A model generated the notes under the pieces. That model was not told where the DNA came from and did not search any database. It was given only the letters and a program-made list of their open reading frames with translations. Shown here in pieces: positions 1-64,000 of a DNA stretch of 64,000 bases. A program made the translations under genes and the position numbers. The stretch spans positions 96,001-160,000 of the forward strand of contig JAXMNT010000005.1 in NCBI GenBank assembly GCA_034670305.1, in the 5' to 3' direction. Origin of the DNA: Deltaproteobacteria bacterium. GTDB taxonomy: Bacteria; Myxococcota_A; Polyangia; Polyangiales; Houyiibacteriaceae. How positions within the stretch are numbered: the stretch's first letter is position 1; each line of letters begins with the position of its first letter.

Positions 1-685
1 CATACGTGTCGACGGAGACCACCACGATCTCGTTGCCCCAGAAGTGCAGCGAACCCACGCACGCGTCGTCGAGGATCTGTGCGCTCGCCAGCTCGGTCAG
101 CTTCCCGAGCTGCACGCCGCCGCCGACCGCGCCCTCGTCGAGCACCGCCAGCACGTGCACTTCGGCGCCGCCTTGATCGGTGTGCATCACCGCCACGCGA
201 ACCCCATTCTTCTCAAAAGCCGCGCAGGGCATGTGCGAGACCAGCGGCACCCCGCCGACCTCGGCAGTGGTCTCCGCAAACCCCGCAAGCGTCTCGCTAC
301 CGAGCACGAGCGCATCACCGAAGCCGGACTCCGGGAACGACCGATCCAAGATCGCGAGGTTGCGGCGGCGGTCGTAGGCGCCGCGCATCAGGCCGAGCTT
401 CGGCCGCCGGATCTCGACCGACTCCGCCACCTTCAGGTCCCAGTCCACCCGCTGCATCAAGACTGGCGCGCCCCACTCGCGGACCGGCATCGCCCACACC
501 ACGAAACCGTCGTCGGCCGGATCGGGATCGCGGAGCAGTCCCTCCACCACCGCTGATCCCGTTTCCACGAGACCCTTCGCGGTCAGGTCGTACCGCACGA
601 GCTCCGTGGTGCGCGCGTCGAAGTCGCACCCCACCCGCACCACCGTCGGGTCGCTCGGGTGCAACACCAGGTCGTAGATCTTCAC
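1..685 (-). CDS. hypothetical protein, 3' end runs off the window
   Basis: Open frame from GTG 685 (MKIYDLVLHPSDPTVVRVGCDFDARTTELVRYDL...) to the window edge. The start overlaps the rhodanese stop (GTGA). Not in the ORF track because no stop is inside the window. Confidence 0.7.
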   Translation of the reverse strand, partial: MKIYDLVLHPSDPTVVRVGCDFDARTTELVRYDLTAKGLVETGSAVVEGLLRDPDPADDGFVVWAMPVREWGAPVLMQRVDWDLKVAESVEIRRPKLGLMRGAYDRRRNLAILDRSFPESGFGDALVLGSETLAGFAETTAEVGGVPLVSHMPCAAFEKNGVRVAVMHTDQGGAEVHVLAVLDEGAVGGGVQLGKLTELASAQILDDACVGSLHFWGNEIVVVSVDTY

Positions 686-1125
686 TTGCTTCCTCCCTCT
701 GCTTCGCTCAGCGCCGCCCAGCTCCGGCCATCCTCAGCCTCGATCGCGACCGGCAGCCCGCTCGCCTGCCACCCGGCTTCTTCGGTCTGACCGAACGCGC
801 CCTTGCGGCCGCCGTACCCCGCGCACTGATCGAGCACCCCGGTGAACCCAGCATCGACCAGCGCCGCCGCCGCCTTCGCGCTGCGGCCGCCAGCCTGGCA
901 CCCGACGATGAGTTTCGCGTCGAGCGGGAAGGTCTTCTTCATCACCGCGAGGAACGCGTCGTTCGGGACTTTGCTGCCTGGCATCTGGATCAACCACGGC
1001 ACGTTGTAGGCCCCCTCCGGGTGGCCGGCGTCGAACTCGAGCACGGTGCGCACGTCGATGTACGCGTAGTCCTCGTCCTCCATCTTCTCGAGTGCCTGCT
1101 GCGGATCGATGGTTGGTGCGGTCAT
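682..1125 (-). CDS. rhodanese-like domain protein
   Basis: IDVR...EF..GHP.GAYN motif and active-site loop CQAGGRS. Confidence 0.9.
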   Translation of the reverse strand: MTAPTIDPQQALEKMEDEDYAYIDVRTVLEFDAGHPEGAYNVPWLIQMPGSKVPNDAFLAVMKKTFPLDAKLIVGCQAGGRSAKAAAALVDAGFTGVLDQCAGYGGRKGAFGQTEEAGWQASGLPVAIEAEDGRSWAALSEAEGGSK

Positions 1126-1150
1126 GGCAAAAGGCTATACCAGCGTCCCC

Positions 1151-1963
1151 ATGCCTGCTTCCCTTCCTGGCCTCCGCGACTGGCTTCGCCTCGTGCTCAT
1201 GTACCGAGGCGCGCACCCCGACACCCAAGCCATCCTGGATGTCATCGAGCGCTTGCTCGACGCGCCCTACCAGACCCACGCGCTGCTCTTCGGCGAACCC
1301 GGCACCGGCAAAGAAGGCCTCGCCCGCGCGCTGCACCAAGCGATGCACCCAGGCGGCGACGCACCCTTCGTGAAGATGCCCACCGGCGGACGCGATCCGG
1401 CGGTGCTCGCGCTGCATCTGTTCGGCACCAAGACCCGCCGCGGCGCCATCGCGCGCGCCGACGGAGGCACCCTCTTCTTGGATGAGATCGCGACCTTGCC
1501 GCGCGAGATCCAAGCGCGGCTCTCCCCGGTGCTGCGCGGCCGCTACCGCCGCAACGACGACGAAGAGCCGCAGCCCTGCAACGTCACGGTGATCGGCGCC
1601 ACCGACCACGATCTCAGCGCCTCGGTCGCCGCCGGCGAGTTCCGGCACGACTTCTACTTCCGCCTCTCCCGCATCGAGCTGACCATCCCGCCGCTCCGCG
1701 AGCGCGCCAGCGACGTGCCTCGGGCCGCGCTCTGGGCCGGCAACCGCCTGCTGCAACTCCACGGCGTGTCTCGCACGTTGACCACCACCACCGACGCCGA
1801 GGACAACGACCTCGTCCTCACCGACGACGCGATCGAAGCCCTCAAGAAGTACCCCTGGCCCGGCAACTTCCGCGAACTCGACCGGGTGATGGAACGCGCC
1901 ATCTTCCTCCTCTGCGACGGCCAAACCGTCACCGCCGAAGACCTGAAACAAGCGACCACCTAG
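1151..1963 (+). CDS. sigma54-activator-type AAA+ protein lacking GAFTGA and HTH
   Basis: GEPGTGKE, GGTLFLDEI, FRHDFYFRL and WPGNFREL motifs. ATG 1151 chosen because the track start at 1109 overlaps the divergent gene. Confidence 0.8.
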   Translation: MPASLPGLRDWLRLVLMYRGAHPDTQAILDVIERLLDAPYQTHALLFGEPGTGKEGLARALHQAMHPGGDAPFVKMPTGGRDPAVLALHLFGTKTRRGAIARADGGTLFLDEIATLPREIQARLSPVLRGRYRRNDDEEPQPCNVTVIGATDHDLSASVAAGEFRHDFYFRLSRIELTIPPLRERASDVPRAALWAGNRLLQLHGVSRTLTTTTDAEDNDLVLTDDAIEALKKYPWPGNFRELDRVMERAIFLLCDGQTVTAEDLKQATT

Positions 1964-2192
1964 CCGGCGTCTTCAAAGGGTCGGGCTGTAGGCCCGGCCT
2001 TCGTGCACGTACACCCGTGTGCGTCCTCGTCCTCGCCATCGAGGATCAGACGTGAGTTCTGTTGATCGCGTCCGAGCGGCGGTTGATGCTCTGGAACTGC
2101 TTCGACTGGGACAATGAGTGGCGGCGGATTGGAGCACGCAGGGGCAACGGCAGGGGCAAGGGGACGCCCGGCCGGCGTTCGCTTCGGGCTGC

Positions 2193-3725
2193 TCAGAGCG
2201 CCAACTGCAACAGCGCGCGGACTCGGTGTTGGCCGTCTTCGATCGCGTCGCGCCAGAGGTAGCCGTAGTCGACCTGGAGTTTGTAGGCGCTGCGGCCGAA
2301 GTAGTAGTTCAGGCCCCCGCTGATCTCTTCGCGCGAGCCGAGCGAGGTCTCGGTGTCGTCGCCCCGGCCGCGCACTCGGCTGTAGCGGCCGGCGACTTCC
2401 AGCGGCAGGCGCGGCAAGAGGTAGCCGACCTGCAGGTGGGTGCCCCAGCCGTTGCGCGGGAGCTCCACCTCGATCGGGTTGCCCATCTCGTCGACTTCGT
2501 CGCCAGGGTTGCGGGTGCCGTCGCGGTAGCCCGCTTCGAAGAGCACCGACGCGCCGCGCGCGAAGAAGAGGGCGTCCGCGTAGAAGACGTGCATGTCGGT
2601 GGTGCCGCCGTCCTCTGGCGCACTGCCGAGGATGCCGCGGTTGCCGCGCGCGCGGTCCACGTACGCGTAGCCGGCGGCGAGGGCGAGCCGCGGTGCGCCG
2701 CGTTCGAAGTCGGCTTCGCCGGAGTCGTCGTCGAAGGTGCCGAACGGATGCACTTCGATCCGCGCGGTGTAGAGCAGACCGAAGTCGTCGAAGCCCTGGG
2801 AGTCGCGACCGCGTCCGATGAACGCGCCGAGCCGGTAGCGCAGCATGTCGATGCCGAAGAGATCGTCGCTCGACAGATCGAAGCCGACGTCGCGGTCGAG
2901 GTTGAACTCCGAGTTGAAGATCGACCGATCGACCAGCTGCATGTCGGCCGAGGACGTCACCCGCTGGCGGTTGGATGGCACCTTCATCTGGCCGAAGCGG
3001 ACTCGGAAATCCCGCAGGTGGTAGATGCCGATGTACGCGTCGAGCAGCGGGGTGAAGCGCGGGCCTCCGTCGAGCAGATCGTCGCCGACGCCGCCGTCGT
3101 TCGGTGAGAACGCGAGCTCGAGTTTGTACCGAACGTTCGGCCCGAACGCGTGCCCACCCATCTTGAGCCGCGCCCGCCGAATCCGAAACCGGTTCTGCCA
3201 ACCGTCGTCGTTCGACTGCGCCGTCCACTCGGCCTGCACCCGCACCTGCATCGTGAGCGCGAAGTCCCCGTCGACGCTGCGGATCCGGATCCCCGACCCC
3301 GGCCGGTACACGAACTGGTCGATGCTGATCGGCCGGTCCTCCTGCTGCGCCGCATCGCCCGGCGGCAAGAGCGGGTTCACGCCATCGGCGTCAGAGTCGG
3401 TGTCGGTGTCGGCATCGGCGTCGGCTTCGGCATCGGCGTCGGCTTCGGCTTCGGCTTCGGCTTCGGCTTCGGCGTCGGCTTCGGCCTCCGCGTCGGCTTC
3501 GGCATCGGCGTCCGCTTCGGCTTCGGCGTCGGCTTCGGCTTCGGCATCGGCGTCGGCTTCGGCTTCGGCGTCGGTTTCGGCTTCGGCTTCCGCGTCGGTT
3601 TCGGCGACAGCTTCCGCGTCAGCATCCGCGTCCGCCACCACTTCCGCATCCTGCGCGCGCACCGGCGCGGCGCACCACGCGCCCACCCAGGCAAGCGAGA
3701 CGAGCAACGCGATCGATTGGGTCAT
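2193..3725 (-). CDS. phosphate-selective porin OprO/OprP family
   Basis: Signal peptide, [21 protein letters not shown] motifs, barrel-like C-terminus; acidic AE/AD tract after the signal peptide. Confidence 0.8.
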
Positions 3726-3743
3726 GCCGGCCTTGTCCTCTCG

Positions 3744-3765
3744 CTGTGCAACAGTCCTGTGACGT
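3744..3765 (-). promoter_or_regulatory. putative Pho box
   Basis: Minus strand acGTCACaggaCTGTtgCacag, an 11-bp-spaced repeat closely resembling the box at 7419-7440; directly upstream of the porin. Confidence 0.5.
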
Positions 3766-3919
3766 GCGTCGTTCAGCTTGGTGACCTTGCGACAGCACGC
3801 TCACAACCTCGTGAATTCACAGTGAATTGTCCGGATGTCCGCCCAGATCGAGGCATGGTTCGAGGTTGGTCTGGACGGTGTCCCTGCATGTCCACGGAGG
3901 GCCCGTGTATGTTGCGCGG

Positions 3920-4987
3920 ATGATTCCGCTCACGCGCCCCTGGATGGGAGACGAGGAGATCCGCGCGGTCACGGAGGTGCTGCGCTCCGGCATGCTCGTG
4001 CAGGGTGTGCGGGTGGCCGCGTTCGAGGCGCTCGTCGCCCAGAAGACTGGGCGCGCGCACGCCATCGCGGTCGACAACGGCACCGGCGCCCTGGTGCTCG
4101 GACTGAAAGCCCTGGGCATCGGACCTGGGGACGAAGTGCTCTGTCCGGGCCTGACCTGGCCTTCGCCCGCCCACGCGATCCTCACCCTCGGCGCGACCCC
4201 GGTGCTGGTCGACGTGGACCCCGACGAGTGGAACGCGACGCCCCAGACGATGGCGGCGGCCGTCACCGACCGCACCCGCGCTGCGATCGTCATCGATCAG
4301 TTCGGCGCGCCGGTCCGGACCTCCCTCGAGCAGCTCGGCGTGCCGCTCGTGGAAGACGCCGCCTGTTCACTCGGCTCCACGATGGACGATGGCCGGCCCG
4401 CCGGAAAACTCGGCCGCCTCGCCACCCTCAGCTTCCACCCGCGCAAAGTGCTCACCACCGGAGAGGGCGGCATCGTCGTCACCGACGATCGCGACCTCGC
4501 CGACGAGCTGCGCGCGCGACGCAACCACGGGCAGACCGGACCCGGCGAGTTCCTCCATCCGTCGTCGAACCACCGCCTCACCGACATCCAGGCCGCCATC
4601 GGCGAAGCCCAGATGGAGCGGCTCGAGACCGTCGTCGCGCTCCGCCGCGCGCACGCCGAGACCATCCGAGCCGGCCTACCGACCCTGGTGTTTCAGCGCC
4701 CCGCCACCGGCGCCGCACCCAACGAACAGACCCTCGGTGCCCTGTTGCCCGCCGGCACCGACAAAGCCGCGCTCATCGCCGCCGCCCGCGAGAAAGGCGT
4801 GCAGATCGGCGCGCTCAGCTACGCGCTCTCCAAGGTGCCGACCACCGGGTCCTGCATCGGTGGCGCGTCGCTGCCGGTGGCCGAGGACATCGCCGAGCGC
4901 GGCATCGCGCTCCCCCTCTTCCCGCAGATGACCGAAGACGACTGCGCGACCGTCGTCGAAGTCGTCTCGGAACTTTTGGCCGGGTGA
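3920..4987 (+). CDS. DegT/DnrJ/EryC1/StrS PLP-dependent aminotransferase
   Basis: MIPLTRP start, EDAACS, SFHPRKVLTTGEGG with PLP lysine, LPLFP. Confidence 0.92.
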   Translation: MIPLTRPWMGDEEIRAVTEVLRSGMLVQGVRVAAFEALVAQKTGRAHAIAVDNGTGALVLGLKALGIGPGDEVLCPGLTWPSPAHAILTLGATPVLVDVDPDEWNATPQTMAAAVTDRTRAAIVIDQFGAPVRTSLEQLGVPLVEDAACSLGSTMDDGRPAGKLGRLATLSFHPRKVLTTGEGGIVVTDDRDLADELRARRNHGQTGPGEFLHPSSNHRLTDIQAAIGEAQMERLETVVALRRAHAETIRAGLPTLVFQRPATGAAPNEQTLGALLPAGTDKAALIAAAREKGVQIGALSYALSKVPTTGSCIGGASLPVAEDIAERGIALPLFPQMTEDDCATVVEVVSELLAG

Positions 4988-5009
4988 GGAACTTGGTAGA
5001 GAGTCCTTC

Positions 5010-5993
5010 GTGAGCGTGGAGACGACGTCCCAGGACCGCGCCGAGGACCGCAAGTGCGTCCTCGAGGTGGAAGGCCTGAAGAAGACGTTCCGCATCGGGT
5101 TCTTCCGCAAGAAGGTCGAAGCGGTCCGCGGGGTCGACTTCCGGGTGCGCGAAGGCGAGATCTTCGGCCTGCTCGGACCGAACGGCGCCGGCAAGACGAC
5201 CACCATCAAGTGCCTTTTGCGCCTCGTCTTTCCGACCGAAGGCAGCGTGAAGATCTTCGGCCTCTCGCCCGACCGGCGCGAGTCGATGTTCCGGGTCGGC
5301 TACATGCCGGAGAACCCGTACATCTATCAGTACCTTAAGCCAGAAGAGTTCCTGGATCTGTGTGGCCGCCTCGTCGGCATGACGTCGACCGAACGCAAGA
5401 AACGTTCGGATCAGCTGCTCTCCCAAGTCGGCCTCGACCACGCGCGCGGTCGGCCGATCGGTAAGTTCTCGAAGGGCATGATGCAGCGGGTCGGGCTCGC
5501 CCAAGCGCTCTTGCACGATCCAGAAGTGCTGGTCCTCGACGAGCCGATGAGCGGGCTCGACCCGATCGGCCGCAAAGAGATCCGCGACTTGCTGCTCGAA
5601 GAGAAGAAGCGCGGCAAGACGCTCGTCTTCACCAGCCACATCCTCAGCGACGTCGAGATGCTCTGCGACCGGGTCGTGATTCTGCAGCGCGGCAAAGTCA
5701 CCGCCCGCGGCAAACTCAGCGAGCTCCTCTCCGCCGGCGACCCGCGCAGCGAGATCGAACTCGGCGCAGTCGGCGAGACCCTGCGCGCCGAGCTGCAAGA
5801 CGACACCGCGCTCGAAGTCGAAGCGACCGAAGCTCGGCTCATGGTCACCGCACCGGACAGCCGCGTCGCGTCGGTGCTCCAGGCAGCGCTCACTGCGGGC
5901 GCGCGCGTGGTCGCGGTGCGGCCGCAGCGGCAATCGCTGGAGAGTCTGTTCCTCCAAGGGGCCGAAGAGACGCCGGACCGCGAGTCGGAGTGA
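5010..5993 (+). CDS. ABC transporter ATP-binding protein
   Basis: GPNGAGKTT, FSKGMMQR signature, LDEP, SH switch. Confidence 0.92.
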   Translation: MSVETTSQDRAEDRKCVLEVEGLKKTFRIGFFRKKVEAVRGVDFRVREGEIFGLLGPNGAGKTTTIKCLLRLVFPTEGSVKIFGLSPDRRESMFRVGYMPENPYIYQYLKPEEFLDLCGRLVGMTSTERKKRSDQLLSQVGLDHARGRPIGKFSKGMMQRVGLAQALLHDPEVLVLDEPMSGLDPIGRKEIRDLLLEEKKRGKTLVFTSHILSDVEMLCDRVVILQRGKVTARGKLSELLSAGDPRSEIELGAVGETLRAELQDDTALEVEATEARLMVTAPDSRVASVLQAALTAGARVVAVRPQRQSLESLFLQGAEETPDRESE

Positions 5994-6015
5994 CCGTTTC
6001 GCGCGCGGAGACCGC

Positions 6016-7320
6016 TCAGCGCAGCGGCACGTAGTAGCCACTCGCGACCAAGAGAGCGGGCGCTGCGGCTGGGTCGGACGACGTCTGCGGGGGCAACTCG
6101 AAACGCAAGCGCAGGACCTCGCCTTGCGCGATTCGATGAAAGCTTCGGTCCGCGTCGCAGTACGTCTGTTCCACTCCGTCCCCGTCCGTTGGCACCGCAC
6201 CGCACGCGGTCGGACGCACGATCTGTCCGTCCACCACGACGTGCACCGCGTCGAGGTAGGTCACCTCCCGCTTCTCTTCGCGCAGCTCGATCTCGAGCAC
6301 CCCCGACCGAACCGCGAGCGCCCCAGGCGGACCGAGCGACAACGACTGCTCGTCGTAGAGCGCCGCGCTTCGAAGATGTCTGAGGATCTCGCCGACGCGC
6401 CGCGGCCCGGCCGGCTCGATCACGTAGACGTATGGACACGCTGGGATCTCGCTGCACAACAGCCGCCGGCCCACCGGCCGCCTGCGCCGCTCGACGAACC
6501 GTCCATCGCGACCCAAACGAAGCACGGCCTCTTCTGGCTGCACGCGCTCCGGAAACCCAGCCCGCTCACAGGCCCCATGGTGGGTCTCGAGCACGCGAAT
6601 CGTTCCGTCGCCCGGAAACCGCAGCGGCGCCCGCCCGTCGGTGATCTCGAACGCCACCGCGTAGGTTCCTCGATGCGCCGCCACGACCACGAGCCGGTCC
6701 GGAGAATCCTCGTCGGGCTGCAGCGGAAGACGGAGCAGCAGAAGGTTTCGGCGCCGGTCGAGCCGAACCACCTCCACCGTGCGGGGGCGATCGCCTTCCG
6801 CATGCGCTGGGTTCTGCCGCACCTGGAGGCGAAGTTCGTGGGGACCGATCCGCAGCAACCCATCGCCGAAGAACGCGACCGCTTCGACTTCTCCGTCGCC
6901 ATCCAGATCTCCTCGGGTCTCTGCGACTGGTGCGTCTTCGTCGATGCTCCGGGACGCGTCCGCGACACTGCGGTCGACCGCGGCCGCGTCGTCTTCCGCG
7001 ACTGCGTCGACTTCCGCGACAGCATTCGCTTCCGCGACCGCAGGGTCCTCCGCGACAGGGTTTTCCGGGACGGCAGCCTCCGGGACGGCAGGGTCTTCCG
7101 GGACGGCAGCTTCCGCGGCAGGCGCTTCGCCCAACGTCTGTTCCTCCGCTCCGGTCTCAGTGAGGACCGTGTGATCGCCCGAACCGTTCTCCTGCTCCGG
7201 GGAGCGCTCGCTCGAATCTCCGCCGCCACATCCGAGCGCCAAGACCACGAGCACCGACCAACCCACTGGACCCAACTGCATCGCCATGCTCAACCCGCGC
7301 CACGCCGGGATGTGTTCCAT
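6016..7320 (-). CDS. hypothetical lipoprotein
   Basis: Lipobox LALGC, acidic linker, DLDGDG motif, CPYVY C-terminal domain; true start may be a later Met. Confidence 0.7.
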   Translation of the reverse strand: MEHIPAWRGLSMAMQLGPVGWSVLVVLALGCGGGDSSERSPEQENGSGDHTVLTETGAEEQTLGEAPAAEAAVPEDPAVPEAAVPENPVAEDPAVAEANAVAEVDAVAEDDAAAVDRSVADASRSIDEDAPVAETRGDLDGDGEVEAVAFFGDGLLRIGPHELRLQVRQNPAHAEGDRPRTVEVVRLDRRRNLLLLRLPLQPDEDSPDRLVVVAAHRGTYAVAFEITDGRAPLRFPGDGTIRVLETHHGACERAGFPERVQPEEAVLRLGRDGRFVERRRRPVGRRLLCSEIPACPYVYVIEPAGPRRVGEILRHLRSAALYDEQSLSLGPPGALAVRSGVLEIELREEKREVTYLDAVHVVVDGQIVRPTACGAVPTDGDGVEQTYCDADRSFHRIAQGEVLRLRFELPPQTSSDPAAAPALLVASGYYVPLR

Positions 7321-7418
7321 CGGCTGACACCCGAGCTGATCCTACATGTCGGTGATTGGGGTTCAGCGCCGCACTTCGACCGACCCAAATGCGTGAGGGG
7401 ACGCACCCGCCCGGCCTC

Positions 7419-7447
7419 GCGTCACAGAGCTGTCACACAATGGTGAC
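7419..7447 (+). promoter_or_regulatory. putative Pho box
   Basis: gcGTCACagagCTGTCACacaatgGTGAC, with GTCAC at 7421 and 7432 (11-bp spacing, PhoB-type). Confidence 0.6.
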
Positions 7448-7481
7448 GCGCGGCACATAGGGGGACCGCAAGGTCCTCTGC

Positions 7482-8600
7482 GTGACGACCCAACCCGTCC
7501 CTGCGCCCACCCTTGTCCCCACCCGGGACTCGAGTGCCCCTGAATCGCGGATCGCCGTCGTCTGGCGAACCGAGCGCAACTTCATCGCCTTCATCGGTGT
7601 GATGTTGATCTCGCTCGGGTTCATCGCGCCGCACGCAGAGCTCGCCCGATGGGTCGGCTTCGTGCTGGCCGGGTACTCCGCGGTCGCCAACGACAGCGTG
7701 CAGACGCTGGGCACGTTCATCGCGTCCAACAAGGGCAAGCCCTGGTGGATGTTGTGGCTCTTCATCGGAGGCATCTTCGTCGCAACGGTCGGCTACAGCT
7801 TCATGGTGAACTCGGGGGACGTCACCTACGGCCGGCTCGCCTCCAAGGGCTTCGAGTCGACGCCCATGAACTTCACCTACCTGCAGCTCGCGGCGCCGGT
7901 CGCCCTGCTGGTGCTGACCCGCGCGCGCATGCCGGTGTCGACCACGTTTTTGCTCCTCAGCTGTTTCGCGACCGAGCCGGCCAGCATCGGCAAGGTTCTG
8001 ATGAAGAGCCTCGCCGGCTACGGCGTCGCGTTCGGCTCCGCGATCATCGCCTTCCTGCTCGTCTCGAAAGCCGTCGAGAAGTTCCAGGAGCGCGGCCCGG
8101 CCCACCCGGCCTGGCGCGTCGCGCAGTGGGGCACCACGGGCCTCCTCTGGTCCGTGTGGCTCATGCAGGACGCCTCGAACATCGCGGTGTACCTCCCGCG
8201 TCAGCTCAGCTGGCTCGAGTTCGGCGCCTTCGCGACCGTCATCTTCTTGGGTCTCGGCCTGCTCTTCAAGCTCGGCGGCGCCCGCGTGCAGCATGTCATC
8301 GACGCTAAGTCCCGCGTCACCGACGTCCGCGCCGCCACCGTCGTCGACCTCATCTACGCCGTGGTGCTCTACATCTTCAAGATCCAGTCCGGCGTGCCCA
8401 TGAGCACGACCTGGGTCTTCATCGGCCTGCTCGCCGGCCGTGAAATCGGCATGGCCATCCGCGGCGTCTCGGGCGGAGACAAACGCCACGTCGCCCGCCT
8501 CATCGGCAAGGACCTCTTCTACGTGACGATCGGCCTGCTCGTGAGCCTCGCCTTCGCCATCTGCGCAAACCCCGAAGCCTTCGCGGACCTCCTGGGCTAG
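7482..8600 (+). CDS. PiT-like inorganic phosphate/anion permease
   Basis: Multi-TM protein with ANDSVQT, PVSTT, QDASN and PMSTT duplicated motifs resembling PiT signatures. Confidence 0.65.
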   Translation: MTTQPVPAPTLVPTRDSSAPESRIAVVWRTERNFIAFIGVMLISLGFIAPHAELARWVGFVLAGYSAVANDSVQTLGTFIASNKGKPWWMLWLFIGGIFVATVGYSFMVNSGDVTYGRLASKGFESTPMNFTYLQLAAPVALLVLTRARMPVSTTFLLLSCFATEPASIGKVLMKSLAGYGVAFGSAIIAFLLVSKAVEKFQERGPAHPAWRVAQWGTTGLLWSVWLMQDASNIAVYLPRQLSWLEFGAFATVIFLGLGLLFKLGGARVQHVIDAKSRVTDVRAATVVDLIYAVVLYIFKIQSGVPMSTTWVFIGLLAGREIGMAIRGVSGGDKRHVARLIGKDLFYVTIGLLVSLAFAICANPEAFADLLG

Positions 8601-8618
8601 CAGGCCAAAAGGCCTGCT

Positions 8619-8787
8619 CCCTTGCCCTTGCCCTTGCCCCTGCCCCTGCCCTTCTGAAGCAAGTCTTCGGAACCAGGTGCCTCGGACCGATCCCGTAGGC
8701 GCGGTTCCCGTGCCCGTGCGAAGCCGAACCCGAAGCAGACACCGAAGCCGATCCCGACTCCCGAAGCCGATCCCGATCCCGACTCCC
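8619..8787. repeat. bipartite hexamer repeat (CCCTTG/CCCCTG)n ... (GCCGAA/CCCGAT)n
   Basis: Visible tandem hexamers between convergent genes. Confidence 0.7.
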
Positions 8788-8788
8788 C

Positions 8789-9448
8789 CTACAGGTCGTG
8801 GCGCGCCCGCACCAGGGCTTCGTAGTCGGAGCGGTCCATGTTCGCGACGGGCCTCAGCGCGACCCGTTCGCCGGCTGGGGTGATCAGGCTCGGAGGATCG
8901 CCCGGGACCACGGTCCAGTCGCCGCCGGAGAGCTCGATGTTGCAGCGCTCGCGGTGGTGGGAGAACGAGGTGCGTTCGTCGACCGTTCCGTCGGCGCGGT
9001 CGACGCGGATGTGCTCGTGGTGGAAGTTCTCGCCTTCGCCTTCCGCGCGCACATCGCCCCCGAGGTGGTAGCCGTCTTCCCGCCAGGTGAGCCCAGCGGT
9101 CAACGTGATGTCGCAGAGCCAGTCGTCGGTGCGGCCGCTCTCGCACAGGAACTCGAGCCGGCTCGTGACCGCGTCGTCTTCGAATCCGATCCGCCAGTGC
9201 ACGTGGTAGCAGGCGGGCATCTGCGCTTGGAGCGCGGCGACGACCTCGGTGGTGACGCCCTCGGAGGTGAACGAGACGATTTCGTACGCGTTCTGAATCG
9301 TCGGTGCGATGGGTTCGATCGACTGCGGCAGCTCGACCACCTCTTGTCCCTGCGTGGGCTCGGGGGCCGGTGGCGGCGGCGGACAGTCGGCGGCGCACCC
9401 GGCGGCGAAGATGAGAGCGGACGCGAGCAAAAGGCGGAGGGTCGTCAT
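8789..9448 (-). CDS. hypothetical lipoprotein
   Basis: Lipobox AAGC, Pro-rich linker. Confidence 0.7.
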   Translation of the reverse strand: MTTLRLLLASALIFAAGCAADCPPPPPAPEPTQGQEVVELPQSIEPIAPTIQNAYEIVSFTSEGVTTEVVAALQAQMPACYHVHWRIGFEDDAVTSRLEFLCESGRTDDWLCDITLTAGLTWREDGYHLGGDVRAEGEGENFHHEHIRVDRADGTVDERTSFSHHRERCNIELSGGDWTVVPGDPPSLITPAGERVALRPVANMDRSDYEALVRARHDL

Positions 9449-9492
9449 CGCCGGACTGTCTCAAACCGCGGCGATTGCGTCGACTGCCGGCG

Positions 9493-10914
9493 CTACTCGC
9501 CGACGCGGCGGTAGGTCGTGTCGTAGAGGCGGATGCGGTTTCCGCCGAACACCCGGACGCTCAACACACCGCAGGCGTCGACGCGGAACGGGACGATCGT
9601 GCGGGGGAACATGCCTTCGGTGTTCGACTGGGTGACCGAGCCGACTTCCATTCCGTCGATGAACACGGTGAAGGTCCAGGTGCCGCGGGCGCCCCAGAAG
9701 AACTCCGCTTCGTATGCGCCAGGCGGGAGCGGCGCGCGCGGGCCGTCGCTGATCACCGCACAGGAAGGCGTGCCGGCGCTGGCCACGTAACACCAATCGT
9801 CCGGTGCACAGGCGCTGCCGCACTCGTGCGTGTAGAGCATCGAGTCGGGGTTGATGGAGATCGTGTCGACTTCGAACTCGCCGCACGCGCTCTGTCCGCA
9901 ACCCGACGGGTTGCATCGGCGCACGCCGGGGAAGATGCCGCACGCGGTGCACCGGGTGGTCGAGCCGGGGAAACACAGCGTCTCGGACGCGCCGTCGCAG
10001 TCGTCGTCGAGTCCGTTGCAGCGTTCCGGTGCGCCTGGGTAGATCAGCGGATCGCCGTCGTCGCAGTCGCTCTCGAGATCGCACCCGGCCGGCGAGCTCG
10101 GCGGGAAGCCATCGCCGTCGCCGTCCTCCAAGAACGACGCGCAGCCGTCCTCGCCGCACATGTCGCTGGTGCATGCGTCGCCGTCGTCGCACGCGTCGTC
10201 GTCCGGATCGAACACGCAGCCGAGCCCCGGCTCGCAGCGATCGATCGTGCAGGAGAGGTCGTCGCCGCAGCGGCCATCTCGGGGCAGGAACTCGCAGCCG
10301 TCGGCACGGCAGCGGTTCACCGTGCAGTCGAATCCGTCGTCGCACCGCTCGTCGATCGTCTCGCTCTCGCAGCGACCGGTGTCCGGATCGCAACGGTCCT
10401 CGGTGCAGTCCACCGAGTCGTCGCACCTGGGCGGCTCGCCAAGCTGGCACACACCGGTCGCGCGGTCGCAGGTCTCCTCGCCGTTGCAGAGATCTCCGTC
10501 TTCGCACTCGCGGTCGTTGCGACACCCGATGTCCACGCAGCCGCGCACCGGGTCGCAGGTCGCGTCTCCGGCGCAGAGTCCGTCGTCCGGATCGAACACG
10601 CAGCCGTCGTCTTCGCAGGTGTCCACCGTGCAGGGCACGCCGTCGTCGCACCCATCGGGACAGGGACCCGCGTCCATGCCCGCGTCGGACCCGCCCGTGT
10701 CGCGGCCGCCGGTGTCGAAGCCACCCGTGTCGAGCAGCGGGGTGTCGGGCAGGGCGCCGTCCGGCAACCGAGCATCCACACCGCCGCCGTCCACGCCGCC
10801 GACATCGCTCCCCGAGCCGAGCAACGACTCGTCCGGATCGATGATCGCACTGCACCCCGCCAGCGCCGAAGCCAACACAAGTCCAGCCGCCCGCACCCAA
10901 GCACACTCACCCAT
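9493..10914 (-). CDS. Cys-rich repeat lipoprotein (CDDG..CT.D.C repeats plus myxobacterial putative metal-binding motif)
   Basis: Lipobox LAGC; CDDGVPCTVDTC-type repeats; DGDGDGF...DCDD...YPGAPERCNGLDDDCDG; start set at ATG 10914. Confidence 0.8.
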   Translation of the reverse strand: MGECAWVRAAGLVLASALAGCSAIIDPDESLLGSGSDVGGVDGGGVDARLPDGALPDTPLLDTGGFDTGGRDTGGSDAGMDAGPCPDGCDDGVPCTVDTCEDDGCVFDPDDGLCAGDATCDPVRGCVDIGCRNDRECEDGDLCNGEETCDRATGVCQLGEPPRCDDSVDCTEDRCDPDTGRCESETIDERCDDGFDCTVNRCRADGCEFLPRDGRCGDDLSCTIDRCEPGLGCVFDPDDDACDDGDACTSDMCGEDGCASFLEDGDGDGFPPSSPAGCDLESDCDDGDPLIYPGAPERCNGLDDDCDGASETLCFPGSTTRCTACGIFPGVRRCNPSGCGQSACGEFEVDTISINPDSMLYTHECGSACAPDDWCYVASAGTPSCAVISDGPRAPLPPGAYEAEFFWGARGTWTFTVFIDGMEVGSVTQSNTEGMFPRTIVPFRVDACGVLSVRVFGGNRIRLYDTTYRRVGE

Positions 10915-10999
10915 GCCGCCCAGTGTGCCCCGACCGGCGGTGAGTTGCGAACGCACGCAACGAGCGCAACGAACCACGCGCTCAGGCGTATGCTGGTGC

Positions 11000-11878
11000 A
11001 TGTTCGAGACATTGCAGGCTGCGGTGGACATTCTTCGGCAGAGCCGGGGGCTTCGGGAGACGGCGGCGGCTTTGGTGCCCGCGCTCCGGGAGCGGCGGGT
11101 GCTCAACCTGGCTGCGCTGCCCGAGGTCGACGAGGGTGGCGCCGTGCGGGCGCTTCGACGGGCGCGCAACGAACTGAAGGGGCACCTGTCGGATGGCAAG
11201 TTCGACTACGCGTCGGTGCGATCGAGCGGCGCGTACGCGCGGCTGCAGGCGCTTGCGCCGGTGCTGCGGGAGACGACGCCCGAGGACCTGCCGACCGACG
11301 CCGATCGCATCGCGTTCTTCTTGAACGTCTACAACGTGCTCGCGCTGCACGGCGTGATCGCGCTCGACATCCAGAAGTCCGTGATGGAGGTGCCGGCGTT
11401 CTTCGACATCGTGGCCTACGACATCGGTGACGCCGTTCTGTCTCTGAACGAAATGGAGAATGGGGTGCTGCGCCTCAACGCGGGTCACCCAGCGACGGGG
11501 CGACCGACGCTCCCCGCGGACCACCCCGGACATGGCTTCGCGCCTTCGTACGTGGAGCCGCGCATCCATGCGTCGCTCGTGTGCGCATCGACCAGCTGCC
11601 CCGCGGTCGGCTTCTACGATCCGGAACACCTGGAGGCGCAGTTGGACCTGGCGACGCGTCATTGGGTGAACGCGGACGTGCGGGTGGTGGGCGGCGAACT
11701 GCACTTGCCAGCGATGTTCCGCTGGTACGAGGCGGACTTCGGTGGCGGCAAGGCCGGGGTCGAAGCGTTCGTGCTGCACCACGCCGACCCACCTCTGCGT
11801 GATGCGATCGACCGCGCCATCCACGCCGGCGCCCGCCACCGACACACCCGCTACGACTGGTCGCTCAACCGGCTCTGA
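11000..11878 (+). CDS. DUF547 domain protein
   Basis: AFFLNVYN, SLNEMENGVLR, EPRIHASLVCASTSCP, FRWYEADF, YDWSLN. Confidence 0.85.
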   Translation: MFETLQAAVDILRQSRGLRETAAALVPALRERRVLNLAALPEVDEGGAVRALRRARNELKGHLSDGKFDYASVRSSGAYARLQALAPVLRETTPEDLPTDADRIAFFLNVYNVLALHGVIALDIQKSVMEVPAFFDIVAYDIGDAVLSLNEMENGVLRLNAGHPATGRPTLPADHPGHGFAPSYVEPRIHASLVCASTSCPAVGFYDPEHLEAQLDLATRHWVNADVRVVGGELHLPAMFRWYEADFGGGKAGVEAFVLHHADPPLRDAIDRAIHAGARHRHTRYDWSLNRL

Positions 11879-11904
11879 GCGTTGCCGGTCTCGGAGGCGG
11901 ACGA

Positions 11905-12052
11905 GATCGCATCGGCATCGGCTTCGGGATCGGCTTCGGCTTCGGCTTCGGCTTCGGCTTCGGGATCGGCTTCGGGATCGGCTTCGCAATCGGGATCGGC
12001 TTCGAGAGCCAGAGGGCAAGGGCACGGGCAAGGGCACGGGCAAGGGCGGGGG
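11905..12052. repeat. bipartite hexamer repeat (GCTTCG/GGATCG)n-(GGGCAA/GGGCAC)n
   Basis: Visible tandem hexamers. Confidence 0.8.
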
Positions 12053-12099
12053 CACGCACCACGGCTTGACGGCGCGGTTGGCGTGGCGCACTTTCCTCT

Positions 12100-12248
12100 C
12101 GCGTATCGAGTCTCCTACGGGAGACCGGCCTCGGGAGAGACAACCTGAGGTCGAACGGGGAAGCCGGTGAAAGACCGGCGCGGACCCGCCACGGTAAGTG
12201 GACCTCCTCATGGAGGTTCCACGAGCCCGACACCCACTCGAAAGCGCG
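12100..12248 (+). promoter_or_regulatory. cobalamin riboswitch
   Basis: GGGAAgccGGTGaaagaCCGGcgcggacCCGCCACgGTAA core, B12-box-like GAGCCCGACACC, closing TCGAGT/ACTCGA helix. Downstream of TTGACG-N17-CACTTT and upstream of a TonB-dependent receptor. Confidence 0.85.
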
Positions 12249-12335
12249 CTCCCTCACACGCCTCGGGGATGGCGATCGGGACCGTCGGTCTCATGAGCCG
12301 AGTGCGGTCCGGGTCCTCGAGTCGGGACCCGATCG

Positions 12336-14636
12336 ATGACCCCCCGCACCCTCCTGCCGATTCTGTGGATCGCTGTCGCACTGTTTGGTGCGCGGGCCGT
12401 GGTGCAGGCGCAGCCGGAACCGGAAGCGGAAGCGGCAGCGGGAGCGGGAGCGGAAGCCGACGCCGACGCCGAAGCCGACGCCGAAGCCGAAGCCGAAGCC
12501 GACGCCGACGCCGACGCCGAAGCCGAAGCCGACGCCGAAGCCGACGCCGAAGCCGACGCCGACGCCGACGCCGAAGCCGAAGCCGAAGCCGACGCCGAAG
12601 CCGACGCCGAAGCCGACGCCGACGCCGAAGCCGAAGCCGACGCCGAAGCCGAATCCGAAGCCGACGCCGAAGCCGACGCCGAAGCCGAAGCCGATCCCGA
12701 TTCCCACGCTGCCTTCGGGGCCAGCGCCGTCGTCTCGGTGCCGAGTGAGGTGGATGCGACGGCGGCGTCGACGGTGGTGTCTGCGCGGGATCGGGTGGCG
12801 GCGGATGCGCAGCTGGAGGAGTTGCTGTTCGAAGTGCCCGGCGCGCATGTGATGCAGACCGGTGGGCTTGGATCGTTCCGCTCGTTGGCGCTTCGCGGCG
12901 GTGAACTCGGGCACACCCAGTTGGTGCTGGGCGACGTGCCGCTCACCGGGCCGGACACCGGCTTTCCGGATCTCTCCGTCTTTCCGCTCGACGCGTTCGA
13001 TCGCATCCAGGTCTACCGTGGGGGCGCGCCGGTCGCGCTCGGATCCGGCGCGATCGGTGGCGTGCTTCGGTTGATGCCGCGCGACGATCGGGCCCAGGCG
13101 CTGCGGCTCTCGGTGTCGGGTGGTTCGTTCGGATCGTGGCGGGTCGACAGCTCGGCCAGCGTGCGTGCGGGACGCACCCACTTCACCGGCGCGGTCGGCA
13201 TGCGCGGCAGCCGAGGCGACTACCCCTACCTGGACGACAACGCGACCGCGTTCGATCCGAGCGACGACACCGAGCGACGACGCGCCAACGCGGAAGCGAC
13301 CGCCGGGCACGTGCTCCTGCACAGCACCACGCAACTGCGGAACAACACAGAGGTCGACGCGATGGTGCTCGCTACCTCGCTGCAAACCGGCGTGCCCGGC
13401 GCCGGCGCGACGCGTGCGCTCGACGCCCAACGCAGCGACGTTCGGCTGACCGGTTCGCTCGGCGTGCGGCACACCGTGGGCCCCGCGCGCTTTCACTGGA
13501 TGGCGGCGAGCGGGACGCGGCGGCACCGCTTCACCGATCTGCACAGCGAGGTCGGCGCGGGGTTTCAATCCACCGACGACCGCACCCGCTTCGGCATTCT
13601 ACGCGGCACCGCGCTGGTTCGGCTCGCGCCTTACCTCGACTCGACCGCGCTCGTCTCGTACCGGCGCGATGGGTACCGGCCGGAGAACACCCTCGGTCCG
13701 GACGAACGCCCATCGCACCGAGACACGATCGCGGGCGCCGCCGAGCTGCGCCTGCACGGACCCCTCGGCCGGTGGCGGTTCGAGCTTCGGCCCTCGACGC
13801 GGATCGAACACAGCCGCACCCGCGCACGCGAACACGTACCCGGGTTGCCACAGCGAAGCTTCGACCTCGACGTCACCCGACCGACCTTCCGCGTCGGCGC
13901 CGCGATCGCGCCGACGCATGGTGTGCGCTTCGTGGCGAGCGTGTCCCAGGGCACCCGGCTGCCATCGCTGCTCGAACTCTTTGGCGATCGCGGCGCGCTG
14001 GTCGGCAACGGGGAACTCTCGCCCGAGCGCGGCCGCACCGTGGACGGCGGCGTGTTGCTCCGCGGCGCCAAAGGGCCGGTGTTCGGGAGCCTCGAGGCGC
14101 GCGGCTTCCGGCTCGATCTCGAAGACCTGATCCGCTACCGGCCGATCACCAACTTCACCGCCAAAGCGCAGAACATCCTCTCCGCTTCGGTGCGCGGACT
14201 CGAGATGGGCACCCGCGGCAGCATCGGGTCCCGCACCGCCTCGTTCGGATTGAGCAGCACCCTGACTTGGCTGCGCAGCGAGACGAACTCTGGCGCCGAG
14301 CTCAACTGGCGGCCGCGGCTGCGCGCGCAAGTGCAACCCGAACTGCGCCTGAGCAGCACCGAGAGCGGACCGAACCGCTGGCGCTTCGTCGTGTTCGGTT
14401 CGCTTGTGCACCGCGGCACCTACTTCCACGACCCGGCCAACCTCGTCTCGATCGAAGCGCGCAACTGGCTCGGTGCCGGCGCGCGCGTCGAACTGACCCG
14501 CCCGAGCGGCACCTGGTCGCTCGCGTTGAGCGCCCGCGACCTGCTCGACCAGCGCGGCCAAGACCTCCTCGGCTTCCCCCTTCCCGGCCGGCGGTTCTCC
14601 GCCGAGGTCGGCTATCGACTCCCCCTCTCCCCCTAG
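12336..14636 (+). CDS. btuB: TonB-dependent receptor, probable vitamin B12 transporter
   Basis: Plug motifs ([18 protein letters not shown]), LSPERG, PGRRF at the C-terminus; cobalamin riboswitch upstream. Confidence 0.8.
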
Positions 14637-14655
14637 CGCTCCAAAGAACGAATCC

Positions 14656-16056
14656 ATGAACAAGCTTCTCTGCTCCCTCCTTTGTGTAGGCCTGCTCGCC
14701 GGTTGTGGCGACGACGACTCGACGACCCTCGACGCGGGCACCGACGCCATGGTCGCCGACGCACCCGAGACGCCGGACGCGAACACCGACACCGGACCCA
14801 TGCCCGACGGGGGATCGGACGCCGGCACCGACGCGGGCCCGAGCGCCTGCGAAGCCGCCGAGTCCGTGCTCGACCCGCTCTCCGGCACCCCGCGCTTTGC
14901 GGTGCTCGGCAGCGACTACACCAGCACCTCGATCGCCATCCTGGACGACGCCGGCGACGTGCTCGACGACGCCTGGCTCGACTCCGGCACGACCGCACCC
15001 GGTCTCGTCGCGGCGCTCGGCGGAGACGTGGTGTTGCCCGGCCAGGCGCCCGGCACCCTGACGGTACTCGACCGCTTCGGGGCCGACGTCGTCTCCCGCT
15101 TCTGCTTCAACGGCAACCTCCTTGGCCAGGTCCGCCTCGGGCCGGGCGAAGGCTTCAGCGCCAACCCGCACGACGTCGGCATGTTCGAAGGCGGCGCCAC
15201 CGCCTGGGCCACGCGCCACGAGCGCAACGCCGACCGCGACGCGGCGGACCTCGGCAACGATCTGATCGAGTTCGATCCCACCGCGCTCACCCGGCTCGAA
15301 GGCCGGGTCGCGTTCGACGAGTTCGACGCGGTCGTCACCGGACGCACCACCGAAGGCGCCGACGTCGACGTGCAGATCCGCGCGCGGCCGAGCGGCATCG
15401 CAGCCGCCGGTGGACGACTCGTCGTCGGCCTCTCGCTCCTCCCGGAGAACCTCTTCGGCGACGACCGTGGACATGGCGCCGGCGCCGTCGCCGTCGTCGA
15501 CATCGCCGGCACCATCGAGCGCGTCGACCTCGCGCCACTCGCCGACTGCGGCGTGGTCTTGCCGGTGCCCGGCACCCTCGACGAAGTGATCGTCGCCTGC
15601 AACGGCTACAGCGACGCGGGCTTCGGCGAAGAGACCGGCACCCGCGCGACGGCCGGCCTCGTGCGGCTTCGAGTCGGCGCGGAGGGCACCACCGAAGTCG
15701 ACCGCTGGGACGCCGAGTCCGACGAGTTCTCCGCCCTCTCGACCTGGTCCCCGATCCCGCTCGGTGGCCCGTTCGTGCTCGCGATCGCGCTGCCCGACTT
15801 CGCCAGCACCTTCGTGGATGAGCTCTACCTCGTGAACGTAGCCACCGGGACCCAGACCCTCGCGTTCGAAGCCGACGGTGCGTTCGTGCTCGGCCAAGGC
15901 GCGCTGGCCGGCACGCTCGTCCTGCTTCCCGACGCCACCGAAGACGCCGCCACCGTCCACCGCCTCACCTGGGACGGCAGCACCCTGACGGAGACCGCGT
16001 CGGTCGACGTCGGCCCCGCCTCCCTCCCGCCCCGAAGCGTGATCGCACTGCAGTAG
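14656..16056 (+). CDS. surface lipoprotein, beta-rich, co-transcribed with btuB
   Basis: Lipobox LLAGC, DAG-rich linker, NPHDV and RPSG propeller-like motifs; starts 19 bp after btuB. Confidence 0.75.
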
Positions 16057-16071
16057 GATCGGCGTCCGCCT

Positions 16072-16248
16072 CCGTGTCCGGCGTCGGCCTCGGCGTCGGC
16101 CTCGTCGGCGTCGGCCTCGTCGGCTTCGGCGTCGACTTCGGCGTCGGCGTCGGCTTCGGCGTCGGTGTCGGCGTCGGCGTCGGCCTCGGCCTCGGCGTCG
16201 GATTCGGCCTCAGCGTCGGCCTCGGCCTCGGCGTCCGCATCCGCGTCC
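16072..16248. repeat. (GCGTCG/GCCTCG/GCTTCG)n hexamer tract
   Basis: Intergenic tandem hexamers. Confidence 0.8.
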
Positions 16249-16380
16249 CGTTCCGGCCGTGTCACCGGGACGGGGTTTGGGGCTGTGCCCCCAAGGAATG
16301 TTCCCGCCTGTTTGTTGGTTTGAATCGGACACTGTTTGTGGACTTTCGCGCATTGCGCGCGGGCGCTACACTGGGTGGTC

Positions 16381-17862
16381 ATGGGGATCGAAGCAGCGCT
16401 TCGGAGGCGGTCGACGTCGTCCGACATCGCGCTGGTGCACGGCGAAGTGTCGTGGACCTTTGCGCAACTCTTCGAGCAGGCCTCGCAGTGGGCGGAGATC
16501 CTCACCGCCCGAGGCGTCGACGCAGGCGATCGGGTGCTGCTGCACACCACCAAGCAACTCGACACCGTCGCGGCGCTCTACGGCATCTGGCAGGCCGGTG
16601 CGGTGGCCGTCCCGATGGCGCCTGACACCCGCGCCCGGGGACGTGCGCACCTGCACGCGAACTCCGGTGCCTCCCACATCGTGACGGAAGAACGCTACCG
16701 CACGCTGTGGCCGGACGCGCTGCTCCTGGAACACCGCGACGAGTACACCCGCACCGCCGTGGTCGAAGCGCACGCGGCCGACGCGAACGCGGGCCTGGCC
16801 ATTCTGCTCTACACGAGTGGCTCGACCGGGCGGCCGAAGGGCATCGCGATCACCCACGACAACCTGATCGCTGGGGCGCGCATCGTATCGGGCTACCTCG
16901 AGCTCACGGCAGCGGACCGGATTCTCTCCGTGTTGCCGCTGCACTTCGACTACGGACTCAATCAGCTTCTGTGCGCCGTCGAGGTCGGGTGCGCCCTCGT
17001 CCTTCAACGCAGCAGTCACCCCGGCCGGATCGTGCAAACATTGGTGGACGCCGAGATCAGTGTGCTCGCCGGCGTGCCACCACTGTGGCACCTGCTGCTC
17101 CAACCCGGTTCACCGATCGCCGACGCGCCCCTGCGGCTCCTCACCAACAGCGGCGGCGCGTTCCCCGCCAAGCTGCTCGCGACCACGCAGCGGGTGCTTC
17201 CCAAGAGCGCACTCGTGCTCATGTACGGGCTGACCGAAGCGTTCCGCTCGACCTACCTTCCGCCGGGCGAACTCGCGAGCCGGGGGCCGATCCTCGGGCG
17301 CGCGATCCCCGAGACCGAGATCGATGTGGTCGACGGCGAAGGCCGGCGGTGTCCGCCCGGCGTGGAGGGGGAGCTCATTCACCGCGGCCCCACCGTCGCG
17401 CGCGGTTACCACGACGATCCCGATGCGACGGCGCGGGTGTTCCGAGAAGATCCTCTCGGCCGCGGGGGCACCGTCGTCTTCAGCGGCGACACCGTCTGGT
17501 GCGACGAAGACGGCTACTTCACCTACGTCGGACGGCGCGATCAACAGCTCCAATGTTTCGCGCAACGGGTCTGCCCGGAGGAGGTCGAGCAGGTGCTGCT
17601 CACCCATCCACGCGTGGAAGAAGCCGTGGTCGGTGGTGTCCCGAGCGAGGTCGCCGGCACCCGGGTGGTCGCCCACGTGGTCGCAGTGCCGCTCGATGAA
17701 GAAGCGCTGCTCGACTGGTGCCGAGAGGTGCTGCCGCCGCATGAGCAGCCCCTGGCCATCGTGGTGCACCGCGCCTTTCCGACCACGCGCAGCGGCAAGA
17801 CCGATCGGGCCGCGGTGCTCGAGACGCCGCTGCCGGCGCCGAAGGTCCCGGGGTTCCATTGA
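16381..17862 (+). CDS. AMP-binding acyl-CoA ligase (ANL superfamily)
   Basis: YTSGSTGRPKG, MYGLTEAFRSTYL, SGD, SGKTDR. Confidence 0.88.
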   Translation: MGIEAALRRRSTSSDIALVHGEVSWTFAQLFEQASQWAEILTARGVDAGDRVLLHTTKQLDTVAALYGIWQAGAVAVPMAPDTRARGRAHLHANSGASHIVTEERYRTLWPDALLLEHRDEYTRTAVVEAHAADANAGLAILLYTSGSTGRPKGIAITHDNLIAGARIVSGYLELTAADRILSVLPLHFDYGLNQLLCAVEVGCALVLQRSSHPGRIVQTLVDAEISVLAGVPPLWHLLLQPGSPIADAPLRLLTNSGGAFPAKLLATTQRVLPKSALVLMYGLTEAFRSTYLPPGELASRGPILGRAIPETEIDVVDGEGRRCPPGVEGELIHRGPTVARGYHDDPDATARVFREDPLGRGGTVVFSGDTVWCDEDGYFTYVGRRDQQLQCFAQRVCPEEVEQVLLTHPRVEEAVVGGVPSEVAGTRVVAHVVAVPLDEEALLDWCREVLPPHEQPLAIVVHRAFPTTRSGKTDRAAVLETPLPAPKVPGFH

Positions 17863-17978
17863 CGTTGCAAGAGGGGTCGCACGTGTGGGCGACGGGGCTC
17901 GAACCGCAGGAGCGTTTCGATCGCCGCCGCCAGGTGAAGTCGTGCTTCCGACTCGGTCGCCACCGCACGGCCTGAACG

Positions 17979-19436
17979 TCAGCGTTTGCCCGCGCGCATC
18001 GTGCGAAGGATCCGATCGACCGTGTCGCGTTCGTCGTCGAGCTGCGCGTCCTCGAGCACCTGTCGATCGAACCGCAGGTAGCGCCGGGCTTCTTGGAGCT
18101 GTGCGATCGCCCGATCTTGCTGACCGGCCTCCCAAGCCGTGAGTCCGACCCGCAGCCGCTCGCCGTACGACACCAATGCGTAGGCCAGGTAGGCGCCGTG
18201 CGATGGGAAGTCGGCGATCGCATCCGGCCGCAGGCTTCGGTGCTGCGTGCGCCGTTCCCCCGCGTAGCGCTGCCCGCTCTCGGGCAGGCGGTAGGAGAAA
18301 CGAATCGTCGCGTCGGCGTGCAGCGCTGCGTCGGAGCCCGGCACCGTGGGCGCGAGCCGCACCACCGCGCCCCGCCGAATCGGATCGAAGAACACGGTGG
18401 ACGCGCGGAACGTGGCGCTGCCATCCGGATGGAGCGACACCCGATCCCCCGGCACGCCGAACACCTCGGCGACGCGCAGACCGGGGCCCGGCTCGACCCG
18501 CACCTGTAGCCCGAGCGCCACCGGCATCACGAAACGCCGCAGATCCGAGAAGAGCGCCGCCGCGTCTTCGGGCCGCCAGAGGTAGTAGGACGCCGCGCCC
18601 TCCACCTGCGCCATCGTGTTGGCGAGCTCTGCGCCGAGATCGAGCCCCACGCCCACGACTGTCAGCCCGATGCTCTGCGCCGCGTGCGCGCCGATGAGCT
18701 CCAAGAAGTCGCCGCCTTCGGTGGCGCCCACGTTCGGTCGTTCGTCGGTCAACATCAGCACGCGCCGCAAACGCGGCAGCGCGTCGACCTCCGCCGCCCG
18801 CACCTGCGCGAACCCGAGCGAGAGCCCATCGTAGACGTTGGTGCCGCCGCGGATCTCGATGCCCTCCACCGCCTCGTGCAACTGCGCGCGATCGTCGACC
18901 GGCTGGGAAGGCGCGTGCACTTCGGCCTGCTCGTCGAAGGTCACGATCGAAAGCCGGTCCTCCGCATGCAGCGCGTCGATGAGCACGTGCGCCGCCTCTT
19001 TGGCCGCGTCGAGTTTCCACCCCTGCATCGATCCGGAGCGATCGACGACGAGCACCAGATCGAGGAGCGGCCGCTCGGTCGTCTCTGGATCGAACCCGCT
19101 GACCGGCTCGACCACCAGGTAGGCCGACTGTTCTCCGCTCGGCCGGTGCTGCCCATGCCCCATCGCACCGAGCACGCAGAAGCGACTCCCACACCGCTGG
19201 TCGCGCGCTGGGAAGTGGTGCTCGGCCAAGAGCCCCTCGATGTGGAACGCGTTGCTCGCAGGCACGTACCCCTCGGCCGCCTGCGCCCGCACGAGCGCGT
19301 CGTTGCTCCACCCACCGAAGCCGTCCTGCGCCTCCGCGAGCGGCGGCGCTCCGACCGCGAGCAAGAGCGCCGCTGCCCCCACCGCGACTCGGATCGCCCC
19401 ACGATTCACTTCACTGCCTTCGACCTGCCCACGCAT
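17979..19436 (-). CDS. secreted vWA domain protein (YfbK-like)
   Basis: Signal peptide; VVDRSGSM MIDAS, GGTN, LTDE. Confidence 0.85.
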   Translation of the reverse strand: MRGQVEGSEVNRGAIRVAVGAAALLLAVGAPPLAEAQDGFGGWSNDALVRAQAAEGYVPASNAFHIEGLLAEHHFPARDQRCGSRFCVLGAMGHGQHRPSGEQSAYLVVEPVSGFDPETTERPLLDLVLVVDRSGSMQGWKLDAAKEAAHVLIDALHAEDRLSIVTFDEQAEVHAPSQPVDDRAQLHEAVEGIEIRGGTNVYDGLSLGFAQVRAAEVDALPRLRRVLMLTDERPNVGATEGGDFLELIGAHAAQSIGLTVVGVGLDLGAELANTMAQVEGAASYYLWRPEDAAALFSDLRRFVMPVALGLQVRVEPGPGLRVAEVFGVPGDRVSLHPDGSATFRASTVFFDPIRRGAVVRLAPTVPGSDAALHADATIRFSYRLPESGQRYAGERRTQHRSLRPDAIADFPSHGAYLAYALVSYGERLRVGLTAWEAGQQDRAIAQLQEARRYLRFDRQVLEDAQLDDERDTVDRILRTMRAGKR

Positions 19437-19499
19437 CCGTCACCTCCAGGAAGGGAGGTGGGACGCACGAGGACCGCGACGGATCTATTCCGAGATGTT

Positions 19500-19708
19500 G
19501 GCGGCTTCGGGCTCGGCCTCGGGATCGGGGTCGGGGTCGGGGTCGGCTTCGGGTTCGGCTTCGGGATCGGGATCGGCTTCGGCTTCGCCTTCGGCTTCGG
19601 GATCGGGATCGGGATCTTCGGATACGACTTCCGGCTTCCTTCAAACACCAAAGGGCAAGGGCAGGGGCAAGGGCAGGGGCAAGGGCAGGGCAGGGCAGGG
19701 GCAAGGGA
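19500..19708. repeat. bipartite hexamer repeat (GCTTCG/GGATCG)n-(GGGCAA/GGGCAG)n
   Basis: Visible tandem hexamers. Confidence 0.8.
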
Positions 19709-19772
19709 CGTCCTCTCGACAGAAAAAGTTCGGGGTCCCCCGAGACATGTCACACCCCAGCCCTACTCTGGC

Positions 19773-19800
19773 TTGACGCTGCTCGTTTGTTCAGTACCTT
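19773..19800 (+). promoter_or_regulatory. sigma70-type promoter with Myxococcus-type LexA box
   Basis: CTGCTCGTTTGTTCAGT (19779-19795) matches the M. xanthus consensus CTRHAMRYBYGTTCAGS at 15/17 and lies between TTGACG and TACCTT. Confidence 0.75.
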
Positions 19801-19808
19801 GAGAGAGG

Positions 19809-20510
19809 GTGCCAGCCATGATCCCCCAGCCACACAGTCCCGCAACCATTGAAGAATTCGCCGAATCTGCCGGATCGGACAATTCCCTCAGCTGCGCTCC
19901 CGCAGCGCGATTGTCGGAGATCCGGGGCGGCCAGGGGCGCACCACGCTGGCCGCGCTCGAGATCTTGGCCGCCCAAACGCGAGGTGAACCGGTCGCATGG
20001 ATCCAGCCCCGGGCTTCCACTTCCCTCTACCCGCCGGACCTCGCGGCCATGGGCATCGATCTCGACACCCTCGTGGTGGTGAACGTGCCGCCCAAAGCCC
20101 TCGAGGTGCTGGCCGCGTCGGAGGTGCTGCTCCGATCCGGCGGCTTCGGACTGGTGGTCGCGGACCTGACCGGCAGCGGTTCCACCATCGCAACCCGCGC
20201 CACCTCTCGACTGGCCCGGCTGGCCCGTCAACACAGCGCACGCCTCTTGCTCCTGACCGAAGAGGGCGTGGGCGAAGTCGGACCGCTGGTCAGCCTCCGG
20301 GTGCGGCCAGCGCTCGAACGACAGGGAGACGACTTCCGTCTCCACGTCGAGATCGAACGCGACAAGACCACCGAAGCGGGCGGCAGCGCCGCGCCCGGGC
20401 GCGTGATGGTCCGTGGACCGGTCGGCGCGTCGGAAGCGGACCGCGTCACCACGAACCGAGACCGATCGAGCGGGACTTCGGTCGTGTCGATCCGCCGGAG
20501 GGTGGCATGA
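19809..20510 (+). CDS. imuA: ImuA/RecA-like mutasome accessory protein
   Basis: RLSEIRG, degenerate Walker A, LYPPDLAAMGIDLDTL, LLRSGGFGLVVAD; precedes imuB-dnaE2. Confidence 0.8.
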   Translation: MPAMIPQPHSPATIEEFAESAGSDNSLSCAPAARLSEIRGGQGRTTLAALEILAAQTRGEPVAWIQPRASTSLYPPDLAAMGIDLDTLVVVNVPPKALEVLAASEVLLRSGGFGLVVADLTGSGSTIATRATSRLARLARQHSARLLLLTEEGVGEVGPLVSLRVRPALERQGDDFRLHVEIERDKTTEAGGSAAPGRVMVRGPVGASEADRVTTNRDRSSGTSVVSIRRRVA

Positions 20511-22738
20511 CCCAGCTCGCCATCGACGGACTCGAACCCGAACGCGATGCACGCGAAGAGGACGACGTGCCCTCCCGCGCGCAGCGGCGGCCCGAACACC
20601 GGCCCCCTCGGAGCAAACGCCGCAAGACCCGTCGCGCCCTGCGCCGCTCCGTGCTGCCGCCGAGCACGGACGAGAGCGCGACTGCGTCGGGAAGCACTGC
20701 GCCTTCGGGAAGCACTGCGCCTTCGGGAAGCACTGCGCCTTCGGGAAGCACTGCGCCTTCGGGAAGCACTGCGCCTTCGGGAAGCACTGCGCCTTCGGGA
20801 AGCACTGCGCCTTCGGGGGCGGCGGCCAGCGAACTTCCGGTGGGCGCCACGGCCGTGCTCCCCACGTTCCCTGCTCCGGAGCCCGCGCCCAAGCGGCGGG
20901 GCGTCTCGGTCGGGGACGATCCGGAGCTCGCGCACGCGGCGATCGTGATCGGCCAGCTCCCCGTGCAGCTCGTGCTTCGACGGGAACCTCGATGGCGCGG
21001 CACCCCGGTCGCGATCGTCGCGGGTGATGGACCCAACGCGTTGGTCACCCACCTGTCTCGGGAGGCACGCAAGCGAGGCCTGCGGGTCGGGTTGAGCCAA
21101 GGGGTCGCCCGCAACCTGGTGCCCGATCTTCGAACCCGCATCGTCACCGACGCAGAGCGCGACGCACTTCACCAGGACCTCGCCCGCGGTCTGCAGCTCT
21201 TCTCTCCGCGCGTGACGATCGAAGAACGTTTCGAAGGGTGTTTCACCGTCGACCCGACCGGGCTCGGTCCGCTCTTCGGCGGCATGGCCGCGTGGACGCG
21301 CGCGGTGCACGCGTACCTGAAAGGCCGCGGACTCTGGGCCGCCGTCGTGGTCGGCCGACACCGCTACCGCACGCTGGTCTCGGCGCTGTCGATGAACGGC
21401 CCCGCGGTGCTGAGCGCGGAAGACGAGTCCTCGAAGAGCGACGCGTGCACGCTGCGCGCGCTTGGGGTGCCGGAGAAGATCGCCGACCCCCTCGCGATGT
21501 TGAAGGTGCGCACCGTCGGCGCGCTGCGCGCACTCCCGGCGGGCGAACTCGAGACCCGGTTCGGAAGAGACATCCGCGCCCTGCAGGATCTCTTCGCCGA
21601 CCAGGGGCACCTTCCGATGCAGCCGCTCCGCCCCGAGGCACCGCGGCGCATCGAGCGAGAACTGCTGCCCCCGAGAACCACCCGCCATGCCGCGCTCGCG
21701 GATCTCTCCGCGTCGATCGACGAGCTCCTCGTGGATCTTCGTGGGCGCGGGGAAGTCGCCGAGGCGCTCACCTTCTCCCTTCAACTCGAGCGCCACGGAA
21801 CAGCCCGGCTGAGCGACTCCGAACGCCAGGTCGAAGCCCGCCTCGAACCGGCCGAACCCACCTGCGACCATGCGGTCTGGATGGAACTCGTCGGCCTGCG
21901 CTTCGACGAGATCCCCTTGCCCGCCGCGGTCCAGTCACTGGTCGTCGAAGCGGAGGTCCGGGCGCACCACGGCCAGCAGCTGCGGGTCCAGACCGAACCG
22001 GTTCCAAGACGCGACGCCCACGCCGCGGCCCGCGCGCTGGCCCGCCTGCGCGCCAGCTACGGCCCCTCCGCCGTCGCGCGTGCCGAGCTGCGCGACGCCC
22101 ACTTGCCGGAAGCGAAATTCGCGCTGGTCCCCTTCGAACCCGGCGCGCGCCTCGTGCGCAAGGCCGCACCGTCGCGGGCCAAGCCGGCGGTTCGGCACGC
22201 CAGCGCCTCCCCATCCGCACTGGCAGACGCGAAGGCGACACCGAGCGACGCGCCGAAGTCCGCCGGCGCCACGACCGAGCGCACCGTCATCGGAGGCGCG
22301 TCCGGCGCGCGCGCCGCGGGGTCGCTCGTCCTGCTCCGGTCCGACGCGCCCCGCTCCGACGCCATTCGGACCGACTCGGCCGACGCGGACGAAGACGCAC
22401 GCAGCGACGCAGCCGAGGACGGCGGCGACGACCTGGCGAGCCGGCGGGACGCCAGCGTGCCACTGCACGACCACGCACCGGACCGCCCGCGCCTGGCGCG
22501 CCGACTTCTCGCGCGTCCGCGTCGTTTGGGGGCGGGCCGCGAACCTGCGATCGGGGAGCGGGTGGTCGCGTTCTACGGACCGCACACGATCAGCGGGGGA
22601 TGGTGGGGCGCGCCGACGCCGAGCGGCGCGGTGCGCTCCACCGAACGCACGTACTTCTACGTCGAAGGAGAGAGCGGCCGGCTGCACTGGGTCTATCGAT
22701 CGCGCGGCGAGTGGTTCCTGCAGGGACACGTGGACTGA
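20507..22738 (+). CDS. imuB: ImuB, inactive Y-family polymerase
   Basis: ARKRGLRVG, FSPRV, C-terminal GPHTISGGWW...ERTYFYVE...WFLQGHVD; ATGA overlap with imuA. Confidence 0.82.
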   Translation: MTQLAIDGLEPERDAREEDDVPSRAQRRPEHRPPRSKRRKTRRALRRSVLPPSTDESATASGSTAPSGSTAPSGSTAPSGSTAPSGSTAPSGSTAPSGSTAPSGAAASELPVGATAVLPTFPAPEPAPKRRGVSVGDDPELAHAAIVIGQLPVQLVLRREPRWRGTPVAIVAGDGPNALVTHLSREARKRGLRVGLSQGVARNLVPDLRTRIVTDAERDALHQDLARGLQLFSPRVTIEERFEGCFTVDPTGLGPLFGGMAAWTRAVHAYLKGRGLWAAVVVGRHRYRTLVSALSMNGPAVLSAEDESSKSDACTLRALGVPEKIADPLAMLKVRTVGALRALPAGELETRFGRDIRALQDLFADQGHLPMQPLRPEAPRRIERELLPPRTTRHAALADLSASIDELLVDLRGRGEVAEALTFSLQLERHGTARLSDSERQVEARLEPAEPTCDHAVWMELVGLRFDEIPLPAAVQSLVVEAEVRAHHGQQLRVQTEPVPRRDAHAAARALARLRASYGPSAVARAELRDAHLPEAKFALVPFEPGARLVRKAAPSRAKPAVRHASASPSALADAKATPSDAPKSAGATTERTVIGGASGARAAGSLVLLRSDAPRSDAIRTDSADADEDARSDAAEDGGDDLASRRDASVPLHDHAPDRPRLARRLLARPRRLGAGREPAIGERVVAFYGPHTISGGWWGAPTPSGAVRSTERTYFYVEGESGRLHWVYRSRGEWFLQGHVD
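20687..20817 (+). repeat. perfect 18-bp tandem repeat x7 encoding (SGSTAP)7
   Basis: TCGGGAAGCACTGCGCCT repeated 7 times. Confidence 0.95.
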
Positions 22739-22747
22739 TCTCTCCGC

Positions 22748-25700
22748 ATGGCTGCGCCGCCGTACGTTCCGCTGTGGACCAAGAGCCACCACAGCTTTCT
22801 CGAAGGGGCCAGCAGTCCGGAGGAACTGATCGACACCGCCGGGGACCTCGGACTGCCGGCGATCGCCCTGACCGACCGCAACGGTGTGTACGGCGTGGTC
22901 CGCGCCCACGAGCGCGCCCGTTCGCGAGACGACGTGCGCGCGATCTTCGGCGTCGAACTCCGGATCGACGACGAGGAGGGCTCCCACGGTGCGCGTGAAC
23001 TCCAGCGCGGCAAGACCAGCGCCCGGTCGGCCGCGGTCGGTGGCAGGTGCGGTGGCACGCGCGGTGGCACGCGCAGTGGCAGTCGCGGTGCCACGCCCAG
23101 CAACGCAGGCAGCGCCGCCGGTGGCACCCGGAGCGCCATCGATGGCCAGCGCGTTGGCGAGGGTACAACGAGCGGATCGAGTCGCTCGGCACCGCGACGA
23201 GTCGGAGGCGCGCCGGCGGGCCGGGTCGTGCTCTTGCCGGTGGACCGGCGCGGCTGGGCCAACCTCTGTCGGCTGACCACCCGCGCGCACACCCGCGGTG
23301 CCAAGGGCGACGCGTGGGCGACGTGCGAAGAACTCGCCGACCACGCCGAGCACCTCATCGCGCTGAGCGCCGACCTCTCGCTGCTCCCAGTCATCCGTGG
23401 CGCCTTCGATCGCCGCGGACACGCCTTCGTCGCGCGTCACCGCATCTCCGGAGAACGGGAGCGCGAACAGCAACTGCGCGCCGCAGCATGGCGCCTCGGC
23501 CTTGGCCTCGTCGGCGGCCAAGAGGTGCTCTACCACCACCCCGATCGGCGCCGGCTGCAGGACGCGGTCAACTGCATCCGCCACCACACCACGCTCCGCC
23601 ACGCCGGCTCGATCCTCAAACCCAACCACGACTTCGCGATCCGCAGCGCGCGGGCGATGCGCGCCCTCTTCCGCGACGACCCGGCGCTGCTCCACGCCAC
23701 CCTCGACATCGCGGCGGAGTGCACCTTCCGGCTCGAAGATCTCCGCTACCGCTACCCGGAGGAGTCGTTGCCCGACGGAGAGACGGAGCAGAGCTGGCTT
23801 CGCGTCCGCACCCTGCGCGGCGCCGAGAATCGGTACCCGGCCGGCGTGCCCGAAGGCGTGCGCACCCAGCTCGAACGCGAGCTCGGCGTCATCGAGCAGC
23901 TCGAATACGGCGGCTACTTCTTGACCATGGTGGAGATCGTCGACTTCTGCCGCGCCGAAGGGATCCTCTGCCAAGGCCGCGGCAGCGCCGCCAACAGCGC
24001 GGTGTGTTTCTGCCTCGGCATCACCGCCATCGATCCGGTGCGCATGGATCTGCTCTTCGAACGTTTCCTCAGCGTCGAACGCGCCGAACCACCCGACATC
24101 GATCTCGACATCGAACACGAGCGCCGCGAGGAGGTCATCCAGCACGTCTACGAACGCTATGGACGCCGCCGCGCCGCGATGGTCGCCAACTGCATCCGCT
24201 ACCGCGGCAAGTCCGCGGTGCGCGAGATGGGCAAAGCGCTCGGCATCCCGGAGACCGATCTGGACGCGGTCAGCAAACTCATGCCGCACTTCGGAGGCGA
24301 GATTCAGGACGCAGAGGAACTGGCCAAGGGCGCGGGGCTCGATCCGCACGCGCCCTCCACGTTTCATCTGTTGAAACTCGCCAGCGAACTCATCGACGCG
24401 CCGAGGCACCAGTCGATCCACCCCGGCGGCTTCTTGCTCGGCGACGTGCCGGTCGACGAACTCGTGCCGGTCGAACCCGCGACGATGGAAGGCCGCACGG
24501 TGATCCAGTGGGACAAGTACGACGTCGAGAACCTGGCGCTCTTCAAGGTCGACCTGCTCGGCCTCGGCGCGCTCACCTGCATCCGCAAGTCCTTCGAGCT
24601 GCTGCGCGAACACGAAGGGCTCGACCTCGGCATCGCCACCGTGCCGCCCGACGACAAAGCGACCTACGACATGGTCTCCCGCGGCGACACCGTGGGCGTC
24701 TTCCAAATCGAGAGCCGTGCCCAGATGGCGATGTTGCCGCGCCTCAAACCCCGCACGTTCTACGACCTCGTCATCGAAGTGGCGATCGTGCGGCCGGGCC
24801 CGATTCAAGGCGACATGGTGCACCCCTACCTGCGCCGCCGCGACGGACTCGAGACCGTCGAGTACCCGCATCCGAAACTCGAGCGTGTGCTCCAGAAGAC
24901 GCTCGGCGTGCCGATCTTCCAGGAGCAGGTGATGAAGGTCGCGGTCGCGGTCGCGGACTACACGCCGGGCGAAGCCGACCAACTGCGCCGCGACATGGCC
25001 GCCTGGCGAAGCTCCGGCAAGATCGAGCAGCACCACGAACGCATGACCGGCGCGATGGTGAACAACGGCATCCCCCTCGACTTCGCCGAGCGTGTCTTCT
25101 CGCAGATCCGCGGCTTCGGCGAATACGGCTTCCCCGAGAGCCACGCCGCGTCGTTTGCGCTGCTCGCCTACGTCACCTCGTGGCTGCGCTGCCACCACCC
25201 CGCCGCCTTCGCCTGCGCGCTCCTCAACAGCATGCCGATGGGCTTCTACAGCGCCGCCACCCTGGTCGAAGACGCGCGCCGCAACGGCGTCGACGTCCTC
25301 CCCATCGACGTCCTGAGCAGCACCTACGACCACTGCCTGGTCCGCGACGCACTCGACTCGGGCGTGGGGGCGGGAGCCGGAGGGGGCGCGGAAGCGGGAG
25401 CGGGAGCGGGAGCGGGAGCGGTGGCGGAAGCAGGGGCGGGAGCGGAAGCGGGAGCGGCTGCGGGATCGGACGCGGCTTCGGGGTCGGCTTCGGCTTCGGC
25501 TTCGGGGTCGGGATCGGCTTCGGCTTCGGGATCGGCTTCGGGCGCACCCGAGGGCACGGGCAAGGGCAAGGGCACGGGCAAGGGAGCGCCGCCTTTGGCG
25601 GCGCTGCGAATGGGCATGCGGCTCGTCAAAGGCCTCTCCGAGTCCGACGCCCACTCGATCGAAACCCTCCGCCGCTCCGGCCGGCTCACCTCGCTCGAAC

Positions 25701-26314
25701 GCCTCGTGCGCGAGACAACCCTCTCCGAACGCGCCCTCGTCTCTCTCGCCGAAGCCGGGGCGCTCGAACGACTCACCCGGAGCCGCCGCGATGCGCTCTG
25801 GCAGATCCGCGCTTTGACCCGCGCCCGCCAAGACGGCATCGCCGCCGCCGCGCCCCGCACCCAGCTCAGCTTCGACGCCCTGACGGAAGACGAAGCCGTG
25901 CTCTGGGACTACCGCGCGTCGAAACACAGCGCGCGCGGCCACCCGATCGCGCGCTTCCGATCGGAGCTCCATGCGCGCGGCATGCCGAGCGCCGTCGACC
26001 TCGAACGCAACCTGCACGGCGACGTCGTGAAGTACGTCGGGCTCGTCATCTGTCGGCAGCGGCCGATGACCGCGAGCGGTGTCACCTTCATGACGCTCGA
26101 AGACGAGACCGGCTTCGCCAACCTCGTCTTCTGGGCCCGTCAGTTCGAACAGGACAGCGTGCTCTTGAAGACCGCGGTGGTGCTCGGCGTCACCGCCGAG
26201 GTGCAGAAGGCCGACGGCGTCACCCACCTCATCGTGCAGCGCGCCTGGCGACCACCCCCCGAGCTGCAACCGAAGACTCAAGAGCTGAACCACCAGTCCC
26301 GCGACTTCCATTGA
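22748..26314 (+). CDS. dnaE2: error-prone DNA polymerase DnaE2 (ImuC)
   Basis: SFLEGASSPEE, GRGSAANS, PPDIDLD, YGFPESHAASFA, C-terminal SRDFH. Confidence 0.95.
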   Translation: MAAPPYVPLWTKSHHSFLEGASSPEELIDTAGDLGLPAIALTDRNGVYGVVRAHERARSRDDVRAIFGVELRIDDEEGSHGARELQRGKTSARSAAVGGRCGGTRGGTRSGSRGATPSNAGSAAGGTRSAIDGQRVGEGTTSGSSRSAPRRVGGAPAGRVVLLPVDRRGWANLCRLTTRAHTRGAKGDAWATCEELADHAEHLIALSADLSLLPVIRGAFDRRGHAFVARHRISGEREREQQLRAAAWRLGLGLVGGQEVLYHHPDRRRLQDAVNCIRHHTTLRHAGSILKPNHDFAIRSARAMRALFRDDPALLHATLDIAAECTFRLEDLRYRYPEESLPDGETEQSWLRVRTLRGAENRYPAGVPEGVRTQLERELGVIEQLEYGGYFLTMVEIVDFCRAEGILCQGRGSAANSAVCFCLGITAIDPVRMDLLFERFLSVERAEPPDIDLDIEHERREEVIQHVYERYGRRRAAMVANCIRYRGKSAVREMGKALGIPETDLDAVSKLMPHFGGEIQDAEELAKGAGLDPHAPSTFHLLKLASELIDAPRHQSIHPGGFLLGDVPVDELVPVEPATMEGRTVIQWDKYDVENLALFKVDLLGLGALTCIRKSFELLREHEGLDLGIATVPPDDKATYDMVSRGDTVGVFQIESRAQMAMLPRLKPRTFYDLVIEVAIVRPGPIQGDMVHPYLRRRDGLETVEYPHPKLERVLQKTLGVPIFQEQVMKVAVAVADYTPGEADQLRRDMAAWRSSGKIEQHHERMTGAMVNNGIPLDFAERVFSQIRGFGEYGFPESHAASFALLAYVTSWLRCHHPAAFACALLNSMPMGFYSAATLVEDARRNGVDVLPIDVLSSTYDHCLVRDALDSGVGAGAGGGAEAGAGAGAGAVAEAGAGAEAGAAAGSDAASGSASASASGSGSASASGSASGAPEGTGKGKGTGKGAPPLAALRMGMRLVKGLSESDAHSIETLRRSGRLTSLERLVRETTLSERALVSLAEAGALERLTRSRRDALWQIRALTRARQDGIAAAAPRTQLSFDALTEDEAVLWDYRASKHSARGHPIARFRSELHARGMPSAVDLERNLHGDVVKYVGLVICRQRPMTASGVTFMTLEDETGFANLVFWARQFEQDSVLLKTAVVLGVTAEVQKADGVTHLIVQRAWRPPPELQPKTQELNHQSRDFH

Positions 26315-26598
26315 TGCACGTGAGCCGCAGTCACCGTGACCTCAACAGCGTGTGCCGTGGCCGTGCCCGTGCCCGTGCCCGTGCCCGTGCCCGTGGCTTC
26401 CGAGGCTTCGGAGTCGCCACCCGCAGCCATCTTCGGATTGGGCTTCACGCTTCGGCGTCAAAGTGCGTCGGACACCACGCACACATGAACGACGCCGATC
26501 CGAAAAACTTCTCTCAATGTGCAGACGGGCGGTTGACGGACCGGAAGGGCGTACCCAATCTGCTGTCTCCCGCGGCGCAGAAAGAAAAGGGAACTTCC

Positions 26599-26799
26599 AT
26601 GATTCATTTGCGCTTCGAAGGACGCTCCTACGAGTTCACGCCCCTGCAGCTCGGTGTTCACGCCGGCAGCGACGCGCGGCACATCAAGGAGCGGATCGCT
26701 CAGTTCCTCGACGTCGGCACGGACCGGCTCCAGCCCTACGTCGTCGATCATTCCCCCACCGGACACGTCATCGTTCGTCCGGAAGCCGTCTACGGCTGA
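26599..26799 (+). CDS. small 66-aa putative ubiquitin-like (beta-grasp) protein ending in Gly
   Basis: MIHLRFEGRSYEF...IKERIAQFLDVGTDRL..YVVD...VIVRPEAVYG*; purine-rich RBS AAAAGGGAA; TTGACG -35-like element at ~26533. Confidence 0.75.
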   Translation: MIHLRFEGRSYEFTPLQLGVHAGSDARHIKERIAQFLDVGTDRLQPYVVDHSPTGHVIVRPEAVYG

Positions 26800-26840
26800 A
26801 GCCTCTCGACCGACGCTTCCCGTCTTGGCATCAAGAGTTC

Positions 26841-27011
26841 GGTTCTCGCGACCCTACGTAGAAAGCCTACATACCCATTTCAAACCTGAGGATGTCGGTG
26901 CAAGTCCGACCCGGCCCGCCGCGACGAACCGTCGCTTCTCCAATGGGTCGGTAGTTCAATAGATAGAACGCAGGAGAGTATCCAAAAGCTTTCGCGACTC
27001 GCGCGAGATCC
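26841..27011 (+). ncRNA. Y-RNA-like unit 1: circularly permuted tRNA-like domain (T arm, acceptor, D arm) closed by a conserved stem
   Basis: T arm GTCGG-TGCAAGT-CCGAC at 26894-26910; CCGGCCC 26911-17 pairs with the later GGGTCGG 26945-51; D arm GTTC/GAAC; CCTG/CAGG; outer GAAAGC/GCTTTC and CTCGCG/CGCGAG. Confidence 0.8.
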
Positions 27012-27053
27012 AATCCAACACTGTCCCAAGGGACCCCAACTTCGTCAGGCTAC

Positions 27054-27132
27054 GGTCTGGCACCGTCGGACGTGAGTCCGGCAAAGGGTTGGACGCAAGT
27101 CCAACCTAGACCAAGATGCAAAGCAGCTTGGT
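27054..27132 (+). ncRNA. structured element: 7-bp acceptor-like helix with two GNRA hairpins
   Basis: GGTCTGG/CTAGACC enclosing GTCGGAC-GTGA-GTCCGGC and GGTTGGAC-GCAA-GTCCAACC. Confidence 0.5.
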
Positions 27133-27135
27133 TAT

Positions 27136-27282
27136 GGCGTTGTAGCTCAGTGGTAGAGCTCCAAGTTTACACCGCTTTCGAAACTTACGCGCAGAGCAAT
27201 CAAGCGCGGCCTCATCGTGGAAGCGTACATACTGTTTGGCCTCATAAGCCGGATGTCATAGGTTCGAATCCTATCAACGCCA
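27136..27282 (+). ncRNA. Y-RNA-like unit 2: tRNA(CAT)-like cloverleaf interrupted by a 75-nt insert
   Basis: GGCGTTG/CAACGCC-A acceptor, GCTC-AGTGGTA-GAGC D arm, CC[insert 27163-27237]GGC-CTCATAA-GCCGG, ATAGG-TTCGAAT-CCTAT. Confidence 0.8.
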
Positions 27283-27312
27283 CCGACGAACAGATGTCTT
27301 CGACGTCTGACC

Positions 27313-27408
27313 TCGCGCCCACCACCTGTTCCTACACACTCTCTTTGCAACAGAAGTTCTGTCTTCGGGGAGCGATCCCCGTCGCAAACGAACAGGCGAC
27401 TTTCGCGA
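27313..27408 (+). ncRNA. Y-RNA-like unit 3 (degenerate body)
   Basis: TCGCG/CGCGA, CCTGTTC/GAACAGG, CTACACAC motif, internal GGGGA-GCGA-TCCCC hairpin. Confidence 0.65.
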
Positions 27409-27558
27409 ACACTCGTCACCAACGTTATTGCCCGTCTCTCGCGGGGTTTCTGTGGGCCCGGACGCCTTCGGCTTTCCGAACCCTCGAAAACGGCTCCGGA
27501 CCTGCTCGTCGCTTCGCTCCTGCGCGGGCCCAGAGCCTCCCGCGCGAAAGATCACGTT

Positions 27559-27678
27559 CCTCGTGCCCTCACCCTCGCGGCTTACACACTCGTCTAATGG
27601 CTAGACACCGGATTATGGATCCGGCCATGGTGGTTCGATTCCACCGTGTCCAAATCAGCCGAGAAACCTTGCACGAGG
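27559..27678 (+). ncRNA. Y-RNA-like unit 4: D/anticodon(ATG)/T arms with the acceptor replaced by the conserved stem
   Basis: GTCT/AGAC, CCGGA-TTATGGA-TCCGG, GGTGG-TTCGATT-CCACC; ACAC/GTGT, CGGCT/AGCCG, CCTCGTGC/GCACGAGG. Confidence 0.8.
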
Positions 27679-27690
27679 TTCACAACTTTC

Positions 27691-27820
27691 TTCCTCGTAC
27701 CCTCACAGGACCGGCTTACATACTAGCCTAATTGGTAAAGGCGACGGATTCTTAATCTGTAGATTGGGGGTTCGAGTCCCCCGTATACTCAAAACAGCCG
27801 ATCCAATCTTGTACGAGGAA
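27691..27820 (+). ncRNA. Y-RNA-like unit 5: D/anticodon(CTT)/T arms with the acceptor replaced by the conserved stem
   Basis: GCCT-AATTGGTAA-AGGC, ACGGA-TTCTTAA-TCTGT, GGGGG-TTCGAGT-CCCCC; ATAC/GTAT, CGGCT/AGCCG, TTCCTCGTAC/GTACGAGGAA. Confidence 0.82.
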
Positions 27821-27853
27821 ACTATTTTGTCGGCGCCATTCGGCGCCTTCTGC

Positions 27854-27889
27854 ACCTGACACCTCGACCTGCGGGTCGAGGTGTCGGGT
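27854..27889 (+). other. strong 16-bp hairpin after the RNA array
   Basis: ACCTGACACCTCGACC-TGCG-GGTCGAGGTGTCGGGT; no clear U tract. Confidence 0.55.
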
Positions 27890-27949
27890 CGCTTGGGTTT
27901 CGAAGCATCGGACACGTTCCGAAGCCGGTTCTCGGCATCGGAACGCGGA

Positions 27950-28080
27950 GTCGGTTTCCGGCTTCGGACTCGGCTTCGGCTTCGGCTTCGGCTTCGGATT
28001 CGGCTTCGGCTTCGGCTTCGGCTTCGGCTTCGGCTTCGGCTTCGTATTCGGCTTCGGTTTCGGCTTCGGTTTCGGTTTCC
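27950..28080. repeat. (GCTTCG)n hexamer tract
   Basis: Tandem hexamers. Confidence 0.85.
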
Positions 28081-28119
28081 GCCTCTGTTTCCGCGACCGC
28101 GACCGCTCTTGGGCGATGA

Positions 28120-29694
<1,575 letters not shown>

Positions 29695-29898
29695 GCGGCT
29701 GCGTCCTCTACACCTCCCACCGTGACCGCCGTCGCCGTTCCACCGAACGGCGGCGGCGGCATCACGCATGGTCGGCCGACGGGCAGTGCGCCCTCGGTCT
29801 TCTCTCGGACGCCGCGCGCAGCGGCGGGGCACGTACCAGCAGCACGTGTCGCGACGCTGCGCGCGGCGCCCGACCACAACGGCTCCGGTGCGCGAGAC

Positions 29899-29990
29899 GG
29901 ACTGCGTTTCGACCGGACGACACTGCGTTTCACCGGACGACACCGCGTTTCGACCGGACAGCGTTTCGGAGAATTTCGAAGCGACGTTTC
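29899..29990 (+). repeat. imperfect 20-21-bp direct repeats with GCGTTTC core
   Basis: ACTGCGTTTC(G)ACCGGACGAC-like units; GCGTTTC at 29904, 29925, 29945, 29961. Confidence 0.7.
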
Positions 29991-30089
29991 GGAGGGACCA
30001 CACAGCGCTTCGAAGCAGCGCTTCGCGAACAGCCGCCGTTCCAAACCTTCGTGCGTGGTCCGCCACGCACACCACCTCAGGAGGTCGTC

Positions 30090-30911
30090 ATGACCCAGAC
30101 CCAGATGCACAACGCCTACCGCCTGGCCGCCGCCGCGGTCCGTCGCCGCTACCTCGAGCAGCGCCCCGCCACGCTTGACGCACTCGATGCGCTCGCGCGT
30201 GGACACGTCGGGGTGCTCAAGGGCACGTACGACTCCGTCGAGCACGTGCTCGAGGCGCTGGGTGTGCCGTTCGAGATGAACCCGAAGAAGCTGACGCCCA
30301 AGTCGGGCAAGAAGGTCGTCTTCGCGAACTGCGCGAGCGCCTACACGCCCGAGCTCGTGTCCGACATCGAACGGTCGGTGCGCGAAGGTGCGCTGCTCGT
30401 GAGCTCGGACTGGGCGCTCGGCCGGCTCATCCAGGTCGGTTTCCCCGGCACGATCCGCAAGGCGCCGAAGGGCTCCAAGGACGAGGTCGTGGGCGTCGAG
30501 CCCACGCTCGACGGCATCTGGTCGGAGATCGTCGTGCTTGGTGCCGACCCGCAGTGGTGGCTCGAAGGCGGCAGCGAAGCGATCGAGGTTCTCGACCACG
30601 AGCGCGTGCGCGTCGAAGCGTCCAGCCACGAGATGCTGTGCAGCTACGACGCGTCGCCGGTCGCGGCGAGCTTCGACTGGCACGCAGGCCGCGTGTTCCA
30701 CGTGGTCAGCCACTTCTGGCTCAAGCGCACCCGCGCCGCGACGCCGGCGACGGCGGCCGACTTCCTCCGGCGCGGCATGCGCCTGAGCGAAGAGGGCATC
30801 GAGAAGGTCTTCGCGACCTCCAAGGTGCCGAAGGACCAGATCGACTTCGCGTCGCTTCAGAGCGCCGCGACGTCGACCGAACTGGTCGCGCGCCTGGTCG
30901 CGGAGGCGTGA
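30090..30911 (+). CDS. hypothetical protein, probable class I glutamine amidotransferase-like fold
   Basis: [54 protein letters not shown] alpha/beta pattern. Confidence 0.65.
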
Positions 30912-30952
30912 TCGAGAGGGCGGCGCTCCCGAAGGGGGCGCCCGCCATCTCG

Positions 30953-31236
<284 letters not shown>

Positions 31237-31261
31237 GCCCATCACCGAAAGCCCATTCCCC

Positions 31262-32134
31262 ATGACCCACGTTCTCGATCTCATCGATCGGCTCGCCAAG
31301 CGCGAGGCCGAGTTCGCGCAGCGGCGGTTCCTCGCGCCGTGTGTGCCGGGGGCCAAGCTGCGTGTGCGCATCGATGGACTCGTGCACGAGGTTCGGCCGA
31401 ACCCGGCGGGCTTCGCGGGGTGGGGGGTGTTTCAGGCGATCGACGCGAAGCGCGCGCAGCTCGTGGCGCGTCCGGAAGCGTCGTCGATCGAGCGGTACCT
31501 CGGGGCGCTCGATCTCGTGCGCTTGCACCTCGTCTCGCAGGCGCGCGGTCGCGCGTGGTGGGCGGTGCCCGTCGGCGCGGAGGCGTTGCGGGTGCGGTAC
31601 GGATTGACGGCTCCGGTCGTCGTCCACCTCACGCGGGATGCCACCCAGTTCGAGACGGTGCAGGCACGCTTCGACGGCGCGAACTTCTGGTACGCCGGAC
31701 CGGAGTACCTCGCGGATCCGGTGCTCGCCGAGACCCTTCGCGACGCGCTTCAGACGTGGATCGAAGCGCCTCGGGCAGCGCATCTGACGCCGGAGCTCCT
31801 GCACGCCTACGCGCTCGCGTTTGGCATCCAGGCCGAGGCCCGGGCCAAGAAGCTCGCCGCAGAAGTCGCCGAACGTCGCAAGACGGTCGACGGCCGCATC
31901 GAGCACGCGCTGCACGTCGGTGGCGGCACGCTCATCGGGCACCGCGAGGCGCACGGTGCGCTTCAGGTGGAGTGGCGGGACCGCCACGGCCACCGCCACA
32001 TCAGCACGCTCCGCATGGAGCAGCTCGAGGTCTCCATGGCCGGCGCGGTCTGTCTGCAGGGCCGCGACTCGGACTTCGATCTCACCTCGCTGGTCGGCGT
32101 GCTCTCGCAGGCGCCCGACTACTTCTACGACTGA
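31262..32134 (+). CDS. hypothetical protein with putative E2-like C-terminal domain
   Basis: Clean ORF; C-terminal [19 protein letters not shown] (Cys264). Confidence 0.7.
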
Positions 32135-32287
32135 CCCCAAGCCGAGCGGCTGGAAACAACGCCAGCCGCTCGCTCCTTCTCTGCGCCGCACCCGTTCTCT
32201 GTGCCGCGCCCGTCTCTGTGCCGCGCTCGTTCAGGGCCGCGCCCGTCCTGGGCCGCGGCCCGACTGCGCTTACGAAAGCTCGATCCC

Positions 32288-32914
32288 ATGACCTTCCTCT
32301 TCCACGAAAAACTGTTCCGCGGTGCGGATGCGATGACGCGTCTCAAGGACGCGAAGGTCGGGATCTGCGGCGCCGGCGCACTCGGAAGCCACCTCGCGCT
32401 CGGGCTCGCCCGCACGGGCGTCGGCCACCTGCGCGTCATCGACCGCGACCGCGTCGAAGAGCGCAACCTCTCCACCCAGACGTGGTCCCGCGGCGACGTC
32501 GGGGGCCCGAAGGCGAAGTTGCTCGCGCACACGATCTTCCGCGCGGTCGGCACCCAGGTCGATGGCCGCATGAAGGAGCTCACCCGTTCCAACGGGCGCG
32601 CGCTGCTGCGTGGTCTCGACTTGGTGATCGACGTCTTCGACAACAGCGAAGCGCGGGCCGCGGTGCAGCTCGCCGCCGCAGAGCTTCGGATCCCCTGCCT
32701 CCACGCCGGCCTCGCGTCGGACTACGCGGAGTGCGTCTGGGACCCCCACTACACGGTTCCGTCAAACGCGAACGACGACGTCTGCGACTACCCGCTCGCC
32801 CGCAACCTCGCGGTCGTAGCGGCCGCGCTCGCGTCCGAGCTCGCCGTGCGCTTCCTCGCCACCGGCGAGAAGCGCGACCTCGCGCTGACGTTCGGCGACC
32901 TGCGGATCACCTGA
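32288..32914 (+). CDS. ThiF/E1-like adenylyltransferase
   Basis: [25 protein letters not shown]; candidate catalytic Cys166 in DDVCDYP; no CxxC zinc motifs. Confidence 0.9.
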
Positions 32915-32917
32915 CCC

Positions 32918-33385
32918 CGCGTCGGCGTCGGGATCGGGATCGGTTTCGGCGTCGGCGTCGGCGGCGTCGGCTTCGGAGTCGGCTTCGGCTTCGGCGTCGG
33001 CGTCGGCGTCGGCGTCGGCTTCGGAGTCGGCTTCGGCTTCGGCGTCGGCGTCGGCTTCGGCGTCGGCTTCGGCGTCGGCGTCGGCTTCGGCGTCGGCGTC
33101 GGCGTCGGCGTCGGCTTCGGCGTCGGCTTCGGCTTCAGCTTCGGCTTCGGCTTCGGCGTCGGCGTCGGCTTCGGATTCGGCGTCGGCTCCGGCGTCGGAC
33201 GGAACGGCTTCAGCAACAGCAACAGCCGCAGCAACAGCAACAGCTTCAGCCCCAGCAACAGCTTCAGCCCCAGCAACAGCTTCAGCTTCAGCCCCAGCAA
33301 CAGCTTCAGCCGCAGCAACAGCAGCCGCAGCCTTCAGGCACAGCAACAGCCGCAGCCTTCAGTCACAGCAACAGCCGCAGCCGCT
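32918..33385. repeat. (GCGTCG/GCTTCG)n tract followed by CAG-rich repeats
   Basis: Tandem hexamers, then CAGCAACAGCTTCAGCCC-like units. Confidence 0.85.
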
Positions 33386-33411
33386 CTCACCCGAGCCGGT
33401 TCGCGCCGTCC

Positions 33412-33630
33412 TCAGTACGTGAGCACGGGGGCGGGCTCGGCGGTGCGCTCCGTGTCTTCCGGCAGGTCCACGTCTTCGACGTCGGCTGCGGGAAGCACCG
33501 GGGCGGCGCTTCGGGCGCAGCGGCTGCTGGCGCTGCAGCTGCCACAGAGGCCACAGGCGACGCGCATGGTCGCGGCCATCGCGAGGACCGCGGCTGCAAG
33601 CGTCAGGGAGAGCTTCGTGAACTTGCCCAT
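33412..33630 (-). CDS. possible small secreted protein
   Basis: [20 protein letters not shown] signal-like N-terminus and Cys cluster; no recognisable family. Confidence 0.35.
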
Positions 33631-33859
33631 CTTCTGCCAGCGCAGCGCGACAACCTGTTTGATGAGTCCGAACGTGCTGGTGGGGCGTGCCATGCGAGAG
33701 AGCCTACAGCCGGACCTTGGGGTCCGCCAGTGCCTGCGCCGTCGGTTTTCGGCCCGCGGATCAGCCGCACCTACTTCGAGGTCGTCCGAAGCGCAGGCCA
33801 CGAAGCACCGCTCAGAAGCTCCCAGCCAAAAGCACCGGCCCCGAAGCCCAGGCTCTCGC

Positions 33860-35218
33860 TCAGAAGCCGAGCTTGCGCTCGATCGCTTCGACCGCGCGCT
33901 GGGTCTTCTCGTCTTCGCCTTCGAGCAGGCCGGTGATCTTGCGGACGGCGCTGATGACCGTCGTGTGGTCCTTGCCGCCGAAGCGTTCCCCAAGGGCCGG
34001 GTAACTCGTGCCGAGTCGCTCGCGGCACAGGTACATCGCGACCTGCCTCGGGTAGCTCACCGCGCGGTGCCGCTTCTTGCTCTTCAGATCGCTGAGCTTG
34101 ATCGCGAAGTACACACAGACCGCGCGCTGGATGTCTTCCACCGTGAGCGCCTGCTCCGGTTTCGGCATCGCGGCGCGCAGAGAGTCCTTGGTCAGATCGA
34201 TGTCGATCGGTCGGCCGAGCAGCTCCGCTTTCACGGCGAGTCGAAGGAGCGTGCCTTCGAGCTCACGCACGTTGCTCTTCACGACCTGCGCGATGAAGTG
34301 CGCCACCTCGTCGAGCAGCGGGATCTGTTCGGCTTCCGCCTTCTTGCGGAGGATCGCGATGCGGGTGTCGAGCTCGGGCGGCTGAATGTCCGCGACCATG
34401 CCCGACTGGAACCGGCTCACGAGCCGTTCTTCCATCTCGGCGATGCGCTGCGGGTACACGTCCGAGGTGACGACGATCTGCTTGTCCGAATGGTAGAGCG
34501 CGTTGAACGTGTGGAAGAACTCTTCCTGGGTCTGGTCACGTCCGGCGAGGAACTGGATGTCGTCCATCAGCAGCACGTCGCAGTTGTCGCGGTAGCGCGC
34601 GCGGAACTCGTCGATGCGGTGGTTCTGCAGCGACCAGATGAACTCGTTCGTGAACTTCTCGGCGCTCAGGTAGAGGATGGTCGCGTCGGGGTTGTCCGCC
34701 AGGATGCGGTGGCCCATCGCGTTCATCAGGTGGGTCTTGCCGAGACCGACGCCGCCGTAGATGAAGAGCGGGTTGTAGCGTTTGCCGGGGGCCGAACCGA
34801 CCGCGATGCTCGCCGCGTGGGCGAGCTGGTTCGACGGTCCGACCACGAAGCTGTCGAACTTGTACTTCGGCTGCAGATGCGCCTTGCGCACCGCGTTGCT
34901 CTTGCGCGGAATCGCACGCGCCTTGGGTTTCGGCGGCGGCGCGCTGGCCCGCTGCTTCTGAGGAACCTGCAGCGTGTCGTCGACCTGGAAGCTGAGCTTG
35001 GAAGGGGCGTCTTCGGTGCCTTGTTCGCCGAGCACCTCGAGGATCAGATCCTGGTAATGGTTCTGGATCCAGTCCGCGTAGAAACGATTGGGAATGCGAA
35101 GCACGAGCGCCTCGCCTTCCAGACCCTCGCAACGAACCGGCCCAAGCCACGTCGCGAAGTTCTCGGCCGAAAGACGCCCACGAAGCGTTTCCAGCGTACG
35201 TTCCCACAGGTCGTTCAT
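33860..35218 (-). CDS. dnaA: chromosomal replication initiator DnaA
   Basis: [51 protein letters not shown]; start at ATG 35218 or GTG 35239. Confidence 0.98.
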
Positions 35219-35254
35219 CGAAGATTCCTCAGTGATCACAGCGCACTACGGCAT

Positions 35255-35274
35255 TCATCCCCAACCTATCCACA
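35255..35274. promoter_or_regulatory. DnaA boxes upstream of dnaA
   Basis: TCATCCCCA and CTATCCACA (35266-74) resemble TTATCCACA. Confidence 0.55.
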
Positions 35275-35867
35275 GGTGGGGGAAGTACTCGGTTGGGGGT
35301 TGAAGGGCTCGACTCGACTGCTGCGTTTGGCTTTCGCGCAGGAGGTTCGCTCTTCGGGGTGGGCACGCTCACGCGATGCATCCCGACCCCGCAACCCTCC
35401 GATTCCCCTCTCCAACCGAAGGGAACGCGAAGCTAGCAGCATGTTTTCGTCCCGTCTACGCCACATTCGAGAGGCCGTGGCAATGGGCCGCTAACCCTAG
35501 GGGATCGCATACGAAACACGTGGGGAAAAAATCTCGCGCCGTCTGGATGGTGGGGCCCAAATCGGGGACTGATTCTGCAAGTGATTGAGATCATTGCTCT
35601 ATTTTCGGGGTCCTGCGCTCTTGGTGCCTTGCAGAGGCCGTGTCGCCCGTGATCCGTAGAGGTTGCGCGGGTTTTGCGGCGCTTGACCCCAACGGGTCTG
35701 CGTCGGAGCGCCCGCGCTGGTTCCGAGAATCTGTGCGCGGTGCCTCCGAAAGGGCCGACCGTGCGGGGCCTCATCGGTTTTTTGGTACGATCTCAGGCGC
35801 CTGCTAGGTTCGCCCTCCGACGACGTGGGGACCCCACCGTCGGGACACTGCAGCAGCAAGGGCGAAC

Positions 35868-36836
35868 ATGGCGACTCGAAATGAAGCGAACGATGCGTGG
35901 GCGACGCGTCTCGCGAACGGTTTGGCGGCGACGTGCGTCTTCGCGCTGTGTGCCACCTCGAGTGCTGCGCTTGCGCAGGAAGAGCTCCCACCGACCGTGG
36001 ACGAAGTCCCGGACGATGGATTCCGCGCGCGCGAGAACACCTACGAGACCGCACGGGGTCTCGGCATGGGCGCCGGTGCGCGCGCCTCGGCGGTTGGCAC
36101 GTCGGCGATCGCCTACAACGCCGCGAACCTGCCGATGGCCCGGATGTACCACGCGGAAACCTTCGCCGGATATTTCCCCACCGCGAGCACCTGGAACTTC
36201 GGCGGCTCGGTCGTCGACTCGGTCTCGAACAAGATCGCAGCCGGCCTGAGCTTCCACGGCGTCTACGGCGGCGGCGATCGAAACTACAGCGGCTACGACG
36301 GGCGGCTCGCCCTCGGCATGCCGCTCTCGCGCGCCATCGCGGTCGGCGTGACCGGTCGGTACATCCGGCTGAACTCGCGGAGCGAGAACGACAACGGCGA
36401 TCGGATCGGACCTTCGCTCAAGGCCTTCACGATCGACGCCTCGATCCGGCTGACCCCGACCGAAGGGCTGCACATCGCGCTGCTCGGCTACAACCTGATC
36501 CGCACCGACTCCCCCATCGCACCGATGCAGCTTGGCGGGAGCGTGTCGTACGCGATCGGCGGCGTGTTCACGTTGGCCGGCGACGTGCTCGTCGACCTGA
36601 CCACCTTCGACTCGGCCGAGATGATCTTCGGTGTGGGCGCGGAGTACTTGATCGCGGGGCAGGTCCCGGTGCGGGCGGGCTACCGACGCGACAACGGGCG
36701 CGAGATCAACCAGATCACCGCGGCCATCGGCTACGTCGATCAGAAGATCGGGATCGACGCCGCCATCCGCCAAGACATCGGCAACGAGAACCGCGAGACG
36801 CAACTCGTCTTCTCGTTCCGCTACCACGTGCAGTAG
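35868..36836 (+). CDS. outer-membrane beta-barrel protein
   Basis: Signal peptide, ARGLGMGAG..A...AIAYNAA motif, alternating beta strands, C-terminal FSFRY. Confidence 0.75.
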   Translation: MATRNEANDAWATRLANGLAATCVFALCATSSAALAQEELPPTVDEVPDDGFRARENTYETARGLGMGAGARASAVGTSAIAYNAANLPMARMYHAETFAGYFPTASTWNFGGSVVDSVSNKIAAGLSFHGVYGGGDRNYSGYDGRLALGMPLSRAIAVGVTGRYIRLNSRSENDNGDRIGPSLKAFTIDASIRLTPTEGLHIALLGYNLIRTDSPIAPMQLGGSVSYAIGGVFTLAGDVLVDLTTFDSAEMIFGVGAEYLIAGQVPVRAGYRRDNGREINQITAAIGYVDQKIGIDAAIRQDIGNENRETQLVFSFRYHVQ

Positions 36837-36962
36837 AGGCGGGCTCGCTTCGCGCTTGGGTCGCGCTCGTCGCACCAGCATGGGGTGACCGCTGACGCGC
36901 TCCGCGGCCCCATGGTCCCCGCCCAAGGGGGCGGCGCATGCGCCGGGGCGTACTCTGTGGGC

Positions 36963-38498
36963 GTGACGATCTTTCGCCCGCTCTCGCTCGTCCCGTTCTT
37001 GCTCGCGCTCGCCGGATGCGGCACCGGGTGCGGCGGCGCGGAGCCGAACCCGCAGACCCCTGAAGCGCGGTCGCTCGAAGCCGCCGAGACCCCGGCCGCC
37101 GAGACCGAGGCCCCCATCGAAGCCGCCACCCAAACTCGACCGACCGGTGTCGTGGACCCCGATGCCGTCACGGCCATCCCGGCGATCAACGCGGTGCTCT
37201 TGGGCGACCGGATCCTCGTGCAGGAGCGTACCCCGGAAGGCGCGCCGATGCGGTTCAGCGCGCGCGACGTGTTCACCGACGAGGTGTTCTGGACCCGAAC
37301 GTTCCCGGAGACCGACATGTTCATGCAGCGCTTCGACGCGCACCACGTGTTGCTCCAGCCCGTCGGCACGCTGCGGCTCTTGGACGTGCGCGACGGGACG
37401 CACCGCGACCATCCCCGCGACCGGGGCCTCGGCCGGTTCCTTCATCGCAACGGCGAGGCGGTGCTGCTGACCCACGAGTGCGGCGCGCAGGTGATCGACG
37501 CCGAAGACGCGCGTCCGATCGCGGCGCTCCGAACCGGACGCGCGATCCGCATGCGCATGATCAACGGCGAAGGACACAGCCACCATCAGCCCGCTTGCAA
37601 CGGACACGTGGTGCCCCTCGGACGGAGCGGGGACCAGCTCCATTTCTACGTCGAGAACCACGCGGACGGACCGGCGACGACCGCCGCGCGTCCACCCTTC
37701 AACACCGGCGTCGACGTCGTGCTCGGCATGAACCGCCAGACCGGCGACATCGCGTGGCAGACCGAAGTCCAGTGCACCGCGTGCGGCTCCCACCGCGCGG
37801 GTGTGCTGGACGGAACCGTGTGGGTGACGACCGAGGACGGGGTCTCGATCTTCGAAGCCGCGACCGGTGGGCTGCTTCGCACCGTGCCGCTGCCCGAGAC
37901 CCGCGTCGTCTTCATGGTTCCCGGCGATCCACCCTTGCTCGAGTTGCTCTCGGCCACGCAGGTGAAGCTCGTCGAAGTGCGCACCGGGCGGGTTCGGTTC
38001 GATCGTCCCGTTCAGGACGAAGCGCTCGTGGTCGTGCAAGGCGCGACCTACACGACGCTCGCCGACGTGCACCTGCGTGCCTACCAGCCGCGGCGCGCCG
38101 AGTTCGTCGACCTCCAGGGTCGCACCACCCGCACCCTCGACATGCCCGAGAACTCGAGCCTCCTCGAACCTTCGCCCGGCGCGCCGTGGGTGGCCGCGCG
38201 CGGGTTCGTCTCACGCGACAACAGTGGCCAGATGGTTCCGTTCGTCGACGATGGGGCGCGCTTCAACGTGCACCGAACGCGCGTGCCGGAGACGCCGCGC
38301 GGTCCGCCCAACCACGCGAGGGTCGAGTGCTCGAGTTGCGCACAGACCGACGTGGCCGAGGTCTCGATGGATGCCTGGTCGCTGGGCGAAGCGCGGCGTG
38401 GCGACGTGCATGCGCTGGTGCTCTTCGCGCACGCCGAAGACTGGCGCGCCGAGGACGAAGTCCGGATCTTCCGCGTGCCGCGTGCGGTGGTGCCTTAG
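36963..38498 (+). CDS. hypothetical lipoprotein, PQQ-like beta-propeller
   Basis: Lipobox LAGC after GTG 36963; TGDIAW and TGRVRF repeats. Confidence 0.6.
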   Translation: MTIFRPLSLVPFLLALAGCGTGCGGAEPNPQTPEARSLEAAETPAAETEAPIEAATQTRPTGVVDPDAVTAIPAINAVLLGDRILVQERTPEGAPMRFSARDVFTDEVFWTRTFPETDMFMQRFDAHHVLLQPVGTLRLLDVRDGTHRDHPRDRGLGRFLHRNGEAVLLTHECGAQVIDAEDARPIAALRTGRAIRMRMINGEGHSHHQPACNGHVVPLGRSGDQLHFYVENHADGPATTAARPPFNTGVDVVLGMNRQTGDIAWQTEVQCTACGSHRAGVLDGTVWVTTEDGVSIFEAATGGLLRTVPLPETRVVFMVPGDPPLLELLSATQVKLVEVRTGRVRFDRPVQDEALVVVQGATYTTLADVHLRAYQPRRAEFVDLQGRTTRTLDMPENSSLLEPSPGAPWVAARGFVSRDNSGQMVPFVDDGARFNVHRTRVPETPRGPPNHARVECSSCAQTDVAEVSMDAWSLGEARRGDVHALVLFAHAEDWRAEDEVRIFRVPRAVVP

Positions 38499-38551
38499 CG
38501 GGAATCGGTTTTGGGTGGAGCGCGGCGCGAGTCGCTCCGCAGAACTCACGA

Positions 38552-38716
38552 CCGCGGAACCGCGAGACGCTGAGCCGCGAGACGCACAACCGCAAGACGC
38601 TGAGCCGCGAGACGCTGAGCCGGGAGACGATGAGCCGCACAACCTCGAGACGCACAACCTCAGAACCCCAACCGCAGAACCGAGGGCAAGGGCAAGGGCA
38701 AGGGCAGGGGCAAGGG
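38552..38716. repeat. 15-bp repeats (CCGCGAGACGCTGAG-like) plus (GGGCAA)n
   Basis: Intergenic between convergent genes. Confidence 0.7.
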
Positions 38717-38737
38717 CTGAGGGCTGCTTCGCAGTCC

Positions 38738-39874
38738 TCAGATCCTCATCGGCATGATCACGCCGACGAAGTCGACGCCTTCGCCCACGGGGCGGATGAC
38801 ACCGGGGTCGAGTTCGCCACTGAGCTCGAGGGCGACCTCGTCGTGCGGGATCGAACCGAGGGCGTCGAGCAGGTAGCGCGCATTGAAGCCCACCCGGAGT
38901 GCTTCGCCCGCGTAGTCCACGTCGAGCTCTTCGGCACCTTCGCCGACATCCGGGTTCTGGCTGACGATGCGCATCGTGCCGGGTGCGATCTGAAACTGGA
39001 CGCCGCCGCTCTTGTCGCTCGCCACCAAGCTGATGCGCTTGAGCGAGTCCACGAGCCGCGCCCGCGTCGCGACCACGCGCTTGGTCTGGTTCTGCGGAAT
39101 GACTTTGTCGTAGGGCGGGAACTGCTCGTCGGCGAGCTTCACGCTCAGCTGCAGATCGGCGCGCCGAAAGAACGCGCAGCCAGCGGCGGTGGCGATGTCG
39201 ATCGTCGGGGGACCGGAGTCGCCCTTGCCATCCTGGCGTGCGTCGTCGATGACCTTCTTGAGTTCGCCCACGCCCTTGTGCGGCACCAGCATCGAAAAGT
39301 TCACCATCGGCGCGCCTTCGGCGAGCTGACCTTCGGCTTTGGAGAGCCGGTGTCCATCGGTGGTCACCATGCGGACCCGCTTGCCGTCGCCCTCGAAGAG
39401 CGTGCCCGCCAGATGGGGGCGCGTGTCGTCGCTCGACATCGAGTACGCGGTGAGCGCCACGAGTTCGCCGAGCAGGTTGGCGTCCAGCGTGGCGAAGTCC
39501 GCGTCCTGCGGGTTGGGCAAGGGCGGGAAGTCTTCGCCCGGCAGTCCCGGAATCTTGTACGAGATCTTCCCGTGCGTGAGCGTGACCGCGTGGTTCTCGC
39601 CGACCTTCAACGTGATGTCGCCATCCGGCAGCGCCTTGACGATGTCGAAGAGCGTGCGCGCGGCGACCGCGATCGTGCCACCACGTTTGATGTCCGCACC
39701 GACCACTGCGCTGACGCCGAGGTACAGATCCGTCGCGCTCAGTCGAAGCCGCTCGGGCCCCTCGGCGCTGAGCAAGATGTTGGAGAGCATCGCCATCGAG
39801 CTCTTGCGGTCGGCGACGCTGTGGGTGCGGGCGAGACCTCGAAAGAAGTCACGCTGGGAGATGATGAGCTCCAT
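38738..39874 (-). CDS. dnaN: DNA polymerase III beta sliding clamp
   Basis: LSATDL, EDFPPLP, VTTDGHRLS, FPPYDKVIP, VGFNARYLLD, VIMPMRI. Confidence 0.98.
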   Translation of the reverse strand: MELIISQRDFFRGLARTHSVADRKSSMAMLSNILLSAEGPERLRLSATDLYLGVSAVVGADIKRGGTIAVAARTLFDIVKALPDGDITLKVGENHAVTLTHGKISYKIPGLPGEDFPPLPNPQDADFATLDANLLGELVALTAYSMSSDDTRPHLAGTLFEGDGKRVRMVTTDGHRLSKAEGQLAEGAPMVNFSMLVPHKGVGELKKVIDDARQDGKGDSGPPTIDIATAAGCAFFRRADLQLSVKLADEQFPPYDKVIPQNQTKRVVATRARLVDSLKRISLVASDKSGGVQFQIAPGTMRIVSQNPDVGEGAEELDVDYAGEALRVGFNARYLLDALGSIPHDEVALELSGELDPGVIRPVGEGVDFVGVIMPMRI

Positions 39875-39944
39875 GGTGGGTCGTGGCTCCGGGTTCGTGC
39901 GAACGGTGTCGAGGATCGAAAGTGAGAGGGTCGGATTGGAGAGG

Positions 39945-40135
39945 AGGGGAATTTAAAGAAGTAATTCTCTAATTCATCTCCGTCATAAGGGCTGTGGATT
40001 GTGGTGGGTTGCGTTGAACCAACCGAGATGATTCAGGATTTCGTCTGGGAGTGCCTGAGGACAGAATCGTGCGGGGGTGGGGAGAACATTCGCCCCCAGG
40101 AATCCACAGGGCAATCCACAGAACAACCCACAGGC
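39945..40135. other. probable oriC (DnaA boxes, DnaA-trio-like tract, AT-rich unwinding element)
   Basis: Boxes TGTGGATTG 39993-40001, GAATCCACA 40100, CAATCCACA 40112, CAACCCACA 40124; AT-rich 39950-39988. Confidence 0.7.
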
Positions 40136-40232
40136 TCGAGAAGCGCTCTCACGTGCATATCCCAGCAGTGGCGACGAGGGCAAGGCAGCGTTTCGATCCG
40201 CCGGTCGAGCGCCCCTCGAACTTGGGCTTCGA

Positions 40233-40775
40233 TCAGGGGTGGAGGGCCTGGTCGAGCCGGACGCGCACCTCGGGATCCCGTTCGAGCCGGAGCCGCGCTT
40301 GGAGCAGGGCACGGGCCGATGGCGTGCCCACTTGAGCGACCGCGCGGATGGCGGCTTCGCGAATGAGGCCGGTCCGGTGGCTCAAGAACGGGCGTACGTC
40401 TTCGAGTGCGCCTTCGCCGAACGCGGTCGTGAACGCCATCACCGCCCGCCGGAGGATGAGGTCGTTCTGGTCGGGGGCCTGCACCACCCGGCGCAAGAAG
40501 GTTCGGGTCGCTTCGGTCGGGTAGTACGCGGAGACCTGGACCGCGCGCATCCGGATGAACGGTGGTTCGCTCGGGTCGTCGTAGAGCTCCGCGAGCACCG
40601 CGACGGTGCTGGGGCCGAGCGCGCGCCAAGCGGTCTGCGGCGCGACGCCCTCGAATCCGCTGAGAAGCTGGCGCACCCGGTCTTTGTCCGGGGGATCGGC
40701 GAAGGTCGTCCCGGGCGAGGCGAGGTTCGGCAGCAAAGCGGCCAGGCACAACAGAGAGAAGCAAGCGACGCGCAT
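40233..40775 (-). CDS. secreted HEAT-repeat protein
   Basis: Signal peptide from ATG 40775; IRMRAV, LRRAV, IREAAIRAVAQVG repeats. Confidence 0.75.
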   Translation of the reverse strand: MRVACFSLLCLAALLPNLASPGTTFADPPDKDRVRQLLSGFEGVAPQTAWRALGPSTVAVLAELYDDPSEPPFIRMRAVQVSAYYPTEATRTFLRRVVQAPDQNDLILRRAVMAFTTAFGEGALEDVRPFLSHRTGLIREAAIRAVAQVGTPSARALLQARLRLERDPEVRVRLDQALHP

Positions 40776-40875
40776 GCTCGAACGGTAGCAGAACGACACC
40801 CGGTGATCACCGCACGAACGCCGCCCACGCGCATCCACGTCCTCCCGGTCGGCAAACATGCTATGACGGCCTCGC

Positions 40876-41901
40876 TTGATTCTCCGGACAGAGATCGTCG
40901 AGCAAATCGTGGATGGGGGGCTCCGCGACGAGTTCGTCAAAGACGTCGTCATGACCCCCGGTCAACCGATCGGCATGGTTCGAAAGCGACGCCGTGTGAA
41001 CGGCGCGCCCATCGAGACGCGCGGCGCGGTGATGTTGGTACACGGCTTCGCCCAGAACCGGTACACCTGGCACACCTCGAAGCGCTCGTTCTCGGGGTAC
41101 CTCGCGCACCACGGCTGGGATGTATTCAACGTCGATCTGCGCGGTCATGGCCGATCGATCCTGTTCGACGGCAAACGACCGCAAGCGGTCGACGAGTACG
41201 TGCAAGAAGACCTGCCCGCGTGCGCCGAAGAGGTGGAGCGGCTCTCGGGCCACCAAAAGGTGGTGCTCATCGGTCACTCGATGGGCGGGCTCATCTCGTA
41301 CAGCGCTGGCGCGACCGCCCTGCGCGAGCGGGTGCGTGCGATCGTCACCCTCGGCTCGCCCTACGGTTTCGGCAAGGGGTCGGTGCCGATGCAGGTGCTC
41401 GCGGCAGCGATCCAGACCGCGCGGGTCACGGGCATCCTCGACGGCGAGATCACCCTGCCGCTCAAGTGGCTCGGCAAACACCTGCGCAAGCGGCGCGCGA
41501 TGTGGGACAGCCGGTTCTTTCCGACCCCGGTCCGCGCGTGGCGCGCAGGCTCGGTGGAGGACGACGTGCTCGAGGAGTACCTGCGCCTCGCGTGGGAACA
41601 CACCCACCTCTCCATCGCCTTCGACATCCTCGCGGGCGGAGACCGAGTCGCCCTGCACAGCCGGGACGGACGCCTCGACTACGGCGCCGCGTTCGAAGCC
41701 CTCCGCACCCCGCTCCTGGTGATCGCCGGCGACTCGGACGATCTCGCCCCACCGGCGAGTTGCCGCGCCGCCTACGACCGGAGCCGCAGCCCCGACAAAC
41801 ACTTCCGCGTCTTTCCGGCCGGCCATGTCGACATCGTCATCGGCCGCGAGACCGCCAAGACGATCTGGCCCCTCATCCGCGACTTCCTCGCGCGCCGCTA
41901 G
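40876..41901 (+). CDS. alpha/beta hydrolase
   Basis: HGF, DLRGHG, GHSMGG nucleophile, D and GH catalytic residues. Confidence 0.9.
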   Translation: MILRTEIVEQIVDGGLRDEFVKDVVMTPGQPIGMVRKRRRVNGAPIETRGAVMLVHGFAQNRYTWHTSKRSFSGYLAHHGWDVFNVDLRGHGRSILFDGKRPQAVDEYVQEDLPACAEEVERLSGHQKVVLIGHSMGGLISYSAGATALRERVRAIVTLGSPYGFGKGSVPMQVLAAAIQTARVTGILDGEITLPLKWLGKHLRKRRAMWDSRFFPTPVRAWRAGSVEDDVLEEYLRLAWEHTHLSIAFDILAGGDRVALHSRDGRLDYGAAFEALRTPLLVIAGDSDDLAPPASCRAAYDRSRSPDKHFRVFPAGHVDIVIGRETAKTIWPLIRDFLARR

Positions 41902-42011
41902 ACCGTCACGTTTCGCAAGCGCTGACTGGCAGCTCCCGACCACCCCATCGCACGACGTTCTTCCACCCGACGGCTCGCGCGGGGTCCGCTCGCCGCATAG
42001 ACTCTCGCTCG

Positions 42012-43145
42012 GTGCGCTCTCTCCCCCCGGCAGTGCGATGGTTGTTCTTGGGTGTCGCGCTTGTCGCCGCGCCTGGACCCGCGCGTGCTCAGGACGGGCC
42101 GGTGGCGCCGCACGCCGACGAGCCGAGTGAGGCGGAGCCGGCCGTGGTCGGCGACGCTCCTGCGCCGCGCGTGATGCGGGTCGCCGTGCTCGTGCTCGGT
42201 GCCTCTGCCGACGATGCGGTCGCAGCCGACGGGGTGAGCGAAGTGCTCATCGGCGCTGTCGCGAGCCGCGCCACCGCGCCGTTGCGCATCGTCGGCAAAG
42301 AGGAGCTGCAGGTCGCGCTCGGCCAGGGCGAAGAACGATCGCTCGACTGCGTGAGCTCGACGCCGTGCCTGGGCCGGATCGGCGTGCAGCTCGACTTGGA
42401 CGAAGTCATCGCGGGCGTCGTCCGCCGCCATGCCGAGGGCTGGCGTTTTGATCTCAACCGCATCGATGTGCGCAGCGGCGAGAGCGTGGGGCAGGCCAAC
42501 GGAGAGGTGCGCGGCGACGTCGGTGCGCTGGCGGCCGCGATGGGCACCGCGCTTCCGGAACTCTACGCGGTTCGGGTCGCGCCGATCGTGCTGCGCATCT
42601 CGGCCAGCGCGCTCGAGGCGGAGATCCGGGTCGACGGCCGCCGGGTCGGCACGTTCACCGGCGAACCGATCACGCTCCGCGATCTCCAAAGCGGCGATCA
42701 CGTCATCGAAGTCAGCGCGCCGGGATACCAGCCCTGGCGACGCGAACTCGAACTCGACGCGGGCGAGAACCGCGACCTCGAAGCCGGGCTCACACCGATG
42801 CTTGGAAGCGTCGTTCCGCCGCCCCCGCGAGGCGGGGTGTCTCCGCTGGTCTGGGTCGGCGCCGGGGTGTTGGTGCTCGGCGGCGCGACCACGTTGATCT
42901 TCGGGATTCGATCGCGGCTTGATCCGGTCGAGGGTGTGAACCGCGCGGACGCGGTGTCCTTCCACGAAGACCGCGAGCGCGACGCGCGCCTCGCCAACGC
43001 GGGACTCGGCGTGATGGGCGTGGGGGCGGCCGTCGCCATCACCGGGTTCATCGTCTCTGAGTTCGGCGGGTCGCAGGACTCGAACCACGCGTTCGTCGCG
43101 CCCATCCCTGGTGGCGCCATGGCCGGATTCGAGGGGCGGCTGTGA
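42012..43145 (+). CDS. PEGA domain membrane protein
   Basis: Signal peptide from GTG 42012; AEIRVDG..G..P.....GDHVIEVSAPGY; C-terminal TM helices. Confidence 0.8.
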   Translation: MRSLPPAVRWLFLGVALVAAPGPARAQDGPVAPHADEPSEAEPAVVGDAPAPRVMRVAVLVLGASADDAVAADGVSEVLIGAVASRATAPLRIVGKEELQVALGQGEERSLDCVSSTPCLGRIGVQLDLDEVIAGVVRRHAEGWRFDLNRIDVRSGESVGQANGEVRGDVGALAAAMGTALPELYAVRVAPIVLRISASALEAEIRVDGRRVGTFTGEPITLRDLQSGDHVIEVSAPGYQPWRRELELDAGENRDLEAGLTPMLGSVVPPPPRGGVSPLVWVGAGVLVLGGATTLIFGIRSRLDPVEGVNRADAVSFHEDRERDARLANAGLGVMGVGAAVAITGFIVSEFGGSQDSNHAFVAPIPGGAMAGFEGRL

Positions 43146-44281
43146 CCGCGCGCGCGCTGATGCTGTGGGGCGCGTGTCTCGTGCTCGGCGCATGCCGGGT
43201 CGACGGCGGCTACCTCGACGACGAACGCTTCGATTGCGCGGGCCCGAGCGACTGCGGCAGCGGCTGGGGATGCGTGCAAGCGTCGCCGTACGCGAGCGAC
43301 TTCTGTGCGCCCGACTGCAGTGAGCTCAGCGGCTGCGACGGGATCTGCACCGTTCAGTCCGACGGCCGCGCGCTCTGCCTGCGCGGCTGTCGACTCCTGG
43401 CCGATGGCACGACTTCGCCCTGCCAGAGCGAAGACTTCGAATGCGTGCGGTCCAGCGCCGAGACCGACGAAGGCATCTGTTATCCGGTGGAGACCTGCCG
43501 CGGTTCGGACGAGTGCGCCGACGGCGAGATCTGTTTGTCGGAGCTCGTCGGTCTCTCGCCCTCCGACCCGGACTCGGCGGGCTACTACTGCGTGCCCCAG
43601 CCGGACGAGGTCGGCGCCTGCCCGAGCCGCTCGCAGCCGGTGACGCTCGGACCGGGCGCAGACCTGTGCCTTGCGACCTGCGACCCGCCCGACACGCGCT
43701 GTCCGCCTGGGTTCGGTTGTCTGCTTCAGAGCGCGGTGTTCTCAGAAGACGAAGTGCTCTGCTTCCCCGGCCTCTACGGCGTGCCCTGCGACGACGATAC
43801 GAACTGCATCTTCGGCACTTGTCTCGACGCGGGCGGCGCCGGCAAACAGTGCTCCCTCTCATGCGACGAAGCGGCTCGGCTCGTGGGCGGCTGCGGCAAC
43901 CTCTTCAGCCTGGGAACCGTGATCGACGCGCTCTCGCTCGAGTGCGACCCGACCGCGAACGGAGGCGCCGGCGGCGGGCTCTGCGTGGTGCACTCGGACG
44001 TCGGGTTCATTTGCACCACACCGGAGAGCGACGCGTACCGGTGCGCCGAGGGCCTCGATTGCCGCACCTTCCCGACCACCGACGGAGAGGTCCGCTTCTG
44101 CACCCGGGACTGCCGCATCGACCAGCAGTGCAACGACCCAGGCAGCGACTCGAACTACTGCTTGCTCGGCGTGGGCGATGGCGGGATCTGTTTTCCCAAA
44201 GGGAGCGATGGCGCGCGTTGCCTGGAAGACAACGAGTGCGAGAGTGGTCTTTGCCGTGATGTCTGCGTCAGCACTTCCTGA
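43142..44281 (+). CDS. Cys-rich lipoprotein
   Basis: Lipobox LGAC; many C..D.DC repeats; overlaps the previous stop. Confidence 0.8.
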   Translation: MTARALMLWGACLVLGACRVDGGYLDDERFDCAGPSDCGSGWGCVQASPYASDFCAPDCSELSGCDGICTVQSDGRALCLRGCRLLADGTTSPCQSEDFECVRSSAETDEGICYPVETCRGSDECADGEICLSELVGLSPSDPDSAGYYCVPQPDEVGACPSRSQPVTLGPGADLCLATCDPPDTRCPPGFGCLLQSAVFSEDEVLCFPGLYGVPCDDDTNCIFGTCLDAGGAGKQCSLSCDEAARLVGGCGNLFSLGTVIDALSLECDPTANGGAGGGLCVVHSDVGFICTTPESDAYRCAEGLDCRTFPTTDGEVRFCTRDCRIDQQCNDPGSDSNYCLLGVGDGGICFPKGSDGARCLEDNECESGLCRDVCVSTS

Positions 44282-44299
44282 ATCCTGTCGAGTGCGTCG

Positions 44300-45139
44300 A
44301 TGACCACCCCCGTCCGCGACCTGCCGACCTGCGACCTGCCGATCGGGGTCTTCGACTCTGGGCTCGGTGGACTGACCGTGGCAGGCGCGATCCGCACCGC
44401 GCTGCCCGACGAGTCGCTCATCTACCTGGGCGACACGGCCCGCGTGCCGTACGGGAGCCGCAGCGCCCACACCGTGATCCGCTACGCGCGCAGCTGCGCG
44501 TCGCATCTGTCGGCGCGCGGCATGAAGGTGCTGGTCGTGGCCTGCAACACGGTCAGCGCGGTGGCGCTCGACATGCTGCGGCTCGAGCTCGACGTACCGG
44601 TGCTCGGCGTGGTGTTGCCCGGCGCGCGGGCCGGCGTCGCGGCGTCCGGCAGCGGCAAGCTCGGCGTCCTGGCGACGCGGGGCACGGTGGCGAGCGGCGC
44701 GTACGTGCGCGCGACCGGTAGCATCGCGCCGCGGGTCGAGGTGATCGCACGGCCGGCGCCGCTCTTCGTCCCGCTCGCGGAAGAAGGATGGGTCGACGGC
44801 GACGTGCCCGAACAAGTGGCGCGCACGTACCTGCAGCCGCTGGTCGCGGACGGGGTGAACGCGGTGGTGCTCGGCTGCACGCATTACCCGCTGCTTCGCC
44901 CGGTCATCGAGAAGGTGCTTGCGCAGCTCGGCTCTTCGGCCGCGGTGGTCGACGGCGCCGAAGCCACCGCGGAAGCGTTGCGTGAGGTCTTGGCGGATCG
45001 ATCGCTGGCGACGACGCGTCCTGGACCGGGTTCGCTCGAGATGCTGGTGACCGATCTGCCCGACCGCTTCGCGGAAGTCGCCAGCCGGTTTCTCGGCGAA
45101 GAGGTGACGGGCGAGATGATCACCCAAGTCGACCTGTAG
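44300..45139 (+). CDS. murI: glutamate racemase
   Basis: IGVFDSGLGGLTV, VPYG, VACNT, LGCTHYP. Confidence 0.97.
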   Translation: MTTPVRDLPTCDLPIGVFDSGLGGLTVAGAIRTALPDESLIYLGDTARVPYGSRSAHTVIRYARSCASHLSARGMKVLVVACNTVSAVALDMLRLELDVPVLGVVLPGARAGVAASGSGKLGVLATRGTVASGAYVRATGSIAPRVEVIARPAPLFVPLAEEGWVDGDVPEQVARTYLQPLVADGVNAVVLGCTHYPLLRPVIEKVLAQLGSSAAVVDGAEATAEALREVLADRSLATTRPGPGSLEMLVTDLPDRFAEVASRFLGEEVTGEMITQVDL

Positions 45140-45462
45140 GGCGCGAAGCGAGGCCAGTGCGACCCGTGCCTGGTGAAGCGCGAAGCGAAGCCAGTGCGAC
45201 CCGTGCCCGTGCCCGTGCCCGATCGCTGAAGCCAATCCCGACCGCCGACGCCGACGCCGAAACCGAGTCCGAAGCCGAAGCCGAATCCGAAGCCGAAGCC
45301 GAATCCGAATCCGAAGCCGAAGCCGAAGCCGACGCCGAATCCGAATCCGAAGCCGAAGCCGACGCCGAAGCCGACGCCGAAGCCGACGCCGAAGCCGAAG
45401 CCGAATCCGAAGCCGACGCCGAAGCCGACGCCGAATCCGAATCCGAAGCCGAAGCCGACGCC
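45140..45462. repeat. REP-like direct repeat pair plus bipartite (CCCGTG)n-(GCCGAA/GCCGAC/TCCGAA)n
   Basis: GCGCGAAGCGA(G/A)GCCAGTGCGACCCGTGCC x2, then hexamer tracts. Confidence 0.8.
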
Positions 45463-45595
45463 CAAGTCGGGCACGGGTCGGATCCCAAGGAATGGGGGAG
45501 GGGGTGGTCTCAGGGGGGCAGGGGGTCTTCGCGGGGAGTGCGTGGGATCCGCGTGGGAGGTGGTCGTGGTGGTGGTGTTCGATCGGGGGGTGGGG

Positions 45596-48500
45596 GTGCG
45601 GGCATTGCTCTTGGCTGTGTGCGTTGCGTGCAGCGGGGGCACGTCGTCGCGGAACGAGACGCTTCTGGAGCGGCGCGAGCCCGCCGAGAGCCACGTCTCG
45701 ACGGGGTCGGAGATCGCGGAGCCGCTTGAGGTCGCCGATCTGCAGGGCGCGGCTGCGGCGCCGGACGAAGCGGAGATCCCGGACGAGATCACCGACCTCG
45801 GGAGCCGGGTGGCCCCGAGGCGACTGCACATCCCGACCACCCGGGGTGGCAAGACCGAACACTTCACCTTCGACGGGCACCGCCGAGGCTGGTTCGCGCG
45901 CCTGCCCACCGGCCGCCAGTCGCTGCTGACGCCGGTCTACGGCGACGGCAAGGTCTACGTGGGCGGCGGTTTCTCGAGCCACCAGCTCTTCGCGTACGAC
46001 GCCCGCAGCGGCGCCCGCGCATGGAGCGCGTCGGCACCCGACGGCGGTCCCTCGGCCGCGATCTACGAGAGCGGCAAGGTGCTCTTCAACACCGAGAGCT
46101 GCACCCTGTTCGCGGTCGACGCCGAGACCGGACGACAGCGCTGGAGCCGGTGGCTCGGTGATCCGTTGATGAGTCAGCCCGCCGCGAACAGCGAGCTCGT
46201 CTTCAGTGGCCACATCGTCGATGGCGAATCGCCCGGACACATCGAGCCCGGCACCACCGGCTTCGGCGTCGGAGACGGACGCCGCTACGCGTTCACCGCG
46301 CTGAGACTCTCGAACGGCCGGCCGCGATGGACGCGGCGCATCAGCGCCGACGTGATGAACGCGCCGGTGCTCGACGCGGCCGAAGGCACCGTGCTCTTCA
46401 CGACCATGGACGGCGTCGTGTGGAAACTCGACCAGCAGACCGGCCGGGTGGTGTGGCGCAAGCGGCTGCACGCGACGAGCGCGCCGTGGCTCGATGGCGA
46501 ACGCGTGCATGTCACCGTCGCGCTCCGACAAGACGGAGAACGCAAGGAGCGCGCGGTGGTGCTGGCGAAGGCCGATGGCGCCACCGAGGCGCAGTACGAT
46601 CCAGTCGACGCGCCCTTTGCCCGCCGCCCCGACACGAGCGTCGAAGCCGGCTGGGCGTTCGAGGGGTCGCGCGCGACGATCGTCGATGGCCGCAGCTACC
46701 AGACCCTCGGCAACGAAATACAGAGCCGCAACGCGGAGACCGGCGAACTCCTCTGGCGCCGCCGCTACGCAAGCGCGCCTCCCCGGGGGCGGGCCCGTCC
46801 CGCGAGCCCGCCGGCGATCGCCGCCGGTCAGCTCGTCTTCGGGACCCAGGACGGAGTGCTCTACGGACTCGACATCGACACCGGCATGACCACCTGGGCG
46901 TACGACGTCGGCGAACCGATCGTCACCCAGCCGACGGTGGCCCACGGATGGGTGTACGCCGCGACCGGGCGCGGCGGCCTCGTCGCGCTCGAAGTCTCCG
47001 ACGCAAGCTTCGATGGGTGGCACCAGTGGGGCGGGAACGCGGCGCACAACGGCGCGGTCGTCGGCGCCACGCCGCCGGTCGAAGCGGACGAGCGACCGAC
47101 CGAAGGCACGCTGCGGCTGGACGAAGCCGCGCGCGATGCAGAGGCGCCGGTGTTCCCGCTCTCGGGCACCGAGGTCACGGCGCACGTCGAGGGATTCGTC
47201 GCGCGGGTCGAAGTGCGGCAGACCTTCACCAACCCCTACGACCGACCGGTGGAGGCGGTGTATCTCTTTCCGCTGCCCGACGACGCGGCGGTCGATGGCA
47301 TGCAGCTGCGAAGCGGCGAACGGGTGATCGAAGCCACCATTCAACGCCGCGAACAGGCGCGCGAAGCCTACGAGAGCGCGCGCGACCGAGGCGTGCTCGC
47401 GAGTCTGCTCGAACAGGAGCGACCGAACCTCTTCCGGCAGAGCGTCGCCAACCTCAAGCCGGGCGACTCGATCGACGTCACCCTGCGGTACACCCAGGTG
47501 CTGCCCTACGAAGAAGGCGCCTACCGGTTCGTCTACCCGCTCGTCGCCGGACCTCGGTTCGCGGAAGAGCCGGGTCACGACGACCCGGACGACGCCGACA
47601 CCGACGTGCATCAAGTCGTGCTCGCCCCGGGCGAGGCGCGACCGGACCGGGTGTCGATCGCATTGCACGCCGCGCTCGGCATGGCGGTGCAGGACGTGCG
47701 CTCGCCCACCCACGCGGTGAAGGTGGAACGCGAGGGAGGCTCTGGGATGGTGGTTTCGCTCGACGAACCGGCCCGTCCCGATCGCGACTTCGAGGTTCGG
47801 TTCCAGGTCGCCGGCGAAGCCCCGACCGTCGGTCTCGCGACCAGTCCGCCGACCGCGGCGATCGGTGAATCAGAGGCGACGCCAGGTCATTTCTCGTTCG
47901 CGGTGCATCCGCGACTCGAGGTGCCGGACGGCGAGGTCATGCCGCGCGAGCTCGTCTTCGTCGTCGACACCTCGAGCTCGATGCACGGCCGCCCGATGGA
48001 ACTCGCAAAGGCCGCGATGCGCCGCGCGCTCGAGGGACTTCGCCCGACCGACACGTTCCGGGTCCTCAGCTTCGCGGACGAGACCGAAGCGCTCGCCGAA
48101 GAAGCGCTGCCCGCGACCGCGGCCAACCGCGCCCGTGGCCAGCGGTTCGTGGAAGGGCTGCGCGCGCTTGGCCGCACCCGCATGGTGCAAGGCATCGAAG
48201 CGGCGCTGGCACCGGCCACCGCGCCCGACCGGGTGCGCTTCGTCGTGCTGATGACCGACGGGTACATCGCGCACGAAGCCGAAGTGTTCCGCGCGGTACA
48301 CGAAGGTCTCGGCCAGTCGCGCATGTTCGCGTTCGGGGTCGGCAGCGCGGTCAACCGCTACCTGCTCACCCGCGTCGCGGAGGTGGGGCGCGGCGACGTG
48401 CAGGTGGTGCTGCCCGGCGAGTCCGCGGAAGCTGCGGCGGATCGCTTTCACGATCGCATCGGACGCCCGTACCTGACCGATGTGCAGATCGATTGGGGCG

Positions 48501-49363
48501 ACCTCGCGGTGGAGAACGCGTACCCGCGGCGCTTGCCGGATCTCTTTGCGGACCGGCCGCTGGTGGTCCACGCGCAGTACCGGCGCGGCGGCACGAGCGA
48601 GGTCGTGATTCGAGGCCGGGTGGCTGGGCGCGCGTTCGAGCAGCGCGTCTCCATCACGCTGCCCGACGCCGGCGAACCTCGCGACGCGCTCGCCTCGATC
48701 TGGGCCCGGACGCGCATCCGCGATCTGATGACCGCGATGGCGCTCCGCCCAAGCGACGGGCTCCGGGAAGAAGTCACGCAGATGGGTCTGCGGCACCACC
48801 TGCTCACCGAGTGGACCGCCTTCATCGCGATCGACGAGCGGTCGCGGGTGACGACGGGATCGACCCGGGTGGACCAGCCGTCCCAGCTGCCCGCCGGGCT
48901 CACGGCGCCGCCCGCGCCGCCGCCATCGCGCAGTGGGGTGCGGCGACGGATGATGCGCGCGACCTCGATGAGCAGCACCCGCGGTGGCGGCGTGCTGCGT
49001 GCGTTGGAGGTGCGCGCGTTGGAGGCGCCGCGACCGGTGCGGGCGCCTGCAGCCACCAGTGCAGACAGCACCGGGGCCCCGGGCACGACCGAGCGCGCGC
49101 GGGTGGACTCGACGCGGGGGGTGGGCAACCAGCAGCAGCGGTGCATGGCGCTGGCCCGCCGTCCCAACGGCACCTTCGACCAAGCGGCCTTCGACGCCTG
49201 CATGCGCCGAGGCCACAAGCGGCTGGACGAGACCGCACTCAAACGCCGTCGAGCACCGTTGGGCGATGGGGTGACTCACCGCCGCGCACCGTGGCGCGAT
49301 GGGGTGACTCACCGCGGAGCACCGTGGCGCGACCGGACCCACCGACCTCGTGACCGCGAGTGA
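45596..49363 (+). CDS. lipoprotein with PQQ-like propeller + VIT + vWA domains
   Basis: VACS lipobox; repeated DA.TG...W; VIT ([15 protein letters not shown]); v[14 protein letters not shown]; start uncertain. Confidence 0.82.
49253..49332 (+). repeat. 33-bp tandem repeat (~2.4 copies)
   Basis: GCACCGT(T/G)G(G/C)GCGATGGGGTGACTCACCGC at 49253, 49286, partial at 49319. Confidence 0.85.
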
Positions 49364-49457
49364 TGCGGTCTCCCCGGTCGAGGTGTCGGCACATGGCCCA
49401 CATGGCGGCCTTCACACCTTCACCTCCGTGTCGGTAATCTCCCGGCAAGGGGGCGTG

Positions 49458-52600
<3,143 letters not shown>

Positions 52601-52604
<4 letters not shown>

Positions 52605-54259
52605 AGTGGGTGTACCCGTGGGTCCTCTGGGCCTGCGCGTGCAGCAGCCCAGCGCCTGTCGCGGACGTGCCGCGCTTCACCGAGGGCACGGCGCCAAGCT
52701 ACGTGCAGTCCATCGCAGGGGCCCCGTGCCGCACTGCGCCGGGCGAATGTCAGCCCGACCATTTCACCGGCGCGCTGGCGGTCGGGGACGTGGACGCAGA
52801 CGGGTGGCTCGATGTCGTCGTCACCCGACTCTCGGCGCACGATCTTCTCTTCCTCGGAGTACCGGGGGGCGGGTTCGTCGACGCGAGCGTCGCGTGGGGG
52901 CTCGATGTCGTCGACGCGCACTCGAACGGGGCCGCCCTCTTCGACGCGGACCGCGACGGCGATCTCGATCTCTACGTGGTCGGTCTCGGACCCGCCGATG
53001 CCGAGGCGCCGCACGACCGCTACCACTTCTTCCGCAACGAAGGAGACCACTTCACCGAAGACGCCGAAGCGCGCGGGTTGTCCTTCGCCAGCCGGTTCGG
53101 TCACTCCGGCATGAGCGTCGCGGTCGGCGACTACGACCGCGACGGTTGGCCGGACCTGCACCTGACCGAATGGCGCGCCCAAGAGAACGCAGCGGGCCAT
53201 CCGCACGAGCGGCTGCTCCGCAACCTCGGGGCCGAAGCGCCAGGCCACTTCGAAGACGTCACGCTGGCGGCCGGTGTGTTCTTGGCCAGCACGTTCTGCC
53301 GTGAAGACGGCAACGCGTGCCTGCCGCGCTCGTTCTCGTCGGCGTTCACAGATCTGGACGACGACGGCTGGCCGGACCTGGTCGTCGCGTCCGACTTCGG
53401 CTCGAGCCGCCTGTTCTGGAACCAGGCCGACGGCACGTTTGTCGACGGCACCGACGCCGCGGGGGTGGGCACCGACGAGAACGGCATGGGCTCGACGGTG
53501 GGCGACTTCGACGGGGACGGCCGGCTCGACTGGTTCGTCAGCAGCATCGACGACCGGGACGGTTGCGATCCGGATCTCTGTGGCTGGGGCGTGAGTGGCA
53601 ACCGGCTCTACCGGAACCTCGGCGACCGGCGGTTCGAGGACGCGACCGATGCGATCGGGGTCCGCCGCGGTGGATGGGGATGGGGCGCGGCCTTCTTCGA
53701 CGCCGACCTCGACGGCGACCTCGATCTCACCATGACCAATGGATTCGATGAGCCGGGCGTCGACGGGTTTCGCGACGATGGGATGCGCTTCTGGTGGAAC
53801 GAGGGCGCCGCGTGGACCGAGCAGAGCGCGGCCAGCGGGTTGAGCGACGACGGGCTCGGGCGTGGGCTCTGCGTCGAGGACATGGACAACGACGGGGATC
53901 TCGACGTGTTGGTCGTGCACCACGGGGCGGGTCTGCGGCTTTTCGAGAACGCGGCCCGATCCGCGACCGAACCCCGCGCCGACGCGCTCCACTTCGTCCG
54001 GATCGCGCCCTTGTATGCCGACGGGGCGATCGCACTCGGCGCGAAGGTCACGGCGTTTCGGTCCGACAGCACGGCGATGCTCGTTCGCGAAGTCGGTCAG
54101 CGCGCCCATTTCTTGTGCACCACCCCAGCCAGCGCCCACTTCGGACTCGGCACTCGGACCGCCCCGATCGACGTCGAGGTGCGGTGGCCGACCGGGGAGA
54201 CCACCACCCATTCGGACCTGGCGGTCGACCAGCTGCACCGGGTTTGGCAGGACGGCTGA
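52601..54259 (+). CDS. FG-GAP repeat / ASPIC-UnbV (CRTAC1-like) protein
   Basis: Multiple D.D.DG..D repeats; C-terminal GAKV...HFGLG...EVRWP. Confidence 0.88.
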
Positions 54260-54408
54260 CGAGCGTTGTTCTAACCGCTTCGGACCCGTGGTAAACCGCT
54301 TCGGAACCTCGCGGGTCGTTCTGTTGTCTGTTCGGCGTGGGTGTGGTCTCGAACTCGGCGACGTTGGAGGTCGAGCGGGCTGCGACGGCCGCTGGGTTCG
54401 GCGTGCCC

Positions 54409-55020
54409 ATGGCGGATGCAGACGAGAAACGGCTGGTCGAACGCCTCAAGCGGCAGGACGAAGCTGCGTTCAACGAGCTGGTGGAGCTCTACCAGGGCCG
54501 GATCTTCCGGCTGGTCTTTCGCATGCTCAAAGACCGCGCCGAAGCGGAGGACCTCGCTCAGGAGGTGTTCGTCACCGTCTTCAAGTCGATCCACGGGTTT
54601 CGCGGCGACTCCAAACTCAGCACGTGGCTCTACCGGGTGGCGACGAACCACTGCAAGAACCGGCTGAAGTACCTCGGCCGTCGGGCCCGCGGAAAGAAGT
54701 CCGAGTTCGACGAGATCGCCGACGCGCACCAGCTCGAGAGCGCGACGATGAACCCGACCGGGCGGGTGCCGAGGCCGGACGAGGTCGCGCAGGGCAAGCA
54801 GACCGAACACATCATTCGGGTGGCGCTCTACGAGCTTCCGGAGGACCAGCGACAGCTCGTCGTGCTGCGGGACATCGAGAACCTGACCTACGACGAGATC
54901 CAAGAAGAGACCGGGCTTCCGTCCGGCACCGTGAAGAGTCGACTGCACCGGGCACGACTGGCACTCGCCAAACGGGTCCGGGAGCTACAAGGTGAAGGTT
55001 CCCAGGAGGATTCGAAGTGA
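54409..55020 (+). CDS. ECF sigma factor
   Basis: AEDLAQEVF, STWLYRVATN, GTVKSRLHRAR. Confidence 0.93.
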   Translation: MADADEKRLVERLKRQDEAAFNELVELYQGRIFRLVFRMLKDRAEAEDLAQEVFVTVFKSIHGFRGDSKLSTWLYRVATNHCKNRLKYLGRRARGKKSEFDEIADAHQLESATMNPTGRVPRPDEVAQGKQTEHIIRVALYELPEDQRQLVVLRDIENLTYDEIQEETGLPSGTVKSRLHRARLALAKRVRELQGEGSQEDSK

Positions 55021-55457
55021 GCCCCGACGAGGCACGAGACCTGTTCAGCGAGGCGTACGACGAAGCGCTCGACGGCGAAGCGAAAGCCCGCTTCGACGAA
55101 GCGCTGCTCGGCGACGATGCGTTGCGTGCGGAGTGGGAAGACTTCCGGGCGCTCTTCTCCAGCGCTTCGGTGCTCAAGACGGGCGACTTCGATGCCCTCG
55201 ATGATCTGGACGACCTCGACGACGACGCACTCGCTGCGCTCGCCGAGGCCGAAGGCGACGACGACATCGTGGTGCCAGATCTGCTCCACGGCGTGCAGCG
55301 CCGGATCCGCGAACGGAGCCGCGGCCGCTTCTACCGAGACCGGTTCGCGCAGCGCCAGAACAGCATGGGCTGGACGCCGCTCCTGCTGGCCGCGGTGATG
55401 TTGGTCGTGCTCGCAGCCGCCTGGCTCGGCATGACCTTCGTCCAAGTCGCCCCCTGA
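55017..55457 (+). CDS. probable membrane anti-sigma factor
   Basis: Overlaps the sigma stop (GTGA); N-terminal anti-sigma-like helices; C-terminal TM. Confidence 0.7.
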   Translation: MSPDEARDLFSEAYDEALDGEAKARFDEALLGDDALRAEWEDFRALFSSASVLKTGDFDALDDLDDLDDDALAALAEAEGDDDIVVPDLLHGVQRRIRERSRGRFYRDRFAQRQNSMGWTPLLLAAVMLVVLAAAWLGMTFVQVAP

Positions 55458-55526
55458 CGCGGTGGTCTGAGCGCACGCCAGATCGAGGCGTGATCGAAGA
55501 AGGCTGCACGACTGTCGTGGTGGCGT

Positions 55527-56225
55527 CTAACAGCACGCGTCGCGGTCGGGACTGCGTCGTGCGAAGCCGACGACGCGCTTCCGTGCGTCGAGTTCTACGT
55601 GGCAACATTGAAGCAACGCTGCGCGCAGTTCGGCGCGGCCCCGTTGCACCCGGCTGCTGATCGTCGATCGCGGGACCCCGAGCGCGCGCGCGACTTCGCC
55701 GTGGGTCTTGCCCTCGAGCTCGCAGGCCCGCACCGCGTGGGCGAGATCGAGCGGGAGCCGGTCGACGGCGGCTCGAAGCCACGCCGCGAGCAGAACGCCC
55801 GGGTCGGGGGACTCGACGTTTGGTTCGGCCGCACGCCCATCCAGTGCCACGGCCGCTGAAGCACGCGGTTCTTTGGCGGTCTTGCGGTGGTGGTCTGCGA
55901 CGACCGTCCGCGCGACGTTGCGCGCATAGGCGGCTTCGTTGCGGATGGATCCGGAGCGGGCGATCAGACGGGTGAAGATGTCCTGCACCAGGTCTTCGAC
56001 GTGGGCCGGCGGGACCCGCCCCCCGACCCAGCGCACGAGCTGTGCGCGCAGGTCGGGGAGTGCCGGCGGCTCGGCCCCTTCCGGGTCGATGGCTGCGTCG
56101 ATGCCTTCGGTCGGGTCGGTGGCGGTCGGGTCGGTGGCGGTCGGGTCGGTGGCGGTCGGGTCGGTGGCGGTGGCGGGAAGGGCGTGGTGATCAACCACAG
56201 CAGCGGGCTTTTTCGGTTTCGGCAT
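55527..56225 (-). CDS. SigZ-like ECF sigma factor with Cys-rich C-terminus
   Basis: EDLVQDIF, STISSRVQRGR, LLQCCHVELD...DACC; true start probably near the upstream stop. Confidence 0.8.
   Translation of the reverse strand: MPKPKKPAAVVDHHALPATATDPTATDPTATDPTATDPTEGIDAAIDPEGAEPPALPDLRAQLVRWVGGRVPPAHVEDLVQDIFTRLIARSGSIRNEAAYARNVARTVVADHHRKTAKEPRASAAVALDGRAAEPNVESPDPGVLLAAWLRAAVDRLPLDLAHAVRACELEGKTHGEVARALGVPRSTISSRVQRGRAELRAALLQCCHVELDARKRVVGFARRSPDRDACC
56109..56168. repeat. 15-bp tandem repeat x4 encoding ATDPT
   Basis: GGTCGGGTCGGTGGC x4. Confidence 0.9.
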
Positions 56226-56658
56226 CTTCGATCGGATCCGGGAGGGAGTGTACGGCAGCCTCGTCGAGCACGACGAACACCTCCCACCGGTGGCCGTCCG
56301 GGTCGATGGCCCAGACCTTGTCCTGCACCGAGAAGCAGCAGGTCACGCCTTCTTCGTCCATGGTCGCGAAGCCGGCCGCTTTGACCCGGCCGTGCGCGGC
56401 GATCACCTCGGCGCGGGTCTTCACCTGGATGCCGAAGTGGTCCGCGCCGCGGCTCGGGGTGGTCTCCTTGGTCTCGTTGAGCGAGAGGTTGAGCGGCGGC
56501 GAGGTGGTCTCGAACTTTGCGTAGCCGGGGCGCTCCTTGACCGGGTCGGACCCGAGCAAGACCCGGTAGAAGGCGGTGGCGGCGGCGAGGTCGCGCACGC
56601 CGAGGCCGATGTGGGGACGGGTGTCGGTGGGAAAGTCGATGATGCTGTCGATGGTCAT
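56191..56658 (-). CDS. ArsI/CadI family VOC metalloenzyme
   Basis: HIGLGV, PGYAKF, PPLNLSL, HFGIQV, TCCFSVQDKVW..DPDG..WEVF. Confidence 0.9.
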   Translation of the reverse strand: MTIDSIIDFPTDTRPHIGLGVRDLAAATAFYRVLLGSDPVKERPGYAKFETTSPPLNLSLNETKETTPSRGADHFGIQVKTRAEVIAAHGRVKAAGFATMDEEGVTCCFSVQDKVWAIDPDGHRWEVFVVLDEAAVHSLPDPIEDAETEKARCCG

Positions 56659-56816
56659 GTCGATGGCTCCTGCGTTGGGGAAGGACGGGGCCGGTCTCCC
56701 CGCGTGTACAATCCAAGACGCAGATCACTGCGGACGGACGACGAAAAACCGCTCGGCGTTTCTGGTTTCCGTGCCGCGTCCCAACCCGCGCTGTGGTGGG
56801 CCGGGGTTCGCTGGGC

Positions 56817-57695
56817 TCAGTGGCTCGACTTCGGTCTGGCGCTCGCGAAGGACAGCGCGACCGCGCTGAGGACGATCGCGCAGCCAGCGGCCGTCCAGAG
56901 CGAGGGCGTCTCCGCGAGCCAGATCCAGGCAAGGAAGGTCGACCCCACCGGCTCGAACACCGTGGCGAGTCCGATGGTGGTCGGGGTCAAGGAACGCAGC
57001 GCGAAGGTGATGCTGCTGTGCCCGATGAGCTGCGGCACGAGCGCCGAGAGCACGATGAACCCCCCCGACTCGACCGTGGGGACCTCGAGCGGGACCCCGA
57101 GCCCGACCGCGGTGCCGAGCAAGAGCAGACCGCCGACGGCGCAGGCGATGCCGGTGAACGCGAAGGGATCGACCGGCCCGAGGTCGCGCACGAGGAGCAG
57201 GTAGCCGACCATCGCGAGCGCGCCGAGAAAGGCCAAGAGATCACCGACGAGCGCGCCACCACCGGGCGCATCGTGGGCGATGACGAGCACGCCGACCACG
57301 CCGACCGCGATCGCGGCCCACTGGGTCCGGGTCGGTTGGTCGCGTCCCCGGAGCGAGGCGATGACCGCGAGCAAGAGCGGGGTCGCGGTCACGAGGGTCA
57401 CCGCTGCGGCCACGCTGGTGAGCGAGAGCGACCAGACCCAGGTTCCGAAGTGGAGCGCGTAGAAGAACCCGCCACCGAGAGCGGCGCGCCGGACCCGTGG
57501 ACTCAGCGAGGACCAACGGCGCCAGACCCAGGGCGCGAGGACCAGCGCCGCCAACGCGAGGCGGCCGCCGGCAGCGACGAGCGGGTGGGCGGGCGCAGCT
57601 TTGCGGAAGAAGATCGCCGCGAACGAGATCGCGACCACGCCGATGCCCAGCGCGATGACTGGCAGACGCTCGCGCAGGTGAAGGGTGGCCGGCAC
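56817..57695 (-). CDS. DMT/EamA family transporter
   Basis: ISFAAIF, GDLLAF.GA, QLIGHS, EPVGS; about 10 TMs. Confidence 0.9.
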   Translation of the reverse strand: MPATLHLRERLPVIALGIGVVAISFAAIFFRKAAPAHPLVAAGGRLALAALVLAPWVWRRWSSLSPRVRRAALGGGFFYALHFGTWVWSLSLTSVAAAVTLVTATPLLLAVIASLRGRDQPTRTQWAAIAVGVVGVLVIAHDAPGGGALVGDLLAFLGALAMVGYLLLVRDLGPVDPFAFTGIACAVGGLLLLGTAVGLGVPLEVPTVESGGFIVLSALVPQLIGHSSITFALRSLTPTTIGLATVFEPVGSTFLAWIWLAETPSLWTAAGCAIVLSAVALSFASARPKSSH

Positions 57696-57785
57696 GCGCC
57701 GGAGGCTGCGGCAAAAGAGACGGCCGGTCGAGAGTGCGCCGGCGGCTTGCGCCCCGAAAGAATCAGAGACCCACCGGCACGGGCC

Positions 57786-58442
57786 TCAGCGGCCGCGGAG
57801 CTCGGCGATCTTGCGTTCGACGGCGCCGCGGTCCGGTGCGTCGGGACGGGCGCGGATGTACTCACGGAAGTAGTCGATCGCATCGCGTCGGCTGCCGAGC
57901 AGTTCGGACGTCACCGCGAGGTTGTAGAGGACTTCAGGGAGCGGCGCGAAGCGGTGGGCGGCGATGAACGCGACCATCGCGGCTTCGTACTGCTGGCGGC
58001 GGAACATCGCGACGCCTCGGAGGAAGAACACCCGCGCTTCCTGGGTCAGCTCGTCGTCGGATGGCGGGAGGGTGAACACCTGATCGCGGGCGCGGGTCCG
58101 GGCTTCGCGGAGCGCGGCGATGCGGGCTTGGATGTCGGCCCGTTCGGGCGCTTCGAGGGTGCCGCGGCGCAGGTAGATCCGGAAGTAGCGGATCGCCTGG
58201 TCGTACTCGCTCATGCGCTCGTACACGCGGGCGACATTGAACGCGAGCTCCGGAGCGTTGGTCAGCTCGTAGGCCGCGCGCATCTTGGTCGCCGCCTCTG
58301 CGAACCGACCGCCGTCGTAGTGCGCCTGACCCTCCATGTAGAGGGCGCGGGCGCGCGCCACGCGGTCCGCGGGTTGGGCGAGGGCCGAACCGGCGAAGAC
58401 GAGGCCGGCCAGAACAAGGGCGGCGGAGATGGAGAAGCGCAT
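57786..58442 (-). CDS. secreted TPR protein
   Basis: Signal peptide; duplicated G..Y..A...F..A...P....N.A TPR units. Confidence 0.85.
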   Translation of the reverse strand: MRFSISAALVLAGLVFAGSALAQPADRVARARALYMEGQAHYDGGRFAEAATKMRAAYELTNAPELAFNVARVYERMSEYDQAIRYFRIYLRRGTLEAPERADIQARIAALREARTRARDQVFTLPPSDDELTQEARVFFLRGVAMFRRQQYEAAMVAFIAAHRFAPLPEVLYNLAVTSELLGSRRDAIDYFREYIRARPDAPDRGAVERKIAELRGR

Positions 58443-58545
58443 CGAACCCTAGACTGCCACGGGGACCGGTTGATTCACCAGGAGGTCGGAGGGGCCGGTC
58501 CCGTGCCGGCCCGATTCAAGCCGGCGCTCCGTTGGTTCGCGCCGC

Positions 58546-58815
58546 TTATTCCGCGGCTTTGCGTTTCTCGCGCTCGAGGCTCTGCTCCATCTTGCGCAGG
58601 GAACGTTTGAGCTCTCGCACTTCTTTCTTGGTGGCGAGGTTGAGGCTGCGGGCGACCTTGTCGATGCGCTCGTCCAGGTTGTCCTGGAGCTGTCCGCGCA
58701 ACTGGATGGCCTTCATCATGCCCTTCATCACCCGCTCGTCTTGCATGAGTTTGGACACCCGGGGGTCCTGCATCAGCTCGAACGACTTCTTCGTCACAAA
58801 ATCCTTCAGCGCCAC
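58546..58815 (-). CDS. small helical protein (phasin-like)
   Basis: AAGGAG RBS; LNLATKKEVREL motif; coiled-coil. Confidence 0.7.
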   Translation of the reverse strand: MALKDFVTKKSFELMQDPRVSKLMQDERVMKGMMKAIQLRGQLQDNLDERIDKVARSLNLATKKEVRELKRSLRKMEQSLEREKRKAAE

Positions 58816-58892
58816 GTTCTCTCCTTCGACCCCCGTTGGGCGCGCGATCGCAACGCCGCCCTGTTCATAGCACTTCTCTTATTTGCGTCACG

Positions 58893-59145
58893 GGCCTGGC
58901 TCGCTTCGCGAGACTGGCGGCCCTAATTCGGCGTCCAGAGCACATCGACGTGCTCGCCGCCTGAGGTGGCGACGCGGAAGAAGCGCTTGAGGACACTTGG
59001 CGGCTCCGCGCGGTCGATGCACTCCCGCCGCCTCTATGACGCGCTTGCAGTTGCTCGCCCTGCGGGCTGCGCAGGTGCACGGGCGGAGATGCCTGACTCG
59101 CTGGCGCTGTTCGAGGCCTGGCTCGCTTCGCGAGACTGGCGGCCC
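58893..59145. repeat. 31-bp REP-like direct repeat pair
   Basis: GGCCTGGCTCGCTTCGCGAGACTGGCGGCCC at 58893 and 59115. Confidence 0.8.
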
Positions 59146-59160
59146 CGATGTCGCGGCCGG

Positions 59161-60627
59161 TCAGGGTTCGCAGTGGTGGGGGAAGAGCTCGTGAATGACT
59201 TTGCCGAGGCGGCCGCGCATGTCGCCACCCTTCTGGACGAAGTGGTGCATGCCGAGCTGGTGCAAGAGCTGCAGGTCGTGCTCCTGGGCGCCCGCGCTCA
59301 CGCTGACGATCTTCGCGTCGTCGGCCAGCCGTTCGCTCCGAAGCCGCATGCAGACCTCGACCCCGGTCATGCGCGGCATGTGGATGTCGAGCAAGATCAG
59401 GTCCGGTTCGCGTTCGCGAATCTTCGACAGCGCTTCGATGCCATCGCTCGCCCGTCGCAGCACGCACTCGCTGTGGGTGACCTTGGTCACGTAGAAGACG
59501 AGCAGCTTCGCGATCGCGTCGTCGTCTTCCACGATGAGCACGTCGAGCGGCTTGAACTGCTCGACCTCGACCCCGAGCTCTTCGTCGGTCGGAAGGTGCA
59601 TTGGCGTGGGGCGGTGGTCGCGCGGCAGGAGCGAGCGCCGGTCCGTCAGGACGTTCTTGCGAAGCCCCTTGGCGAGGTTGGTCAGCTGAAGCGCGAGCGC
59701 TTCGGTGCCCTGTGGTCGGTCGCGCGGATCGAACGCCAGCATCTCTCGAAGGAGTGTGTCGAAGGCGCGGGGCGCGTCCCGTCGACTGTCGCGCAACTTG
59801 GGGCTCGTCAGCGACGCATGGGAGGCCATGACTTCCTCGAGGGTGCTGCCCGGGAACGGACGCTCCCCGACGAGCATCTCGTAGGTCATCACGCCGAGCG
59901 CGAAGATGTCGCTCAAACGCGCGCCCTTCGGCGCCACCCGGCCGAGCATGGCTTCGGGCGCCATGTACGGAGGCGAGCCCACCACCATCGGCACTTCGGT
60001 CTGATTCGAGTCGGACACCAGCCCGAAGTCCATCAGCACCACTCGATGGTCGGGGGTCAGCATGACGTTGGCGGGTTTCACGTCGCGGTGGGCCAACCCG
60101 GCGCGGTGGACGATCGCCAACCCACCGGCGAGCTCGGCCATCACCTCGATGACCTCGAGCACGCCGAAGGTCTCATGGGCCTCTCGGCGCGTCTTGATGT
60201 GGCGGGCGAGGTCCATGCCGTAGATGCGCTCGAGCACCATGAAGTCGATGTCTTCGTGGGTCGCGAGGGTGTGCACGGTCACGAGACTCGGGTGTCGGAA
60301 GGCCGCCAGCGCGCGCGCTTCCTGCTCCAGCGCGGGCACGTTCTCGTCGGGCCAGATCGCCTTGATGGCGACCACTCGGTCGAGGCGTACGTCGAGTGCC
60401 TCGAAGACCTGACCCATGCCGCCCTCGCCGAGGAGGGAGCGGATCTCGTACTGCCCAGCCACCCGGTCGCCGACCTGGAAGAGCGGTGGGCGGGGTCCGT
60501 GGGTGACGATGGCTGGGAACGCCTGCGAGGGGGGCGCCGCCTCGGGCACGGTCGCCTGGCGCGGGATGTCGGTCTTCGGCGGTCGCGTGGTCGGGCGTGG
60601 AGGCGTGCGGGTGGGTCGCGCGCGCAA
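59161..60627 (-). CDS. Ser/Thr protein kinase fused to a C-terminal receiver domain
   Basis: LGEGGMGQV, VAIK, HRDVKPAN, DFG, APE; VEDD...LLDIHMP...K receiver; start uncertain (TTG 60627 suggested). Confidence 0.85.
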   Translation of the reverse strand: MRARPTRTPPRPTTRPPKTDIPRQATVPEAAPPSQAFPAIVTHGPRPPLFQVGDRVAGQYEIRSLLGEGGMGQVFEALDVRLDRVVAIKAIWPDENVPALEQEARALAAFRHPSLVTVHTLATHEDIDFMVLERIYGMDLARHIKTRREAHETFGVLEVIEVMAELAGGLAIVHRAGLAHRDVKPANVMLTPDHRVVLMDFGLVSDSNQTEVPMVVGSPPYMAPEAMLGRVAPKGARLSDIFALGVMTYEMLVGERPFPGSTLEEVMASHASLTSPKLRDSRRDAPRAFDTLLREMLAFDPRDRPQGTEALALQLTNLAKGLRKNVLTDRRSLLPRDHRPTPMHLPTDEELGVEVEQFKPLDVLIVEDDDAIAKLLVFYVTKVTHSECVLRRASDGIEALSKIREREPDLILLDIHMPRMTGVEVCMRLRSERLADDAKIVSVSAGAQEHDLQLLHQLGMHHFVQKGGDMRGRLGKVIHELFPHHCEP

Positions 60628-60925
60628 GCGCTCCCCACCAGGCCCTTTGGTGACTCGGTCGTCGTCCGCGATGGGCGCAAGATACCCTGGAATCGGGCCG
60701 GCGGAACCCCGAACGCCAGTGTTCTCACCTACTTGAAATATCGTCTCTCGCGCGGGAGGCTTTGGGCCCGCGCAGGAGCGAAGCGACGAGCAGGTCCAGA
60801 GCCGTTTTCGAGGGTTCGGAAAGCCGAAGGCGTCCGAGCCCGCAGAAACCCCGCGAGAGACCAGAAATATTCGCCGCACAGAGGCCGTAGCGATCTGTGT
60901 GACCAGCGCTACGCTTCCTCGCCGC

Positions 60926-61423
60926 ATGCCCCGTTCCTCCTCAGCCCGCGCGGACCGCACCGCCGACGTCTCAGTCGACGAGAGCGAGTCGCTGCGCAGC
61001 AAGTACCCGACGATGACCGGCATGGTCCGTTTGCTGGACGACTGGGGCCTCGACGCAGGTCTCGGCTTCATCCTGCCCGGCGTGGGCGATGTCGTGACGG
61101 GCACCGGCTCGATCGCGCTGCTCTTCACCGCGGTCAAGGAGCGGGTCCCGACGGTCATCCTGTTCCGGATGCTGCTCAACATCCTGGTGGATGTGATCTT
61201 CGGCATCGTGCCGGTCGTCGGGGATCTCTTCGATCTCTTCTTCCGCTGCAACCGCCGGAACCTCGATCTCATCGACCGCTACCGAGACGGGGACGAAGAT
61301 CCGTCGTTCGCGGACTACGCGCTCGTCACCGTCGGCGTGCTGCTCGTGTGCGCCGCGGTGGTGATCCCGATCTACTTCCTCTTTGGTCTGAGCAGCGGCA
61401 TCGCCGCTTGGCTTGCCAACTGA
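60926..61423 (+). CDS. DUF4112 family membrane protein
   Basis: GLD..LGFILPGVGD, RMLLN..VD..G.VPVVGDLFD..F..N.RN. Confidence 0.85.
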   Translation: MPRSSSARADRTADVSVDESESLRSKYPTMTGMVRLLDDWGLDAGLGFILPGVGDVVTGTGSIALLFTAVKERVPTVILFRMLLNILVDVIFGIVPVVGDLFDLFFRCNRRNLDLIDRYRDGDEDPSFADYALVTVGVLLVCAAVVIPIYFLFGLSSGIAAWLAN

Positions 61424-61442
61424 TCCACCCGGCTCCGCGGAC

Positions 61443-62567
61443 TCAGAGCGGGGAGAGGCGGAGGATGCGGGAGTCGACCGCGTCGACGAAGAGCAGGTCG
61501 CCGTTCGGTGCGAACTCGATGCCCATGAGCGCGCCGGGTGCGACCGTCGTCGACAGGTCGAGCCAGTCGACGAGCGCGCCGTCCATCGTGAACGCGAAGA
61601 GGCGCGAGGTGGCGTTGTCGGAGACGAAGATCATCCCGTCCCGAATCGCCAGGCCGGAGGGCCGCTCGAGCCCTTCGACGGTGCCTGCCGGCACGACGTT
61701 TTCGACGACGGCGCCGTCCATCATGCGCAGAGTCGAGATCCCATCGTAGTTGGGTCCGATCGTGCGGCCGGGGCTGCCGGTCGCGATGTCGAGCCGGCCG
61801 ATCCGACCGTTCCCGGTGTCCGCGACGTAGAGCATGCCGCCGGAGACCACCATGTGGGAGGAGACGTCGGGCACGTACGCGACCTGGCCTTCGGCGAAGC
61901 GCTCGATGATGCCGTCCGAGTGGTCGACGTTGCCCGGCCCGTGGTCCTCGACGAAGTCGTAGCGGGTGAGGGAGTTGTGCATGCCGTCGAAGACCCAGTA
62001 GGCGTTGCCGGTCTCCCAAGCGATGCCGACGGAGTTCGGGCTGTTGTGCAGCATGTCGAGGTGGCTCGCGTGGCCCGCGTCGAAGAGATCCATGTCGGTC
62101 GGCCAGAGGGTCGGTCCCATGAAGTCGGTCGGCGACCCTTCCTGCGTCACCTCGTCGGTCTCGGGCGCGGTGGCGAACTGGTCGACGTCGTCGAACGCGA
62201 GCGCCGCCGGGCGGGACAGAAAGTGCTGCGAGCCTCCACCGTTGCGGCGTGACCAGTCCTGGGTCTCCATGCCCACATCGGAGAGGATGGTGACAAACCC
62301 ATCGTCGTTGACGATCCAGAGTTGGTTGTCGACCGTTGGGTGAAACGCGAGGTCGCGCGGCGCTCGGATCGCGTCGTCCAGCGTGGCGACCGTGCTCAGA
62401 CCCACCGCGTCGATGGCGTGGGAGCCGAAGCCCAGGATCGCCAGACCGGTCGGGCCGGCGTCGAGGTCGGTCGTGCTGTCGGCGGCGCCGGCGTCGGTCA
62501 GGTCGCCGACATCGTCTCCGCAGCCGAAGAGAGAGAGCAGAAGGGACGACAAGAGTACAAAGCGCAT
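61443..62567 (-). CDS. beta-propeller lipoprotein (NHL-like)
   Basis: LFGC lipobox; PRDLAFHP, LYVADTGNGRI, PSGLAI; conserved-looking DFMGPTLW and HLDMLH. Confidence 0.8.
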   Translation of the reverse strand: MRFVLLSSLLLSLFGCGDDVGDLTDAGAADSTTDLDAGPTGLAILGFGSHAIDAVGLSTVATLDDAIRAPRDLAFHPTVDNQLWIVNDDGFVTILSDVGMETQDWSRRNGGGSQHFLSRPAALAFDDVDQFATAPETDEVTQEGSPTDFMGPTLWPTDMDLFDAGHASHLDMLHNSPNSVGIAWETGNAYWVFDGMHNSLTRYDFVEDHGPGNVDHSDGIIERFAEGQVAYVPDVSSHMVVSGGMLYVADTGNGRIGRLDIATGSPGRTIGPNYDGISTLRMMDGAVVENVVPAGTVEGLERPSGLAIRDGMIFVSDNATSRLFAFTMDGALVDWLDLSTTVAPGALMGIEFAPNGDLLFVDAVDSRILRLSPL

Positions 62568-62669
62568 GCAAGGAGTTAGCACGCGGGCGATGGGCAGTCG
62601 AAATGCGCGATGCGTTTGCGGTGCGCGTCTATGAAACGCGTTCGCTGTGTTCGAGTCCCTCGGGGTCCC

Positions 62670-63896
62670 TCAGAACAGCGTGCCGTCGCTCTGGATGCGG
62701 ATCGGCGGGGTGGCGTCGGCCCGTTTCTCCCGCGCGATCTCGCGGCCCGCCTGCCAGGTGCCACCTTCGAGCACCTTCGCGAGCGGGAACGCGCGCTCGT
62801 CCACGCCGAGCCCTTTGCGCACGAGCTGCGCGACGCGGTCGAGCAACGCGACGGTGCATGCGCGCCACTCGACGACCACTTCGGAACCCGGTTCGTGCGC
62901 GTCGCCGAGGATGCCCTCGTGTTTGGGAACGAGCACCCCACCGTCCACGAAGAGGCCGCCGTTGCGGTACTCCGCGAGGCCTGTCAGCGCGTCGAGATCG
63001 AACACCTCGAAGCCGGCGCGCTCGAGCGGTTCGAGCAAGGAGTAGGTGAGCCACTGGCTGAGTTTGTGGAAGGGCACGAGCCCTTCGGTCGCGCCTTCGC
63101 CGCCTGCCTTGGGATGCCGCCACACGTCCCCGAGGTTGGCCGACTGCATCACGATGCGGTTGGGCCAGATGTTCGCGAAACGTTCGAGGACGAGATCGAA
63201 GACCGCTTTGGCCGGGATACGTTTGGTCGCGGCGTGGTGGCTCGCGAGGTCGTCGAAGAGCGCCCCGGGACGGTTCGCGCCGGTGCCCGAGGATGCGGGG
63301 AACGATCCGAGCGCGCGACCGAGTCCCTGCATGAGCGCGACCCGGCCCTCCATGCCGACGAGCGGGTTGTCCTCCGAGACCTGAAACCCAGCGGCGAGCT
63401 TCTCCGGGCTGAATGACTCGAGGCTCGTTCGGTCCGCCGTGAACGAAGCGGTCGAGCTGAGCGCGCCGCCGACGAAGAGGTGGTAGCTCGCGACGGCGAG
63501 CCCTTCGGAGCGCGTGTAGCGCGTGCCGTCTTCTTCGAAGCCCCAGCGTGGTCCCGCGCCCGCGTCGAGCAACACACTGGTCACGATCAGATCGAAGCGC
63601 GCGCGGCCTTGTTCGTCTTTGGGCAGCGGGCGGATGAGACGGTCGAAGTCGAGGACCCGATCGACGCCGCCAGCGCGAAAGTGGTTCCAGCGGCTGTGGT
63701 ACGGAATGTCCAGCTGGGGGTAGGTGCTCTGGGTGACTTCGACGACCCGATCGGCGACGTCTTCGAGCGCGTCGAGGTCGACCGAGAAATGTTCCAGTTC
63801 GTCTCGGAGGCCCGCCTCCAAGATGTTGTGGCAACGGCTTCGAATCGTCGCCGGATCGCGCAGCAACCGGACGTCGGGGCCCACCTCGGAGGTCAT
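62670..63896 (-). CDS. URC4/Urg3 family protein (DUF1688)
   Basis: IPYHSRWNHF, SVLLDAGAG, RSEGLAVAS, FHKLSQWLTYSL, LAEYRNGGL, SDGTLF. Confidence 0.92.
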   Translation of the reverse strand: MTSEVGPDVRLLRDPATIRSRCHNILEAGLRDELEHFSVDLDALEDVADRVVEVTQSTYPQLDIPYHSRWNHFRAGGVDRVLDFDRLIRPLPKDEQGRARFDLIVTSVLLDAGAGPRWGFEEDGTRYTRSEGLAVASYHLFVGGALSSTASFTADRTSLESFSPEKLAAGFQVSEDNPLVGMEGRVALMQGLGRALGSFPASSGTGANRPGALFDDLASHHAATKRIPAKAVFDLVLERFANIWPNRIVMQSANLGDVWRHPKAGGEGATEGLVPFHKLSQWLTYSLLEPLERAGFEVFDLDALTGLAEYRNGGLFVDGGVLVPKHEGILGDAHEPGSEVVVEWRACTVALLDRVAQLVRKGLGVDERAFPLAKVLEGGTWQAGREIAREKRADATPPIRIQSDGTLF

Positions 63897-64000
63897 GTGT
63901 GCACCACGGGCGGGCCGTTCTCGCCGCGCACGATGTCTTTGGACCGCTTCTCTCCCACGAACCCTCCGTGCGACCACGTCGCGACGCTCGGGTATGCCCG
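63893..64000 (-). CDS. 3' end of an upstream gene (partial)
   Basis: Open frame ...RAYPSVATWSHGGFVGEKRSKDIVRGENGPPVVHT*; its TGA overlaps the URC4 ATG (ATGA). Confidence 0.45.
   Translation of the reverse strand, partial: RAYPSVATWSHGGFVGEKRSKDIVRGENGPPVVHT

Follow-up and report, generated by a model that had tools for sequence, protein, structure and literature searches.

The locus and its array of RNA modules

The window analyzed herein, a stretch of 64,000 nucleotides from a deltaproteobacterial contig (JAXMNT010000005.1), carries a conserved locus that begins with a small open reading frame (ORF) and continues with a gene for a protein of predicted Ro60 fold (Table 1). The 1.4-kb gap between these two genes is filled by at least five modules that bear a common RNA element, which we call the handle. 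The units lie 0.4 to 1.4 kb upstream of the Ro60-fold gene, with both on the + strand.

Table 1. Genes and RNA features of the locus (positions are those of the window)
Feature	Position	Strand	Basis or remark
Small conserved ORF, 66 aa	26599..26799	+	First gene of the locus
Unit 1, YrlA-type Y RNA	26841..27011	+	RF02553 match, fold
Unit 1 handle, 5′ strand	26841-26874	+	
Unit 1 T arm	26894-26910	+	
Unit 1 acceptor, 3′ strand	26911-26917	+	
Unit 1 linker hairpin	26918-26944	+	
Unit 1 acceptor, 5′ strand	26945-26951	+	7/7 pairs with acceptor 3′ strand
Unit 1 D arm	26954-26969	+	
Unit 1 handle, 3′ strand	26985-27011	+	
Spacer, four hairpins, without handle motif	27012..27135	+	RNAfold z -4.46
Unit 2, tRNA-shaped RNA	27136..27282	+	Rfam tRNA and model R1 matches; covariation
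Handle hairpin within unit 2	27163..27237	+	Alignments A2, A3
Unit 2 handle, 3′-type strand	27174-27192	+	
Unit 2 handle loop	27193-27203	+	
Unit 2 handle, 5′-type strand	27204-27232	+	Ends UACAUAC
Unit 3, handle and two small hairpins, without tRNA-like head	27302..27417	+	Handle motifs; fold z -2.53
Unit 4, Yrn1-type module	27559..27678	+	ARAGORN, Rfam; fold z -3.53
Unit 5, Yrn1-type module	27691..27820	+	ARAGORN, Rfam tRNA; fold z -4.35
Predicted Ro60-fold protein, 487 aa	28231..29694	+	AF2 model, Foldseek
Three genes 3′ of the Ro60-like gene, conserved with the locus	30051..32914	+	GC3 frame choice, Pfam, tblastn
ThiF/E1-like adenylyltransferase	32201-32914	+	Pfam ThiF, E 3e-29

In unit 4, a D arm, an anticodon arm, and a T arm follow one another between the two handle strands. 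Its head is named tRNA-His(atg) by ARAGORN, and in comparison with units 1 and 2 its distal helix (CGUGC/GCACG) shows compensatory change. The same program names the head of unit 5 tRNA-Lys(ctt), and the distal helix of this unit is CGUAC/GUACG. In the DNA contig of one relative, positions 27061-27105 of the spacer are skipped. A promoter and terminator scan of positions 26300-28400 revealed nothing exceeding shuffled sequences. The stretch is present in only four DNA sequencing runs, which are possibly its source, and as a small share in one RNA run. Its traces in RNA libraries are two 151-nt metatranscriptome contigs whose ends and strand are not readable and which may derive from DNA carry-over.

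A Ro60-fold protein and its conserved neighbors

The AF2 model of the protein encoded at 28231..29694 (pLDDT 86.3, pTM 0.80) has a helical-repeat ring and a vWA domain. Every structure that Foldseek ranks from 1 to 12 is a Ro60, Rsr, or TROVE chain, matched over the full length (E 2e-12 to 2e-9, TM 0.56-0.68), and sequence identity is 14-17%. The Pfam TROVE family (PF05731) yields no match in this protein, and when the family profile was compared with PDB sequences, TROVE proteins scored best (E 0.023). We classify the product as Ro60-like by its predicted fold only and, by analogy with known Y RNA systems, presume that it is the partner of the handles. The family to which it belongs is extensive, with at least 2336 protein matches and no fewer than 586 genome places, mostly in cyanobacteria. 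Its members are annotated only as vWA or hypothetical proteins, and RNA arrays as well as conserved ubiquitin-like and E1-like neighbors accompany them.

In 54 of 82 rows, tblastn places the small ORF upstream and in the same orientation, and its C-terminal glycine (G66) is invariant in alignment A5. No Pfam family was found for this ORF. Its AF2 model (pLDDT 88.5) shows the order beta-beta-alpha-beta-beta, and ubiquitin, NEDD8, and ISG15 rank first in Foldseek, all with E values of at least 0.5. The model suggests a beta-grasp protein that is, at most, weakly ubiquitin-like.

Downstream of the Ro60-like gene, two proteins of 286 aa and 290 aa belong to no known family, and a search of the ESM Atlas with the 290-aa protein gave no usable match. 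In tblastn searches for same-strand downstream genes, the 286-aa protein is found in 20, the 290-aa protein in 29, and the ThiF/E1-like protein in 19 of the 82 rows, counts that include the window's own row. These conserved downstream genes also occur in viral loci. When the genes of the locus other than the small ORF were examined, PADLOC matched the E1-like gene alone, through CBASS E1-E2 models, and NCBIfam named none of them above its cut-off.

Unit 1 has the wiring of YrlA

YrlA (RF02553), a Y RNA with tRNA-like features, is known from Salmonella Typhimurium and Mycobacterium smegmatis as well as from numerous further bacteria and phages, and it has been likened to a circularly permuted tRNA (PMC4201824; 10.1101/312249). 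As at the locus described here, the YrlA gene in these accounts adjoins a Ro60-type gene on the same strand, and its RNA joins a handle stem to a head that resembles a tRNA and includes T and D arms. Unit 1 follows this layout, with 5′ and 3′ ends that pair as the handle, followed inward by a T arm, a sealed acceptor stem, and a D arm. The RF02553 model aligns end to end on positions 26856-27000 with 28.2 bits (E 0.0019 in a 2-kb search), a full-model match that does not reach the family gathering score of 69. Among 17 related loci, no YrlA match exceeds this cut-off either. The YrlA-like order of parts proposed for unit 1 in the initial annotation is borne out by the coordinates, the fold, and the full-model alignment.

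Unit 1 carries no separate anticodon hairpin; a 4-bp CAGG/CCUG stem continues directly into the handle. We also considered whether YrlA-type modules elsewhere close a split anticodon stem with two bases that follow the D arm, and rejected this idea when both pairs formed in 6 of 13 modules, exactly as in a shifted control (6 of 13).

Unit 2 is a cloverleaf with a sealed handle

The Rfam tRNA model (RF00005) matches unit 2 over 27136-27282 with 50.6 bits, against a cut-off of 29, and accommodates a 66-nt insert. RNAfold predicts an acceptor stem, a D arm, the inserted stem, an anticodon hairpin, and a T arm. The 7-bp acceptor stem is open, the anticodon loop reads CUCAUAA (CAU at 27243-27245), and A73 is followed by CC. 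RF02553 gives no match to this unit, whose layout departs from that of YrlA in having the handle closed as a hairpin and an open acceptor. ARAGORN miscalls the unit, reporting only 27208-27284.

These results agree with much of what was first proposed for this RNA. The tRNA model and the predicted fold confirm that its ends are those of a normal tRNA, and the same stem that unit 1 carries, now closed by a loop, does enter the 5′ side of the anticodon stem, an arrangement that is conserved. Deletion of 27163-27237 leaves a 72-nt cloverleaf, as judged by the tRNA-model match and the fold of the intact unit, and the coordinates originally given are exact. The proposal that the two units are permutations of a single topology holds for the order of their parts and must be amended in one respect: because unit 1 is devoid of a separate anticodon hairpin, the extra hairpin belongs to unit 2 only. 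Since unit 2 has the opposite wiring, it retains a complete tRNA body, comprising a 7-bp acceptor stem, D, anticodon, and T arms, the tertiary core, and N73-CC.

The genome contains 86 other tRNA calls that represent a full set, including five for tRNA-Met, so that decoding should not depend on unit 2.

A bipartite handle common to the modules

The 5′-type strand of the handle consists of CGCGNCC, a short loop, GRAAGC, any nucleotide, and UACAYAC. The 3′-type strand consists of GCUUY, a few bases, and GACUYGCGCG. A search of the 7.9-Mb genome in both orientations finds the handle motif three times, twice within this array. Of all parts of the RNA, the handle shows the strongest conservation in alignments. 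Its proximal helix is paired in 84.8% of cases versus 26-53% when the strands are slid, with seven of nine pairs changed on both sides, and the handle helix covaries over Myxococcota and viral copies. Across phyla, we collected 232 handle modules from 71 loci, in which the partner strands are paired at 4.61 of 8 positions compared to 3.50 after shuffling (maximum 3.73 in 200 shuffles).

Conservation and distribution of the unit-2 type

Seven unit-2-type copies were identified at six Myxococcota loci representing four genera. A covariance model of this type, R1, scores these copies at 128-145 bits, with the exception of L031 (75.7 bits), which has a long variable-arm insert. In the whole genome, R1 produces one match of 128.5 bits, which is unit 2, and the other 31 matches (29-60 bits) are tRNAs of ordinary length or tRNA-shaped heads. 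A DNA similarity search of 61 relatives mostly returned T-arm matches and provided a usable lead only from genome G004.

Covariation supports every helix of unit 2 and also its 15:48 Levitt pair. Compensatory changes are present in 12 of 31 predicted pairs among the unit-2-type copies, and in the six-copy alignment 12 of 30 pairs are changed on both sides. With the anticodon stem taken as split, 97.8% of cells are paired over the six orthologous copies, versus 33-41% when the partner strands are slid. Pair 27:43, which uses nucleotides 5′ of the insert, is C-G in five copies and G-C in two; on the six-row alignment it appears as C-G in four and G-C in one, with one row unpaired through a 1-nt alignment shift. 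The Levitt pair covaries over all seven copies (G:C in two, A:U in five), and the copies preserve U8, A14, the D-loop GG, and the T loop. N73 is followed by CC in 7/7 copies, as read by eye, and likewise in 62 of 86 host tRNA genes.

A Ro60-like gene is present in 7 of 150 related genomes. The unit-2 type was found in six of these seven Myxococcota genomes and in none of the 143 genomes without the gene; in one gene-bearing genome it was not found. In all seven Myxococcota copies the open register of the acceptor forms 7/7 pairs, and the best flanking partner forms at most 5/7. Among 26 look-alikes from other phyla, none reaches 7/7 in the open register, and 15 have a 7/7 acceptor partner located just upstream, equivalent to a sealed acceptor. 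Many R1 matches in cyanobacterial and other loci appear to be full length, but we do not count them as the unit-2 type because they straddle two adjacent YrlA-type units or cover half a unit. In six viral contigs with a Ro60-like gene, the best 11 matches all have 7/7 open acceptors. Judged by record titles, every carrier of the unit-2 type identified here is a MAG or a viral contig, none being an isolate, whereas isolates do occur among the cyanobacterial members of the Ro60-like family.

Discussion

Given these features, we favor the interpretation that the locus holds an array of Y-RNA-like genes sharing one bipartite handle, and that unit 2 is a Y RNA with a processed, tRNA-like head. We assign this reading a probability of about 0.6. 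By analogy with Y RNAs, the handle would dock on the ring of the Ro60-like protein. Unit 1 presents this handle in the YrlA wiring, in which the RNA ends lie in the handle and the acceptor stem is sealed. Unit 2 presents it the other way round, as a loop closes the handle and the acceptor stem is left open. In unit 2, the handle is expected to project where the D stem meets the anticodon stem, at the hinge, much like a long variable arm emerging from the other strand. Most likely, RNase P and the tRNA 3′-end enzymes cut unit 2 from the array transcript, and the processed RNA most likely retains its handle and acts as a Y RNA. Factors that bind tRNAs could then recognize its free tRNA end, which might also be subject to CCA addition or charging.

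The handle might instead dock on another product of the operon (the beta-grasp protein, the E1-like enzyme, or the proteins of no known family), or serve as a processing or stability element. A published Rsr-binding motif, GNCGAAN0-1G near the 5′ end (PMC4201824), is exact by eye in one G004 copy and present in one-mismatch forms in units 1 and 2. The handle sequence appears to fit this motif only loosely, which favors a different partner, and the four other genes conserved with the locus offer alternatives. However, the layout of the locus, wherein an array with YrlA-type and Yrn1-type heads lies directly upstream of a Ro60-fold gene on the same strand, is that of Y RNA loci (PMC4201824), and among the 150 related genomes the unit-2 type is confined to those with the Ro60-like gene. 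We therefore regard another partner or function for the handle as unlikely.

A further possibility is that unit 2 is a tRNA-Met gene from which the 75-nt hairpin is excised like an intron, as a small Y RNA or circle, with the halves then ligated, for example by RtcB. The canonical CAU loop of the 72-nt cloverleaf would suit such a gene, and an RtcB ligase is encoded elsewhere in the genome. In addition, possible processing of YrlA toward a tRNA has been raised by Wang et al. (10.1101/312249). Several findings render this proposal improbable. The tRNA-splicing endonuclease family (PF01974) was not found in this 96%-complete genome by a search that detects four archaeal controls. The 75-nt insert is below the size of a group I or group II intron, and thus too small to be either. 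It is also the best-conserved part of unit 2, and its handle is common to the other four modules. Furthermore, the body of unit 2 does not resemble the five genomic tRNA-Met genes (identity at most 75%) any more than it resembles an Arg tRNA (81%), and the anticodon is not constant among orthologous loci, where CAU, GUU, and UCC occur. Lastly, the sole RNA-library contig that spans the insert is colinear through it, with no joint seen, although neither gaps in coverage nor the lack of a spliced form counts as proof. The circular or excised intermediates envisaged in the initial annotation find no support in the same observations, namely the negative endonuclease search, the conservation of the handle, and the colinear contig.

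It is very improbable that unit 2 arose merely as a by-product, without function, when unequal recombination took place in a tandem Y RNA array, as could be imagined from the two-register folding of such arrays and the deletions that vary their spacers among relatives, because the seven copies in four genera keep their helices by compensatory changes along with an intact tertiary core and N73-CC, and because the wiring recurs in distant viral loci.

Returning to the Y RNA interpretation, the permuted-tRNA nature of YrlA is already published, and what appears to be new is an RNA of full tRNA shape that carries the same handle hairpin. In full-text literature of incomplete coverage, we found no Y RNA that combines open tRNA ends with a sealed handle. 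Compared to YrlA, unit 2 has an open acceptor, a sealed handle, and a full anticodon hairpin, and the candidate partner protein differs from that of YrlA in escaping recognition by Pfam TROVE. The Ro60-bound RNA of M. smegmatis resembles unit 2 in having a free tRNA-like acceptor end. In that species, however, the free end arises when the loop of the sealed acceptor is cut, giving a two-piece RNA with an open handle, whereas unit 2 is encoded as one piece with its handle sealed. Red algae and an archaeon likewise have circularly permuted tRNA genes, with a rotated order of tRNA parts, but the precursors of these tRNAs are re-joined by a splicing endonuclease and a ligase into normal tRNAs (10.1101/312249). 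In this genome, by contrast, PF01974 was not found, and a conserved extra handle is retained in either wiring.

The two wirings may interconvert through tandem duplication and a register shift. Related loci show either register: two tandem YrlA-type units at L081 are nearly foldable in the other register, and the YrlA model spans two tandem unit-2-type genes in G004 with 35.1 bits. The suggestion that the two units may capture Y RNAs in the course of emerging from tRNA genes is in line with the published dimeric-tRNA model of Y RNA origin (10.1101/312249). Our tree of the Ro60-like family, a quick version with a midpoint root and labels from our own searches, cannot decide which wiring is ancestral.

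A bolder and rather doubtful proposal is that unit-2 RNAs are chargeable tRNA bodies equipped with a Ro60 handle and represent the unpermuted ancestors, from which YrlA-type RNAs were derived by register shift in tandem pairs. If true, the Ro60-like particle would ride on the tRNA-handling or translation machinery, or would serve as bait for enzymes that attack tRNAs, and it would act within a conserved system that includes a ubiquitin-like protein and an E1-like enzyme.

Units 4 and 5 share with Deinococcus radiodurans Yrn1 the order of D, anticodon-like, and T arms and a handle on the acceptor side, and it is this orientation that distinguishes Yrn1 from YrlA; the two orientations have been treated as independent inventions of separate lineages (PMC4201824). 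Here, the Yrn1-type modules share both handle and locus with a YrlA-type RNA and a third wiring. The presence of three head wirings with one handle at one locus argues against separate origins of the YrlA and Yrn1 designs.

Through this locus, a large family of Ro60-fold proteins comes to light that had escaped domain searches, and annotation pipelines label pieces of its RNAs as tRNA-Met, tRNA-His(atg), or tRNA-Lys. The conservation of Y RNAs and Ro60 extends from bacteria to humans, and this locus offers leads on both the role and the origin of the tRNA-like head. Unit 2 represents a naturally unpermuted counterpart of YrlA, uniting a Ro60-type handle and free tRNA ends in one RNA. Its existence makes the published dimeric-tRNA origin model testable, and it allows one to ask directly whether the head is trimmed, CCA-tailed, or charged.

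Two RNA Wirings within a Five-Module Array

The initial annotation described two neighboring small RNA genes, units 1 and 2, in which the same parts are wired in different ways. Both genes lie exactly where they had been placed, and the observation is confirmed by Rfam matches, RNAfold predictions, and covariation. Unit 1 begins with one strand of the "handle," a conserved two-strand stem common to the array modules and presumed to be the docking part, as in Y RNAs. This strand is followed by the T arm (26894-26910), the acceptor 3′ strand, a linker hairpin, the acceptor 5′ strand, the D arm (26954-26969), and the second handle strand, which ends at 27011. The acceptor strands pair at all seven positions. 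This order of parts bears out the YrlA-like arrangement originally proposed, as does an end-to-end alignment with the Rfam YrlA model (28.2 bits against a cutoff of 69; E = 0.0019 in a 2-kb search). We conclude that unit 1 is of the YrlA kind, though divergent.

The array occupies a 1.4-kb noncoding gap in a 7.9-Mb genome (G+C content of the window, ~68%) and includes three further modules (see table). ARAGORN names the heads of units 4 and 5 as tRNA-His(atg) at 27582-27654 and tRNA-Lys(ctt) at 27717-27790. The distal handle helices of these two units are compensatory (CGUGC/GCACG and CGUAC/GUACG), and their fold z scores are -3.5 and -4.4, respectively. Units 4 and 5 have the orientation reported for Deinococcus Yrn1 by Chen et al. 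(PMC4201824), and they work like this RNA. The spacers at 27012-27135 (fold z = -4.46) and 27424-27551 are rich in hairpins and carry no handle motifs. Both 27061-27105 and 27424-27551 are missing from a related metagenome contig, indicating that the spacers vary by deletion.

Features in and around the RNA array
Feature	Coordinates	Strand	Remarks
Cobalamin riboswitch	12092-12255		Rfam match
imuB-like gene and dnaE2	19997-26314 (22748-26314 given beside dnaE2)		Upstream of array
Small ORF, 66 codons	26599-26796 (stop to 26799)		Between dnaE2 and array
Unit 1	26841-27011	+	YrlA type
Unit 2	27136-27282	+	Open tRNA ends, sealed handle (27163-27237)
Unit 3	27302-27417	+	Handle alone, without tRNA-like head
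Unit 4	27559-27678	+	Handle, D arm, anticodon arm, T arm, handle
Unit 5	27691-27820	+	Order as in unit 4
CGGCTT hexamer, ~20 tandem copies	27959-28079		Between last RNA module and Ro60-like gene
P0001, Ro60-like, 487 aa	28231-29694		Downstream of array
Two proteins without known family (286 and 290 aa) and ThiF/E1-like adenylyltransferase	30051-32914		Downstream of Ro60-like gene
dnaA	33860-35239	-	
Rfam AsdA match	34679-34759		Inside dnaA, opposite strand

Comparison of the window with the syntenic locus of a related Myxococcota genome (G004) and 80 further loci around Ro60-like genes reveals that the two-strand handle is kept across phyla. Its 5′-type strand reads CGCGNCC, a short loop, GRAAGC, one base, and UACAYAC, and its 3′-type strand reads GCUUY, a few bases, and GACUYGCGCG. 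A simple parser finds 232 such modules in 71 loci, whereas the window's genome has only three occurrences of the motif, two of them at this locus. In the variable distal part of the handle, true partners pair at 4.61 of 8 positions, compared to 3.50 of 8 for shuffled partners (maximum 3.73 in 200 shuffles). Under strict detectors applied to all loci, 41 modules with both arms detected have the Yrn1 order and 25 the YrlA order; a T arm alone was detected in 82 modules and neither arm in 101.

Unit 2 Represents a Conserved RNA Class

Unit 2 passes the Rfam tRNA model (50.6 bits, with a 66-nt insert), and RNAfold predicts an acceptor, D arm, inserted stem, anticodon hairpin, and T arm. From the same gene, ARAGORN reports only a distorted tRNA-Met at 27208-27284. 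This wiring, with open acceptor ends and a sealed handle, is seen in seven RNAs from six Myxococcota loci, namely the window, G004 (L029, two copies), L027, L028, L030, and L031. Six of these RNAs are 142-147 nt long, and that of L031 has a long extra variable-arm insert. From an alignment of six copies, RNAalifold recovers the acceptor, D arm, two handle helices, anticodon hairpin, and T arm, with both-side changes in 12 of 31 pairs.

The handle had been proposed to enter unit 2 on the 5′ side of the anticodon arm. We therefore consider a split stem, in which bases 27 and 28 are taken from upstream of the insert, in place of the wobble-closed anticodon stem. Among the six copies, 97.8% of cells are paired with the split stem, compared to 33-41% with slid partners, and the covariation is equalled in none of 500 shuffles. 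Pair 27:43 is C-G in four rows of this alignment, G-C in one, and unpaired in one (a 1-nt alignment shift); direct reading of all seven copies gives five C-G and two G-C pairs. This pairing and covariation indicate that the handle indeed branches from the 5′ strand of the anticodon stem.

The tRNA core is likewise retained, including U8, A14, the D-loop GG, and the T loop, and the Levitt pair 15:48 is G:C in two copies and A:U in five. In all seven copies, the acceptor strands pair 7/7 and no alternative acceptor partner is found in the flanks. A reading of the sequences places CC after the discriminator in every copy and CCA in two of the seven; CC is present in 62 of the 86 ordinary tRNA genes of the window's genome. 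The anticodon loops vary by locus (CAU, GUU, and UCC), and all have U33. A recent copying of a host tRNA-Met can be ruled out, given that the body of unit 2 is at most 75% identical to host tRNA-Met genes and 81% identical to an Arg tRNA. The fold is thus conserved, with tRNA-like ends that are open at the gene level, and unit 2 is a conserved class rather than an accident.

The initial annotation also raised the prospect of circular or excised intermediates, which finds no support here. The window's genome yielded no tRNA-splicing endonuclease and has five other tRNA-Met genes, and no part of unit 2 is conserved better than the insert, all of which argue against splicing. RtcB is encoded elsewhere in this genome. 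A 151-nt salt-marsh metatranscriptome contig covers 27126-27276 with two differences and no joint, although such a contig is blind to RNA ends and could derive from DNA carry-over.

Unit 2 works like Y RNAs, but it lacks a handle made from the RNA's own ends, which is one of the defining features of that family. It comes closest to M. smegmatis YrlA in the form that has been cleaved by RNase P and given CCA (PMC4201824); in contrast, unit 2 is encoded directly as one piece. No description of the unit 2 wiring was returned by full-text literature searches, whose coverage stopped short of two major reviews and the supplementary material of Chen et al.

The Array Accompanies a Predicted Ro60-Fold Protein

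Pfam gives only a weak vWA match for P0001, and no TROVE domain was found. Its AlphaFold model (34 homologues; pLDDT 86.3, pTM 0.80) has as its best 12 PDB matches only Ro60, Rsr, or TROVE chains, all at full length (E 2e-12 to 2e-9, TM 0.56-0.68, identity 14-17%), including frog and human Ro60, Deinococcus Rsr, and a Thermus phage Ro60. The best PDB sequences for the family profile are also TROVE proteins, at E 0.023 only. On the strength of the model, P0001 is predicted to be a Ro60-fold protein that domain searches overlook. The window's genome has no second Ro60-like gene and no Pfam TROVE protein. The family comprises at least 2336 proteins (E ≤ 0.001) and at least 586 places in species-representative genomes. 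Its members share ~60% identity between cyanobacteria, Myxococcota, and Chthonomonadaceae and carry only vWA or hypothetical names. Close relatives of P0001 are from Myxococcota and Polyangiales MAGs.

The Ro60-like gene belongs to a conserved set with the small ORF upstream and the 286-aa, 290-aa, and ThiF/E1-like genes downstream. The 66-aa small-ORF protein ends in a Gly that is invariant, and its model is a beta-grasp with weak matches to ubiquitin-like folds (E ≥ 0.5). Pairing of a small beta-grasp protein with an E1-like enzyme suggests a ubiquitin-like conjugation step linked to the RNA system.

R1, a covariance model of unit-2-type RNAs, gives 128-145 bits for its six training copies and 75.7 bits for L031. 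In the window's genome it finds unit 2 alone; the other 31 matches (29-60 bits) are ordinary-length tRNAs or tRNA-shaped heads. The Ro60-like gene is present in seven of 150 related genomes, and the unit-2 type in six of these seven and in none of the 143 others. In the seventh, the array is short and lacks this type. Across these genomes, unit-2-type RNAs co-occur strictly with the Ro60-fold gene.

Long R1 hits in 74 non-Myxococcota loci were rejected as register artefacts in which the second half of a YrlA-type unit is joined to the first half of the unit that follows. Of 26 such hits, none has a 7/7 acceptor in the open register, and for 15 a perfect acceptor partner lies directly upstream. 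Six viral contigs carry a Ro60-like gene (43-46% identical), with homologues of the small ORF on five, of the 290-aa gene on two, and of the E1-like gene on one. All 11 top R1 hits on these contigs have a perfect open acceptor and a sealed handle, and most have a reduced D arm. The handle hairpins of the six Myxococcota and 11 viral copies align column for column. Their proximal helix is 84.8% paired, compared to 26-53% when slid, with both-side changes in seven of nine pairs, and the distal helix exhibits matched changes such as GGACG/CGUCC, AGACG/CGUCU, and GAACG/CGUUC.

Additional elements were observed in related loci. A ribosomal protein L7/L12 paralogue (Pfam Ribosomal_L12, E 9e-19; N-terminal domain, E 5e-10) lies inside a cyanobacterial RNA array (L046, 2809-3189), and a comparable ORF is visible in L057 at ~1910-2160. 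In Moorena producens (L095, 5459-5541), an 83-nt piece downstream of the Ro60-like gene matches positions 1077-1160 of the Rfam bacterial LSU rRNA model above its cutoff (55 bits). These positions correspond to the L11/L7-L12 stalk region of 23S rRNA, and the piece may be a module of this system that mimics rRNA. In L064 (2614-2697), an 84-nt element upstream of the small ORF exceeds the Rfam tmRNA cutoff (54 bits), covers only the two ends of the model, and looks like a mimic with the tRNA-like domain only.

Relationship between the Two Wirings

Unit 1 has an open handle and a sealed acceptor, and unit 2 has the reverse. The earlier view of the units as permutations of one topology holds in that their parts are identical in kind and oppositely wired, but not for the anticodon hairpin, which is full in unit 2 and absent from unit 1. 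This hairpin is present in YrlA-type units of other loci, such as L081, L032, and L041.

Tandem arrays illustrate how one wiring can be converted into the other. L081 has a pair of neighboring YrlA-type units whose acceptor and handle sequences are alike. A segment running from midway through the first to midway through the second comes close to folding as the unit-2 type. Read by eye with its acceptor strands in register, this segment forms five of seven acceptor pairs (three when shifted by one base), compared to seven of seven within each unit. Conversely, the Rfam YrlA model spans the junction of two tandem unit-2-type genes in G004 (L002 1588-1709, minus strand; 35.1 bits), where the spacer forms an "acceptor-like" hairpin in place of the sealed acceptor.

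YrlA is already termed a circularly permuted tRNA by Wang et al. (10.1101/312249), who cite a dimeric-tRNA origin model from Sim and Wolin 2018. The register geometry of L081 and G004 is that of this model. In a quick tree of Ro60-like proteins, viral carriers of the unit-2 type are basal, Myxococcota carriers form one clade (support 100), and all 27 noncarriers fall in another (support 93); its midpoint root is arbitrary, and carrier labels were assigned from our own searches. The proposal that Y RNAs arise from tRNA genes is compatible with the geometry, and we regard this evolutionary reading as plausible but unproven.

Possible Roles of Unit-2-Type RNAs

The ARAGORN calls at 27208-27284, 27582-27654, and 27717-27790 each form part of a handle-bearing module and would raise the apparent number of tRNA genes. 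Heads in related loci are likewise called with odd anticodons (e.g., cta, tca, att, and aaa).

By analogy with Y RNA stems, the handle would dock on the Ro60-like ring. RNase P and tRNA 3′-end enzymes would release unit 2 from the array transcript. The handle is expected to project from the hinge of the L-shape, comparable to a long variable arm but on the other strand, and this placement would leave the elbow, acceptor end, and anticodon loop accessible. The head may bring tRNA-binding factors to the particle, or it may serve as a tRNA-shaped bait.

Follow-up and report, generated by a model that had tools for sequence, protein, structure and literature searches.

Five putative Y-RNA-like RNAs with a shared interrupted helix upstream of a predicted Ro60-like gene in a Deltaproteobacteria bacterium

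A short, comparatively G+C-poor stretch in the genome of a Deltaproteobacteria bacterium (GCA_034670305.1, contig JAXMNT010000005.1, positions 96,001-160,000, forward; this 64,000-nt stretch is referred to as the window) raises the question of what kind of RNA is repeated there and which protein it accompanies. The initial annotation read it as an array of RNAs sharing one interrupted helix on different tRNA-like bodies. The five-unit array occupies 26843-27819 (+), the interrupted helix is common to all units, and 411 nt separate the array from the gene on the same strand (28231-29694) for a 487-aa Ro60-like protein. The units are probably five Y-RNA-like noncoding RNAs of an uncatalogued family that partners a cryptic clade of Ro60 proteins (TROVE + VWA), and the initial proposal of a distinct Y-RNA class for a divergent TROVE clade is supported. 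The lower G+C content noticed earlier is real (0.53-0.62 over 26700-27900 vs 0.64-0.75 in the flanking genes), and all five positions given for TACA[CT]AC (26868, 27226, 27333, 27583, and 27717) proved exact in a string count, which found six + strand copies in the 64-kb window, five of them in the array, plus a single - strand copy. A sequence scan found no promoters for the array and a single, unconvincing terminator-like site, a number within chance expectation.

The shared module is built from two strands. The 5' side runs through an outer stem, a C-rich loop, a middle stem, and UACAYAC, while the 3' side contains an A/C-rich loop, the middle stem, an ACUU-type loop, and the outer stem. 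The first asymmetric loop places 5' CCCU(N)AC opposite 3' (G/A)ACUU, the second places 5' UAC opposite the A/C-rich 3' side, and the inner helix begins A(U/C)AC / GU(A/G)U. This interrupted helix, with stems that differ in sequence and still pair, is readable in 5/5 units, in agreement with the initial annotation. In unit 1 (u1) the outer stem is formed by 26844-50 / 27002-08 and the middle stem by GAAAGC / GCTTTC (26861-66 / 26988-93); the middle stem reads GAAGC / GCTTTC in unit 2 (u2), CCTGTTC / GAACAGG (27325-31 / 27390-96) in unit 3 (u3), and CGGCT / AGCCG in units 4 and 5 (u4, u5). The strands of the u2 module are reversed, a feature absent from the initial annotation, such that the 3' strand (27165-27187) precedes the 5' strand (27209-27232), with a loop (27188-27208) capping the outer stem.

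The covariation that had been claimed for these stems was borne out by an alignment of 41 units (A2), in which compensatory changes occur in 29 of 37 pairs. Within A2, 94.8% of cells are paired, a value that is biased for the outer and middle helices because the units were chosen by a script demanding 6/6 pairing in parts of these two stems; this pre-selection does not bias the three tRNA helices or the range of pair types. The covariation score of the alignment is 0.512, compared with 0.200 for shuffled alignments (0/500 reach 0.512), and slid registers score no higher than 0.127. An array with a conserved interrupted helix is confirmed.

Covariance models built from other genomes show that the array exceeds what chance would produce. 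The full model (R1) was derived from 41 units with the window left out, and a second model (R2) covers the module only. R1 recovers u5 at 100.7 bits (E 1e-22), u4 at 89.9 bits (E 5e-20) in a match spanning the full model, and u1 at 28.2 bits (E 9e-5), with no further match at E<0.1 in the 64-kb window. R2 recovers u1 (30.6 bits, E 1.4e-4) and u3 (20.1 bits, E 0.03) and nothing significant elsewhere in the 64 kb; u4 and u5 are absent from its match list. When the filters are turned off, R1 scores u3 at 9.1 bits (E 0.42) and loses u1. Unit 3 is the weakest of the five, its R2 match being only marginally significant. The u2 module is undetected by both models because it is permuted. With R1, u4 and u5 are the sole matches above 80 bits in the entire 7.9-Mb genome, and the remaining full-length matches are ordinary tRNAs without the motif. 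The sites with a flanking module are the array and one orphan on contig C21, which was read by eye; R1 and R2 both missed this orphan, so its assignment depends on the hand reading. Other candidate sites were rejected, C31:61725, C31:79189, C53, and C90 because a search by eye found no 3' strand to match and C85:15268 for lying inside the 16S rRNA gene.

The bodies carried by the module differ from unit to unit. The initial description of these bodies as tRNA-like holds for four of them (u1, u2, u4, and u5) and fails for u3, whose body is a small junction. The four tRNA-like folds are attached in three topologies, namely a permuted form (u1), a form with the module in the position of an anticodon arm (u2), and a cloverleaf joined via its acceptor stem (u4, u5). 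Unit 1 (26843-27009, +) combines an open module with a circularly permuted, YrlA-like tRNA body that contains a T arm (26894-26910), a closed acceptor-like hairpin, and a D arm (26951-26969), with UACAUAC at 26868-26874.

In the excerpts of Chen 2014 (PMC4201824) considered here, YrlA RNAs are encoded within ~4 kb of the Ro60 gene, upstream and in the same orientation, several RNAs occur per locus, and these possess a tRNA-like domain that is not apparent in animal Y RNAs; GNCGAAN0-1G near the YrlA 5' end is the proposed Rsr site. Similar to the YrlA/YrlB/Yrn1-Rsr systems, the window holds several RNAs upstream of a Ro60-fold gene, on its strand and within ~4 kb, and, as in those systems, the 5' and 3' ends pair to give a long stem whose internal loops are conserved. 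The array could on these grounds be merely another locus of ordinary YrlA/YrlB units with a plain Rsr. The position upstream on the same strand fits this reading, as does u1, which aligns along the whole Rfam YrlA model (RF02553), its T arm, closed acceptor, and D arm following one another in the permuted arrangement; YrlA-model matches also fall inside the ~94-nt bodies of another locus (L055). However, the u1 alignment reaches only 28.2 bits (E 0.0016) against a cut-off of 69, u2-u5 give no match to the model at E<=10, and GNCGAAN0-1G is absent, with no full motif in 26841-27820. Among the A2 units, the GNCGAA 6-mer appears in the first 35 nt of 1/41 and the full motif anywhere in 3/41. In contrast to YrlA, the units have conserved words of their own (CCCUNAC, UACAYAC, and the A/C-rich loop), and neither attachment of the body via the acceptor stem (u4, u5), nor a closed module within a free-ended tRNA (u2), nor the rRNA-like bodies described below appear in the excerpts of Chen 2014. 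Considered with a downstream protein that Pfam does not recognize as TROVE, these results make the ordinary YrlA/Rsr reading quite unlikely. The earlier claim of a non-canonical motif is supported by the missing GNCGAAN0-1G. The helix is nevertheless a variant and not an unrelated structure, since its 3' arrangement of ACUU(G) followed by the outer-stem strand resembles the YrlA consensus in Rfam.

Units 2, 4, and 5 raise a different concern, as all three exceed the Rfam tRNA (RF00005) cut-off of 29 bits and are called as tRNAs by ARAGORN. Unit 2 (27136-27284, +) is tRNA-like, and its acceptor ends (GGCGTTG / CAACGCC) are free and form a perfect seven-pair stem. The module, a closed hairpin (27165-27234), separates the D arm from an anticodon-like hairpin (27236-27252) with the loop CUCAUAA, after which comes a T arm (27258-27274). 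Unit 2 scores 50.6 bits against the tRNA model with a 66-nt insertion, and the ARAGORN call covers 27208-27284; u2 is also collinear with two units of locus L002, and the acceptor stems covary. Unit 4 (27558-27679, +) has an open module, with UACACAC at 27583-27589, that runs into the acceptor stem of a complete cloverleaf whose anticodon loop reads AUG, and it scores 39.4 bits with two non-canonical acceptor pairs. Unit 5 (27692-27819, +; UACAUAC at 27717-27723) is built like u4, reads CUU in its anticodon loop, and scores 50.5 bits over model positions 4-67 only. Both u4 and u5 fail to form a free-ended seven-pair acceptor, as the stem runs on into the leader-trailer helix. Unit 3 (27310-27411, +), with an open module and UACACAC at 27333-27339, carries a 50-nt body in which, in the MFE structure, a UUUGC / GCAAA stem surrounds two hairpins.

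The link between these RNAs and the protein was explored across genomes. Of the 8000 protein clusters scored in the protein search, 2336 matched at E<=0.001, and representative genomes from several groups, among them Cyanobacteria, Myxococcota, Armatimonadota, and Acidobacteriota, contain at least 580 matching stretches. From these, 80 loci (L001-L080), including several from named Nostoc, Calothrix, Moorena, and Oscillatoria strains, were fetched via the Ro60-like protein alone. The motif had been expected near homologous loci, and a script indeed finds units in 75/80, with 229 units upstream and 19 downstream of the Ro60-like gene; the RNA is present wherever the fetched locus contains enough upstream DNA. 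Over the same 80 loci, R1 gives at least 300 matches at E<=1e-4, with 299 among those listed on the strand of the gene, and 121 among the matches listed, including 41 training rows, reach at least 80 bits. ARAGORN makes 125 calls in these loci, all on the gene's strand, and 98 of them, spread over 56/80 loci, begin at a TACAYAC-like word. Conversely, among 60 other genomes of the same phylum, the protein is found in none at E<=1e-20 and the RNA in none at E<=1e-12. The association extends to a 595-kb phage, which encodes a protein 45% identical to the Ro60-like protein and has nine R1 matches at E<=0.01 that all lie upstream of its gene on the same strand and score up to 85.8 bits.

The units of other genomes carry further kinds of body. 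Some of these bodies resemble 23S rRNA, either the sarcin-ricin loop with the GTPase centre or H69-71. Rfam LSU matches lie above the cut-off at 5959-6041 of locus L055 and 6315-6370 of locus L075, blastn matches of the bodies to the 23S rRNA of the window's own genome cluster at three sites, and 13 bodies start with a 12-mer shared with the 23S sarcin-ricin loop. The tRNA-like bodies are varied too, as the 98 units that start with TACAYAC receive 29 different anticodon calls and use UACAYAC as the acceptor 5' strand.

These data bear on the possibility that the units are real tRNA genes or pseudogenes whose leader and trailer are processing signals, the link to the protein being incidental. 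Beyond the above-cut-off scores of u2, u4, and u5, this reading can point to genuine tRNA arrays upstream in L012 and L067. Yet the acceptor 5' strand is UACAYAC whatever the anticodon, non-canonical pairs occur, and the first three pairs of u5 are unaligned. Bacterial Leu and Ser tRNAs have a long variable arm; among the 98 units, Leu anticodons occur in 28 and Ser anticodons in 5, and 87/98, anticodons pooled, are 72-76 nt, too short for such an arm. Stop-reading, CUA, and 2-nt 'anticodons' occur among the units, and identical flanks also bear non-tRNA bodies. The tRNAs of the source genome are without the flanks, and flanked units are found only at the array and at the by-eye C21 orphan. 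It is therefore extremely improbable that these are plain tRNA genes.

The downstream protein is missed by domain searches. The 487-aa product of 28231-29694 (+) is predicted to contain an N-terminal helical-repeat ring and a C-terminal VWA domain (AF2 model, pLDDT 84, pTM 0.76). No TROVE/Ro60 match was found for it in Pfam (PF05731, E<=0.001), NCBIfam, or a phmmer search of the PDB; Pfam gives only a weak VWA_2 match, and a profile search of the PDB reaches a 'TROVE domain-containing protein' only weakly, at E 0.04. PF05731 has no match in the whole genome, whereas two control genomes match. Yet the 12 best Foldseek matches of the model are all Ro60/Rsr/TROVE proteins (E 1e-12 to 1e-9, TM 0.57-0.68), full length over 475-566 aligned columns, with 1YVP and 9NFA as the best, at a protein identity of only 13-17%. 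The divergent TROVE partner of the initial annotation is in this way upheld, and the modelled structure supports a cryptic Ro60 (TROVE + VWA) that is recognizable by fold only. Asp304, Ser306, Ser308, Thr366, and Asp390 are invariant across 24 homologues; by our own reading of the sequence, these residues may form the metal-site (MIDAS-type) DxSxS...T...D of the VWA domain. The gene is single copy in the genome. Similar to metazoan Ro60 and its Y RNAs (1YVP, 9NFA), the protein has a ring + VWA fold and the RNA a stem formed by both ends with a variable upper part; unlike the metazoan pair, the protein identity is low, and a tRNA-like or rRNA-like body is not described there in the sources considered.

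Four additional genes on the + strand complete the cluster. The first (26599-26799) encodes a 66-aa protein ending ...RPEAVYG*. By tblastn this ORF is found in 55/80 loci, and in 54 of them it shares the strand of the Ro60-like gene and precedes it; 23/23 sequences are all 66 aa long with an invariant C-terminal RPEA-YG, and Pfam gives no match. Its Gly terminus makes it a candidate ubiquitin-like protein. Downstream of the Ro60-like gene, protein X (286 aa, 30051-30911) is conserved in 22/80 loci by tblastn, downstream and on the same strand, and has no match in Pfam, the PDB (sequence and profile), or PADLOC. Protein Y (290 aa, 31262-32134), conserved in 29/80 loci and usually directly 5' of the E1 gene, has no match in Pfam, the PDB (sequence and profile), PADLOC, or the ESM Atlas; its AF2 model is poor (pLDDT 66, pTM 0.41), and Foldseek returns nothing at E<=1e-3, with weak OB/S1-type rows from which no conclusion was drawn. 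The last is a ThiF / E1-like adenylating enzyme (237 aa, 32201-32914; PF00899, E 3e-29; 22/80 loci) that matches the PADLOC E1-E2 models down to E 1e-17. The Salmonella Rsr/Y-RNA operon holds RtcB and RtcA, whereas the cluster in the window encodes the Gly-ended 66-aa protein and E1. The abstract of PMC7790460 names that Salmonella operon.

With such neighbours, the module might be recognized not by the Ro60-like protein but by X, Y, or the 66-aa protein with E1, for instance with the RNAs as substrates or guides of an RNA-modifying or tagging pathway. The 66-aa gene is immediately 5' of the array in 54/80 loci, and units with sarcin-ricin/GTPase-centre bodies lie directly 5' of Y-E1, as in L075 (unit at 6220-6421, Y from 6613). 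In other organisms, E1-type enzymes work together with small Gly-terminated carriers in tRNA thiolation. The low-confidence model of Y has only a weak OB/S1-type likeness. On the other hand, the loci were fetched via the Ro60-like protein, and the RNA accompanies it wherever the upstream DNA suffices; X, Y, and E1 are seen in 22-29/80 loci only, a count limited by the 4-kb flanks of the fetched loci; and of all the components, Ro60 alone is known to bind stems of this sort. Recognition by the other proteins is thus unlikely.

A further alternative treats the units as cis-acting elements of the operon mRNA, such as autoregulatory leader copies, or as a repeated mobile sequence. In many loci of cyanobacteria, a minimal unit of ~75 nt lies 60-150 nt 5' of the Ro60-like start codon, a position that suggests feedback binding to the mRNA, and units with conserved ends are repeated in tandem. 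In the window, however, the array stops 411 nt before the gene with no minimal unit between them. Covarying stems and fixed loops maintained across phyla and a phage would be unexpected of a selfish repeat, and the bodies retain complete tRNA and rRNA-domain folds, leaving this alternative very improbable.

Returning to the Y-RNA-like reading, a mechanism can be proposed in which the array is processed into separate RNAs and the module serves as the platform held by the Ro60-like ring, comparable to the conserved stem of known Y RNAs. As the canonical Y-RNA 5' motif is absent, Ro60-type recognition is proposed by analogy. The variable body would project from the module and imitate a substrate of the translation machinery, so that proteins recognizing tRNA or 23S centres could be recruited to the Ro60-like particle or could act on the body as substrate. 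The 66-aa Gly-terminated protein, E1, X, and Y would probably act on the particle or its captures. Ribosomal-protein operon leaders mimic rRNA, and tmRNA and viral tRNA-like structures mimic tRNA. The units resemble these in that a non-ribosomal RNA copies a local rRNA or tRNA fold so that the same protein may bind the copy. They differ in presenting several different mimics on one scaffold, arrayed beside a Ro60-like gene, and, unlike ribosomal-protein leaders, are not mRNA leaders of the proteins binding them.

A more elaborate possibility, which is doubtful, is that the ring-held scaffold displays exchangeable heads as bait, copying those components of the translation apparatus that are targets of toxins, phage factors, and antibiotics. 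The heads would include tRNA anticodon arms of various kinds, H69, and the sarcin-ricin loop together with the GTPase centre, and capture or damage would be coupled to tagging of the captured protein or the particle by the 66-aa protein, E1, X, and Y. If this were true, the copy in the huge phage would protect or reprogram translation, and the locus would represent RNA-decoy surveillance without a described counterpart.

The Y-RNA-like reading itself has broader implications. The conservation of Ro60 and its Y RNAs extends from bacteria to humans, and what the variable part recruits is known in very few cases. A large hidden Ro60-like clade, the huge phage included, is added here, and as it is missed by domain searches, surveys based on TROVE annotation would not have seen it. 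The literature covered yielded no published account of the module, of Y RNAs with rRNA-like bodies, or of the protein clade being Ro60. The 'tether' idea is made explicit by one scaffold with copies of tRNA and of three 23S rRNA functional centres, and since these copies are recognizable, they allow testable guesses as to partners: translation GTPases, L11-type proteins, and enzymes that modify tRNA or H69. The candidate ubiquitin-like/E1 pair is unexpected in Ro60 biology.

Three contigs of 151-152 nt from one metatranscriptome library, which may contain DNA, fall on this stretch, and a contig of that kind spans 27126-27276 of the u2 region with two differences. The metagenome contig of a relative indicates which parts of the array are conserved, as it retains u1-u4 without two spacers. 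The spacer between u1 and u2 (27010-27135, +; MFE -58 kcal/mol) forms stable hairpins, including a T-arm-like one near 27088-27107, and 27061-27105 are missing from the related contig, so at least that part of the spacer is dispensable. The G+C-rich, structured spacer between u3 and u4 (27412-27557, +) is skipped over 27424-27551, with the units on either side kept.

The RNA array (26841-27820) lies between a 66-aa ORF (26599-26799) and a 487-aa ORF (28231-29694), all on the + strand. A word search bore out the positions of TACA[CT]AC reported in the initial annotation (26868, 27226, 27333, 27583, and 27717); the + strand of the 64-kb window contains six copies in all. The region is also less GC-rich than the flanking genes, as had been stated (G+C 0.53-0.62 vs 0.64-0.75). 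The five RNA units (u1-u5) share a module, an interrupted helix. In all five, its 5′ strand is composed of an outer stem, a C-rich loop (CCCUAC, CCUCAU, CCCACCA, or CCCUCAC), a middle stem, and UACAYAC, while its 3′ strand runs from GU(A/G/U)U through an A/C-rich loop and the other half of the middle stem to an ACUU/ACUC-type loop and, last, the outer stem.

The units, all on the + strand, differ in the body joined to this module. In u1 (26843-27009), the module is open and the body follows the circular permutation of the bacterial Y RNA YrlA: T arm first, then a closed acceptor-like hairpin, then the D arm. The arrangement is reversed in u2 (27136-27284), a tRNA whose ends are free and whose 7-pair acceptor stem is perfect. 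Here the module forms a closed hairpin that separates the D arm from an anticodon-like hairpin, and consequently the module's 3′ strand precedes its 5′ strand. Unit u3 (27310-27411) has a 50-nt body that is not tRNA-like, while u4 (27558-27679) and u5 (27692-27819) each contain a complete cloverleaf whose acceptor stem begins within UACAYAC and runs on into the module. These differing anatomies amount to three topologies for joining one scaffold to a tRNA-like fold. The tRNA-like genes called by ARAGORN are 27208-27284, 27582-27654, and 27717-27790, and the Rfam tRNA model matches 27136-27282, where it accommodates a 66-nt insertion, as well as 27583-27653 and 27720-27786. The array of units with a shared module is thus confirmed, although the reversed strand order in u2 had been overlooked and the tRNA-like bodies claimed throughout are found in u1, u2, u4, and u5, but not in u3.

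Covariation in the stems, originally claimed from this one locus, is also observed in other genomes. An alignment of 41 diverse units that left out the window, with the structure written by hand (A2), has a covariation score of 0.512, compared to 0.200 for shuffled alignments (0/500 reach 0.512) and ≤0.127 for slid registers. Changes on both sides occur in 29 of the 37 pairs. Paired cells amount to 94.8%, a value inflated by construction for the outer and middle stems because the script that selected the units demanded 6/6 pairing in parts of both; this filter does not bear on the other three helices (D, anticodon, and T) or on how varied the pair types are. In the 64-kb window, the covariance model from A2 (R1) matches u5 (100.7 bits), u4 (89.9 bits), and u1 (28.2 bits), with no further match below E 0.1, and a module-only model from 24 minimal units of other genomes (R2) matches u1 (30.6 bits, E 1.4e-4) and u3 (20.1 bits, E 0.03). 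Models trained without the window therefore recover u1, u3, u4, and u5. Across the 7.9-Mb genome, R1 exceeds 80 bits only for u4 and u5, and its remaining full-length matches are ordinary tRNAs lacking the module.

The linkage of RNA and protein was probed in 80 loci chosen by the downstream 487-aa protein only (the protein scan matched at least 607 stretches, at least 580 encoding a relative). R1 gives at least 300 matches at E≤1e-4 over these loci, with 299 on the strand of the gene; among the matches listed, at least 121 reach 80 bits, 41 of which are training rows. The motif expected beside homologous loci was found by script in 75/80 (median 3, maximum 9 units per locus), with 229 units upstream and 19 downstream of the Ro60-like gene. 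Script units are lacking in L006, L053, and L078, which include <350 nt of upstream DNA, in L017, where the RNA part is inverted, and in L058. All 125 ARAGORN calls in the 80 loci are on the strand of the Ro60-like gene, and the module flanks 98 of them, in 56 loci. Neither the protein (E≤1e-20) nor the RNA (E≤1e-12) was found in any of 60 further genomes from the window's phylum. In a 595-kb uncultured phage (LR756511.1, 279786-293246), the gene for a Ro60-like protein (45% identity) is preceded on its own strand by at least nine module-bearing units, and the nine R1 matches at E≤0.01 (best 85.8 bits) all lie there; UACAAAC replaces UACAUAC in this phage. Two plasmid records carry the gene as well.

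Many cyanobacterial loci (L032 3863-3938, L075 3863-3938, L019 3716-3791, and about 20 others) have minimal units of ~75 nt, the module plus a short hairpin, that precede the start codon of the Ro60-like gene by 60-150 nt. These units could act in autoregulation as a binding site within the mRNA leader; the window has none before its Ro60-like gene. In L012 (93-1119) and L067 (17-1326), the module units are preceded on the same strand by long tRNA-gene arrays of ordinary appearance that lack the module.

In Pfam, the only match of the 487-aa protein is a weak one to VWA_2, and TROVE was absent in Pfam, NCBIfam, and PDB sequence searches. PF05731 has no match in the whole genome, while the same model was positive in two control genomes. 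A profile of 24 homologues aligns collinearly but weakly (E 0.04) with two TROVE-named entries of the PDB. For the AlphaFold model (pLDDT 84, pTM 0.76), the best 12 Foldseek matches are all Ro60, Rsr (bacterial Ro60), and phage Ro60 structures, matched over the full length (E 1e-12 to 1e-9, TM 0.57-0.68, identity 13-17%), with VWA-only proteins ranking far below. The predicted fold thus favors the proposal of a divergent TROVE protein, for which the Pfam, NCBIfam, and PDB sequence searches were negative. The residues D304, S306, S308, T366, and D390 are invariant. Of 8000 clusters scored in the homologue search, 2336 reach E≤0.001. The 120 top-ranked ones (59-100% identity, counting the query's own cluster) come from Myxococcota, Cyanobacteria, Chthonomonadaceae, and others, and are named 'VWA domain-containing' or 'hypothetical' at source. 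Judged from these sequences, the family is large and well conserved.

Bodies in other genomes extend beyond tRNA. Those of 85-95 nt include sub-threshold YrlA matches (L055), while bodies of ~154 nt, which usually come immediately before gene Y, exceed the cut-off of the Rfam model for LSU rRNA, with matches in the L11/GTPase-associated region (L055 5959-6041, L075 6315-6370). A 12-mer of the own-genome 23S sarcin-ricin loop opens 13 bodies, right after UACAUAC, and 11 of these also contain a GTPase-centre word. Units of ~200 nt in which copies of the sarcin-ricin loop and GTPase-associated centre are joined (L075 6220-6421, L055 5878-6078, L054 6966-7167, and 11 further loci) in most cases immediately precede gene Y and the E1 gene, and ten such units show a consistent alignment and fold. 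The sarcin-ricin loop and GTPase-associated centre jointly form the binding site for translation GTPases. Ten other bodies contain an H69-71-like stretch. In blastn against this genome's 23S, ten bodies match at E 3e-8 to 0.015 and two more at E 0.027-0.031; on the rRNA operon, matches cluster at the three 23S sites (sarcin-ricin, GTPase centre, H69-71) and the spacer tRNAs, with four stray short matches elsewhere (E 0.013-0.05).

Contig C21 of the window's own genome appears to carry one orphan H69-71-type unit (- strand, ~113330-113575; L090 ~1831-2076), read by eye and matched by neither R1 nor R2. In this reading, an outer stem of 9 pairs is followed by CCCAAC, then by a middle stem of 5 pairs and TACACAC; the 155-nt body opens with an H69-71-like stretch close to the 23S of the same genome, and the 3′ loop is of the GACTC type. 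The unit has trehalose-synthesis genes on one side and a DUF2330 gene on the other. A sub-threshold Rfam tmRNA match (39.6 bits, cut-off 47) at L075 1268-1351, immediately upstream of a module unit, may represent another body kind or a chance tRNA-like match.

Chen et al. (2014) place YrlA RNAs ≤4 kb from annotated TROVE genes on the same strand. They describe the motif GNCGAAN0-1G on the 5′ side and a tRNA-like domain whose acceptor stem is closed, with at least two Y RNAs per species from one precursor, and report few YrlA matches in cyanobacteria and delta-proteobacteria. The window family shares a common logic with the YrlA system but falls outside the YrlA/Ro60 definitions by Rfam score, 5′ motif, and Pfam TROVE. 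The full-length Rfam YrlA alignment (26856-27000) scores 28.2 bits against a cut-off of 69, distinguishing the family from the catalogued class. Relative to YrlA, its attachment topologies and rRNA-like bodies are new, as is its genomic setting beside an E1 enzyme and a candidate ubiquitin-like protein. The reading of a distinct Y-RNA class with a divergent TROVE partner is supported, and a Ro60-type particle is the most likely mechanism, with binding, processing, and partners as we infer them. The constant module would bind the ring of the Ro60-like protein, and the exchangeable body, by imitating tRNA or an rRNA centre, would bring a partner to the particle. No published description of the RNA family was found in the literature searched, and the system is regarded as a variant of the Ro60/Y-RNA kind.

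Locus counts for the remaining cluster genes, limited by 4-kb flanks, are 55/80 for the 66-aa ORF, the ubiquitin-like candidate, which has an invariant ending (...RPEAVYG), and, downstream, 22/80 for gene X (286 aa), 29/80 for gene Y (290 aa), and 22/80 for a ThiF/E1-type enzyme (PF00899, E 3e-29). X and Y had no family or solved-structure match in the searches run. Contigs of one salt-marsh metatranscriptome library correspond to 26958-27105, 27126-27276 (2 differences), which covers almost exactly u2, and 29354-29505 (0 differences), a weak hint of expression since such libraries can contain DNA. A relative's DNA contig keeps u1, u2, u3, and u4 and lacks 27061-27105 and 27424-27551, a pattern that fits selection on the units and not the spacers.

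Long runs of the hexamer GGCTTC and variants (27950-28090) lie upstream of the Ro60-like gene, and reverse-complement runs (GAAGCC/GACGCC, 30990-31240) lie between X and Y; inverted simple repeats thus bracket the Ro60-like gene together with X, and could pair across ~3 kb in a transcript. Directly upstream of the cluster are genes for an ImuB-like protein (IMS family) and a DnaE2-type polymerase III alpha (19997-26314). Elsewhere, Rfam matches above cut-off are a cobalamin riboswitch (12092-12255, 53.7 bits) and 'AsdA antisense of dnaA' (34679-34759, 57.9 bits), the latter probably a match to coding sequence.
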